A stretch of 63,917 nt of DNA, the filler included, from Welwitschia mirabilis (taxonomy: Eukaryota), in assembly GCA_051453625.1 (NCBI GenBank). It is 10 parts of one record of this genome, joined end to end, with 100 filler letters (N's around TTAATTAATTAA, not from the genome) between each part and the next. Parts side by side here need not be neighbours in the genome. Positions count along the whole stretch, not along the records: positions 11,911 to 20,611 come from JBOZIK010000001.1; 9 more parts are not named here. The stretch is one strand, 5' to 3'. Under the pieces are notes generated by a model that saw only the letters and a program-made list of their open reading frames with translations, did no database searches and was not told the origin of the DNA. Below, in pieces: positions 1 through 63,917 of this stretch. A program made the position numbers and the translations under genes. Every line of letters starts with the position of its first letter. The first letter of the stretch is position 1.

Positions 1-195
1 TATAGATTTTCTTTTAGGGTAGAAACCCTAACCCTAACTTCTAGAACTTTTTAGATGACCCCATTAGACTTCCCTTCATGTTTTTAATATTAAATTACAA
101 CAAGAAAAGGGACCACATAAAAATATATAAAGTCACACTATAAAGGAATAAATAACATCAAGAGATTTGGCTTCACTTCCAACAAATCTCCCCTA
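1..195 (-). mobile_element. Partial Ty1/copia 3' LTR plus polypurine tract (Tork-like), truncated by the window start
   Basis: The LTR-type end ...ttggcttcacttccaACA (to 184) is followed by aatctcccct, whose reverse complement is a PPT (AGGGGAGATT) abutting TGTTGG. Similar termini occur at 5433-5451 and 18639-18657. Confidence 0.6.
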
Positions 196-199
196 TTAG

Positions 200-3100
200 T
201 TCCCTAATTATGCTTAAGGATTTCCTAATCCCTTTTCGTGTTCCTCCCTTCTTTCCCTCCCACTCCTTTCAGCCCTTCTGCTTGCTTGCATTTTCACCCT
301 TGTTTTTCCATCGCTTTAGAGGATGATTGGCAGTGGACAAGTGTTGGTCCCCAACCCAACCCCTCTAGAGTTAGGGGACCCCTTTCTCTAAAGCCTCACC
401 CTTTCTTTGCTATTCTTCCTCCATTCCATCCTCTCACCATTGTTCCATCACCATCCTGAGTTTTTCACCCCAAGAAGGTGACTTTATGGAGGCGCTTCAT
501 CTGAGCCCTCCCTTCTCTTCCATGCCCAAGGGCTCTCAGCCTTACCTCAATCCTTGCCTCCAATTCAAGAGCCTATTTTTGAGTGTTTCTATAACCATTC
601 TGTCCTTCTGGCCTTTAGTCAAATAGGTTGCCTTCTCAAGATGACATCGTTCCCCTAGGGGTGCCACCTCACCCTTCCAAGTCCTCCACTTCCTCTCTTC
701 CATCCATCCACTTTCTCCCTCAATAGCCACCTTCCCCTTCTCATTCTCCTTTCCTTTCCTTTCCATCTTCTATCTTTCACCTTGCTCCCCAAATCTTCCT
801 CCACTTATCCAGAGCATGGAAGACAAGGTCCCTCATGACCCCCCGCCCCTCCTCACTTCTATACCCTGGGCACCGAAGAGACTACCATGCCTCTAGATTC
901 CATGCCTAAGGTGTGAAAGTTAGCTTCTCACCCTTCCTCTTCAACATTTTGCTAACTCTAGAACTCCTTTTAACATTTGACAACTACCTCCCTTTGATAA
1001 GCCCTGCTCCTAGCCCCTTTGTAGATAAGTCTTGTCCTAGATGGCCTCAGCCCTTCCCTTCACTCCTCCTCTCGGCCCCCGCACCCTTGCCCACGTCCAT
1101 ACCCAAGGCATTGAAGAGACCACGATGCCTCTAGATTCCATGCCTAAGGTGTGGAAGTCACCTTCTCACCCTTCCTTTTCAACCTTCCACTAACTCTGAA
1201 ACCCCTTTTGACATTAAACAACTCTTCCTTTTGCTAAGCCTTATTGCTAGCCCCTTTGCAGACAAGTCATGTCCTAGATGGACTAATCCCTTCCCTTCGC
1301 TCGTCCTCTAGAAGAGATCCATCCTTTTCCCCTTTCTCTTTCCCCTTTCCCTAGTCCTCTTTCCTCACTCACTTTCTCTTCCCCTCACCCTAGAGGGTCC
1401 CTCATCTCAAGATTCCACCCTCAGAGTGTGTAAGACCTCTTCCTTCCCTCTACCCTAAGGACTTTGTTTAGACTACATTTGCATGAAGGTTATCTTCTTT
1501 TGGAACACGTCTTAACTTTAGAGGTTTGCTCGTGTAGTGATCCAAGCTAAGTTTAGAGTCCATCTAAGTAAGAGCGTTCCCCCAACGTCAGAAAATCAAT
1601 TGGAAGTCATTTTCTTCTCCCTTTTTCCCTTGCCTTTCTGTTTTCCCTCATCTTCTCTCTCTTTCCCTCCCATCTTCCCTCTCTCTCCTTCCTCCACCCC
1701 TAGCCATCTTTGCTGCCGAAAGGCATGGTGTTTGACCGTACTTCCATGCCTAGAGTGTGCAAGACTCTAGTCACCCACTTTTAAAATCTAGCTCTTATCC
1801 TTTAAGCCCAACTTGATGTCTCCTTCATAGTCAGGATCCCCCTTCAAGTGCTCTCTGTTGGACTACTTGCTTCTGTTGAGATCAATCTCTAATGTCCCTC
1901 GTTTTCTTGTCTCCTAGGTCTTCCAAACCCCTTTTCCCACTTTGCTCCCTTCATGATTGCCATTCTCATCAAGCTTCTTCAAGATGTTGGATCTAGAAGA
2001 GCTCTAAGGTAGTATCAAATCCTTAGGACGCACCAAAATCAAAGGAGTCTTCTTGTGTTGTTACACTACAGGATGAGTAGTCACCTTCTGATCATGGAGG
2101 TGACTACTGTTCCAATGGGATAACCCTCTCTGGCACTATCAAGGACCAGCCAATTCTCTCAATATTGTGCTACCGTTCAAGCAGTTCGATCATCACTGGC
2201 CCACAACTAGCTCAAAGACAATGTCAAGGTGCTATCTAAACCTTCATCACTATGCCCCCTTGCCTTTCTTCCATGTTACTCCCTCTTCTTTGCACTTAGT
2301 CTAGAGATGCAGTCCTTCCCTTTCTCTCCTGCTTCTAGGTCCTCACATCTAGAGGGCCCTCTCTTTGTTCATTAACTCATTTCTATTTTCCCTCATTCCA
2401 ACTACTCTTTAGGTGAGTAATATTGCTCTTTGTCTAGCCACTTCCCTTTTGATGCTTAGATAATAGCCTCGGTCTCTATTAACGATAGTCTAGAATTCCA
2501 CAAGAAAATGCACTCGCAATTTCCCTCTTTGAAGTTCTCCTCTTTTAAGAATCACATACAAGTTTTCCTTGAGTTACTAAAGAAGTCTTTCACTTTCTTT
2601 ATATTTTATCTTTTAGTTGTCCTCCTCTCCAAAGTAAGGAAGGACCCTATATAAACTCGTTCCTTCCTCCCTCTGAAGAGAGGGCATCATTTTATAGTTG
2701 AAGTGTCTTTTGAATGTAATAAGTGTTATTTTCTCTCATGCTCTAGCACTTACAATTTCTAGGTACATCGGAGATCACTATGAAAAGGACTGTACTTACA
2801 ACAAGCCCCTTGTGTGCAACAAAGGAATTCAACCTTGACAGTGTACATATCTTCCCTCTTCTGGCCTAGCCTTGGGAGGAGATCTGCTTGAAAACTCTAT
2901 TCCCATTCACTTTCCCTTTCACGAATAACCTAGAGCAATCTAGAGGATGTCTCCTTCCCTTTGAAGCCCTCCCTTTCTTACCCTTTACAATATTTTCATC
3001 TTTTATCTTAAAACTAAAAAAAAAGATTCAAGTCCTTTGTTTTGTGAGGTTTCCTGCTAGGCTTGCACCTTGCTTTACACCGTGCCCCAAATACTTTGTA

Positions 3101-3289
3101 CCTTGAGTGTTTCCTACTAAGCTTTGCCTCGTGCTTTATGTTGTGCCTTAGTTACTTTATACGTTAAGGGCTCAACCTTTGGATATACCTAATTTCCCAC
3201 CATGCTCTTAAATAATTGCAAGCTGCCTGACCCTAGAAAGTGGACATTATTGTTCTTTCCAAGACTAGGGAAAGGAGTTTACATCAACA
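200..3289 (+). mobile_element. Tat/Retand-like Ty3/gypsy 3' region and LTR, decayed
   Basis: Pyrimidine-rich plus strand with a stop-riddled antisense ORF relic. TATA-like cctatataaa near 2646. Ends ...cctagaaagtggacattattgtt...tttacatcAACA at 3289, the same terminus as the LTR ending at 12316. The lineage call is an inference from the terminus style. Confidence 0.5.
838..1310 (+). repeat. Diverged tandem duplication, period about 238 bp
   Basis: gaagagac...atgcctctagattccatgcctaaggtgtg begins at 875 and again at 1113, and the downstream sequence aligns for about 200 bp. Confidence 0.85.
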
Positions 3290-4521
3290 AGAACCACATC
3301 TCAAAGAATCCACAATGTGCTAAGGCTTTTTAGCTAGATTGAATAGATCTTTGAGGATCTTTGATCGATTTTCTCTTGTTGTTCTTTATGTAACTAACTG
3401 GATTTCTCAATTATTAAAGGACCTAAACAAAATATGAAGCAAGGTAAAACATATTGATGTGGAGAAAAAATGCATACAATTGAGAGACCAATCCCTATGT
3501 GACATGAAACGACTCGTGTCTAATGTCACTAGAACATAAAAGCAATTTGTAATTTGTGATGCTAAAGATTTACTTCACATCCTTGTCACATCTCATTCCA
3601 CATCTCATCTTGCCACCAAAGAGAGAGTCATTGCCATGAAAATATTCAATCAACATAGCCTTTATCGTACTCATCTTTGTTCACCACTCAAGTTCGTCGA
3701 AGAAGTGCACTCAAAACCTTAAAGCTACTCACTCTATGCTTTGCTCTATACTTTAGGGCGGTGCCTTAATGAAAGATATTTTGTTCTATGGTCAAATGTA
3801 GAAAATAACGGAGGCTTAAGGAATTGTGAATCATTAATGGTATGTGCACATGTAAACCTACATGAACTTGGCCAATCCTAACAGGTAGGAGCCCAAAGGA
3901 GGGTCTAATGGACTAAGCACAAGATTTTGAGTTATGGCTTTGTGGGAAAACAACTCATTCATCATTCATATGGGGGCTAAATGTAATGTGTGGATTAAGC
4001 AAGGAGGTAGAATACTAAAGCATAATGCCCAATTTAATATTAATGGTAGTACTTGCATGTATAAACTATGCATTGAAATTAATTATTATTTATGAAAGAA
4101 ACATAAGGAAGTGTTTAATCCCTCATTTTAGAAATTAACATCAAGAAAAGTTTGAAACTGTTTAAAGACACAATGTTTACCCAAGATTTACGAAGTAAAT
4201 AGGTATGGAAGCAAAAGCCACACAAAAAAGGCACTGCTTTTTCTAACTAGTAACTTTTTCTGGTTTTGGCAACATTACAACTACCCAGTGAACACACCAA
4301 CTGCCTTTTCTTCCTCCTTTCTTTTTTTCCCTTATGGAGAAAGTTAATTCATAGAAATCATACAACACTCACCAAGGTTACTTATCTGTTTGACAAGATA
4401 AAAATCCATGGTTGGCCTCTACTAAACTATTTTAAGTCTCCCCTATGGATAGTATCCAATATTGAAGCTCGCTCTAGGTGCAACTTGAATATATAACTAG
4501 AAGAATTGAAGAATTCTTAAG

Positions 4522-4603
4522 CATGGACAACAAAATTTGAACCCATGCAGGCAAAGCCCACATGATTTCTAGTCATGCCTGATAACCATAGCGCACATTA
4601 TGA
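4522..4603 (-). pseudogene. tRNA-Ser(AGA) pseudogene
   Basis: The reverse complement reads ...TGGTTATCAGGCATGACTAGAAATCATGTGGGCTTTGCCTGCATGGGTTCAAATTTTGTTGTCCATG, matching plant cytosolic tRNA-Ser(AGA). The anticodon stem-loop CATGA-CTAGAAA-TCATG and the variable arm are intact. The T-stem, B-box and acceptor stem are eroded by C>T/G>A changes. Confidence 0.85.
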
Positions 4604-4960
4604 GACGCTTGAATTTTTCACCATGCTTTTTTATCATAGTTTGGAGATGTGGAATTGGAGCATAATCAGATTTTTGTTTGGAGATTAAAACTAAAGTAAT
4701 CAGCTGGAGTCAAGAAATGAAATTACACAAAAACAAGAAACCACAAATGACATAAAATATAGATAGTTTCAACATTATTAACAGTTTCGTAATTATCATC
4801 CCTAAGATAACTTTGAATAATAGGATGTATGGAGTAGGTTCTCATTATCAATGAAACAATATCTTAAATAATAGTTACAAGGCAAACCAAATAGTTAGAA
4901 TTTTCATAAAGGCCAGTGTATGTGAGGTAGATTAACAATCCAATTAAGAAAACAAAATGA

Positions 4961-5451
4961 TGTTACAAGAGGTATCTATAAAAAGAACGAAAATACAAAT
5001 TCAAAAGTCTAGGAGCTAGTAAAGAAGATTGCATAGCAAAAAATCAAAGTTTACATGTAGCAGCAATAGAAGGAATAGCAAACCATGAAACACCAAAAAG
5101 TGGAAAATAAGAAAAATCCACAAGACACGCAAATCTACATGACAAAACCCTCAAAGGCAGAGGAAAACATCCACAAGAGAAGAAAGAGCTCTATTATTAG
5201 TTATGTAAATGAGCCTACAACCATCTAATATGCATGGACCCAAGCCCTTTAAATAGAGTTAAGGTTTTACCCATGCCAAGTTTAAAGCCTTAAAAGTCAC
5301 CTTATATTTGCTTGCATGCCTCATTTATTCATAGGTCTTGCTTTATATTTTAACTTTATTTAGGACATGTGAATAGACTACAAGGGCTAATTTTTCTTTA
5401 CAACATAACACACAAGAATTCCCACACAAGACTTGGCTTTGAACCGTAACA
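4961..5451 (-). mobile_element. Ty1/copia 3' LTR (491 bp)
   Basis: Inverted termini TGTTAC...GTAACA. Directly followed by atctcctact, a PPT on the minus strand. Confidence 0.7.
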
Positions 5452-6150
5452 ATCTCCTACTTGAAGACAAATCTACCTTCTCCATTTATGCAAAGCAACT
5501 AGAATACCAATGTGGTTTCCAACATTGCTTAACATCTTGCTATTATGATACCTCCCACTAAAACAACGATCAACAAGATCAAAGCATCCTTAACCAAATT
5601 GACCAAAATAGGCTGAATCATGGGAAACAAAAGCCAGGTTACAACCGTAACAAATTAGAAGCTATGCAACAAATAGTTCTCTTGAGTGCTAAAACTAGTG
5701 CTTTCCAAAACCCTTTAGCATAGAAAGTTCTTGCGCTAAACTATGAGAACAGACCTAATGCAATCCTAGTGGTATGCAAGACAAGTGGCTAATTTCTATA
5801 GACTTCTACATTAACTTAAAAAATTATACCTATTGAAAACTTGTAGCAAACCAAGGAACAAAACACTATATAACTCCTATTAGCAATATGTCATAATGCA
5901 AAGACAATAGACCATGACTCAACTTGAAAGCATTAGATAGTATCATCCTCCCTAGCAACAATGCCAACCTATCTTGAAGACTCGACTTGTTGGAGAAATC
6001 ATCATCATGCACAAGTGATGTGTAGTTTCTCTCTATATGTACTTCCTTGTTGCATTTCCAACAAATTGGTTGTCATTAACTATTTTGTGTGCTTTTGCTT
6101 TTGATTTTGTTCACATTTATCTCCTTATGCTTGCTTAGTGAAAGTTTCAA
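5452..6150 (-). mobile_element. Internal relic of a deleted copia element with a gag zinc-knuckle remnant
   Basis: The minus strand near 6025-6063 encodes CWKCNKEVHIERNY, a degenerate CX2CX4HX4C. No pol motifs were seen between it and the PPT/LTR. Confidence 0.5.
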
Positions 6151-6169
6151 TTTCCTAATGTATCTCTCG

Positions 6170-8290
6170 TGATGTTTGAATTTAGATTCTATTGCTTCCT
6201 ATCATGTTTGTCCACACAAAGAAATATTCATATCCTATGAGATGGTCTCCAATGGTGTTGTTTCTTTAGGAGATAATTACACATGTAAGTTCAAAGGGAT
6301 TGGATCCATAATGTTGAAATGGTTAAATGAATAGAGCTTGAATCTGCACAATATTAGGTATATCCCCATAATGGGGAACAATTGCATATCCATCGTCAGT
6401 TGGATGAAGGTGGTTGTATATTCACATTTAGAAACAGCAATTGGAAGATTGCCAAGGGAGCAATGGTGTTGTTTCATGCCAAGATGTAGGGATCCATGTA
6501 CATGTTGAAAGCTAAAACTATGTCTCAAAATGTTGTAATGGCACAGGAAAATAGTTTAGTTTTATGGCATCATAAGCTAGGACATCTAAGAAAAACTGAT
6601 CTAAAAGCTCTTTAGTCAAAGAAGCTACTACCTATGGGAACCTCCATCGCTCTTGGTTTTTGTTCTAACTATGCAGTAGGTAAAAGTAAAAAGCATGAAC
6701 TTTAGAAGAAAGTTTCAATGTAGAAAGCCACTATTTTACATTTGATTCATCTAGATTTAGTGGGACTCATATATCTTGTTTCTACATGCAATGCTTCAAT
6801 TTCACTACTTTTGTTGATAATAAAAGTAGGAAAATATGGTTAAATCCCTTTAAATCAAAAAACATGTCCTTTTAACACATTTAAATATTTCTATAGTTGA
6901 AACTGAAATAGACAAGAAAATAAAACATTTGCTAATTAACAATGGTGGTGAATTTTGCTTATTGGAGTTTGAGAAATTTCGCAAGGAAGCAAGGATTCTC
7001 TATGAGAAACAAGTTCTTGTGCACCCCAACAAAATCTAGTTGCAAAAAGACATAATAGAAACATCATGGAAAGGGTCAAAACTTCAATGGCTAAAATCAG
7101 AGTTCCCAAGAAGCTATGGATAGAGGCAACAACAACAATTGCATACTTGCTAAACAAGTCAATGCATACAACTCTCAAAAGGTGAAATTCTGGAAATGCT
7201 ATGGAGTGGGAGTTCCATCTTCCTAATCCGTATCGTTATGTTTGAATGTAAGGCTTATAGTCATGTGGCTACTACATCTAAGTTTGATGCCCATGCATGC
7301 AAGTGTGCTTTCATTGACTATAATGATGATGAGAGGGTGTAGACTATTCGATCCCAGGAATTAGAAACTGTTCAAGTCACATGACGTGGGGTTCAAGGAA
7401 GATGTGATGTTGTCCACTCACACAAGAAGGTATAGGATAAGGAAGGTCATGTCTAACACCCAGCAAGCACATTTTTGAAGTCTTAGATCAAGAAGAAAAA
7501 GAGTAAAGAGTCTTGGATGATGGCAGCTCTAAATCAAATTTAGCAGTAATGGCAATGATGCGAATATGCATGCAAACTTGCAAGATCCTAAAGTTCATGA
7601 GAAGCATTTTGACAAACCTAAAACACTAATAGTTTGGGTTAGGAGGCCTATAAGGATATCTGGAGCTCCAATCAAGTATTCTCCTTCTTTGAATAACATG
7701 TTGTATACTAATTGTAGTAAACCTGAAATCTATGAACATACAATCCGTAGCCAAGATTCCGAACAACTGCTTGAGCCATGCAAGCATAGGTGAACTCTTT
7801 CTTTTAGAATAAAACATAGGAACTTGTAATTCTTCCCAAAGACAAATGTGCTCTTGCTAATTGATAGTTGTACAGGTTCAAAGAAGAGGCTAATGATGAG
7901 AAGTGATAGAAGGCCATGTCAAAAGCTAAAGGCTTTAAGCAAAAGCTTGCTATTGACTTTACTGAAATTTTTTGACTTATAGTAAAACATGCTTCATCAT
8001 CTTCTCTTTAGTTGTGTGTCTTAATGTGGAATTTGAACAATTGGACATTAAAATAACTTCTCCACATAATGACTTAATGAAGAAAATCTATATCAAACAA
8101 CCTGATCCTAGATCTATGTATAGATTGAGAAAAGGCTTATATGGCTTGAAACAACATCCTAAACAATGGTATAAAAATTTGGATTCTTTTATGCACAAGC
8201 AACAACTTTGCAACTGTGAAGTTGATAATCGTGTGTATTTACATGGCTCAGTGATAGATAAAATCGTCATTCTATAAGTCAATGTTGTGT
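6170..8290 (+). mobile_element. Ty1/copia (Tnt1/Tork-like) pol pseudogene: protease, integrase, partial RT
   Basis: Motifs occur in copia order: LDSIASYHVCPH (protease), LGDNYTCKFKGIG, LWHHKLGHL, LIHLDLVG (integrase), then EQLDIK and YRLRKGLYGLKQHPKQWY (RT, ORF 7972-8277). There are many stops and frameshifts. Confidence 0.9.
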
Positions 8291-8989
8291 TAGAAGACAT
8301 TTTGTCATTGATGCCACTTCAAGAAATTGGTTTTGGGTGTTTTCTTAAGTGTTGTTTCATGTTGGATCGAGTAGATCTTTAGTGAGGGTGCCCTAAAGAC
8401 TTCGTGATATTTTGAGTTAGAAATTGAATTAGATGAGGTGACCGAACATTTTTTGAGGTCAACCAAATTTACATCAACTAGGAACCATTGTCAGAAAACT
8501 GAATCTTTTGAGGGCAACCAAACATTTTCTAAGATTAACCAGATTCAAGTCAGCTAATAATCACTATATGAAGACCGAATATTTTGAAGGCAACCAAACT
8601 TTTCCTAAGGGGGACTAGATCTCCACAAAAGTTCTTTAGCATGCTTGTCAAGTCAATCAGATGTTTCATAAGGTTGATCGATCAACTAGCCATTTAATTT
8701 TTTTCCCACAAACATTAGTGCACTCTAGTTCATTCAGGGCAAGATCAAGGGAGCTAGAGATCATTTACAAGTTACCAAATCAATCAGAGAACCCTAGACA
8801 CTTAAATAGAACCAAAAAGTTGTTAAGGCCAATGCTTCCTTGGTGAAAAATCACTATGTATTCTCTAAAAACTTTCTCAATGCGCCAATCTTGTGAACAA
8901 TATACTTCTCTTCAAGTTATCATTGTACCATCAAGCTTTGATAGCTCTTCTTCTTTGCGCTTAACTTCGAATGATATAATGCAATTATG

Positions 8990-9095
8990 TATTGGACTCA
9001 CTACCATCATAACAAAAGCGATGACTTAGGTGGAAACTAGAACCTTTCATATGTACCCACTCATCTGGTCAGGCATGGTGAGTACATACCCAACA
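8990..9095 (-). mobile_element. Diverged single LTR of the same TRIM family as 15764-16076
   Basis: The reverse complement tgttgggtatgtactcaccatgcctgaccagatgagtgg...tttccacctaagtcatcgcttttgttatgatggtagtgagtccaata aligns end to end with the 106-bp TRIM LTR. Confidence 0.8.
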
Positions 9096-9097
9096 AT

Positions 9098-10093
9098 TGT
9101 TAGGATCAAAGAAGCACCCTAGAGGGAGGGGGGGTGAATAAGGTAATTTCTCTTTATTGCAAACTAAGAGTATAAATTCGAAATTGAATCTTCACAAATA
9201 TTTTATTAAACAAAATCAATCAAGGAATTTAACTAAAANNNNNNNNNNNNNNNNNNNNNNNNNNNNNNNNNNNNNNNNNNNNTTAATTAATTAANNNNNN
9301 NNNNNNNNNNNNNNNNNNNNNNNNNNNNNNNNNNNNNNTATAGGCCCTCCTCAATTGCCTCAGCTTATGTTATTCTTTACAAGATCCCTAAGCAGAAAAA
9401 ACTGACCTATCATGTCAATAAACTTACAATGTAGTAGTATGGTCTCGGCTCTTGATCTACTACTTCTCTAAAGTCTTTAAACTGAATATCAAACTCTAAA
9501 TGCGTTTTTTGATTTTTGAAACTTGCATTATATTTTGTCCTTTTTTTACCACTGAGTCTTTATATTTATTTCATACATAATGTTCATGTTATTCTCTACT
9601 CCAGGTGTCAATGTTTAGTTTGAATTTCAAAACAAAAAAACCTTGTGACATGATTTATGAATTTAACTTATACTCTAGAAAACTTAAATGACCGATAGCA
9701 ACAAATCAATTTAACGTACAAAGCTCTGATTTTAAATAAGTCCATGAGTTTAAAGGGTTAACTCAAAACTCAATCAACTACAAACTCATTATTGAAATTT
9801 TCAATTAGCATACTGGAATATAACACTGTTAAAGTGACATTGACCTGTAGAAATCCATTTATAAGTCCTACTTCCCTACGGAAGATCCTTGCATCCACAA
9901 AAATACATATTGTGATTAAGAAAACTTGTGAGGAGAAACCTTTAAATTACACATCCAAGCCATTTTTGACTTGTCAAATTTTGTTTATTATATCAAATAA
10001 ATAAACATGTAATTACAGTAATAAATTCTAGAATAATTCCCAAGAAGCAAATAAGCAAAAAATAGTACTGTGGGATTGAACAACTTGCATTCA
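9098..10093 (-). mobile_element. Sirevirus (SIRE) LTR, interrupted by a scaffold gap
   Basis: Starts tgttaggatc...ccctagagggagggggggtgaata, the reverse of the C-rich Sirevirus LTR-end motif TATTCACCCCC..CTCTAG. Ends gggattgaacaacttgcattCA. The two halves may come from different copies. Confidence 0.65.
9283..9294. other. Artificial scaffold linker TTAATTAATTAA inside a 100-nt gap (also at 11855, 20656, 24836, 28485, 49936, 52097, 55118 and 62613)
   Basis: An identical 12-mer with stops in all six frames, always flanked by 44 N on each side. Confidence 0.95.
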
Positions 10094-10429
10094 TGAACTA
10101 TACATGCCTAGCAATTTTCAGTGCGATGAGACAATGTGCATGGTTAAGAACATTTCCCCAAAATATAAATGTCTCTATGTGCCGTTGTCAAAGCACCAAC
10201 AATAACAAGAAAACTAGAAGAAACCAACCAACATGGCATATCTGTTGCTTATCATGTGATTCTTATGAAGGGCTAAGAACAGTGTCACCAAAATGAATAT
10301 GCATGAAAGCTTATTTAAAAAAAACTTTAAGCTGCTAAAATTTGAAAGCATAATCTCATGTGGCACAAAATTGGGCATATGGTACAAACGCAAATAAACA
10401 ATGTATATGTTTAAGAAAACAAGGCTTGC

Positions 10430-10518
10430 CTTCTGTTAAACTTATAAGGTGATAAAACTCCTGTTGGATCTCGAGCAGCCCACCCTAAGCAATTCACACC
10501 ATCTTCAGTGGTATCCAT
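10430..10518 (-). CDS. CAD: First coding exon of a cinnamyl alcohol dehydrogenase (CAD1-like, zinc-binding medium-chain dehydrogenase)
   Basis: ATG at 10518 encodes MDTTEDGVNCLGWAARDPTGVLSPYKFNR plus AG, the classic CAD N-terminus (GWAARDPxGxLSPY). The exon ends in phase 2 at AG|GCAAG, a GC donor at 10429-10428. An upstream acceptor CAG at 10547-10545 implies a 26-nt UTR part and an intron in the 5' UTR. Confidence 0.9.
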
Positions 10519-11691
10519 GACCAATATGTTCCTTTCAAGAGCAACTGTTGACATCAAATTACCCTTTAAGAGTTCCGACTAAATTTGTAATCCAGTTAAT
10601 GCAGCTACTTGAGAATTGTATTGAGATGTTACAGAGATTCTCCAGATTTGAAGTACTTAAAAGTTAATTTCCTTCAATATTCTGAACTCTGCTGTTACAT
10701 TTGTTTTTATGAGATTGTAAGCCATAGAAAGCTAAAGAGGAAAAAGAAATATCTCGATTTCACAGCAAAATAAAATGACCACATACTTTTTAAATAGCCA
10801 ATCTCCCAGAAGAAATAATGACCTGACAACCTTGAATGACATGAAATAGAAATTAGTAAGATAACAAAGACATTTTAACTGATATAAAAAATGCTGTTAC
10901 TTTTGATATCTCCTGGTAAATTGGAATTTGCATGTACATGATTCCATGCCGAATATTTCTGCCTAACAGAACATGTGAATTACGAAAAAGACTGACATTT
11001 GAAAGCACTGCTTTTAGGAACCTACTGTATTGAAATCCCTAACATTCAGGATCTCCAAGCAAGGAACAATTTAAGAAACAGAAGTAATTTAGAGAAACAA
11101 TGATGACAAGCAAATATAGAGCTAGGCATTTAATCATATTTCCATATGTTTTGTTGCTTTGGCTTCTGGATGAATAACAGAATGGTACATGCAGCAGGTT
11201 GTGAGTTCAAATTATAAACAAGCAGGTAGATAGGTAAAGTTACAGGCATGGGCAAATTACAATCCTATCCAGTGATATCTGGTTGAATAGGTACAAGTCT
11301 GATACTGTGGTGTTTTGTTGCCATTTCTCATGGCATACCTTCTAGACTAGAGAATGAATTATAACATGAAAATAACAGTTCATCTTTGCTACCAAATCAG
11401 ACCGAGTAGAAACAGATTTGGAAGATGCTACAACAAGCAACGTTTTAAAACACACAAATTTATAGTCAAACACAAAATATTAATGACTAGCAAGTTCTAA
11501 ATAGAATAATTGACGAGGAGGTGATCTAAGTCACTGAACCCCTTTGAGAACGAGCTAATTTCTTTTACCAAACAATATGAGAGTCATGACCAATGTGTTG
11601 CCAACGCAAATACATCATAGTTGATCTTTGTAATTTTACATGCTAAATTAATGTCAAATATGTTCTTTATGAAGTAAAATAAAAGTAGAAC

Positions 11692-11810
11692 TGTTGACTA
11701 TTCTGATTGTGTTCAATTGTAGTATGTAATTGGTACTAGCCCCATAATTTGCTATTTTATGTTATTTCCTTAAATCCCACATTGATTAGGCATTTTGTTG
11801 TAGAGGACCT
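11692..11810 (+). mobile_element. Short LTR, copy 1 (truncated by a gap)
   Basis: tgttgactatt...gtagaggacct matches 14890-15008 with 4 mismatches in 119 bp. Preceded by AGAAC. Confidence 0.8.
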
Positions 11811-11910
11811 NNNNNNNNNNNNNNNNNNNNNNNNNNNNNNNNNNNNNNNNNNNNTTAATTAATTAANNNNNNNNNNNNNNNNNNNNNNNNNNNNNNNNNN
11901 NNNNNNNNNN

Positions 11911-12316
11911 GAGAGAGCTTTGGGCATACCGTCCCTCATTCTTTTTTTGAAGAGCTGCGTCTATTTAAAAACAGCCTTGGGAGGAGATCCAATAAGGAAC
12001 CTTTAATCCCAAACCCAGATCTGTTCCATACCCTTCACCTGACATCTTGGAAGAACCTGAGGAGACCTCCTCCTTTAGGAAATCCTCTTCACCCTTCATC
12101 TTTGTTTTCTTCTTTTTGCTTATCCAATACCCATAAGGATTCACCTACGAGGCTTAGCCGATGCTCTAACCTTGTTCCTTGGCTACTTTCTACCTAGAGG
12201 GAAATCACATTGCATTCCTAATTTCTAGGTGCCCTCTAAAAGAAGTTCAGAGCCTCACCCTAGAAAGTAGACATTGTTGTCCCCTCCAAGCCTAAGGAAG
12301 GGAATTTGCATCAACA
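11911..12316 (+). mobile_element. 3' part of a Tat-like LTR related to the LTR ending at 3289
   Basis: Shares agccttgggaggagatc and the terminus cctagaaagt(a/g)gacatt...catcAACA with 2868-3289. Confidence 0.7.
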
Positions 12317-13103
12317 ATAACTTTTTTGATACATTGACTAAAATGAGAAAAAGAATTGTTGAATTCCTAAGTTACTATCTTGTTGAAACCTATTGGTATT
12401 TATGTGCTTCAACTAAGTGTTATGTCTTTCATAAAACACTTTCATAATACTAGGTTGGCATGTTTCTTAACAAAACATAATAATAGTCATTAAATGCACT
12501 TATTAATATATTTAATTTTAGATGTAAAATAGGGACATTATATTTTAGGATTATATTCTCCCTTGGTTCTTGAACTCACAGAGGCCCTTACAGGGATTTC
12601 TTGCAAGAAAGATGTGGTGCCAATCGAGGTAAGCATAAATTCATTAAGGACAAGTCCACACTTAGCAAGCGAGGTAGGAATATTCACTAAGTCAAGGGTA
12701 CTTATGGAATCCCTTCATGTAAAATCTCAAAGTGGGAAATATATTTGAGAGAGAAATTGCTTCCTATGTAAGAAGGATAGGTCCTATGTTGGCCCCACAT
12801 TGTTTGACTTCTCAAGCAGTTCTTTTGTTGCAATCTTTGGTGTTTCTTTGCTTTTAAGGATGAACTTTAAGATATGGGTGGCTTTTGTGCCTCTTTGGCT
12901 CGCTTTCTCTTATACCATTAGAGGTTTTAGCTTCTTGGGTAGCAACTTCCTTTCCCACTAAGGTATCTTTGGTTACTCATAGGTTTATGTCACCCATAAC
13001 TATCCTAGAATTGCAGGATTTGTTGCTTGCTTACCCAACAAATTCATCACACATTAAAAAAAAAGGAATAACAACAATGTTTTTATACTTCTTAACATTA
13101 TTG

Positions 13104-14620
13104 CTAGGAAAGAAGGATGGGCAAGCCCCCATGCATACTGGCAATGAGGTTGTGCATTGCTGAAGGCATAAATGAGGCCTTCATTGCCCAAATCTTGGAA
13201 TGCAAAGGGACATATGCTACCACATACTTCATTTGAATGAAGGCCTTCTCCTTCCCTAAACACACCTGCATGTTTGTTTGGAAAACTGGATATCTCAATG
13301 AGCTCTTCCCCTTCAACAATGACAACAAACCCTCTTTTGCCATGACCCATCACTCGAACTTTTATCCCAGGCAGTTGTCTTCCTAGATGAATGCCATGTG
13401 ACCCATCACATATGTTGCGGTACATTACTCTGTCACATGCACATACTCTTGTGCCATTAGGAAGCACGTTGTCTACAGTTGCATGTCTAGAGTTGATGGC
13501 CACTAGTGGGTACAACGACATTGCCTCCTATAGTGCCACATGCGTATAGTTTATGCTTTTCAGGCCATCATATGACAATGTGGAGGTCTCCTTTGCATTC
13601 ATGTAATTGACTATGTGCTTAATCTTGACGTGCAGGTGTCTGGGGTTGAGCCAAATGAACCATGTCAACGACAATGACATGTTATCTCTACCAATCGAGA
13701 GGAAGCTGTCCATTTTGTCTTTCATAGAGGTGCATTGATGCTCATTTGTGCCATTGGATTCCATGAAGAGGCTTAAAAGCTCCATAGGGCCTTGGCTTCA
13801 TTGCTTGTACATATGAACATCTTCAATATGACATCATTGACAAAGGAGTGAATGGTTTCACTTGGCTCTGTGAGGTGTCTCTCGGAGCCCATGTTCAAGA
13901 GGTGCTTTACCTTCCGCAACCACAGTGGGGGGAGTGGCATCTCGAAGTGGCAAGAGCTTCGTGGTGGTGTTGAGGGCATCCTTAACAACGAAAAGCGACA
14001 GTGATGCATGACATGTCTTCATATCGACGCTGAAGGAAAGCGTGCAAATGGAATCAAAGAGAACCTCTTCAACACTTCTCATAATCAATGTTTGAATTGT
14101 GGTGGAGGACTTGGATGAGGTAATTATTGTTGTCCTTGATGGGCTTAAATGATCAAGTTGTAAAGAGAATGGGTATTGAATAGGAAGCTGTTGAGCTTTT
14201 TTTGCATGAGTGAGGATACTCTGCTTGTTCCGCATCACCTCCATCCACAACTCGTTCTTGTTTTGATGCCTACACAAAACTCCACTTTGACAATTCCGTT
14301 GCTCTAATTTGCATGTAACACAATGGCCTCACATATGTAGATTAGTCATCTTTTTCCCTTCCACACTTTGATTGAGGACTTGGATGAGTTGATGAGCATA
14401 GTCCTTGAAAACCTCAATGATGAACCTGCAAAATATGAAATTGGCAAGCTTTGTTTGCATAAACCGTGATACTTTGCTTGTTCTGCCTCACTTGCTTCCA
14501 CAACTTCACCCTCTCTCTTTCATATACACGAAGCTCCACTTGCACAATTCCCTTGCTTTGCCTCACCTTTAACATGGTGACCTTGCACTATATGTAGGTT
14601 GGTCCTTTACCCTTCTACAC
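13104..14620 (-). pseudogene. Cytochrome P450 CYP94-type (CYP94B-like, CYP86 clan) pseudogene
   Basis: Fragments across several frames: MQKKLNSFLFNTHSL, EVLKRF/FDSICTLSF, KVKHLLNMGSERHL, SFLSIGRDNMSLSLTWFIWL (I-helix), *EAMSLYPLVAINSRHATVDNVLPNGTRV..DRV (ExxR lost), and heme region YPVFQTNMQVCLGKEKAFIQMKYVVA (canonical FQAGPRVCLG). Multiple stops and frameshifts, and the 5' part is duplicated. Confidence 0.85.
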
Positions 14621-14889
14621 GTCCCCTCTTATATCTTCTTTCAACCATTCTTGGACAATATTGCTTGGCTCCAATGATTAAAAAGGAGGTTACTAGTGAC
14701 TATATGGGTGGCCAGTAGCCCTAAGCTAATGAAGCCGACTTGTTTCGAGTCTTCCTAACTTTTTCTTCCAAGTAATAGGCGACTAGTAGCCAACCTTTAT
14801 TTTGCCAAAATTTGCCGACTTTTTACTGACTTTCTGCTAAAAATCTCTTTAAAAAATCTTCAAAATTTCAAATTGTTCTTTTTCGTATT

Positions 14890-15083
14890 TGTTGACTATT
14901 CCGATTGTGTTCAATTGTAGTATGTAATTGCTACTAGCCCCATAATTTGCTATTTTATGTCATTTTCTTAAATCCCACATTGATTAGGCATTTTGTTGTA
15001 GAGGACCTATGTCCTATAAATAAGTGGGTATTGTAAATAGTTTGATATATTGAATAAAAGGGGTTTCTCCCAATATTTCTTCA
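14890..15083 (+). mobile_element. Short LTR, copy 2 (194 bp)
   Basis: TG...CA termini, internal cctataaata and aataaaa. Followed by AGAAT. No PPT upstream. Confidence 0.8.
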
Positions 15084-15763
15084 AGAATTAATGCACAGGC
15101 AGCAAGCAGAATATAGCAAACAATTCTACTTGTCGATTGTCATTTAATTAAATAGAAAGGTGTCTCTTAATATCATGATATAGAGATACATGGATGACAA
15201 GTTATGCTCATGGAAGGCACAGATGAGGAACGTGAGATTTTCTTTTCTCACATCAACTACCAACATGAATGCATAAAATCCACAATGGAAAAAGAAAATA
15301 ACAATAGGATTGCCTTCCTGGACCTCTGGATACAGCGTACAAATGTCCCACAAGGCAAAACTATATACTTCAGGGAAGTCCACAGGAAGAGCACAAACAC
15401 AGACTGATACATTGATGGCAACTTTAATCACCACCACACTCGGAAAATGGAAATAATCCACACCCTAATAACCAAAGCATGCAGATACTGTGTGAATCTC
15501 AGCCTCTAGAATAAGGCAGAAGACATCACTGAGATTCTCATATAGAATGGATACTGCACATTTGAAATTCTAAAAAAATGGAAGAGGAAAGGTTATATAC
15601 AAGGCTGCTAACAAAGACTTCCCTTCTAAAAATATAAATGAATGTGATAACCCCAGCTTTGGGAGGCAAAGAAGTGTGCAACTTGTAGTTCTTCCTTTTG
15701 TTGAAAACACCAGCATCAGGCTTGGCAATATTTTACACTCCCACAGGATTGGGGTCTCATACA

Positions 15764-16076
15764 TGTTGGGTATGTGCTCTACATGCCCAGCCCAACAAGT
15801 GGTTAAATATAAAGGGTCCCAGTTTCCACCTAAGTCATGGCTTTTAGTGTGATGGTAATGGGCCCAACAATTGGTATCAAAGCCATGGTTGTTGGCTGGT
15901 GTCGGGTTTGAGTCTCCCTGATGGCTTCCCGATTCATGTGAGCACTTGGCATGTTGATCGAGGGGGAGATTGTTGGGTATGCGCTCCACATGCCCAGCCT
16001 AACAAGTGGTTAAATATAAAGGGTTCCAGTTTCCACCTAAGTCATGGCTTTTGGTGTGATGGTAATGGGCCCAACA
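15764..16076 (+). mobile_element. Complete TRIM (terminal-repeat retrotransposon in miniature), 313 bp
   Basis: 106-bp LTRs at 15764-15869 and 15971-16076 (TG...CA, differing by 5 transitions). iMet-type PBS TGGTATCAAAGCC at 15872-15884. PPT GAGGGGGAGA at 15960-15969. Perfect 5-bp TSD ATACA at 15759-15763 and 16077-16081. Confidence 0.95.
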
Positions 16077-16085
16077 ATACAAACA

Positions 16086-16762
16086 TATTTTTTTTTGAAT
16101 TAGTATTAGAATCATGATCCAAACGATTCTACATTGTTATTCCAGCAAGGACACTTTGGATGGATCTTAAATCCTGGTTCCATATGAATTGCAACCCAAA
16201 GCAATCTGCTCTGCCTTGCACCCCTGAGTGATCTAAAACTCTCTAGATCACCTGTCTATTTTAAGTGCAATTTTTATTTTAAAACATAACACAACTCCAT
16301 TCTGTCACACTGCTGATTATAGGAATCCATATCACTATTGAAATAGTAAGGAAACAGAACAGAAGTAATCTTCTTTGAAGATTTGATCATTCAAATTAGA
16401 TGAAAAGGGCTTCTTATAAATTGAAATCTTTCTGAAACATGAAGGTTTTCTTTGAAAAACATTAAATTTTAAAATTGTCATTTTTCCCCTACCCAAATGT
16501 TAACACTTAATGGAGGTTTAATATTTTAAGTAATATAATGTTGAATTGCCCATATGCTCTCTTTTGAAATAATCATAAGATTGAAACTATCTTGTCTTTG
16601 CAACTCATTCTCATCGGAATTGCAAGGATCTCAGGAAAAAACTGTAAAACCTGTTTTTTTTTTCTTTGTTAATTTAACTTTGTGATCCAAAGTGATCCAT
16701 GATCTACTCCAAAAGTCCAAAACGAAAAAAACAATCTGCAATTCACTTCTATCCACAAAAGT
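16086..16762 (-). mobile_element. Non-coding insertion with a minus-strand A-rich tail (candidate SINE, LINE 3' end or retrocopy)
   Basis: Begins with a T run (tatttttttttt). Flanked by ATACAAACA (16077-16085) and ATGCAAACA (16763-16771). Removing it rejoins the Penelope-like linker sequence. Confidence 0.55.
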
Positions 16763-17096
16763 ATGCAAACAAATCTTCTCATTGAATCAAAGACCTCTTT
16801 CCGACTCCCAAAGAATAGATTGATACCATGGAATGCAGCGCGGTTTACATGATGAGTTGCTCACATGGGAAATGGTACATAGGTGAAATAGGAAGATTTT
16901 TCAAAACCCAATTTGACAAACATGAAGTGGACGCATGTCATTGTCACACCAATAATCCACTAACCAATGGACAGACTATCGAAATCTTTGTCCATGCTCG
17001 TGAATAGGGATAATGGCTCATCCCTCAACCCTTGGCTTTCTGTGATAGCCAAATTAGAAACTAACTTGTTATATATTACACTCCCCCTTATCAACC

Positions 17097-17145
17097 ATAC
17101 AGCCCTGAAGATGAGACTATTAGATTTTGAAATGATGGCATGTAT
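17097..17145 (+). ncRNA. Degenerate minimal hammerhead ribozyme relic in the Penelope-like 3' region
   Basis: ATACA-GCC / CTGAAGA (17105-17111) / eroded helix II (GAGA...TTTT) / GAAA (17129-17132) / TGAT / GGC-A-TGTAT. Helix I pairs as GCC:GGC and ATACA:TGTAT. It lies just downstream of the EN coding end. Confidence 0.6.
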
Positions 17146-17691
17146 TCCAACTTGAGAGCTGTACTAAGAAGAACTTAATCGTGAGCTCATTGAACACACT
17201 TAAAAGTTAGCTCTAAAAAAAAGTTATATAAATAGTCTTTGTGTTTTACATCAAAGTGAAAAAAAATAGGGTGATGAGCATTTTAGGGAAATATTCAGGG
17301 ATACTTGTGCATAATTAATTCGTCAAATCCATACTCATTATGCACGATTGCTATTATCAATATTCACAGCACATGTGTAGGATGTCAACCAGTGACCTTC
17401 AATTATCTTCTTCAGATTAATAATTTTGTTTTGCCGACTGGACGATAATTTTGTTTTGCCAACTGGACCATAGGTCTCATTGTTTTCTGCTATTTCTCAT
17501 CTTACTTTTGTATTGTTGTTTGGTGAAAATAAACATGTAGAAGTTTGGGTGCTATTTAACCATTTGTGAACTTCCAGGGTTGTACAGTGTTAACAGATCT
17601 TTAAAAATGGATTTTTTTTAATATAACCTTCCCAAGGAATTAAGAAACCTGAAGTCTTAACTCGCACAAACATGCCAAAAACACTAATGTC

Positions 17692-18215
17692 ATGTAAGAA
17701 ATCCTCTTATTCTTCTCTGCAAAGAGAAATACATGCTACAAACTAAAAGTATAAGGTGATTGCCCTGTTAGGAGCAATTCTACAAGTGCTCAAACAGTTT
17801 CACTTTATTCTATGATTTATGTTTAAAAGGTATTTGTGATTCTGCGTATTCTCTTGGAACACCGACATCTCAAACTTGTTGATGCAAAGCTCCAATTTGT
17901 TTTCCATTTACATTCTCTAAACATTGTTATAGGACTTATAATAGATTTCTTTGTAAGCAGGTTCATCGGAAATTGTGCTGCAGTTATCATTCAATTGGGT
18001 ATACGCTGAAGGGTGACCAACACTGGGATGAGAGTTCACAACAAATGTGGTCTTATGATCCATGAGGATGTGGTTATCATAATCTTTTTTCAACATAAAT
18101 CTTTGAATATACTGAAACATCTGAATACTTGAACCTAACAGGACAATCACCTTATACTTTTATTTTATAGTCTGTATTGCCCTTTAGAAAAGAATAAGAA
18201 GAGAATTTCTTACAT
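17692..18215. repeat. Diverged inverted repeat (arms about 170 bp, spacer about 180 bp)
   Basis: atgtaagaaat...aaaagtataaggtgattgccctgttagg...gatttatgttt at 17693-17866 is the reverse complement of about 18050-18215, with scattered mismatches. Confidence 0.8.
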
Positions 18216-18284
18216 AAATATTTTATTGTTGGTGCTGATCCATGTAAAAATGGTGTGTGAAATTGTGTAACAACAGATGCAAAT

Positions 18285-18657
18285 TGTTATTAAAATGAAT
18301 GCAGCATAAAACAAGACGAACCATTAAATTTAAAAAAAAACAAAAACAAAAATGAAAAGTGCACAGGAGATTTAACAAGGTTCAGCCCCTTTCTTGCCTA
18401 TGTCTTCAGGAAAGCAGTGTAAAGCTCTTATTTCAGCCAAAAGCTTCAGAGAACACAAATAGACATGAATCACATCACACCTAACCTTCAACGGCTTAAT
18501 GGGTATATATCAGAGAGGGATTTAAGGTAAAGTAGCAAAACCCTACAATTTATTCAATAACTCCCCCATGGGGATTTTATAATCCAACCTAGCTTTCATG
18601 ACCACGTAACATAACAAACAAGGGAGTGAAAATAGAATTTGACTTCACATCACAACA
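18285..18657 (-). mobile_element. Copia (Tork-like) solo LTR, 373 bp
   Basis: TGTTAT...CAACA termini with flanks CAAAT/TAAAT (a TSD with one transition). The end resembles the LTR ends at 184 and 5451. Confidence 0.65.
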
Positions 18658-19255
18658 TAAATAACATCCGACACATCCCAACTGGATATTAGCAAAAACG
18701 TTTGAGAAAGTATACAAAATCATATAAAAGAAATACTTGGACATGAAAGGAAATGCGGGCAATGTTATATGTTATATCGTATGGTTGCCTAAAATGATAC
18801 TTTATTCCAGCACACTAGAATCATCAGGATATGGTTATCATAATATTGAGAAAGATGTTTTTTTACCTTTTTTTCTTACTTGTTTTTAGCAAAATGACAT
18901 TCAAAAACAATAGTCTTCCAAAACTTGTCCTCACAAAATAACAAAAATCAGTAATATGAGATTTCAAGTGCAAAAACATTAAAAATGTTAATCTCTTTTA
19001 AAAAGGTCTTGAACTGTTAAATTTAAGTTTGGATTCAACAGGTGGCAAACAAACATGCAGCACAATCAGTCCACGGGAGTGTTAGCAAGGGATCATAGTC
19101 ATTTCATCAGAGTATTATACTTCGTTATCACAGGTGGTTTGTGCGGGTTCTGGGAAGCAGCAGGGTTTTAGTCGACTGCCCAAGAGCTAGCCTTCCAACC
19201 TACAGACTGTGCAAGGGCCTACGCTTCTATAAGAAGACATGTACACACTGCCAGG

Positions 19256-19726
19256 TCATTTTGTGGAGGCTGCACCTTGTGAAAGGACTCGGAGATAGAC
19301 TAATGCTTGGAAAAGGCCAAATCTCACACTTCGTATATAACTAGAGTTGTCCAAAGCCATTGCCAAGGAAATCTGAACTGCAATTCTGAAGCCAGGTTCT
19401 AGCAACATACATGATTCCACTTTTTCTTTATTGAAATCAAGGGTAGGTTCATGCTTACTAAAAGGGATGAATTCCCTTGTGTAAGATGTAAAAGGCAAGT
19501 CAAACACACTGGAAAACAACATACGTAACGCATTTGGGAAAGGCCTAGCCCCACTAAAATATTGGTTGAATGTTGGCCTTGTCCTCTCTGAAAATATAGG
19601 AGGGGAGTGAGTTATGAAGCTATGGCAAATGTCTATGTATGTTTCTGTTTTCTCCTTTCCATTGAGGAAAGGTATGACCCTATATAACCCCTCCATAAAA
19701 GACTGATCCATACAGTAGCTGTGCAA
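19256..19726 (-). other. Open reading frame of unknown origin (at least 156 codons, no ATG start)
   Basis: Stop-free, compositionally complex frame in a segment that looks less AT-rich than its flanks. No TE or host motif was recognised. Confidence 0.3.
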
Positions 19727-19739
19727 TAAAAGAATGACC

Positions 19740-20560
19740 CAAGTAAGTCTAATCCGAAGAAGAAGAAAGTTATTCAGTGTTACTTTTACAGGGTCTTTGG
19801 ACCTACTTCAAATGAGTGTCACTGTAACAAGAAGGATGATAAGGAAAAGGGAAAGGTCATTACTGTAACTTGGGACAAATATCGACACAAGAGAGCAAGG
19901 TGAATCGAATTTGGACAACAGAAGAATCTCTCTCATGGCTTTTGTTACCCGAAAATATGAGGTAAAAAATGATGATTGCTGTTGAGATCCTTTTGATTTT
20001 GATACTGATTTTGATCAAGAGAATCTTTAAATGAAACTTTGCAAAGAGTGTGAAATTTTAGCATCAAATGTTTATACATTAAAGAGAGAAATCAAAATGC
20101 TAGAGAAAGAGAAATTAAAGTTGGCAAATCTGTTAAAAAAGACTCAAAAGCAGAATGATTCTTAGAAAGTCAAGGTTGATGATGGCTTGTTGCCCCTCAA
20201 AAAGTCTTCTACTGGTAAGAGGACGGTTCAGAAGCTTCTTCTCATTTGCAAATTAGTTGAAGACAAGAATACAATTGATTATGAACCAACAACCAGAAAT
20301 GTTCCTTCAAAATCAAGCTCTTTTTGGTGCAAGTACGTATCAAAGTTTAAACCCATCCTTCCTGTTCACATCTTCTAGGTTCGTTTGTCACTATTCCAAT
20401 CAAGTAGGTCATTCCAAATTCAACTGCCCTATTAGGAAGATGTTCTATTCCAATATTTCTTCTTGTCATTCTTCTAAATTTGTTCCAAAGGCTTTCAAGC
20501 CAAATGGATCCAAAAAGGTACACTAAAAGAGTTTTTCTAATTTGAACTACATTCAAGATA
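19740..20560 (+). mobile_element. SIRE gag C-terminal fragment
   Basis: KKKVIQCYFYRVFGPTSNEC...KGKVITVTWD and VCHYSNQVGHSKFNCP zinc-knuckle relics, homologous to the gag at 26041-27809. Confidence 0.75.
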
Positions 20561-20711
20561 AACAATCATTGTTTGTTCTATCTCTCTCTCTACCCCTAGG
20601 GGGGGGGCGGGNNNNNNNNNNNNNNNNNNNNNNNNNNNNNNNNNNNNNNNNNNNNTTAATTAATTAANNNNNNNNNNNNNNNNNNNNNNNNNNNNNNNNN
20701 NNNNNNNNNNN

Positions 20712-23700
20712 CAAGTACTTGTAAGGATAAAAATAAAGTAATGAGATGAGTAACAAAGGAAGAACATGCAAAAATAACTAATTACTCACACCATTGAAAG
20801 AGAACAAAAGAACTAAGACATATTCCTTCAAAATGAAGTTCATAGAAATATTAATGTCTAAAGATTGGATGAAGCCAATCGTATTATCTAAAATTCCCAA
20901 GTAAAATATTACTAATTATGGAAACTTCATAAGCAAATACATAAGTCAAGTTAAAAATATTCAAGTGATAACATAATGTTTACTTAAGGAATGAGTTAAG
21001 AAGGAATTTAGATAATGGCAAAAGGAATGCCCTTCTCATTAAGAGGGGCTTCCAAAATAAGTGGTTCTATCACGTTCAAGGTTTTGTTAGAAAATGACTC
21101 AGAAATTTTAACCTTTAGTCATTAACTTTTTGAATTTCTCTACTATTTGGATTGGAGATTTTAACTGATCCATTTGAATGTACTTTTTCTATAAAGGACC
21201 AAACCATTTAAAAGTTAGCTTGTTGTGTAAAAGATGTACTTAGGTGTTATACAAAAGGACAAGTTGACCACATTCAAATTACTTATGAAAAATTTTTTTA
21301 TTATGTCTGTACTTGGCTTGAGCTTTATGAATGAGTTGATAATGTAAAGCATAAGTACATTTTCTATCTAAATGATTAAGTTGAGCTAATCAAGTTTTAA
21401 GATTTTCATCAAAATTTAGAAGTTTAAGTTGATGGATGGATCGATAAATATTAAACATCAACTGACAAAACAAAAACTTTTCTGTACACAAGTTCATATA
21501 GTGAGAAACCTAGAGAGTTACGCCAAGTAGTACGCTAGGCATAAAGAACATCATTAAGTTTAGAGGACCATGTTTTCCTATTAACAAATACTAATTTTTA
21601 GAGCATCTTTTTAATTTCTATATTTGCATTTTCACTTTAGCCATTAGTTTAATGGTAATAAGCACATGCAATTCTATGTTTAACACCAATGGATAAAAGA
21701 CATTTTCGAAAAAGTTTTTAATGAAATGAGTTTCTTGATCACTAATGATAATTCATGAAAAACCAAAATGTTGAAAGATATGAGTTTGAACAAAATTGCA
21801 AATAGTTCAGGCATCATTTTTCATAGTAGAAATAGCTTCAACCCACTTAGTAACATAATCGACTACTACAAAGATATAATTTTTGTAATGAGAAGGTGAT
21901 GTAATTAGGCTTACAAAGTCAATTCTCCAATAATCAAAAGGTTCACATTCAAGTATAAGTTTGAGGGGCATATCTTAAGAATGAGTTAGGCTACCATAAT
22001 GTTGACATGCATCACAACTTCTAGAAACATCAAATGAATCTTTGAAAAAAGTAAGCCAATAAAAACCAAAGTGAAAATTTTTCATGGTTGTATTTTGGCC
22101 ACTAAAGTATCTCCTATTAGATCGAGAACCCTAGAGAAAGGGGTGAATAGGTTTGTTACAAAAACTTTAATCTCAAAACAACCTAACAAAATCTAATCAT
22201 AGATTGCATATAAATGAATAATGAAATCAAGATCATGCATAAAAAAAAAAAAAAAAATAGAATGTAAACCATAAAACAGAAACTACCAATTTGGATGCAC
22301 GAAAGATTTATAGTGGTTCAGAAACTTCCCTACTCCACTCTCAATGATCATCTTCTTCCAAGCTTGATCTCAGATCTCTGTTACTTCACAGATTTTGCTA
22401 GGCTTACCTATTAACCCTTACAAGCAGACTTTTATAGGCTAAGTCTCAACCTTAACAATGGAATTTTGTAGGCTAATTCTCATCCTTTGATAACGGACTT
22501 TTGTAGGCTAAGTCTCAACCTTTGACAATGAATCAAAGTGATGCAATGAAGCGTTCATAGCTCTGATATCACTTGTTCAGTATCAGTACATAGAATGAAG
22601 CTCTTCTCCAAATGAATACAGTGATGANNNNNNNNNNNNNNNNNNNNNNNNNNNNNNNNNNNNNNNNNNNNNNNNNNNNNNNNNNNNNNNNNNNNNNNNN
22701 NNNNNNNNNNNNNNNNNNNNNNNNNNNGTGAATAGGTTCTTTAAAAAATCTTTAAGCTCAAAACAACTTAATAAAATCTAATCATAGATTACATATAAAT
22801 GAATAATGAAATCAAGATCATGCATACAAAGGATAAATAAAAATAGAATGTAAACCATAAAATAGAAACTACTAGTTTGAATGCATGTAGGATTTATAAT
22901 GGTTCGAGAACTCCCCTACTCCACTCTCAACGATCAGCTTCTCCTAAGCTTGATCTTAGATCTCTGTTACTTCATAGGTTTTGCTAGGCTCACATATTAA
23001 CCCTTACAAGTAGACTTTTACAGGATAAGTCTCAATCTTTACAACAAACTTTTGTAAGTTAAGTCTCAACCTTTGACAACGAACTTTTGCAGGCTAAGTC
23101 TCAACCTTTGACAATAAATAGAAGTAATGCAATAAAGCCTTTATAGCTCTAATATCACTTGTTCAGTATCAGTACATAGAATGAAGCTCTTCTCCAAATG
23201 AATACAGTGATGAGGTCCTTAGATCTAATTCTGAGGGATGTCTTAATCCAAGAATAGATCTCCTCAATCAGATATGAATTAGTATAAAAGATATCCCAAT
23301 GCGATATGCTACTTAATATTTTAGATCCACAATGAATATACTAATTTGAAAATGTGCCAAAAGATCTCTAAGTCATCTCTTGCCTAGGTATTTATAATGG
23401 AGGGTTACTAGGATCTCATACAATTGAATTATGCCTCCAACAGCTACAAATGACTAGAAAATAGCTAGGTAATGACTAAGTAATGGATACATAATGTCTA
23501 CAACTTTTAATTTTTCGTACTGTCTGGTTGACCCTACAAATATCTGGTCAATCCCATAGGAACTTGGTTGACTCCATCCTGGGTCTGGTCGATCCCTTGT
23601 CTCTCAGTCTAGAACTATAAACTTTGTTAGCTTCTCAGGTTCGATTGACCCCATCTTGGGTTTGGTCGACCCCTTGTCTCTTAGTTTGGGACTTGACTAT

Positions 23701-26700
23701 TAGCTCCTCAAATCCGATCAACCCCATGAATATCTAGTCGACCCCATTCCTCTTAGTCGGGTACTATTAGTTCTTGAGATCACAGGTTCGGTCGACTTCT
23801 TCATAATCCGGTCGATCCCTCTAGGTTCAATTCACCTCTTTTATCTACTTCAAGTGTGGTTGACCCCTCTAGGATCTAGTCGACCCCCACTAAAGGTAAA
23901 CATAATTAAGTAGTTTCATTTATGTATTTTGGTCCACATCTTTCACCTGTATAACTCAAACTCATCTGCACACAATATGTAACAAATTTGCACTACACTA
24001 GAGGAATTAGTTTGACATCAATTAGCAAATATAATCTAACAATCTCCCCCTTTTGACATTGATGGCAAAAAATTTAATGATTTCAAAGATTTAAACAATG
24101 TAAACTCATTTACTAAACATTTNNNNNNNNNNNNNNAAAAGTTAAAAAGATCCCCCTTATATCAAGACATATATGTATGTAAGCAAAAGGTAAGATAGGT
24201 AATCTTTTCTCTCCCTTTGACTAAATAGCACAAAATATTAAAAATTACAATAAAAAGATCATATTAAATTTAATATTGAATTGAAAGCACTACATCTTCT
24301 CTCCCCCTTTGACATCAATGGCAAGTAATAATCATGTTTATGCACTTTTGAAACATATTCTCCCCTTATGTTTTTACCAAATGATAAATAGTAATAAGCC
24401 AAAAATTCTTAACACATATTGAGCCATTTTTAATAGATCAATTATGCTTTTAAATGAGATAATCTTGAATATGCACAAAATTCTAGCAAAATTACTGATC
24501 AAAATAACACTTATGAATTACATATTTAAATGATACCTATTTGAAAACAAACTATAATACCTATTTGCTTGAGATGATAATTTTAATTTTGTTATAAAGA
24601 ATATAGCATTTAATAATATCAAAATAATATAAAGATTAAGCTCAAATATAAGACTGAATTTCATTAACAAAAATAAACTATTACAATGTTCCATACTGAG
24701 CAAGAAAGAAAGAAGTGCTCATTAAGAGCAGATATCTGAAAAATTCCACAAAGAAAGGCACAAAACTCTCTTTTTGATAACAAGATCAAAANNNNNNNNN
24801 NNNNNNNNNNNNNNNNNNNNNNNNNNNNNNNNNNNTTAATTAATTAANNNNNNNNNNNNNNNNNNNNNNNNNNNNNNNNNNNNNNNNNNNNGTCGACCGC
24901 TCCAACATCCGATCGACCCTTCGAGACACGGGTTTACAGTACTGGAAGCGAATCATAGATCCGGTCAACCGCCCTGCAATCAGTCAAGGAATAGTGTACT
25001 GAACTCTAGATCACTTTATGAGAGATAGAATGATTATCAGAACTGAAGTTTACATCATAATTGATAGAAAAACATTAATTTGATCACTATCTTTCCTAAA
25101 TTATTGATTTGTATGTATTGACTGATCTAGAATTTCAATATCTAAACTATAAGCATTATCAACACGTTTTGCACATAAAATAACAACATTTGTTTTCTCA
25201 TTCTCAACTATACATTTAGATTTATCAAATATTATTCTATTTCCTTTGTCACACAGTTGAATAACGCTTAATAAATTGTGTTGTAAGCCATTTACATAAA
25301 GTACATTATTGAGATTAGATGACATACCTCTTTTGATGCTTTCGGTATCTTCTATTTTTGCTATTTGGTTATTACCAAAAATTACTTCTTCACCATTTAT
25401 GCTCTTTAACCTTTAAAAACTTGATTTATCTCTTATTATATGCATTGAACAACTGCTATCTAAATACTAGCTTTTCACATGATATTCTCTATAATTTATC
25501 TGTGACACAAAGCTTTAGAGATTATTAGTTTTAATCCACTTAGTCTTATTTGACTTAGGTGGTATATTCGTCTTTGGGATAAATTTAAATGGTAAATCAC
25601 TCACATGATCAGAGGTAAACATCACATATCTAAATTTGTAGAATAGTTTAGAATAACCAAGTCTATCACAAAAATTGCATAAGATATTAGACACAAACTT
25701 ACTTGTTTAGTTTACCTCTTTTTGAGAAATCTGTGCTTTAAATCCANNNNNNNNNNNNNNNNNNNNNNNNNNNNNNNNNNNNNNNNNNNNNNNNNNNNNN
25801 NNNNNNNNNNNNNNNNNNNNNNNNNNNNNNNNNNNNNNNNNNNNNNTAAACAAGTCTATCACAAAAATTGCATAAGATATTAGACACAAACTTACTTGTT
25901 TAGTTTACCTATTTTTGAGAAATCTGTGCTTTAAAACCAATACTTGATTTGTCTCTATTTTGCTTTTATATTCTAAGCATCTATTCCAGTTTAAATGAAC
26001 TATCAGAAAACTTATTTATAAAGAATGAAATATCATTTACTTAAGTATTTAACCTAAAGTTATCAGCTTTGAGAACTTTGCACTTTTCTTTTACTTTCTG
26101 CTTTTCTTTTGTGATGGTCTTCACTAATTTATTCAATTCATTGATTCTTTTGGCAAGCTTTTCATATTCTTCATATAATTCTTGACATGTTACTTCTAAC
26201 TCATCTTCCTCCTCATCAATTATATCTAGGTCATCTGATGTTGAAGTACTAAGTACATTCTTAAGAGATGATACTAGAGCCATGAAAGATAATCTCCTTT
26301 CTCTATCTGGTCCATGATCTGAGTAGTTTTTTTCATCTTCATCATATTCATTATCTTAAGTTACCATTAATGAGGTGTTTTTAGGCTTCTGCATTCTCTT
26401 CTGGTGTTGGGACGTTCATTGTCCATATGTCCAAATCCTTTGCATGAATAGCACTGGATTTCTTTTCCATTATCTTGTTCTCTTCTTTGTTTCGGATTTC
26501 TTTTTNNNNNNNNNNNNNNNNNNNNNNNNNNNNNNNNNNNNNNNNNNNNNNNNNNNNNNNNNNNNNNNNNNNNNNNNNNNNNNNNNNNNNNNNNNNNNNN
26601 NNNNNNNNNNNNNNNNNNNNNNNNNNNNNNNNNNNNNNNNNNNNNNNNNNNNNNNNNNNNNNNNNNNNNNNNNNNNNNNNNNNNNNNNNNNNNNNNNNNN

Positions 26701-29700
26701 NNNNNNNNNNNNNNNNNNNNNNNNNNNNNNNNNNNNNNNNNNNNNNNNNNNNNNNNNNNNNNNNNNNNNNNNNNNNNNNNNNNNNNNNNNNNNNNNNNNN
26801 NNNNNNNNNNNNNNNNNNNNNNNNNNNNNNNNNNNNNNNNNNNNNNNNNNNNNNNNNNNNNNNNNNNNNNNNNNNNNNNNNNNNNNNNNNNNNNNNNNNN
26901 NNNNNNNNNNNNNNNNNNNNNCAAATCCTTTGCATGAATAGCACTGGATTTCTTTTCCATTATCTTGTTCTCTTCTTTGTTTCGGATTTCTTTTTCTTGG
27001 ATTCCTGCTTGGTTCTCCTTCCCTTTTCCTATAGAGAAATCTTTTAAAGTGTCTAATTAGAAGATCCACCTTATCATCATCAAGTTTCTCATCCGATCTG
27101 TTAGATCTGTAATCCTCCTACACACATTTCAAAGCAATACCTTTTCTTCTATCTTTAGTAAATTTAGATTCATAGGTTTGAAGGTTACCTTGAAGTTCTT
27201 CCAATGCCATTGCGTTGATATTTTTGCTTTCTTCAATGGCTATTATTTTTAGTTCAAATCTCTTAGGTAGGGATCTTAGCACTTTCTTTACCACTTTGCT
27301 TTCTTCCATACGTTCTCTGAGGCTTGCCATTGAATTTACTATATCTGTAAGTCTAGCAAAAAATTCCTACAAGGTTTATTCATCATTCATATGCTGTCTT
27401 CAAATCTAGAAATAAGCATTTGCAATTTTTCTTATTTAATAGTGGATGTTCCTTCATGTGCAACTTCCAAAATATCCCAATCTTCTTTTGCATCGTTACA
27501 ATTCATAATTCTTTTAAATTCATCTACACATACTGCATCAAAAATAGCATTAAGAGTATGAACATCTATTGTGGCTTTAGTTTTATCTACGGGAGTTCAT
27601 TAGTCTCTAGATTAGGGAACCAAAATAGTATTTTCATTTGCATCTATCTGGGCTATCATGGGCACAGTATGATCTTTGTAAATAGCCTTTTCTATATTGG
27701 CATTTAGGAATCTAAGAAAAATCCTCATCCTAGCTTTCCAATACGAATAGTTTGAACCATCAAACATGGGTGGATGAGCAGTTGAAAATTCATCAGTTGG
27801 GTTACTCATTTTTAGGGTTTCTAAGTCTAGATATGTAAAAATATCTCAAAGACTAACCTATGCTCTAATACCAAATGATAGGATCAAGAACCCTAGAGGG
27901 GGAGGGGGTGAAAAGGTTTTAGACAAAAATTTTAAGCTTAAAATAACTTAATAAAATCTAATCATAGATTGCATATAAATGAATAATAAATTCAAGATCA
28001 TTCNNNNNNNNNNNNNNNNNNNNNNNNNNNNNNNNNNNNNNNNNNNNNNNNNNNNNNNNNNNNNNNNNNNNNNNNNNNNNNNNNNNNNNNNNNNNNNNNN
28101 NNNTTAAGCTTAAAATAACTTAATAAAATCTAATCATAGATTGCATATAAATGAATAATAAAATCAAGATCATTCATATAAAGAATAAATAAAAATAGAA
28201 TGTAAACCATAAAACAAAAACTACTAAGTTGGATGCATGCAGGATTTATAGTGGTTTGGGAACTCCTCTACTCCACTCTCAACGATCAACTTCTCCCAAG
28301 CTTGATCTTGGATCTCTGTTACTTCACAAGTTTTTTGAGGCTCACCTGTTAACCCTTACAAGCGGACTTTTATAGGCTAAGTTTCAACCTTAACAACGGA
28401 CTTTTGCAGGCTAAGTCTCAACCTTTGACAATGAACTTTTNNNNNNNNNNNNNNNNNNNNNNNNNNNNNNNNNNNNNNNNNNNNTTAATTAATTAANNNN
28501 NNNNNNNNNNNNNNNNNNNNNNNNNNNNNNNNNNNNNNNNTCCACTTTTTTTAGAACTACTATTAAAGAACTAACCTGATTACTATCTAATATGGCACAT
28601 ATGATTCCGACATTTATAATTTTAATAATTTCATCTTTAACGATTTTCTTAAGGGTTGGGTTGAGCCTTCTTTAGGGCTTCCTAACAAGTTTATCATTAT
28701 CTTCAAGGTAAATCTTATGTTGAACTATGGAAAGAGGAATGGTAGCTAAAACTTTATGTATCCAAGCAAAGGTATTTTCTTTCAAAGTTAAGAGTGAGAT
28801 TAATTTTGATTCTTATTGGGGAGTAAGAAGGTCACTGATTATCAATGGTTTCATTTAATTTTTGGATAGGCAAATATATTTTAAACCTTGGGGTAATTTC
28901 TTAAGTTTAAGGCTCAAATTTTCAGATGTTGTCCCATCTATTGTGGGAACAACATATGTGGGATGACACTCTGCAAAAAGGTTTTCTACCAAGTAAAAAA
29001 ATTGAGTTCTTCCCCAACCAATGTGTTCTTCATCCCTAGACTTAAGATAGTGTGTTTCAGTGTGGTCATCATATAAAGTTGGTTCATGTACTATGATCAA
29101 TCTCTCCTCAATTAGTTAATGTTGTAAAAACAAGATTGCTTTTATTTCATCTTCAAGGCTAAACTCAGTTCCTATGTCCTTTTCAGCAGCATAAAAAACT
29201 GTTTGTTGTCAAAATGACATCTCATCATCCTAGATCATGTGTTAATGATACAATGGGCAGTTGCACAAAAGGGTCTTTATAAAAGGAGTGCATAACCTCC
29301 ATCATGTTCTATCTTAATCATGACAACATCTATGGTGTAAAAAGCTTCCTTAATTTAGATAACTAGATCCTTGATAATTTTTAATGGTTTCTTGATTGAG
29401 GTATTAGGCACTTCTAAGATAATTTGTGTAGGTTCTATTCTATTNNNNNNNNNNNNNNNNNNNNNNNNNNNNNNNNNNNNNNNNNNNNNNNNNNNNNNNA
29501 TGTTAATTAAAGCTTTTTGAATTCTTTTGTTTCCTTCTAAAGTAACGCTTATAGTTGCAACTTCATGGTCTTTGAATTTAGAACACTTTTTCATAACTAA
29601 GTTGGAAAGAGATTGAGTAAGAAAAACTTTATTAAGAATGATATGTTTTTACTTTATTCTTACTAAGTCCTTCCACAACTTAGAATATTTAGGATTTCCT

Positions 29701-32700
29701 TACAAGAGTTTCTAAAAATGCAAGCTGATGTTACCTCTTGCATCAAAGTTTTCAAGCGATCATCAAAGGTAGGATTTGTATTCAATTGATCAAGCTAAGG
29801 AGTGAATGATTTTTTCCCTTTTCTTTTTTGTGAGGCATTTTTAGTGGAGGCTTTACTAGATGATATTGATGAAAAGTTGTATGAATCCAAAATTTCTATA
29901 TCATCCTATTCATTCATTTCATTGTTTTTAGAAGTTGAAACCTCATGGATAAGAGGTATTGTATCATTTTCACTTCATGTTACTACCCTCAAATCTTTCT
30001 TAACTTTATTTAGATTGGGTATTGTGGTCTTTGATTGGTAAGCATTATTTGTTAGAGTAAATTTACTAAATTCTCAATGTTTTTATTAGTTTGTTCTTAT
30101 ATTTTCTCATCTCTTCTATGTATTCCCTAAGTGCATCATTTTGATTTTGTTGAAAATTAGGTTAAAAATTGGAATTTCTGAATTTATTTTCAAAAGGTTT
30201 CTATTGAGATTATCCACCCAATCTTTGTTGTAATTGTGGTTGGCTTTTAAAATTAGGTGTTCTTTTATTGAAAGTATAAACTTTCTTAAACATNNNNNNN
30301 NNNNNNNNNNNNNNNNNNNNNNNNNNNNNNNNNNNNNNNNNNNNNNNNNNNNNNNNNNNNNNNNNNNNNNNNNNNNNNNNNNNNNNNNNNNNNNNNNNNN
30401 NNNNNNNNNNNNNNNNNNNNNNNNNNNNNNNNNNNNNNNNNNNNNNNNNNNNNNNNNNNNNNNNNNNNNNNNNNNNNNNNNNNNNNNNNNNNNNNNNNNN
30501 NNNNNNNNNNNNNNNNNNNNNNNNNNNNNNNNNNNNNNNNNNNNNNNNNNNNNNNNNNNNNNNNNNNNNNNNNNNNNNNNNNNNNNNNNNNNNNNNNNNN
30601 NNNNNNNNNNNNNNNNNNNNNNNNNNNNNNNNNNNNNNNNNNNNNNNNNNNNNNNNNNNNNNNNNNNNNNNNNNNNNNNNNNNNNNNNNNNNNNNNNNNN
30701 NNNNNNNNNNNNNNNNNNNNNNNNNNNNNNNNNNNNNNNNNNNNNNNNNNNNNNNNNNNNNNNNNNNNNNNNNNNNNNNNNNNNNNNNNNNNNNNNNNNN
30801 NNNNNNNNNNNNNNNNNNNNNNNNNNNNNNNNNNNNNNNNNNNNNNNNNNNNNNNNNNNNNNNNNNNNNNNNNNNNNNNNNNGAAAGTATAAACTTTCTT
30901 AAACATCCTCTCCTTACAAGTTAGTAACAAAGGAGACTCTTTAATTAGATGAGAGTTATCTTCACAAATTTCAAAATTTGAAGTTGAGTTTTTATACTTT
31001 ACAACTTTTGCATCATCTATCATTTATGTATACTTTTCTAAAAAAGTAGTAAAATCTTTCATCAAGTTGGTTGAGTCCTCTCTTTCTTTTTCCTTATCAT
31101 GTTTAATCTCTTTTAAATCTTTTAAGGTTTAGCCTATAGTTCGATTTTCCTTAGTGGATTTNNNNNNNNNNNNNNNNNNNNNNNNNNNNNNNNNNNNNNN
31201 NNNNNNNNNNNNNNNNNNNNNNNNNNNAAACAAGTTGCCTCCACAAGAAAAGTCTACTAGTTGTTTAGTTTGAGTATTCAATCCACTATATAAATAATCA
31301 ATTAGCTCTTTCTTACGAAATTCATCAATAGTTTTGGAATGACTAGCTATGATAAAATATTCATAAGATGTTGCATAATCCTCATGAGGTTGTTTTTGAA
31401 TCTATTTCTTTTTTTTATAATGAAAATTTCACTTAAAAATCATTTGATAATCACTTCTTGCACTTGACTTCAAGATTTAATCCTTTTATGTGGAATAGTT
31501 TTAAGCTAAATTTTTGCTCTTCCTCTGAGTGTGACTAGAAAGATAATCATGTAGATACACTCACTAATATATTTTTTTTTCCATTCCCTAAGGTAAGCCC
31601 AAGTTATTCAATGTTAGCTAAATATTGGAAAGGGTCTTCATTAGGTTCCCCTGAAAAAGTTGGATATGCACTTAAATTTATTACTTCTACATCATCTTCC
31701 AGAGGTATATCAAAGGGATTTTGAATTTCACGTTTTCTAGTAGTAAGTAAATCTCTAAGAGTAATGTTTGCATTTAAGGAATGAGTTCCTATTATGATAT
31801 GAGTATTAGACGAAGCAACTTGCTTTTATTTTAGTGATGATTTCGATGCATTTGACATATTTGAAGAAGAAATAACATGATCTACTTCTATACTATAATT
31901 TTCTTTTGCAAAATTGGATTATGAAATAATAAAAGCAGAAAGTTTTCTTCTTCAATTCTGGGAATGTGTGTACCTAGATTTAGCTTGAAGTCGAATAATC
32001 CTTCTTTGATGTTTTTTTTGATCAAGTTCCACTCTCTTTGATATTTTGCCTTATCAAAATTCATCATGTCCCTGCATGCTTAAATAATAAACAAAAAAAA
32101 AAAAGAAATAAAAAATAACAGATTGTCATCCACCTAGTCATGGGGACGATAGGAGGATGACGATCAAAGTAATAGAAAACCAAAACTCAAAAAAATTACT
32201 AAAGCAAAAAACCAGACTATCGTCCAAGCTATCGTGGGGATGATAGAAAAGATGACAGTAATTTTATTATTGAATTATGAACAGAAGAAAAATGGCGAGA
32301 GCAAAAATTAATTTCAAAATTACAGAACTATCATGCCCAATATTGTTGGGATGATAGGAAGGACGACAGGGTTCCTAAAAACTATGGAAAATAAAATTTA
32401 TTGAAATAAACCTATTCTAAGTTATACTAAAAATACAACACTAATTCAAATAAATAACCTAAACAAAAAATTCGAGGTACTTATCTGGTTAGCAACAATT
32501 CTCTAGCTCCTTATGCCTTTCTTGGCAATGACACCAAAATGTTGCTGTGTGAATTTATACAATCCTAAAGTCCTTTAGGTAAATCTATAAATCAAATTAC
32601 TTGCAGAAAAACACACACTAGTATAGACAAGAGTTTATCCAAATGTCATAATCCTAATGAAGGCACTAGGCTTAGAGTTTGAGAATTGATTTCCAAGGGT

Positions 32701-34434
32701 GTTTTTAGTCTTTTATCTTTTAATAACTAAAAGAAAATAACAAAGTAAAATGCAATGCAAAGTAAATTGAGATGAAATGTAGATGGAAGTGGAATGAATT
32801 CTATTGGATCTTAATCCTCTTGTCACAAGAACTAGTTTCTTTATAATTTAAATCAATTAAAAAGAGTACTTAACTTATTCCTAATTAATGTGAACTATGA
32901 GATATACGAAATAGAATATAAAATGCAATGTAGAATGGAAATGGAATAATAATGAAAATCTAAACTAACTAAAGTCAACCTTGATAAAGGTTTCCCTTAT
33001 GATCTAAATAAATTACAAAATCATTACTTAGACTATAACCAACTTAAACCATAAGGGATATAAACAGAATTGGAATGAAAAGTGTAATTATATTGATTCA
33101 AAGTACTTTACACCCACTTACAACAAAGTAGTAGCACCTTAATGGAANNNNNNNNNNNNNNNNNNNNNNNNNNNNNNNNNNNNNNNNNNNNNNNNNNNNN
33201 NNNNNNNNNNNNNNNNNNNNNNNNNNNNNNNNNNNNNNNNNNNNNNNNNNNNNNNNNNNNNNNNNNNNNNNNNNNNNNNNNNNNNNNNNNNNNNNNNNNN
33301 NNNNNNNNNNNNNNNNNNNNNNNNNNNNNNNNNNNNNNNNNNNNNNNNNNNNNNNNNNNNNNNNNNNNNNNNNNNNNNNNNNNNNNNNNNNNNNNNNNNN
33401 NNNNNNNNNNNNNNNNNNNNNNNNNNNNNNNNNNNNNNNNNNNNNNNNNNNNNNNNNNNNNNNNNNNNNNNNNNNNNNNNNNNNNNNNNNNNNNNNNNNN
33501 NNNNNNNNNNNNNNNNNNNNNNNNNNNNNNNNNNNNNNNNNNNNNNNNNNNNNNNNNNNNNNNNNNNNNNNNNNNNNNNNNNNNNNNNNNNNNNNNNNNN
33601 NNNNNNNNNNNNNNNNNNNNNNNNNNNNNNNNNNNNNNNNNNNNNNNNNNNNNNNNNNNNNNNNNNNNNNNNNNNNNNNNNNNNNNNNNNNNNNNNNNNN
33701 NNNNNNNNNNNNNNNNNNNATGAAAAGTGTAATTATATTGATTCAAAGTACTTTACACCCACTTACAACAAAGTAGTAGCACCTTAATGGAAGAGACTCA
33801 GCCTAACACTAAGGGAACTCATCTCTGTAGCTACTGGATGGACCTCTTGTCATTCAATGTTCTGTCACAAAAATATCAGGTATAAAAAATGAAAATAAAA
33901 ATGAAGGAGGGGAAGGACATTCATAGTTTTACATCAAAGTTCTAGAAGCTCAATCTTAGAAGTCAAAAAAGAAACTCTAACAACCCAAATGGTTCGCTTG
34001 ACCCCATTATAAAGATAATTCTTTTCGACCATAGAAAAACAGTTGTTGTCTTGACTATCGTGAGGAGGATAGAGGGGATGTCACTCCACATCAAAAGGCA
34101 CTCCATCAACTTCAGGCCCTGTTGTCAACCCCGCAGCTTTTGTCCATGTCAGCAGTGTTGTCATCTTGCCTATCGTGGGGATGACAAAGGGGACGACAGG
34201 CTTCCTTAGCTTCAATCTCAAAGGTAAATTAGTCTTCTGCATGGTGAATCCTTCTTTCAAGTATGCAGTGTCAAAATAAGCCTGATAAACCTCCAAATAT
34301 GCTAAAAATTGCATGTTTCAATGATCATCCTATCAGATCTCCATAATCATTAGTATTACATCCAATACTATATAAATATTCTGCAAAAACACTTGACATA
34401 CACCATCAAATTCTTACAAATTGGCATCGCAACA
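20712..34434 (-). mobile_element. Athila-like Ty3/gypsy element (5' LTR, PBS, gag, protease, RT start, integrase) with a nested SIRE; 3' LTR not assembled
   Basis: 5' LTR at 32540-34434 (TGTTGC...GCAACA). PBS relic at 32519-32536 (TGGTGTCATTGCCAAGAA vs Athila-type TGGCGCCGTTGCCGGGGA). gag about 31250-31700. Protease region KALIN about 29500. RT start at 28541-28860. Integrase YIFVVVDYVTKWVEA at about 21835-21880. Confidence 0.8.
22115..28440 (-). mobile_element. SIRE/Sirevirus copia element with gag and protease but no visible integrase or RT, nested in the Athila integrase
   Basis: 5' LTR from 27876, with PBS gctctaatacca at 27862-27873 (iMet type). gag MSNPTDEFSTAHPPMFDGSNYSYWKARMRIFL at 27809 and IQCYSCKGFGH. 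Protease YLDSSCSMHI near 25440-25470. Repeated PPTs (ctccccctttgac) at about 24044, 24208, 24301 and 24360. 3' LTR at 22115-24041 with the C-rich end motif. Confidence 0.85.
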
Positions 34435-37429
34435 ATTAGAATTCATATGAGGACATTTTTATTTATTAATACTTTTCCTTAAAAGTTTTTTTATTAAGCC
34501 TCAAGGGCTATCCTTCTATATTATCTTTTCAATGTCCAAAAACTTTGGAGAGTAGCGTTAAAAGCATTTTTTAGGGTTTATGTAAGGTAATTTACATTAA
34601 AAATCCATTTCTAAAGAATAAACAAGAGCATTTTCATAGTATGAAAATAATTTCCAAAAATAAATATATAACTAATTTAGAAAAATAACCATAATATAAC
34701 AAGCATTTAACCTGAAAACAGACCTAAAGAAGAGTATAAGTTTTACTAAAAACTAAATATCATAAATCAAATTAGACTAGACTAGACATCTAGTAATGTA
34801 AAGAGCTAAAATCAATCTAAACCTACCAATTTTAAGAAGAATATCTATTGCAAAAAATAAAATAAACATTACATTACACTACATATGATGTTATTTTCAA
34901 TTAATTTTAAAAGCTAACTAACCAAAACAAAAGCTATTTATAACTAGACATGATAGCATAAATAAAGAAAAAAACAAAATCAGAGGCAAAAGTTTTATTT
35001 ATACAATCCATAAACAAAGCCCTATGGGTAGGGCTAAAATAAAAGAAAAAGTTACATACCCAAAAGGTAAGTCCGACAAGATGGAATTTACAAGAAATAA
35101 ATTTTAACCCATAAACCCTAGTAAAGAAAACAAAACAACTCTGCATCTGCAAGGAGAGATATCAAAGTACCATTTCTAATCCATTGGTGTACCTGCAAGA
35201 GAAAATCTCCAACAACATAGTCTCCATTCCTTTCACCTCTTTAATGTACATTTTGGAATCCCAAGCGCTTCCAAAATGCTATGCAAAAGAGGTTATAGGC
35301 AAGAGAAGTGCTACTGGAATAATATAACAAAAAGAAGAATTTGTAAAAGAAAGAGGAAGGGGGGAATGGATTTGATGGGGGCCATCAAGAAGCTTGATGA
35401 AAGGGATAAATGAAGCTCAATAGATGGGGGCGGCACAGCATGAATCTCCCTACATTTTTCCCCTTATCTCCCTAGCAGTTTGCTTTCATTGTAGTGGAAG
35501 CCCAATAGAGGGTATCCCTTCTAACATTCACATCACCTGGTTGTCTTAACTAGATTCTCACTATTTAACAAGTAAAGCATAAATCCCAGATTTACTTCAA
35601 GGCCAAAGAAATGTTGCCCCACAATTTAAATTTGAGATATTCAAAATATTTAGGAGTAAAAATCAACCAAAACATGGAGAGCTTGAAGAAAAATAAGTAA
35701 CAAATTTTTAAGAATGGATTATTTTAGTAATGCAAGTGAAATAAACATCACTTAAGAAGTAAAAAATTCTTGAACCATACCCAAAAAAAAAAAGGAAAAA
35801 GTACAGATCCTAAAATGAGAAGGTGTCAAGCTGCAAGGGCAAAAAGCTAAAGAAGAACTTGATAAGAATGAGGAAAGAGACAAGGCCTTTAGGTCTCAAC
35901 AAATCTATAGAAAGAGTTCATGAGGTGTCAAGTTTCTGAATGATCACTTGACTTTTCTTTAAACCCCCTTTTCACACTTAGCCTTTTGAGAAAAATAATC
36001 ATAAGAGTAAACCTTTTTTTTAAATAAAGGTAAGGAATGGCTTGTAATTACTATTTAAAACCTTAATGTATGTTTAAAATAACTAATCTTACATAAAAAA
36101 TAATCATCTTTTAATAACATTAACCTTAAACTTTCTCATGCATAAATAACTTGTTTTAAAATTTAATTCTTTTCTTAGCTTGTGAAAGTGAGAGCATGAC
36201 ACAGAGAGCAGGGCAAGGTGATGCAGAAAAGAGCACTGGTGAGCAGGAGCGATAACACATCAGCATCAGGCAACAGAGATTTTTCTTTTTAGTAACTACG
36301 ACTGTAACTAGATTTGCAGAAGGCTGACACCAGCAGGAGGCAACATGGTTGTGCGACAGAGAGAACCCGGTAAGAGGGAGTGGCAGCGGCAAAAGTAGCG
36401 CTACAGCAAACGCAATCGACAATGGAAGTCCAAGCAAGGTGGCTGGGAAGAGACCAGCAACAAGAAGGTGCACAGATCGGTAGCACATAGTGTGAGCACA
36501 ATTAATGGCCGAACGTAAGAACGGTGGGGCAGCAGTGGCAGGGGTGTGATCTGCAGTAAAAATGTGGAGTGGTAAGGAGCTAAGGGTGCACTCGGGAGAG
36601 GATGGCGAGTGGTAGTGGGAGCCACGACCTCCGTAGGGCAGGGAGTGAAGAGCAGCAACCAGCAACAGCGAGAGGTACAGGGCAAGCGCAGAATGGCAAA
36701 CAGGTTGACAACCGATCAAGCGGCAGGAAACACTCGGTGGACAAGCAGACAATGCAGACAGTGAAGAAGAACACTGCCAAAAGGAAAATATATTTTCTTT
36801 GAAAAACATATGTTTTTTTGAAAATAAAAAGACATCCTCTTAAAAATAAATTATGACCCTTAAAAAGATATGTGTATATTTATTTAAAAGTAAATATTTT
36901 TAAATATGACCTTTAAAAGGAGATTTTGATTTTCTTTATAAAAAGAGATACTTTAAAAAATATGTACCCCTTTTAAAAGAAATTTGATTTTCTAGGGGAA
37001 AAACAAAATGTCCCCATTAAAGGATGTGCCTTTGTAAAAGATGGTTGCCCTTTAAAGAAAACATATGCTCATTTAAAAAAATTATATTGTCTTAACAAAT
37101 ACTTTAAAAAAAGGTAGAAAACAGGAGGAAAAATAAGGCGAGGAGTGAGAAAAAAAGGGCCAAAAGAAAGCCTAGGACTCCTTTGAACAGGAACCGAAGA
37201 AACTCCAATGAAGCCACAAGAAGCTCCAAAGCTCAAGGATGGCTAAAGAAAGCTCCACAAGTTCTACTCTAAAGTAGTTGTTGGAAAACATAAGATCAAA
37301 AGCATGACCAAGATTTGTCAAAATGAAAATTTTATTTCTCAAAAAATATTCTCCATCCTTATTATGATGAAGAGCTTGCTTATAAAAGCAAGTACGTCAT
37401 TAGGGTTTCACTAGAGTTTTAATGTTCCC

Positions 37430-39990
37430 TAATAGGTTCCGCCCTCTTTGACTTACTTACTTCCACCTCATCATCCAAGTTATTTTCATGTAACTCACCT
37501 GGTTCCCTTTCTTTGCCCTCCTCTTCTTCATCATCTGGATCCAAACTACTTAAGGGAAAGAATCTATTCTAACTTGTATTTTGACTAAAATCTTTTAACA
37601 TCTGCTTTTGCTTTGGTGGTGGGTTTGTCTTGCGCACCATGTTATTCCTTTCTATGTTTGACCCTGTTTAAGGTCTTATAACTATTTTTGCTTTGCCTTT
37701 TTTCTTCACTGTTTGGAAACCATCCCTATGATTTTTTAGTCTACACTCTTTCACGAGATGTCTAGACTTCTTGCAAATCGAACACAGGGCTATGAAGTAA
37801 ACAGATGAATCATGCCCTTTTCTACCATAGTTCCCACATTTTACTTCCCTTAGCTTGGGGCAAAAACATTAGGAATGACTAAGTGCCATGTAAATCCTGC
37901 AAGGATCTAGGATGTTCTTGCATTCCCCTTTAACCTTATCTACTCTAAAATAATGAATCAACTCAAATTTTCTTAGCTTCTTTGTTAGCTCCAAGTCAAT
38001 CCAAGCACAAAAATGAATCATTACCATTCTATCACTATTGATCATGATTAGATCTAGCTTAATAATTTTTCTAAAGTGCTCAATTAGGGCTTTTATAAAC
38101 TCTTAATTCCACAATGCTAGGCTAATGCCTCTAAGATTTACCTAGACTAGGATCTTTTGAAAAGTTTTTTAAAAATCCTCCCTGGGTTCCACCAGTTGTT
38201 AACATGTAAAAATTAACATTCTAATCAAGTTAATTGATCAGTTTATCTTAATGGAATAAATTAATATAATTGATTCTCTCAAAAACATGTCTTCTATTAA
38301 TTTTCATAATAATTATGAACTTATTGGTTGTTTATAACATTTTCAAGATACTTAGCACATTTGGAGGACATGCTAAAAGGTTGATGACAATCCAGCCTAA
38401 AACACTAGCACTATTGCCCAGGTCACCTGGCACTATTGGCTAATCTACACAAACCGGCTTTATTCTCATGTTCCTTGCTTGTTATAAAAATTGTGATTAA
38501 ATGCATTTATGGGCTTGATCTAATTCTACATATTAAGTAACTTGCATCCTTGATGACATATGGTAGTGATGATGATGATATGTCATAGTAACATGTGGCA
38601 TTGCTAAGTGTGATGACAGTGGAGACACATGATGATGATGGTGATTAGTAGTAGTGGTAGCATCGAGGAGTCAAGTGACCTAATGTCATCATTATATAAT
38701 TGTCCACCTAATGCTACAAGCCAAGGGATTGTAACCACTTCCTATTCCCATCTTTGCCTATAAAAGGGCCTTGAGTCCTCCATTGTAATATCCTTCATTT
38801 GGATAAGTTAGAACCTTAGAGTTTCAAGTTGGAATGGCCTCCTGAGCACCTCTTTGGGAAGTGAGATTATTTCTAAAATAGTCTAAAAAATCCTTTTTAC
38901 TTTCTTTGTCTTTGATGTAATGTGCCTTGTTTTACTAATTTAATACTAAGAAGTTGCTTTCTTTTGATTGTTAATCTCAATTCATATTATACTAGGAATA
39001 CTTAATTAGTAACACAATTATTAAGTTTTATTTGGTTAATTGAGTGAATTCGATTAGTTAATTGGTTTATAACTTAGTAATTTCATGGATTTTTTGTGCT
39101 TTTTAAAGTTCATACTTTTCATTTTTATTACTAGTTATGAAGGATCAATGATTGTCAAATTCACCAACACTCATATGGTAAATGAGATCATGTCACAATA
39201 ACCCAAGATTTCATACTTGATAATCCAAAGTTTATTTCAGGATAAGTGCAGAATATAGTTGAGTGAGGACTTGTGAAGGATGAATTAAGTGATCTCTTGG
39301 AGCTTGCTTATTTCCCTCTTTTCCTATGAAGTTTCAATGAAATTTCTCAATCCCTCTTTTCCCTTTCTTTGAATTTGTACTAGCATTTAAGTAAAAGTTA
39401 TTGTAAACTTCTGAAATTCTACCCTAGTTATCTCCATGGAAAGAACGATACTGAGTGCAAACTCAGTTAAATCTGGTTCACTGTAAGAGATCAAACACTA
39501 GCCAAGGCCAAACCTCTTGCTCTAAAGAACTATAGGCCTTTGAGAATCACACTATTCATATCTTACTCCAATTTGAATAAAATCAACCCCTTTATAATGC
39601 CACCCCTTGAGTTGCCTTGATGTTCATCCATTTCACTGTAACCCATTTTTTAATCATTTCCATGATTCGACATGGCCTAGCTAAAATAAAGTATATGTCA
39701 TAAGCTTAAATGATCCCTCCTCCTTAAAAAATTTCATAAAGAAGGGGGGTTCATAGCTGAACCTAATAACAAAACCTAACTAAGGTATATGTCACTCAAA
39801 CAAAAAACTAACCTCGCCTTAATGAAGTGATAAACCCTCACTACCCTTCCAATGTGAGGAGAATTCTTCCCCTATGCTCCCTCCTCCACCTCTGATCCTA
39901 GTCTCTTGTCTATTATCTTCCACCTACCTACAGCCTTTTTGATCCCTCAAGAGCTTCGCCTTCATCCCTTCCCTCTCTAGATCATATATA
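37430..39990 (-). mobile_element. L1 LINE ORF1 relic (DUF4283-like plus zinc knuckle), split by a solo LTR
   Basis: The minus strand reads VILKGL*FFRARGLAL, then WNP, ILV*VNLRGISLALWN, and CSICKKSRHLVKEC (about 37743-37784). Confidence 0.7.
38197..39497 (+). mobile_element. Gypsy-type (Athila-like) solo LTR, about 1.3 kb
   Basis: TGTT...AAACA termini and cctataaaagg near 38757. Flanks CCAGT/CTAGC are a possible TSD with two transitions. L1 ORF1 continues on both sides. Confidence 0.65.
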
Positions 39991-40049
39991 ACTCATCCTA
40001 GATAGTCATTTGAAAAACAAGAGAATGTGAGATTTTATAAAACAAGATT

Positions 40050-43000
40050 ATTTTAATTAACTCTCCATAGCAAGTTTTTAGAAATTCAGAATTGTTTGAA
40101 TTTCTAGGAAATATACTTTGTTAATAGTGCTTCTATTAAGCCAAAAAACTTTGTGAGCTTAAACTTCAAAGTATCAATTGTAATTTTCTCAAGTTGTTAT
40201 GGAGGTTCTATTTCTTCTTAATTAAATGAAAATTGAATTCAATGGCATTTTAACTCTGATCCTTAAATCATTCTCATTCATGTAGTTAGATATTTCACTA
40301 AGATCTTTAAATCAAGTATTTTTTATTCATATCTCTTTGACCAAATTGCTATTTTCATTTCCTAAAAAGACTAATAAGTTAATTATCATAGTTTGGAGAA
40401 AGATATTAAGGATGAGTTAAAAGTGAATTAGTATGACATGGCTAATGATAAGGCTTCAAAAATGAATAATTTTTTTATGTAATATTATTAGAACTATTAA
40501 GATATTATTAATAAAGATCACTTTAATATAGTTCAAGAAGTCTTACATATAGTCATCTTAGGTCGTCATTTATCTTTTTCTAAAATCAAGTGATTTGAAT
40601 TTCATTTTCTAGTAGAGAGTAATTACTTTACTCAATGTTTCTATTGAGAATCCATTATCATTAATTAATTTAACGCGTTTTTGTAAGTTAGTCTTTTGTG
40701 CAGGTAACTTCTAGCACCGGGCGACTGAGTTATAATATCAGGCGACCGAATGTTCAAAAACTGTAACACTGCTTCAGCAGCAGGCGACCGCATATGACAT
40801 ATCGAGTGACCGAACTAAGACAACATAAAGAAGACAGGTTCAGACATGGACGACTGCCATCCATACACAGGCGACCGCATTTTACTCAGTCAAATCAAAT
40901 ATGATAGCAGTACAGGCGACCGACTGTATTCTTACGGGCGACCAAACGTATTCCTATGGGCGACTGCATCACACGTAGTAAAACCCAACATTATATAAAG
41001 ACAAGCGACCGATAATATTCATACAGGCGATCGCATGACACACAGTAAGAATCTATCTAATAACAGTATGGGCGACCGACAGTTTCTATACGGGCGNNNN
41101 NNNNNNNNNNNNNNNNNNNNNNNNNNNNNNNNNNNNNNNNNNNNNNNNNNNNNNNNNNNNNNNNNNNNNNNNNNNNNNNNNNNNNNNNNNNNNNNNNNNN
41201 NNNNNNNNNNNNNNNNNNNNNNNNNNNNNNNNNNNNNNNNNNNNNNNACCATGCGATGGAAAAATGTAACCATTATGAACACAATGGTTCATTAGCAAAA
41301 GCGCAATGGTTCCTTAGAAAATCGCAACGGTTCATTTCTTCTTGAGGGGATATTCATATATTACATCTTAAGTATAAAAGATCTCCTCTAATCAATAGAG
41401 GACACTAATACTGACTTGTCAAATCTGAGATTGAATAAGGACTGTTATACTTTCTCCTAGCACATATGAACATTCCTCAAAGTTCAGATTTCTGTTGCAC
41501 TTGTATCATTACATTTTCTTAAAAAGAAGATTGATGTACCNNNNNNNNNNNNNNNNNNNNNNNNNNNNNNNNNNNNNNNNNNNNNNNNNNNNNNNNNNNN
41601 NNNNNNNNNNNNNNNNNNNNNNNNNNNNNNNNNNNNNNNNTGTACCTTAGAGATCACATCTGTGCATTACTACATCCTTCTCTATCTTTTGTTCTTGGTT
41701 GAGGATAAGCCATAAAATCCTCATTGGTTGTGAAAGGTTATTTAGTGAGCCTGAAAACCATTCTTGTGTGTGAATATATGCCAGTTAGGACAAGGAGTCT
41801 ACAAAGCTGAAGGGTGGTATCTATCCATGATTAAATACCTTATTTTACTATTTCTTTATACTTATTGTTTTTGCAGGTCGTGAAGAACAAGGAGACAGAA
41901 CTTAAAAGACCTATTCACCCCCTTCTAGGGTCAATCCTCAACTATCAGTTTCTTATAAAATTTTAGCTAAATTTTTAGCTAATAACTTGAAGATCATCCT
42001 AAATAATATTTTTTATATTGAGCTAAGTGGTCATATTAAAGGTACATATATTCTTAAAAATGTTTTATTCACTTGGAAAGGTTTAGCATGTGTAAAGAAT
42101 ATTAATTAATGTATTATATTTCTAAAACTTAATTATTAAAAAGTTTACAATAAAATTGAATGAAATTTTATTATAACATGCATGGAAAACCTAGGATCTG
42201 GAAGGTTTTCATTCATATGATAAATTATTTGTTCATGACTTTAAATTCTTGTGTTGCCACTAAAAGAGGTGTTAATTCCACCTGTCCTATTAAAATAGGC
42301 AAGGATGCACTTCGACTTCTACCATTTTATCATTATAGTAGAATTTTTATGTCATTTTATCTAGAAGAATGAGTAGGATGAACTAATTCATGCTGTTCAT
42401 ATCTATGGAGATCTAAAGAATATTATCAATATATACTTTACAAATAAATCCTCCCTTTTTAGCAAGAATTGTCAAGCTATAATTAATTACCTACTCTCTA
42501 GGACTGATCTTTCTTATTTTCTCTCTAGTTCTAAGATCAATTGGGAAAAGTCTTTAGTTTTTATTCTTTTTAAAAATTATACATGACTTTTTTTTTAACC
42601 ACATAAAATCATTTAAGATGTAAGATGATCAAGATTCTTGAAATTCCCTTTTCTTTTCAAGTGATTTTCTAAGCAACCATGAACTTTTCCATCACTAATT
42701 TATTTTTAAAAGTAGATAAATTAAATCTAAAAATATTATAGTAATTGGAAAATGTTGATCATGTAAAATAATTTTGTTTACTACTTACATATATTATTTC
42801 TCTTATTGGGTCCTTTCTACTTTAAGTTACAAATGAATTAAAAAGCTAGTTTAAGATTTCATGTGATCAAGTAAAAATCATAAGGATTTCATAGAGTTGC
42901 ATGGAGAATTAATTATGTACTTTAAAAAAAATAAGGTTTGGTCTTTTTAAATGCTTTCTATAAGGCATGGTCCTCTATGATATCTGGTTAACTAATTGTT

Positions 43001-44200
43001 TTGACTCTATCGAATGATAGTATAACTTAGTTTTTAAATGATTAAAGCCTTCTTATCCAAAGAATATATCAAGATAAAAAGGGATTCCTTCTATTAACTA
43101 GTTATGTCTTGAATGGGTGTCAAAATTCAAGGATCTATTATCTTGAAAAAATTTTAATTGCATAGGAAGTGATTTATAAGAACATTATTTAGAATAATTT
43201 TTCTATGTATTTTTTAACATTGTAGGATGTAGTTCCATGATAGTTATAATTACATGACACTTCAATTGTTTCTTTAAGACCCAGGTTAGTAGCTCATTAG
43301 TTTAATAAAGATGTGACCTCTATTTCATATCTTCACTTAAATAATCAATAGTTTCATGGAAAATCTTTTAGTAGTTAATAGTGGCTTAAATGAACCAAAA
43401 AAAAAAATAAATCATACACTTTATTTTTGATATTTCTAACATATTTCATGTTTAAGTTAATCATGTTTTACCTTCAAACTTAAGGTAGTGAAAAATGATT
43501 GTCCTTTTTATTCTTAAAAATCGAATACATATTTTATTTAAAAAAAAAAATCTTATTGTGTACTTCTAGAATAAATATCCATTAAGAATCATTGTGATAA
43601 ATTAGGGCATACTCTAGAATTAAAGACTTGATGGATATTAAGAGCTTAAAGCATTTGGAAATTACTGATATAATTTAAAAAAAAATCACTTTTTGATATC
43701 TTGTTCATTAAAGTCTATCTATTAGTAGAATACTTCTTCATGTGAGACTTGTAGTTGGGCCTATTGATGGGATCGTTTACTAAGGGTGGACAAAGGATCA
43801 TAAATCCTTCGGCCAGTCTTCGGTGTTAAACAGGAATGGTGTTGACTCGATGTATTGGATACAATGAAATTGCAAGGACTCTATGAAAACTTTACATTTC
43901 TTTTTATTACAGCCAGCTCAGTGACCACTTGGTTTGAGGCTCAGGTAATTGAACTTTAATCCACTATCATGGCCTCTTTACAATAATGAAGATAGTTTTC
44001 AACATTACTTCATTGATTTCTTTATGGATTGTTGGGATATGGGTTATTATCTTTAAACAATTTCATTCAAACTATAAGCATACTATTCTTGGAGATCTGC
44101 CAAATATTTCAAGGAACTACTTATGCCTTTGAAAGTTTTCTGGCCTTGCATTATTCATGTAATTTGGAAACACTAGTAAGATCATATTTTTTAAAGAATC
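40050..44200 (+). mobile_element. Highly decayed L1 LINE ORF2 (RT region), split by a SIRE solo LTR
   Basis: DKASKMNNF (KAPGxDG-like). RVITLLNVS joins YKILAKFLANNL across the LTR insertion. ELSGHIKG and RQGC (about 42297) follow. The boundaries are approximate. Confidence 0.7.
40642..41947 (+). mobile_element. SIRE solo LTR with a perfect 5-bp TSD
   Basis: TSD GTTTC at 40637-40641 and 41948-41952. Ends cctattcacccccttctagg...actatCA (Sirevirus motif). Contains an array of GGCGACCG motifs at about 40720-41096. Confidence 0.85.
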
Positions 44201-45899
44201 AATAACTTTACTTTTCTAGATGCAAGTCTTCTATTTTTTAAGTATTACTTTTTAAATCCACACTTAGGCAATAATAATTTAGTTAGAGGTTAATTATATC
44301 CTTCAACTATTAAATCATTAGTCAAACAAACCTTGCTCAGTTCATGGGTACCTCCTTAAAATCTACTTACTTCCTCGTGTATCATTTTTATTCAAATCTT
44401 CATGCTAGAGCTTGCATAACCTGTATCAAATGAACAAAGAAAAGACAATAAGAGTGGTTTAATATCACTTGAAAATCATGTAAGAAAGGATGCTTAAATT
44501 TCTTTTATTACATTCAAAGAGTTTATCTTTAGTTATGATGATGTATTACCTAGTCATAGAAATTTTTTTAGTTGTGTTGTCTATATGGCCTTATCATAAT
44601 CTTCTTAACATTTTACTCATTATGTATTTTAAACATTTTTAGTGGTTAGCATTAGATTGCTATTCAAGGTAAAACATCCCCTTTACAAATCAAAAAATGC
44701 ATTAAAATATAAAGGACAATTATACTTAAAATATTTTATTTTTGAAAAAAATCATTATCTTGATTTATCCATGGTACTTAACTTCATAGATTATGGTTTA
44801 GCTCTATAGTATAGTCTTTAATATTTCCTTATAGAAATTTTTTATTCAAATAAAAAAGTTAAAAAATAAAGTTAAAATCTCCATAATAATGAAAGACATA
44901 AATTTATTACTCCATTAAAACATACTTATAATTAAAAAATTATTATCTAACACAAAATTTTTAATTTCCTTTACATTGAAACAAAAAAGTATAAATTACT
45001 ATGAAAAGTAAGGTTGCCAAACTAGTCTTAAAATCATGTGAAGCTTCAATTATCTACTTCTTCATTCGGCTTATTGGATTCAAGTCCTTTTTTAATTCCA
45101 ATTCTATGATTACCAATTTGGGATGTAATATAAGATTCTCTTTAGATTTCAAGTCCTATTGTTTACTTGATAGTGGTTAAATCTCATCGTTTAGTTTCTT
45201 GATTATCTTTTTCAAGTTTGACTTTTTGCTTATTGATTACACCATGTTATGATAATGTATTATTGCATACTTATGGGTTTACTACATTCGAGATGTTGAT
45301 CAATCCTTCAAGATAAGTATTAAAGAATGTGAAGTGGATGTCACCACAGAATATTAAAAGAGTTTAGAGCATCTTAAACAACATAAAGATCATAGATTAA
45401 ATTTTGAGTATTTCATTAACTTAGCTATTATTAATAATACTTTTAATAGAAAATTTGAAGAATAATTAAAGATAAAAAGCCCATGATAATAATGTAAATA
45501 AGGATAGTGGCATATCTTCAAATCATTGCATTTCTCCTATCTCTAAATTTGACCACTAAGGATTATATATTGTGCCCCTTGTCTTACCTATTTCACACAT
45601 TGATGATGAAGTGAACGTGCCTCAAAACATTAGTTTTATTGCAATTTGTTATGGTAATATATATTATTTTCATTTTGTTTTAAATAATGACTTTTGTAAA
45701 CTTCAACTTTTATAAAATATTGTTTCATACTCTTTTTATAACCATTATGTACTTTCTTCACTTGTTCTTGAAATATTCTAAGCCTAGTTTGGATAACCAA
45801 TTTTTTAAAACTATTCATTTTTTTCCTTTTAACTTGAAAATGAGTTTTCTATTTTCTAGTTCTTTAGCTATTGTAATTCATATTATCATTGAAAGATTT

Positions 45900-48750
45900 T
45901 AAGATTCTTTTCTTAGATTCCTACAAAATATGATAAACATGACATATCTTTGAATTCAATGTATTTAAGGTTTAATTATCTCCTAGTAAAGGATGGAAAT
46001 CATCATCCATTAATTCACTAAATATTTGATTATAGTTAAATCATTAATATTTAAATATGTCTCTCTATCCCATTGTTTTGAAAAATGGTATTGTGCATAC
46101 AGTTCTCAAAGCTTTTACTTATAAGTAGTGTTAAATTAGCTCTACCTCATTAATATGGTAATTTTTATTTTTTGATAAGAGATATAAATCCTTATATTAT
46201 AATATAAGTTTGTAGTATAAGATTCAACTTAAAGGGGCAACAAGCTAGCAAATGAGCATCATGCAACCTAAACCAAATAACTTCTACATAGAATAGAAAA
46301 TGAAAATTGGTACATATAGAGGGTAACAAAGGAGCTACCAAGGAAAAAAAAACAAAGGTATGTTGCTTTAAGAATTCTCCCAAAAATATAAGCATCATTT
46401 TTATAAACCACTCATAAGAGAATTTAAAGACATCTATAGATCTATACACCTGCCTAAAGGGGAAGAATCTAGCACTGTGTTTCTTGGAGTGTTAAGTTCT
46501 AGGGATGTCACTTTTGTGAAATGAAACTATTCTATGTTAAGCTAAGTATTTTAATTCACAAAGAGTATGAAACCAAAGAGAGCTTGCAAAGAAGAGCTTG
46601 TCTTGAAAGAGAGATTTATTAGGAGCCTACCAAATCTAATAAAAAAGAATGACTATAAATATGTTCTTAACATGATTCTTCATTTTTTCATAGTGTTATC
46701 TTTAAGATTTAATTATTTAAATTGTATCATTAACATGTTAATTATAATTTATTTCTCTAACATCTAATAACATGTCTTTGCTTTCTTTTTAATCTCTTAA
46801 GAACTTCTTATAATTCCTCTGACTTTGGCTTGAATATTCTTATATTAATTCTTGAAGTGCTAATACTTTCAAGTTTCTTAAGAACTTCAAGCTCTAATTT
46901 TCATCTCACAATAAAAAGCATTTTTTGCATTAGGTTCTTTATTTCTAAATGACATTTATTATAACTTCCTATCAGTAGATCTTTCATAAGGTAAACCAAG
47001 TAACTCAATTATCATAGATTTATAAAAATAACCAATTTTATTAGAATTTATGTTATAAAAATTATCTATTATTTGTATTAAGCCTTGATCTATAAAATCC
47101 ATTGTGAAGGCTATACTCAAATTCTAAAATTAGTGAGTGTGGCAAAGACATCATTGATTTGAAATGATATTAATTTTATTTGCTATTATCATATGGGTAG
47201 AAATTCACTTTAAAACTATTTTTCATTTTTCTATTAATGTATTTATATGAATTGTTTTATCAGTTTAAAACTTATCCTAAATAATTAAGGATATACCACT
47301 AAACATATGTTCAACATCTTCACACCTGTAGATTAGTATTTAGCATCTTTTTAATACTCAATAAAATTACCTTTTTATTAGAATGATTCTTACTTCTAAA
47401 TCTAATGTTTTTATTCAGCATCTTTTTAATACTAAATAAAATTACCTTTGTATTAGAGTGATCCTTAGTTCTAAATCTAATGTTTCTATTCCTATATGTA
47501 TAGACCAAAAACATGACATGATCCTTGTCTAGTTTCAGCTTTGCAACATGCAAAATAATATGATCCAAATTTATCTTCAATACTCTTATATTTATGAATA
47601 AAATTTATAATAGAAATAGAGCTAAGATCATGGATATTAAAGGATGGTGAGAATTTTATTTTAGCCAAAAGACCTTTATGAGGGCTATCTATTTAAGTCT
47701 TTTTATATGTAATCCCTTAAACAAGTATGGGTTCATTTATTTTTCTCATATAATAGAGTATCATGAACCATAGAAGATCAAAGGGAGTGATAATGGTTTG
47801 AGTGAAATCCAAAAATTAAAAGAAAACATAAAAATGATAATTTTTATATATTTCAAAAGTTAATAATCATGTAAAGGAGTAAATTGGATGTCTTTCATTG
47901 CTATCGAAGATTTCTCATAATATTACTTAAAGATGTCCATGAATAAATTGGATGATTAAGAAATGATAAATTAAAAACTATATAAATTACATAAAATGGT
48001 CATGTTCTTAAAAAACTTTGGATTATGATCTTTAATAACAATTAATTATACATAATATAAAACTAGTTATAATAATAACTTTATTAACTACAAAATCATG
48101 AACGTCTTTAAAAAATTACTTGTTCATGAACTTGTATTATTTCCTCAACTTTTTTAATAAAAAATAAAAAATATGCAACTTTAAAATATGTTGTGATTTT
48201 GTTGTCCCTCACAAATCTAAGAAACCCACTTGGGACTATTACATAAAATGCTTATTAATTTATGATTTTTTGGTTATAATTCTATGATACTGTCTAGGAT
48301 TTATAGTTAAGAATTACATATTTATTTATTCTTCATGGACATTTTCTTAACTAGTTAAAATGCCTTCCTTTAAATTGAAAATTATGAGTTCACCAAAAGT
48401 TGTTTCATACTTAGGATTTATCTTCTTCTTTCCTTCATTGTTTTGTTGGAATCGATAATTATGCAGACTTGCAAATGGCTTGAATTTAGTAAAATTTTAT
48501 CCTTCAAGTGTCTTTATTAATCATTATCCTTTGTTCCATGGTAGAAAGGTACATGATATTTATAAACTACATGTCATGGTGTTTTCTTATCGATGAGTTA
48601 TGGTATCAAAACATTTGAATTTTGATAATAAGGTTTGGATTTCACATTCTATTAATGATAGATTAATTATTATAATAGATTGTTATTGGCTTTATATCTC
48701 TAAGATCCATCTCATGGACTAGAAAATCCAATCATTATAGTTAATTTACA
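45900..48750. mobile_element. Very old AT-rich Ty1/copia fragments, mostly minus strand
   Basis: SRDVTFV-like motif near 46500 (+). RT/RNase H-like remnants at about 47000-47900 (-), with a 75-bp tandem duplication at 47342/47417. The motifs are weak. Confidence 0.4.
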
Positions 48751-49796
48751 ACATTATCTAGGGATCTTAACTCATCTTTCATTCAGGATTTTTCTATTGT
48801 TAATTACCTATTACTCTTCTACGGCGTAGGGAAATTGTTCATATAGAGTAAATAACTTGCATTACAAAATAATTCTACAATACTACTAGTTTATTTTGAT
48901 TCGTAGCCTTAATTAATGAATTGTTTGTATTATTATAGCCCTTAATATAAATAACAAATAGTTTAGTAACCTTTCTTATATTCTAATATATGCATTGTGG
49001 CCCCATATGAACTTCTCTAGATTATCCTTCAAAGATCATAATTTTTCAATATTAAGTCTTGTAGTTATTAGATACAATCACCCATTGTTACAGAAGTTTT
49101 GCAACGTTATATTGTTTTTTGATTTTGTTGTAGGAAATATTTGGTTTGACAATGAAGTGAATTGTTGATGTCCTTGAAATCATGAGTAAGAAACATTACA
49201 AAGGTAATCATGTATTACTAATAGCTTACTTTATTGATTAAATTTAATAAAAGCACCTAACCAACGTAACAAATTTCGTGATTTTATTGAATCTAACCTA
49301 GAGTCTTAATGCTATACAAAACAAAAAGGAATGTACAAAGTAGAGAAGATACAAAACAGTATATAAAAATATACTAAAAAAGAAAAATAACCTTTGTTAA
49401 AAAAATTTAGCTATGTTTTAAGTAAAATAAAATAAAAGGTCTATTGCATTTTAATTGGAGAGTATAAAAACTAATATAAAATTTTTTTATTTTTTATTTT
49501 TAAGTGAAGCCGTGAATCAAATTAACCAAAAAAAAAAGTTTCAAGAATATAAAAATTATTTTTCAGATAGTTGTCGTTGCATTCAATCAGAAAGCAAAGT
49601 TGAACTGCCAGGTTAAATTCTCTGTGATGCCACTGCCTCTGATCGTTTTCCTCCAATGATGTTGTCCCTGATGCATCCAATCTGTGTTCTGCCTTTTATG
49701 CAATCATTTCTCAGTGCTACTAGTGTGATCTGTGTTCTTTGTTGGATTTAATTCTGATTTTTCCATTTTTATTTTCTGTTAGTAATTCTATCATGT

Positions 49797-49890
49797 TGTT
49801 AGTGGCTATTAATAGAGTCTGTTATCAGTATTAATGGCTATTAATGGAGTCTGTTATCAGTGTTAATGGCTATTAATGGAGTCTGTTATT
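49797..49890 (+). repeat. 32-bp minisatellite, three copies, running into a gap
   Basis: Units t(g/a)tta(g/a)tggctattaat(a/g)gagtctgttatcag start at 49797, 49829 and 49861. Confidence 0.9.
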
Positions 49891-50239
49891 TNNNNNNNNN
49901 NNNNNNNNNNNNNNNNNNNNNNNNNNNNNNNNNNNTTAATTAATTAANNNNNNNNNNNNNNNNNNNNNNNNNNNNNNNNNNNNNNNNNNNNGCATTGCAA
50001 TTTATTTTAGTAGATTAAGGTTACACATTTCTTTCTTGAAATCAACTCTTTATTATCCATACTATTGGCATTCGATCGAATTACGGCATTCGGTTCACTC
50101 CCGACTCTACTAGCATGCTATATTTTGCATCTTATTTATAAATAACAGGATTGAGATCGAAGAGTGAAACATTGCATAAATACACACCACAATAACTTTT
50201 CTTTACAACACTTATGCCTCTTCTACAGAATTTTCCCAA

Positions 50240-52052
50240 CTCATTAGAGCATGATGATTTAGATATGTTTAATGAAGAATAGGACAATCTAGAGGATACC
50301 TATTAAAAGCTATACTTAGAGTGTGAAAATTTAGCTAAATAGATAAGTAATGTGAATAAGATTGTAAAGTATCTCATCAAGACAAAGGAGGAAATGGAAT
50401 TAAGATTCAAGAAGACCAAATCATAAAATTATAATCTTACTCTATAAGTAAAAGAGTTATCTCATTTTATTAATACATGGTTTGATGGCTCTTCAATCTA
50501 GAACAGGTTCTTGGAGTTCAGAATCCTGTTGGTAACAAGTCGAACCTCAAAAGTGGCAAAATCAGGTAACATGGGATAGTGAGTTCTTCTTAAAAGTTAC
50601 TTGTCATTTCTATGGAAACATTGGTCATTCAAAAATTTTTTACAATGCTAGAAAACTAATATTANNNNNNNNCCCAGTTAGTACTTTTAAATTTATTCCA
50701 ATAGAAGGTGTACCATGTAAGTCTAAAAAGACTATGTAGGTGAAAGCTGATTATATTAAAAGTCTTTAATTCAGATAGCCTTAAAGGTTTCAAATAGCAC
50801 TAGCTAGTAAATGGATAGTGGGTGTTCAAGGCATATGATAGAAGACAAATCAAGTTCAAGCAATTAAGCAACTTTGATAGAGGAGAGGTGGCTTTCGGTG
50901 ATAGTGGGAGAGCAAAAATAGAAGACATTAGAAACATTNNNNNNNNNNNNNNNNNNNNNNNNNNNNNNNNNNNNNNNNNNNNNNNNNNNNNNNNNNNNNN
51001 NNNNNNNNNNNNNNNNNNNNNNNNNNNNNNNNNNNNNNNNNNNNNNNNNNNNNNNNNNNNNNNNNNNNNNNNNNNNNNNNNNNNNNNNNNNNNNNNNNNN
51101 NNNNNNNNNNNNNNNNNNNNNNNNNNNNNNNNNNNNNNNNNNNNNNNNNNNNNNNNNNNNNNNNNNNNNNNNNNNNNNNNNNNNNNNNNNNNNNNNNNNN
51201 NNNNNNNNNNNNNNNNNNNNNNNNNNNNNNNNNNNNNNNNNNNNNNNNNNNNNNNNNNNNNNNNNNNNNNNNNNNNNNNNNNNNNNNNNNNNNNNNNNNN
51301 NNNNNNNNNNNNNNNNNNNNNNNNNNNNNNNNNNNNNNNNNNNNNNNNNNNNNNNNTCAAGGCATATGATAGAAGACAAATCAAGTTCAAGCAATTAAGC
51401 AACTTTGATAGAGGAGAGGTGGCTTTAGGTGATAGTGGGAGAGCAAAAATAGAAGACATTAGAAACATTAGTGAAGGTAACCTTTCTAGAATTAATGAAG
51501 TTTTATATGTAAATATTTTAAAGCATAATTTATTGAGGATTGGTCAAATTTGTGATAAAGATTATAAGCTAGTCTTCAATAAATCAAAATGTAAAATCTT
51601 GCATAGGAAGTCTAATGATGTAATTCTTAGAGCAAGTAGAATAGATAATATATATAGCATAGATCAATTGTTTTCTCCATGTTATTTTTCAAATGTTCCT
51701 CAAGAAGAGCTTTAATATAAAGGATTAATTATGATCAATTGAAAATAATTATTCATAAAAACATTGTGAAAGGTATCCCTAAGATAAATGTATAAAAATA
51801 AGGATTATGTGATGTGTGCTAAAAGGGAAAACAAATAAGAACTTCACATGAAAGTAAAAACCAAACTTTCACATCTATGCCATTAAAGCTTATCCATATG
51901 GATTTGATAGGTCCCACTCAAACTCGAAGTCTAGATGAAAAACATTATTTTCTCACCATGGTTGATGACTTTTCTAGATATATTTGAGTATCCTTCTTTA
52001 AAATAAGTCTAAAGCCTATAAACATTAGATTGAGACATGCAAAAAGATTCAA
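50240..52052 (+). mobile_element. SIRE gag-pol fragment (gag end, protease, integrase start)
   Basis: DSGCSRHM (about 50814-50837), GEVALGDSGRAKI, VLYVNILKHNLL and LKLIHMDLIGPTQTRSL...VDDFSRY. Confidence 0.85.
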
Positions 52053-52152
52053 NNNNNNNNNNNNNNNNNNNNNNNNNNNNNNNNNNNNNNNNNNNNTTAA
52101 TTAATTAANNNNNNNNNNNNNNNNNNNNNNNNNNNNNNNNNNNNNNNNNNNN

Positions 52153-53875
52153 CAAACTTCTTTACATTCAAGTAACATCAATCTCGAGGATCACACAAAG
52201 GTGCAAGGAGTAGAATATACCAAAATGAATGTGGCAATTATGTAGATTACATGAAGTGTAAAGTGTAGGCTAAGTTTGTTGCAAATAATAAGTAATGTGG
52301 TAATCCCTAAGATTACATAAAGTATGAGGGGTAGACCTAACAGATTGCTAAATTAAAATATGAATTCTTAAAATTATACTTAAAAGTAAAGAAAGGAAAA
52401 TTATAAAAAATAAAAATTACAATTTTTAAGAAAGGAAATTAAAGTACACTTTAAATGGATAATCAAACAATTACTTGTAGACCAAAAGGTAATAAAGAAA
52501 TTGCAAGTAGATCCAAGAGGATAGAATACAACACTACTCAAATAAACAAATTGAAATAAATTCGAAATACTTACTTGAGTAATGAAAATATTGCTTTTCT
52601 CTTGAATTATTCCTTGATAATGATGCCAAAATATNNNNNNNNNNNNNNNNNNNNNNNNNNNNNNNNNNNNNNNNNNNNNNNNNNNNNNNNNNNNNNNNNN
52701 NNNNNNNNNNNNNNNNNNNNNNNNNNNNNNNNNNATACTTACTTGAGTAATGAAAATATTCCTTTTCTCTTAAATTATTCCTCGACAATGATGCCAAAAT
52801 GTTGTAATGCATATTTGTACTTATAATTTCAATATTATAATAATTGAATTCACTTGCAACATCAAAAAAGCTAAATATATAATTGTGCACAATACACATT
52901 TGTATAGTGGGATCAACCCAAATGTCATACACTTAGAAAAGACTTTTAAAAGAGAATACTTAAAAATTACTTTCATAAAGAGAAGAATAGATATTTTGAA
53001 CTTTTGCTTTCAAGGAAATAAAATTAAATAATGCAAAGATAAAGATGAAATGCAATGCAATGTAAAAAAATGAAATGTAATTATAATGTAATGAATTAAT
53101 TAAACTTCCAATCTATTATCGTTTAGATTTGTCCTTATAACCTATTTTAATTATAAATTTATATTNNNNNNNNNNNNNNNNNNNNNNNNNNNNNNNNNNN
53201 NNNNNNNNNNNNNNNNNNNNNNNNNNNNNNNNNNNNNNNNNNNNNNNNNNNNNNNNNNNNNNNNNNNNNNNNNNNNNNNNNNNNNNNNNNNNNNNNNNNN
53301 NNNNNNNNNNNNNNNNNNNNNNNNNNNNNNNNNNNNNNNNNNNNNNNNNNNNNNNNNNNNNNNNNNNNNNNNNNNNNNNNNNNNNNNNNNNNNNNNNNNN
53401 NNNNNNNNNNNNNNNNNNNNNNNNNNNNNNNNNAATAAATTGCTAAAAGGTGTAAAATAAAGAGATGTGAGTTAGATATACCCTTTCATAACAATTTAAT
53501 TAACTTTACAAGTTATTCTGAGTGTCATCCCTTGGGTTATCTCCACAACATATAGGATGACACCCTATCTACTAACTAATTCGTAGTATATGTGAAAACT
53601 CCTGACCATTATATTGATTGTTGTCCTCATGACATAGAGGATGACCATACTTTTCTAACTGTCATCCCATTTATCATCCTCACGATAGTGAGAATTACTA
53701 ATATATCTTTATTACTTTGCTTCAGTTGATCATTTTCTTATTTTGAATTTTATTGCATCTTTTAGCCTGTATGAGAGATTTGTAGAATTTGCATAAATCC
53801 TTGAAAAAACCTATCAATATAACTTGAAAATGTACTTTACAAGTGTATTAAATAGGTTAAGTTGGCATCACAACA
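52153..53875 (-). mobile_element. Athila-like 5' LTR, PBS and leader
   Basis: PBS relic at 52779-52796 (TGGCATCATTGTCGAGGA). LTR at 52800-53875 (TGTTGT...ACAACA), similar to 32540-34434. Confidence 0.7.
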
Positions 53876-54758
53876 ATCATAGTTAAAAAATATCATTAGT
53901 CTTCTAAAATCTTGGTTTGGAAAAATCCCACTAAGTCCATGTAAATAACTTCAGNNNNNNNNNNNNNNNNNNNNNNNNNNNNNNNNNNNNNNNNNNNNNN
54001 NNNNNNNNNNNNNNNNNNNNNNNNNNNNNNNNNNNNNNNNNNNNNNNNNNNNNNNNNNNNNNNNNNNNNNNNNNNNNNNNNNNNNNNNNNNNNNNNNNNN
54101 NNNNNNNNNNNNNNNNNNNNNNNNNNNNNNNNNNNNNNNNNNNNNNNNNNNNNNNNNNNNNNNNNNNNNNNNNNNNNNNNNNNNNNNNNNNNNNNNNNNN
54201 NNNNNNNNNNNNNNNNNNNNNNNNNNNNNNNNNNNNNNNNNNNNNNNNNNNNNNNNNNNNNNNNNNNNNNNNNNNNNNNNNNNNNNNNNNNNNNNNNNNN
54301 NNNNNNNNNNNNNNNNNNNNNNNNNNNNNNNNNNNNNNNNNNNNNNNNNNNNNNNNNNNNNNNNNNNNNNNNNNNNNNNNNNNNNNNNNNNNNNNNNNNN
54401 NNNNNNNNNNNNNNNNNNNNNNNNNNNNNNNNNNNNNNNNNNNNNNNNNNNNNNNNNNNNNNNNNNNNNNNNNNNNNNNNNNNNNNNNNNNNNNNNNNNN
54501 NNNNNNNNNNNNNNNNNNNNNNNNNNNNNNNNNNNNNNNNNNNNNNNNNNNNNNNNNNNNNNNNNNNNNNNNNNNNNNNNNNNNNNNNNNNNNNNNNNNN
54601 NNNNNNNNNNNNNNNNNNNNNNNNNNNNNNNNNNNNNNNNNNNNNNNNNNNNNNNNNNNNNNNNNNNNNNNNNNNNNNNNNNNNNNNNNNNNNNNNNNNN
54701 NNNNNNNNNNNNNNNNNNNNNNNNNNNNNNNNNNNNNNNNNNNNNNNNNNNNNNNNNN

Positions 54759-57700
54759 TGTTGTGATGTTAATTTGTGATAATTCAATGGTATATTTTGA
54801 GTACTTTTGCAGGACATTCATTTAGGTTTTGACACAATACTGATGAATATGAGGATGTGATATGATAATTAGTAAAATATGTGATATTTGATACTATTGG
54901 CAGTTTTTCAATCTTATTCTGATACTACAGAATTGGAGGAAGGACTTTACAATATAAAGATTAACTTACCTTGGAGAAAAGAGTAGAAGAAAGAAGTCAT
55001 CCTCTCCATCATCCCCACGACACCTAGGATGACCATACTACTAATATGGATAGAATCCTATGGCACTGATAGTNNNNNNNNNNNNNNNNNNNNNNNNNNN
55101 NNNNNNNNNNNNNNNNNTTAATTAATTAANNNNNNNNNNNNNNNNNNNNNNNNNNNNNNNNNNNNNNNNNNNNCTTCAAATGCGAATGTTACACTTAGAG
55201 ATTTAATTGCTAATAGAAAATGTGAATTTCAAAATCCTTTTGATTACATCTTAAGATGATGTAGAGTTAATAAATCTAAGTGCATACCCAACCTTTTTGG
55301 AGGAACTAGAAGAAGATCCTTTTCAACATCTAGCAGATATAGAGCAACTTGTGCTTACATCTGGAAATGGGAAAAAATGTATTAGTGAACACACATACAT
55401 GATTATTTTTCCCATTACCCTTAGAGGAAAAGCAAAAATTTGGGTAAAAACCATCCCACATAAAAGTATTAAATCATGGAGTCAAGTGCAAGAAGTTTTC
55501 ATTAAACAATTTTTGAGTGAAAGTACTATGATAAAGAGAAGAAAAGAAGTCATCAACTTCCAACAACAACCACATAAAGATTATGCAACTNNNNNNNNNN
55601 NNNNNNNNNNNNNNNNNNNNNNNNNNNNNNNNNNNNNNNNNNNNNNNNNNNNNNNNNNNNNNNNNNNNNNNNNNNNNNNNNNNNNNNNNNAACAACCACA
55701 TAAAGATTATGAAACTATGTATGAATGTTTTATAATTTCTAGTCATCCTAACCCTATTGATGAATTTAATAAGGAAGAACTAGTAAATTATTTTTATAGT
55801 GGACTGAATGCTTTAATTAAATAACTTGTGGATTTTTCTTATGAAGGAAATTTATTGAACTTAAATTTAGATCATGCTTAGAATGTACTAGAAAATTTAG
55901 TGGAAATCAGTTAAACTTAGCCTAAATCCACTAAGGAAAACCATACTAGAGGAGAAATTTTAAAAGAACTAAAAGAGGTAAAACATGACAGGGAAGAAGA
56001 AAGGGAGGATTTAACTAATTTAATGAAAGATTTCATTGATACTTTAGACAAGTATAATTAAATGATAGTTGACACAAAGATTGTTAAGAATGAACCTTCA
56101 ACTTCTAACTATGAACTTTGTGAAGATGATTCCCATTCAACAAAAGAATATCCCTTGCTACCAACTTATAAAGAAATAATGTTAGAGGAAGTATGTGCTT
56201 TCAAATAAAGAACTTCTAACTTTAAGAGCTATCCACCATTTTAATAAAGACTAAGTAGGTAATCCCAATGAAAACAATTTGAGCATAGATTTAAAAATTC
56301 TAATTTCCAACCAAATTCTCAACAAAATTTGAATGATACCCTTAGAGAATCCATTAAAGAAATGAGAAAGGTGTAAGAAAAAACCAATAGCAACATTGAA
56401 AACCTAGTGACTGTGCTCCAACAAACAATTCTTATCAATCAAAGATCACAAGGAGCTCTTACNNNNNNNNNNNNNNNNNNNNNNNNNNNNNNNNNNNNNN
56501 NNNNNNNNNNNNNNNNNNNNNNNNNNNNNNNNNNNNNNNNNNNNNNNNNNNNNNNNNNNNNNNNNNNNNNNNNNNNNNNNNNNNNNNNNNNNNNNNNNNN
56601 NNNNNNNNNNNNNNNNNNNNNNNNNNNNNNNNNNNNNNNNNNNNNNNNNNNNNNNNNNNNNNNNNNNNNNNNNNNNNNNNNNNNNNNNNNNNNNNNNNNN
56701 NNNNNNNNNNNNNNNNNNNNNNNNNNNNNNNNNNNNNNNNNNNNNNNNNNNNNNNNNNNNNNNNNNNNNNNNNNNNNNNNNNNNNNNNNNNNNNNNNNNN
56801 NNNNNNNNNNNNNNNNNNNNNNNNNNNNNNNNNNNNNNNNNNNNNNNNNNNNNNNNNNNNNNNNNNNNNNNNNNNNNNNNNNNNNNNNNNNNNNNNNNNN
56901 NNNNNNNNNNNNNNNNNNNNNNNNNNNNNNNNNNNNNNNNNNNNNNNNNNNNNNNNNNNNNNNNNNNNNNNNNNNNNNNNNNNNNNNNNNNNNNNNNNNN
57001 NNNNNNNNNNNNNNNNNNNNNNNNNNNNNNNNNNNNNNNNNNNNNNNNNNNNNNNNNNNNNNNNNNNNNNNNNNNNNNNNNNNNNNNNNNNNNNNNNNNN
57101 NNNNNNNNNNNNNNNNNNNNNNNNNNNNNNNNNNNNNNNNNNNNNNNNNNNNNNNNNNNNNNNNNNNNNNNNNNNNNNNNNNNNNNNNNNNNNNNNNNNN
57201 NNNNNNNNNNNNNNNNNNNNNNNNNNNNNNNNNNNNNNNNNNNNNNNNNNNNNNNNNNNNNNNNNNNNNNNNNNNNNNNNNNNNNNNNNNNNNNNNNNNN
57301 NNNNNNNNNNNNNNNNNNNNNNNNNNNNNNNNNNNNNNNNNNNNNNNNNNNNNNNNNAAGGACTTAGTGAGAAGAAAGCAAAAACATATCATCCCTAGTA
57401 AAGTTTTTCTTGCCCAATCTCTTTCCAACTTAGTGATGAAAAAATGTCCTAAATTAAAAGATCCTGGAGCTATAACTATTAGTGTTACCTTAGAGGGAAA
57501 CAAAAGAATTAGAAAGGCTTTGATTGACATAGGAGCAAGTGTAAACATTATGCCTCTTTATATATGTAAAAGACTTGGGTTAGAAAGTAGAGTTGAACCA
57601 ATACCTATCATACTAGAGCTATCTGATATCTTAATCAAGAAACCTTTAGGAATTATTAAAGATCTAGTCATCCAAATTAAGAAATCTTTTTATCTTATTG

Positions 57701-60700
57701 ATGTTGTCATAATTGAAATAGAGCATGATGAAGGGTATCCATTACTTTTAGGAAGAGCTTTTTGCNNNNNNNNNNNNNNNNNNNNNNNNNNNNNNNNNNN
57801 NNNNNNNNNNNNNNNNNNNNNNNNNNNNNNNNNNNNNNNNNNNNNNNNNNNNNNNNNNNNNNNNNTTTGAGGAAGTATGTACTTTGAACCAAACAACTCC
57901 TAACTTTAAGAGACAATCACCATTTCAATAAAGACCAAGTGAGCAACCCCAATTGAAACCATTTGAGAATAGATTTAAGAATTTCAACTTCCAATCAAAT
58001 TCTTAACAAAATATGAATGATTCCCTTAGAGATTCCATTGAGGAAATGAAAAAAGGTGCAAGATAAAACCAATAGCAATAGTGGGAACCTGGTAAATGTG
58101 CTTCAATAAACAATGCTTGCTAACTAAATACCATAAGAGTCTCTTACCTTCTAACTAATACCCAACCCAAACAAAGTTAGAAGAGACTTAAAAATTATAA
58201 CAAGAAGTAGGAAAGATACAACACCTCCTACCCATGAGGTTTCAACTTCTAAACAAAATAAAGTAATTGAGGAAGATGATATAGAAATCCTAGATTCTTA
58301 TAACCTTCCTTCTACATCATCTGCTAAAGCCTCCATCAAACATAATTTAATAGAAAATAAGGAAAAGAAATCATCCACTCCTTGGCTTGATAGATTGAAC
58401 ATGAATCCTACATTTGACAAACACCTCAAAGCCTTGATACAAGAAGTCAACATTAATCTTCCCTTTTGGAAACTGTTGCAAGAAAATACTAAATATTCTA
58501 AGTTATGGAAGGACTTAGTGAGAAGAAAGTAAAAACATATCATTCCTAGTAAAGTTTTTCTTGCCCAGTCTCTTTCCAACTTAGTGATGAAAAAATGTCC
58601 TAAATTAAAACATCCTGGAGCTACAACTATTAGTGTTACCTTAGAGGGAAACAAAAGAATTAGAAAGGCTTTGATTGACATAGAAGCAAGTGTAAACATT
58701 ATGTCTCTTCATATATGTAAAAGACTTGGGTTAGAAAGTAGAGTTGAACCAATACCTATTATACTAGAGCTAGCTGATACCTTAATCAAAAAACCTTTAG
58801 GAATTATTAAATATCTAGTCATCCAAATTAACAAATCTTTTTATCTTATTGATGTTGTCATAATTGAAATAGAGCATAATGAAGGGTATCCATTACTTCT
58901 AGGAAGAGCTTTTTGCACTATAGCTCATTGTATCTTTGACACTTGATCCGAAATGATGAGATACCACTTTGACAACAAAGAAATTACCATTAAGGTCTTT
59001 GATGCTGTTGAAAAAGACATAGGAATTAATTTTAATAGTGAAGATGATTTGAGAACAACTTTATTTCTACAACATCGACTCATAGAAGAGAGATTAATTA
59101 TGCTACATAAGCCAACTTTGTATGATGATCCAACTTAAATAGATTATTTTAAATTTGAGAAAGAAGTTTTCAAGGATGAGGAAGAAACCCAACATATTTA
59201 CTCTATAGAAAAACTTTTTAAAGATTGTTGTACCATGACTATCGTCCCCATGATAGATGGGGCGATAGTCCAATTTAACTCTTATGATCTTAAGAAGTTA
59301 TCTAAAGGTCTAAAATACATATTTCTATTTGAAAATCAAATGAAACCTCTAATAATCAGTGATCTTCTTACTCCTCAACAAAAATCAGATTTAACCTTAC
59401 TTTTAGAGTTAAAGAAAAATGCCTTTACTTGGACGCATAAAGATTTAGATGCCATTCCTCTTTCCATAATGCAGCATAAAATCTATTTTGANNNNNNNNN
59501 NNNNNNNNNNNNNNNNNNNNNNNNNNNNNNNNNNNNNNNNNNNNNNNNNNNNNNNNNNNNNNNNNNNNNNNNNNNNNNNNNNNNNNNNNNNCATTGACAC
59601 TTGATTCGAAATGATGAGATACCACTTTGACAATAAAGAAATTACCATTAGGGTCTTTGATGCTACTAAAAAAGACACATGAATTAATTTCAATAGTGAA
59701 GATGATTTGAGACCAACTTTATTTCTACAACATCTACTCATAGAAGAGAGATTAATTATGCTACATAAGCCAACTTTGTATGATGATCCAACTGAAAGAG
59801 ATTATTTTGAATTTGAGAAAGAAGTTTCTGAGGATGAGGAAGAAACTCAACATATTTATTCTATAGAAAAACTTTTTAAAGAGTGTTATCCCATGACTAT
59901 CGTCCCCATGGTAGATGGGGCGATAACCCAACTTAACTCTTATGATCTTAAGAAGTTATCTAAAGGTCTAAAATACATATTTCTATTTGAAAATCAAAAG
60001 AAACCTCTAATAATCAGTGACCTTCTTACTCCTTAACAAAAATCAAATTTAACATTACTTTTAGAGTTAAAGAAAAATGCCTTTACTTGGACACATAAAG
60101 ATTTAGATGCCATTCCTCTTTCCATAGTGCAGCATAAAATCTATTTTGAGGACCATGCCAAACTTATTAGACAACCCCAAAGAAGACTAAATCTAGCCCT
60201 TAAACAAATTATTAAAGATGAAATCATTAAAATCATGGATGCTAGAATTACTTATGACCTCTCCACTCTTTACTAGAAAAAGATGTCAAATTTGAGTGGT
60301 CTGATTCTTGCTATCTGACTTTTGAAACTCTTAAGGATAAAATCTATTTCGAACTTATTATCACGGGTCTTGATTAGAACAAAGACTTTGAACTTATATG
60401 TAATGCAAGAAATAGTGTTGTAGGGAGGTTCTTGATCAAAAATATGAGAATGAATTCAAAATTATACCTTACCTTAGCAAAACTTTGACAAGTGCCCAAT
60501 CCAACTATACTATCACTGAGCGAGAAATACTTGTTATCAGCTTTTTCTTGGACCATTTTTGATACTATCTTCTTGGTTTCTACATCAATGTCTACATAGA
60601 CTATGCAGCCATCTGTTATCTCATGACAAAAAAATATTCAAGTGCTAGACTTATTAGATGAATCATTTTAATGAAATAATTTAGTCTTACCATTATTGAT

Positions 60701-62568
60701 AAAGCTAAAAAACATAATAGCATGACTGACCATCTTTCTTGACTTACTTACTCCATTAATGAAACTCCTATTAATGACTTCTTTTTTGATGAACAACTCT
60801 TTACAATTAAACAATTGTATGATATCTCTTCTTCTCACTCCACTTGTTGGTATGCTGACATAATCAATTATCTAGTAACTATGAAAACTCCTTAGCATAA
60901 AAACCATAATCAACGAAAAACTTTTCTCCATATGATCGGTGACTATGAGTGGAATGAGCCACATCTTTATAGATGTTGCAAAGATTAAATTATGCATAAA
61001 TGTGTTCTGGAATGGGAGAAATTAGAAATTTTAACACTTTATCATGATGGAGTTTATGGGGAACACTTTAGTGGCCAAAAAATAGCCATGAAAATTCTTC
61101 ACTCTGGGTTCTATTGGCCAACTCTTTTTAAAGATTCATTTGACTTTTCTCAAAAGTACAATGCTTATCAACATTATGGTAGCCTCACTTGTTCTCATAA
61201 TATGTCTCTTAAACCTATACTTAAATGTAAACCTTTCAATTATTGGGAAATCAACTTTATGGGCCCAATTTTACCACCTTTCAATAAGAAAAAATATATT
61301 TTATTAGCAGTTGATTATGTTACTAAGTGGGTTGAAGCTACTCCTACCACTAAAAATGATGCCCGAACTATTTGTAACTTTGTTTGAACTCATATTTTTC
61401 AATGATTTGGATTTCCACATATTGTTATTAGTGATTAAGATACCCATTTCATTAACTACCTCTTTCAAAAACTTCTTCTATCTGTTGGTGTTGAACATAG
61501 AGNNNNNNNNNNNNNNNNNNNNNNNNNNNNNNNNNNNNNNNNNNNNNNNNNNNNNNNNNNNNNNNNNNNNNNNNNNNNNNNNNNNNNNNNNNNNNNNNNN
61601 NNNNNNNNNNNNNNNNNNNNNNNNNNNNNNNNNNNNNNNNNNNNNNNNNNNNNNNNNNNNNNNNNNNNNNNNNNNNNNNNNNNNNNNNNNNNNNNNNNNN
61701 NNNNNNNNNNNNNNNNNNNNNNNNNNNNNNNNNNNNNNNNNNNNNNNNNNNNNNNNNNNNNNNNNNNNNNNNNNNNNNNNNNNNNNNNNNNNNNNNNNNN
61801 NNNNNNNNNNNNNNNNNNNNNNNNNNNNNNNNNNNNNNNNNNNNNNNNNNNNNNNNNNNNNNNNNNNNNNNNNNNNNNNNNNNNNNNNNNNNNNNNNNNN
61901 NNNNNNNNNNNNNNNNNNNNNNNNNNNNNNNNNNNNNNNNNNNNNNNNNNNNNNNNNNNNNNNNNNNNNNNNNNNNNNNNNNNNNNNNNNNNNNNNNNNN
62001 NNNNNNNNNNNNNNNNNNNNNNNNNNNNNNNNNNNNNNNNNNNNNNNNNNNNNNNNNNNNNNNNNNNNNNNNNNNNNNNNNNNNNNNNNNNNNNNNNNNN
62101 NNNNNNNNNNNNNNNNNNNNNNNNNNNNNNNNNNNNNNNNNNNNNNNNNNNNNNNNNNNNNNNNNNNNNNNNNNNNNNNNNNNNNNNNNNNNNNNNNNNN
62201 NNNNNNNNNNNNNNNNNNNNNNNNNNNNNNNNNNNNNNNNNNNNNNNNNNNNNNNNNNNNNNNNNNNNNNNNNNNNNNNNNNNNNNNNNNNNNNNNNNNN
62301 NNNNNNNNNNNNNNNNNNNNNNNNTACTCAGGCCCTACATCATCAACTTATTCACAAGACTCAGGCCAAGTTCCAACATGATAAAAAGATTATTCATAAT
62401 AATTTAAACCTAGCTAATTTATCTTATTGTATAACACCTAAGTACACCTTCTACACAACAAATTAACCTCTAAATGGTTAGGCACTTATCTTATCAAAAA
62501 AGTACACTCAAATGGCTTAGTCGAAATTTCTGACCTAAATACTAAAGAAATCCAAAAAGTTAATGGAT
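54759..62568 (+). mobile_element. Athila-like Ty3/gypsy element(s): LTR start, gag, protease (repeated), RNase H and integrase; RT core missing
   Basis: LTR start tgttgtgatg at 54759. gag FPITLRGKAKIW (ORF 55297). Protease ALIDIGASVNIM at about 57517 and 58667. RNase H YTITEREIL-like near 60510. Integrase YILLAVDYVTKWVEA (ORF 60992). Same family as 20712-34434. Confidence 0.85.
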
Positions 62569-62668
62569 NNNNNNNNNNNNNNNNNNNNNNNNNNNNNNNN
62601 NNNNNNNNNNNNTTAATTAATTAANNNNNNNNNNNNNNNNNNNNNNNNNNNNNNNNNNNNNNNNNNNN

Positions 62669-63720
62669 ATTCATGAGGAAAGTTCGATAGAGGACTCTAA
62701 TCCTTCTTCAATCACCTACCATAAATTTATATACTCAAAACTATTAACTACTGATCCGCTAGGTCTTCTGAATTGATTTGTGACAGCATTGCTAGATTTA
62801 AACACATGATTTGTAACCCCTGAAGGATGGAATAAGGGATTAGACCTGGTGACATGAGCATAATATTTTCTATTGACTGTTTGCCAATCTTTCTCTACAT
62901 CATTTTCCTCATTAAGAATTTTAGAATATTGAGGAGTCTCTTAATTATCTTTCTGACTAGTAGCATGAAACTTTTCAATAGATTTATGAGCAATATTCCC
63001 TTTATCCAAATTTTTCTTATTACCTTTGTTGACGTTGGGATCATCTAACTCTTGAGTAGTCTAATTATCGTGATTTGCTTCTTGAGAATTTTTAAGATTT
63101 TCCTTCANNNNNNNNNNTTTTTTGCTAAAAGTCTGTCTGCCTTCATCTTGGCTAAGAGTTTAAGGCAACGAGCCCTAACATGATTTGGTTCTTTGCAATA
63201 ATAGCAATGATTAGGAAAAGTTAGATAAGTAACTTTTTGAAGAATAATTGTTCCATTTACTGTTAAACATATAACCTCTGGCAACGGTCTATTCAAATCA
63301 ACAGAAACACAGATTCTTCTTATAGGATGTGCACAAAGCTTTGAAAAGGTCTCCATTTCACTAACATTTCTAATTTTAGTAGCCAAAATATCGACACGAG
63401 AAAGAAAATTGACTAGAAGATTTGGAAATTCAATCCAAACAGGGATAGTACTTTGATCTACTTTTTCTAGATTAAACCCTTTATGCCAAGGCTGTAAAAT
63501 AAGATAAGTTCCTAAAATATTCCAGACTGGTTGTTCCTTTACTCAATCTGCCATTTCTTTAGTTTTAAAGACAAAGAGAAAGAAACNNNNNNNNNNNNNN
63601 NNNNNNNNNNNNNNNNNNNNNNNNNNNNNNNNNNNNNNNNNNNNNNNNNNNNNNNNNNNNNNNNNNNNNNNNNNNNNNNNNNNNNNTAAAGACAAAGAGA
63701 AAGAAACCTTTAGTCATATT
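62669..63720 (-). mobile_element. L1 LINE ORF1 fragment
   Basis: VWNILGTYLILQPW, IPVWIEFPNL, RICVSVDLNRPLP and CYYCKEPNHVRARC (ORF 63105-63386), the DUF4283 plus zinc-knuckle architecture of plant L1 ORF1. Confidence 0.85.
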
Positions 63721-63917
63721 TGAAAAAATGAGAACTCTAATGACTAAATAAATGCCTTAAAAGCCATCGTAAGTGGTTAATGCTTTTCATGTTTTATGAC
63801 GTTTAACGGACAAACGCCTTAAAAGGGGCAATCGTTTAAGCCAGTTAACGAAACAAACACCTTAAATGGTTAAGCTTAAAACACTTAAAAAATATAGCTG
63901 TGCATGCTACTAAAAGC

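Follow-up and report, generated by a model that had tools for sequence, protein, structure and literature searches.

The locus described here raises the question of whether an endonuclease-containing (EN+) Penelope-like element (PLE) once lived in the genome of a flowering plant. In the excerpted text of Craig et al. 2021 (PMC8557442), EN+ PLEs are known only from animals and, through a single transfer, from conifers, and their absence from angiosperms is stated; an earlier account of this DNA made from the sequence alone (hereafter the sequence-only reading) had summarized the literature in the same sense. Within the window, that is, the whole stretch of 63.9 kb that was analyzed, positions 15184-17006 on the + strand are the 3' half of an EN+ PLE. 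The pieces of this relic, the two insertions nested in it and the adjacent repeat are:

14890-15075, no strand assigned: very high-copy host repeat directly 5' of the relic (depth 2e4-1.7e5, loose ends at 14890).
15184-15213, + strand: reverse transcriptase (RT) motif C (R-YMDD-...-W), read directly in frame 1, with YMDD at 15187-15198.
15198-15596, + strand: RT C-terminal domain with FLD, RK.T.TD (HRKSTNTD) and NGY, in one frame with three in-frame stops.
15646-15763, + strand: linker between RT and endonuclease (EN), beginning LPF and without a Cys cluster, in a frame different from that of the RT piece (six HSPs).
15764-16076, + strand: nested TRIM of 313 bp, recognized by its LTR pair, target site duplication (TSD) and read depth.
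16086-16762, − strand: second nested insertion of 677 bp, recognized by the direct repeat at its flanks.
16786-17006, + strand: GIY-YIG endonuclease domain (AVY-(9)-YIG, GR, H), with five HSPs and three in-frame stops, two of them just past its end at 17005-17013.
16964-17071, + strand: putative tail at the C-terminal end of the ORF (NRD.G..L..W), read by eye only and in a further frame.

The assignment to EN+ PLEs is based on protein homology and on the order of the pieces. In a library of 1.84 billion proteins, a 133-residue read-through of the RT had 1016 matches at E ≤ 1e-3, the best of them a beetle protein (1.5e-16, 42% identity), and the identity of the relic to anything found was 35-42%. 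When 150 of the 1016 RT matches listed were used as tblastn queries against the whole window, every HSP (159/159) fell on the + strand at ~15.0-17.0 kb, and the rest of the window gave none. The RT C-terminal domain was placed by tblastn at 15222-15596. Motif C, the furthest 5' recognizable PLE block, is directly followed by a frameshift and gave weak local matches (E 0.02-0.98) to 12 of the 18 proteins of at least 550 aa, each 10-13 residues ahead of the next piece on its N-terminal side. From motif C onward, the relic has a PLE-type RT with the characteristic C-terminal domain. The linker piece, with LPF..S.RL..IL at 15691-15762, matched 4 of these 18 long proteins (E 0.002-0.15), each time C-terminal to the RT piece, and it precedes the EN in the two that matched both pieces. 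Matches of the GIY-YIG piece were C-terminal to the RT piece in 12/18 at E ≤ 1 and in 8/18 at E ≤ 1e-3 (for example, residues 677-728 of protein P0006, E 3.5e-9). The succession of YMDD motif, RT C-terminal domain, Cys-poor linker and GIY-YIG is the one found in full-length PLE proteins. The sequence-only reading had proposed exactly such a colinear relic, and its pieces were recovered where it had placed them. Among the motifs it had listed, YMDD, FLD, HRKSTNTD, NGY, LPF and GIY-YIG stood, whereas for the NRD.G..L..W tail (16964-17071) no colinear homology with the long proteins was found. From the order of the pieces and their common strand, we infer that the GIY-YIG domain belonged to the same ORF as the RT, an ORF that is now broken.

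RVT_1 was present in all 22 tested matches, and GIY-YIG reached a score slightly below the cutoff in one of them; among the 120 relatives listed for the best match, most carried PF00078 together with PF26215, and relatives in arthropod and flatworm clusters had RVT_1, HTH_animal, DUF8422 and GIY-YIG. A local Pfam scan of the relic pieces returned no family, neither RVT_1 nor GIY-YIG, and a word-index protein search with the relic for longer proteins yielded 16 candidates, none of which scored. Between LPF and the GIY motif there is a single Cys and no CX2-5CxxC Zn-finger, in line with the claim of a linker of the Penelope/Poseidon type; the excerpted text of PMC8557442 describes this group, which includes the Dryads, as lacking the Zn-finger in the RT-EN linker. 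At the positions of the CCHH motif that marks the EN of this group, the decayed GIY-YIG domain has the first Cys, reads His at the second position vs Cys in P0006, and has His residues after that.

The relic is without function at present. It contains at least six in-frame stops and several frameshifts, with the reading frame shifting from piece to piece, and a second copy was not seen at ≥90% identity. The upstream half of the RT (core motifs 1-4 plus the N-terminal domain) was absent, with no tblastn HSP in the window 5' of ~15.0 kb, which fits 5' truncation and makes the relic a fragment rather than a complete member. The repeat at 14890-15075 limits what can be said of its 5' end. No TSD of the relic itself was found (zero 8-mers common to 15040-15230 and 17000-17600). 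Rfam at the gathering score gave no match; at E ≤ 10, it gave six matches in 13500-18500, none of them a hammerhead, and no pLTR or partial-tandem structure with hammerhead motifs was found for the relic. Because the RT core, N-terminal domain, hammerhead, pLTR and own TSD are all absent, retrotransposition into this site is a step that we infer.

The TRIM has LTRs of 106 bp each (15764-15869 and 15971-16076, 95% alike), a primer-binding site starting at 15872, a polypurine tract at 15960-15969 and the 5-bp TSD ATACA on both sides (15759-15763 and 16077-16081); the sequence-only reading had likewise noted a TRIM inserted with a TSD. At the rates commonly used for plants, the ~5% difference between the LTRs corresponds to a few million years, and the relic is older than this. 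Its depth was ~1e4 vs 3-6 in the flanks, with numerous reads showing loose ends at 16076. On either side of the 677-bp insert, ATACAAACA (16077-16085) and ATGCAAACA (16763-16771) form a direct repeat with 8/9 letters identical, and a T-run at the left end of the insert would be the A-tail on the − strand; judged from these features, the insert probably represents a retroposon, either a SINE or a truncated LINE. This insert, too, had been noted in the sequence-only reading, and both of its junctions are spanned by contigs (X1 records 7 and 8; X3 records 23 and 24). No contig bridged the TRIM junctions with at least 31 letters on each side; contigs ended 23-30 letters into the LTR, which is usual for k=31 contigs at repeats.

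These observations suggest the following sequence of events. The element would have been inserted by target-primed reverse transcription: a nickase would cut the target DNA, and the RT would prime on the freed 3'-OH and copy the element RNA starting at its 3' end. Incomplete copying would leave 3' fragments such as the relic, in which motif C of the RT, its C-terminal domain, the linker and the EN remain. Once in place, the copy decayed, acquiring stops and frameshifts. Next, a probable retroposon with a 9-bp duplication inserted into the decayed copy, and the TRIM later entered the left copy of this duplication.

The stretch was contained in 13 sequencing runs from four studies with two organism labels, and the relic resides in its host at single-copy depth (~3-8 vs 3-6 in the flanks; four runs, four studies), with contigs extending from it into each insertion and 1.4 kb to its 3' side. 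Contamination with animal DNA or a chimeric scaffold might be suspected, since insects are the nearest labelled relatives and the draft assembly has many gaps. Against such an artefact, which the sequence-only reading had also considered unlikely, the locus has the depth of its flanks in the four runs, exact contigs link the relic to a host repeat of ~1e4 depth that is nested in it with a TSD, contigs cross the second insertion into the downstream 1.4 kb, and nested insertions with duplications imply long residence. We regard an artefact as scarcely credible.

The host is a plant, as judged from a Copia RT nearest to Streptophyta clusters, DUF4283 and the first exon of a CAD-family gene. In four studies, runs of 1.1-5.2 Gb reached depth 3-6 at the locus, which indicates a genome below ~1 Gb and hence not a conifer. 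Were the host a conifer or another gymnosperm, the relic could be an ordinary Dryad; the assembly is indeed rich in gaps and repeats (6780 N in 41 runs of N), and a capture library exists for one organism label, alongside runs of 170-213 Gb. However, 90% of the sampled words occur in a 5.2-Gb run that assembles the locus at depth ~6, and runs of 1.1-1.7 Gb reach depth ~3; these values point to a genome of roughly 0.3-0.9 Gb. Gymnosperm genomes are typically far larger than this, and a gymnosperm host is very improbable. The earlier claim of an angiosperm host thus held for a plant that is not a conifer; an angiosperm is likely on indirect evidence. The locus very probably contains a dead, 5'-truncated canonical EN+ PLE copy that resides in the nuclear genome of a sub-gigabase plant, probably an angiosperm. 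Pfam searches of 353 window ORFs of ≥42 aa gave Copia and Gypsy domains only, the Gypsy gag-protease of the window had just eight distant matches (25-33% identity), and a tRNA scan of the stretch gave none. Parts of the stretch were without cover in runs X9 and X10.

Where this copy came from was approached through its relatives. Among the listed relatives of the best match, 42 rows carried an organism name (35 insects, six squamates and one labelled E. coli), a set that is biased because it is made up of relatives of one beetle protein. The RT trees comprised 129 columns with a long relic branch, and were built without labelled Neptune, Nematis, Hydra and Dryad rows; on these columns, no well-supported clade places the relic. 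In the 63-row tree, it fell outside the labelled insect/squamate group, and its nearest row in both trees was P0027, a degenerate fragment (support 94).

The PLE lineage would have come to plants from an animal, through horizontal transfer. That this transfer was the relic's own, from an arthropod or other animal to the plant's ancestors and distinct from the conifer Dryad event, is a tentative reading that we rate somewhat short of an even chance. It is favored by the practically animal composition of the 42 named relatives, by the Arthropoda and Platyhelminthes that are the atlas neighbors of a full-length match, and by an arthropod-to-angiosperm transfer of an RTE element published in PMC5850137, in the part of that paper available. 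However, the relic is at most 35-42% identical to the proteins found and is not nested within the labelled insect/squamate group, the labelled set leans towards the relatives of one beetle protein, and no donor clade was identified. An old seed-plant lineage, Dryad itself or its sister, passed on vertically and nearly erased in angiosperms, is unlikely. The relic's single-copy state, strong decay and proximity to P0027 in both trees would agree with it, as would the domain order and Cys-poor linker, which resemble those of the Penelope/Poseidon group with its Dryads (PMC8557442, excerpt). On the other hand, PLEs are reported as absent from angiosperms in the same excerpt of Craig et al. 2021, and an artefact may underlie the pairing of relic and P0027, both of them long degenerate branches, the end branch of the relic being flagged in the 63-row tree.

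Insect and squamate PLEs of the Penelope/Poseidon type share its RT C-terminal domain, GIY-YIG core and linker without CX2-5CxxC, whereas the relic is a pseudogene in a plant host and lies outside their labelled group. The conifer Dryads (Lin, Faridi & Casola 2016), compared here by their description in excerpts of citing papers, are likewise seed-plant EN+ PLEs with an RT followed by a C-terminal GIY-YIG, no Zn-finger linker and arthropod elements as nearest labelled relatives; unlike them, the relic is one decayed fragment and not a family, and its host genome is too small for a conifer. Chlamys and the EN-less PLEs of green algae, Selaginella and mosses are also green-lineage PLEs, but according to the excerpt of PMC8557442 their EN is N-terminal or missing, whereas in the relic the EN follows the RT on its 3' side, with both on one strand. 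A possible precedent for transfer from arthropods to flowering plants is An-RTE/AdLINE3, as presented in the available part of PMC5850137, although these RTE non-LTR elements belong to a different retroelement order and carry an AP endonuclease instead of GIY-YIG.

Annotations named 'Penelope' have appeared in angiosperm surveys. An automatic repeat table for flax lists 548 matches totaling 30 kb (PMC3544724), and read clustering recovered 'Penelope' in 12 of 14 Asteraceae (PMC4546089); in the excerpts available, both give match or cluster counts only and show no RT-GIY-YIG order. That a canonical EN+ PLE lineage was once present in a flowering-plant genome, with the relic, and perhaps P0027, as its first curated trace, has in our view nearly, but not quite, an even chance. 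If true, it would imply either a second transfer of PLEs from animals to plants or a seed-plant lineage predating the conifer Dryad event. A verified RT-linker-GIY-YIG relic with nested host repeats in an angiosperm would show at least part of the automatic 'Penelope' signal to be genuine, and would provide a defined locus at which a second retroelement transfer between kingdoms could be dated and traced. The host repeat directly upstream of the relic has a second copy at 11692-11810 (97%).

The Penelope-like element (PLE) relic consists of four colinear coding remnants on the + strand, read directly in the window, and we conclude that it is a real, dead fragment of an endonuclease-bearing (EN+) PLE resident in a small plant genome. 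Its pieces and the two elements nested in it are:

15184–15213, +: R-YMDD-...-W, followed by a frameshift
15198–15596, +: stretch with FLD, RK.T.TD and NGY, 133 residues, three in-frame stops
ending at 15763, +: linker piece starting LPF, in another frame than the preceding piece
15759–15763 and 16077–16081: ATACA flanking the TRIM, read directly
15764–15869 and 15971–16076: TRIM long terminal repeats (LTRs), 106 bp, 95% alike
15872: start of the TRIM primer-binding site
15960–15969: TRIM purine tract, directly before the 3' LTR
16086–16762: second insert, 677 bp, with a T-run at its start and the flanks ATACAAACA and ATGCAAACA
16786–17006, +: GIY-YIG block (VY and YIG nine residues apart, followed by GR and H)
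16964–17071, +: candidate C-terminal tail, by eye resembling the end of a PLE ORF

With three in-frame stops in the read 16786–17033 of the GIY-YIG region, the relic carries at least six in total, and frame shifts separate every pair of pieces. The sequence-only reading had described a colinear run from the C-terminal half of the reverse transcriptase (RT) through a linker to GIY-YIG and a tail of the form NRD.G..L..W. Direct reading and the order of the pieces in homologues bore out this run, and the pieces lie where they had been placed, except that the tail gave no colinear match when compared with long homologues. The copy is 5'-truncated, as tblastn of homologues against the whole window found neither the RT core nor an N-terminal domain upstream. 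PLEs move by target-primed reverse transcription, which often yields 5'-truncated copies, and the truncation would have arisen in this way. Neither a duplication flanking the relic itself nor a second relic copy within the window was found. No hammerhead or other Rfam family matched at the gathering score, and the six matches at E ≤ 10 (all E ≥ 2.1) were all to snoRNA or miRNA models.

The 133-residue read-through was searched against a library of 1.84 billion representative proteins and gave 1016 matches at E ≤ 1e-3. Of these, 14 reached E ≤ 1e-10 and none reached E ≤ 1e-30 (top match: E 1.5e-16, 42% identity). RVT_1 was present in all 22 matches scanned, and Pfam GIY-YIG in one of them, whose score of 22.3 bits fell just short of the 22.6 cutoff. 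When 150 of the 1016 matches were searched back against the whole window with tblastn, all 159 HSPs fell on the + strand at ~15.0–17.0 kb and none elsewhere; by 200-bp bins, two started in the bin at 15000, 146 at 15200, six at 15600, four at 16600 and one at 16800. Colinearity was assessed with the 18 matches of at least 550 aa. The RT piece aligned in all 18. The GIY-YIG piece aligned in 12 at E ≤ 1, eight of them at E ≤ 1e-3, and in every case lay closer to the C-terminus than the RT match. For the linker piece there were four alignments (E 0.002–0.15), each following the RT match; in the two proteins that also had an EN match, the linker came before it. In the 841-aa library protein P0006, for example, residues 512–625 correspond to 15222–15575 and residues 677–728 to 16786–16941. 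Two results count against the PLE reading: a scan of every relic piece with a local Pfam copy returned no relevant family, and a word-index protein search with the relic returned no match.

A language-model look-up of P0006 led to arthropod and flatworm clusters with HTH_animal, RVT_1 and DUF8422, part of which also contain GIY-YIG. The top match of the read-through, P0003, is a protein of the beetle Callosobruchus chinensis. Most of its 120 relatives listed carry PF00078 and PF26215, and the 42 named among them comprise 35 insects, six squamate reptiles, one Escherichia coli, which is presumably a mislabelled contig, and no plants. The Escherichia coli row, P0161, is a PLE-type RT 60% identical to the beetle protein and is probably animal DNA contaminating a bacterial assembly. 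In canonical EN+ PLEs, the GIY-YIG domain lies C-terminal to the RT (Craig et al. 2021, PMC8557442), and the homologues and piece order upheld the assignment of the relic to this architecture. Only one Cys lies between LPF and the GIY motif, so the CX2-5CxxC finger is absent. As defined by the same authors (PMC8557442), this finger is present in Neptune and Nematis, unlike the relic, and lacking in Penelope/Poseidon, and the proposed fit of a linker free of a Cys cluster to the latter group therefore holds.

Both phylogenetic trees were built without Dryad (conifer PLE), Neptune, Nematis or Hydra reference sequences. The first (FastTree, 129 columns) contained the relic and those 232 of 256 BLAST matches that aligned over at least 95 query residues. 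The relic paired with P0027 (support 94), then with P0008 (79), and fell inside no well-supported larger group among these sequences. In the second (IQ-TREE quick; 63 rows comprising all labelled, the nearest and the long ones), the relic again paired with P0027, with a support of 94 that is below star level, and lay outside a 55-row group (support 92) holding all labelled insect and squamate rows; its end branch was flagged as long (1.64). The unlabelled P0027 has 124 residues and a degenerate FLD motif, and its resemblance to the relic extends to the frame-shifted region that follows the RT domain. Decay in both sequences may by itself draw them together in a tree, and a true affinity is suggested only as a lead. 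The relic may mark a new plant PLE lineage or a separate transfer.

The published picture agrees with the earlier statement that EN+ PLEs are typical of animals, occur in conifers as Dryads and are generally regarded as absent from angiosperms. Craig et al. 2021 (PMC8557442) confine EN+ PLEs to animals, save one transfer to conifers, and report PLEs as absent from angiosperms; a 2022 review (PMC9033089) names no land-plant PLEs other than conifer Dryads and EN-less ones; and Gao et al. 2017 (PMC5850137) regard the conifer case as the sole earlier animal-to-plant transposon transfer. Automatic pipelines report 'Penelope' in Asteraceae as read-cluster counts (PMC4546089), in flax as match counts (PMC3544724) and in Myrtaceae with values near zero (PMC12752123), the portions consulted giving no domain structure. 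In the accessible portions of the literature outside subscription journals, no curated angiosperm PLE was found.

The host of the relic is a plant other than a conifer, and probably an angiosperm. For the Copia RT at 7966–8274, Streptophyta was the commonest phylum in the nearest three clusters (scores 0.95–0.96). An ORF at 63118–63542 (−), cut by an N gap, contains DUF4283, a plant domain, and a zinc-knuckle-like end; such ORFs are often attached to plant retroelement-derived genes. A Gypsy gag-protease read matched eight proteins, seven from Tanacetum and one from Salvia, at only 25–33% identity. The CAD exon from which the host was to be identified does exist: the ORF at 10414–10578 (−) matched the N-termini of plant CAD-family dehydrogenases with solved structures (nerol dehydrogenase, 4.3e-5; cinnamyl alcohol dehydrogenase, 7.3e-4; sinapyl alcohol dehydrogenase, 1.6e-3), and 13 of the 16 matches listed were CAD family, the three unrelated rows having E ≥ 0.71. 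Further CAD exons were not found downstream, where a Copia remnant (~6.1–8.3 kb) and N gaps lie, and the isolated first exon possibly represents a disrupted gene. Otherwise, Pfam scans of 353 window ORFs returned only Copia and Gypsy domains.

The nested insertions also tie the relic to its host. The LTR pair and the ATACA on both sides confirmed a TRIM with a target site duplication inside the relic; the pair was computed as 108 nt because two flank bases match too. The TRIM family reaches a depth of ~1e4 in host reads, with many loose read ends at 16076, and its members continue after the LTR with TGGTATCAGAGCC..., as primer sites of plant Copia-type elements typically do. Judging from its T-run and flanks, the second insert is probably an A-tailed retroposon lying on the − strand and bounded by a 9-bp duplication, inside the left copy of which the TRIM would later have landed.

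The 5.5-kb stretch around the relic was present in 13 runs from four studies under two organism labels, six of which contained at least half of its sampled words. Depth and contigs were compared for four runs, one from each study. Depth was ~1–7 (mostly 3–5) at the flanks 14000–14600, ~0–8 at the relic, ~6 downstream of it (in the two deeper runs only) and 1e4–1e5 at the two repeats. A 5.2-Gb run contained 90% of the sampled words and assembled the locus at a word depth of ~6, and runs of 1.1–1.7 Gb had a depth of ~3 there; by contig depth, a crude measure, the host genome may be roughly 0.3–0.9 Gb. Conifer genomes are larger by a factor of tens. The following contigs were exact or near-exact to the window:

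15079–15592: run X10, records 10 and 11
15059–15792: run X3, record 19, 29 differences
16054–16543: run X1, record 7
16514–18500: run X1, record 8
16514–18451: run X3, record 24

Contigs bridged both junctions of the second insert and continued from the GIY-YIG region into 1.4 kb of single-copy DNA. At the TRIM junctions, no contig from the four runs had the required 31 letters on each side; contigs ended 23–30 letters into the LTR, which is the usual behaviour at a high-copy repeat with k = 31. Read support for the junctions, on which the sequence-only reading had made the authenticity of the element depend, was thus obtained for the second insert and not as a spanning contig for the TRIM. 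Its argument against contamination was strengthened: equal single-copy depth across studies and host repeats nested in the relic make contamination very unlikely.

The X3 contigs (15059–15792 and 16050–18451) differ from the window by ~2–4%, including 15-base and 25-base deletions; another run under the same organism label is identical to the window, and the relic is present in both forms. These may be two haplotypes, homeologues or mixed taxa under one label. A short repeat at 14890–15075, with a TATA-like box inside, has a depth of 2e4–1.7e5 versus 3–6 for single-copy sequence; its second copy (11692–11810, 97% alike) reaches an N gap, and it could be a solo LTR, SINE or MITE. A Gypsy protease stretch occurs in two close copies (57358–57765 and 58512–58943), ~1.1 kb apart with N gaps between; either a TE was copied in tandem or the assembly duplicated the sequence. 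The window holds 41 N runs (e.g., 9239–9338, 11811–11910 and 20612–20711), among them plain 100-N and longer gaps and 12 of the odd fixed pattern 44 N, 12 bases, 44 N, which suggests an artefact of assembly or gap filling.
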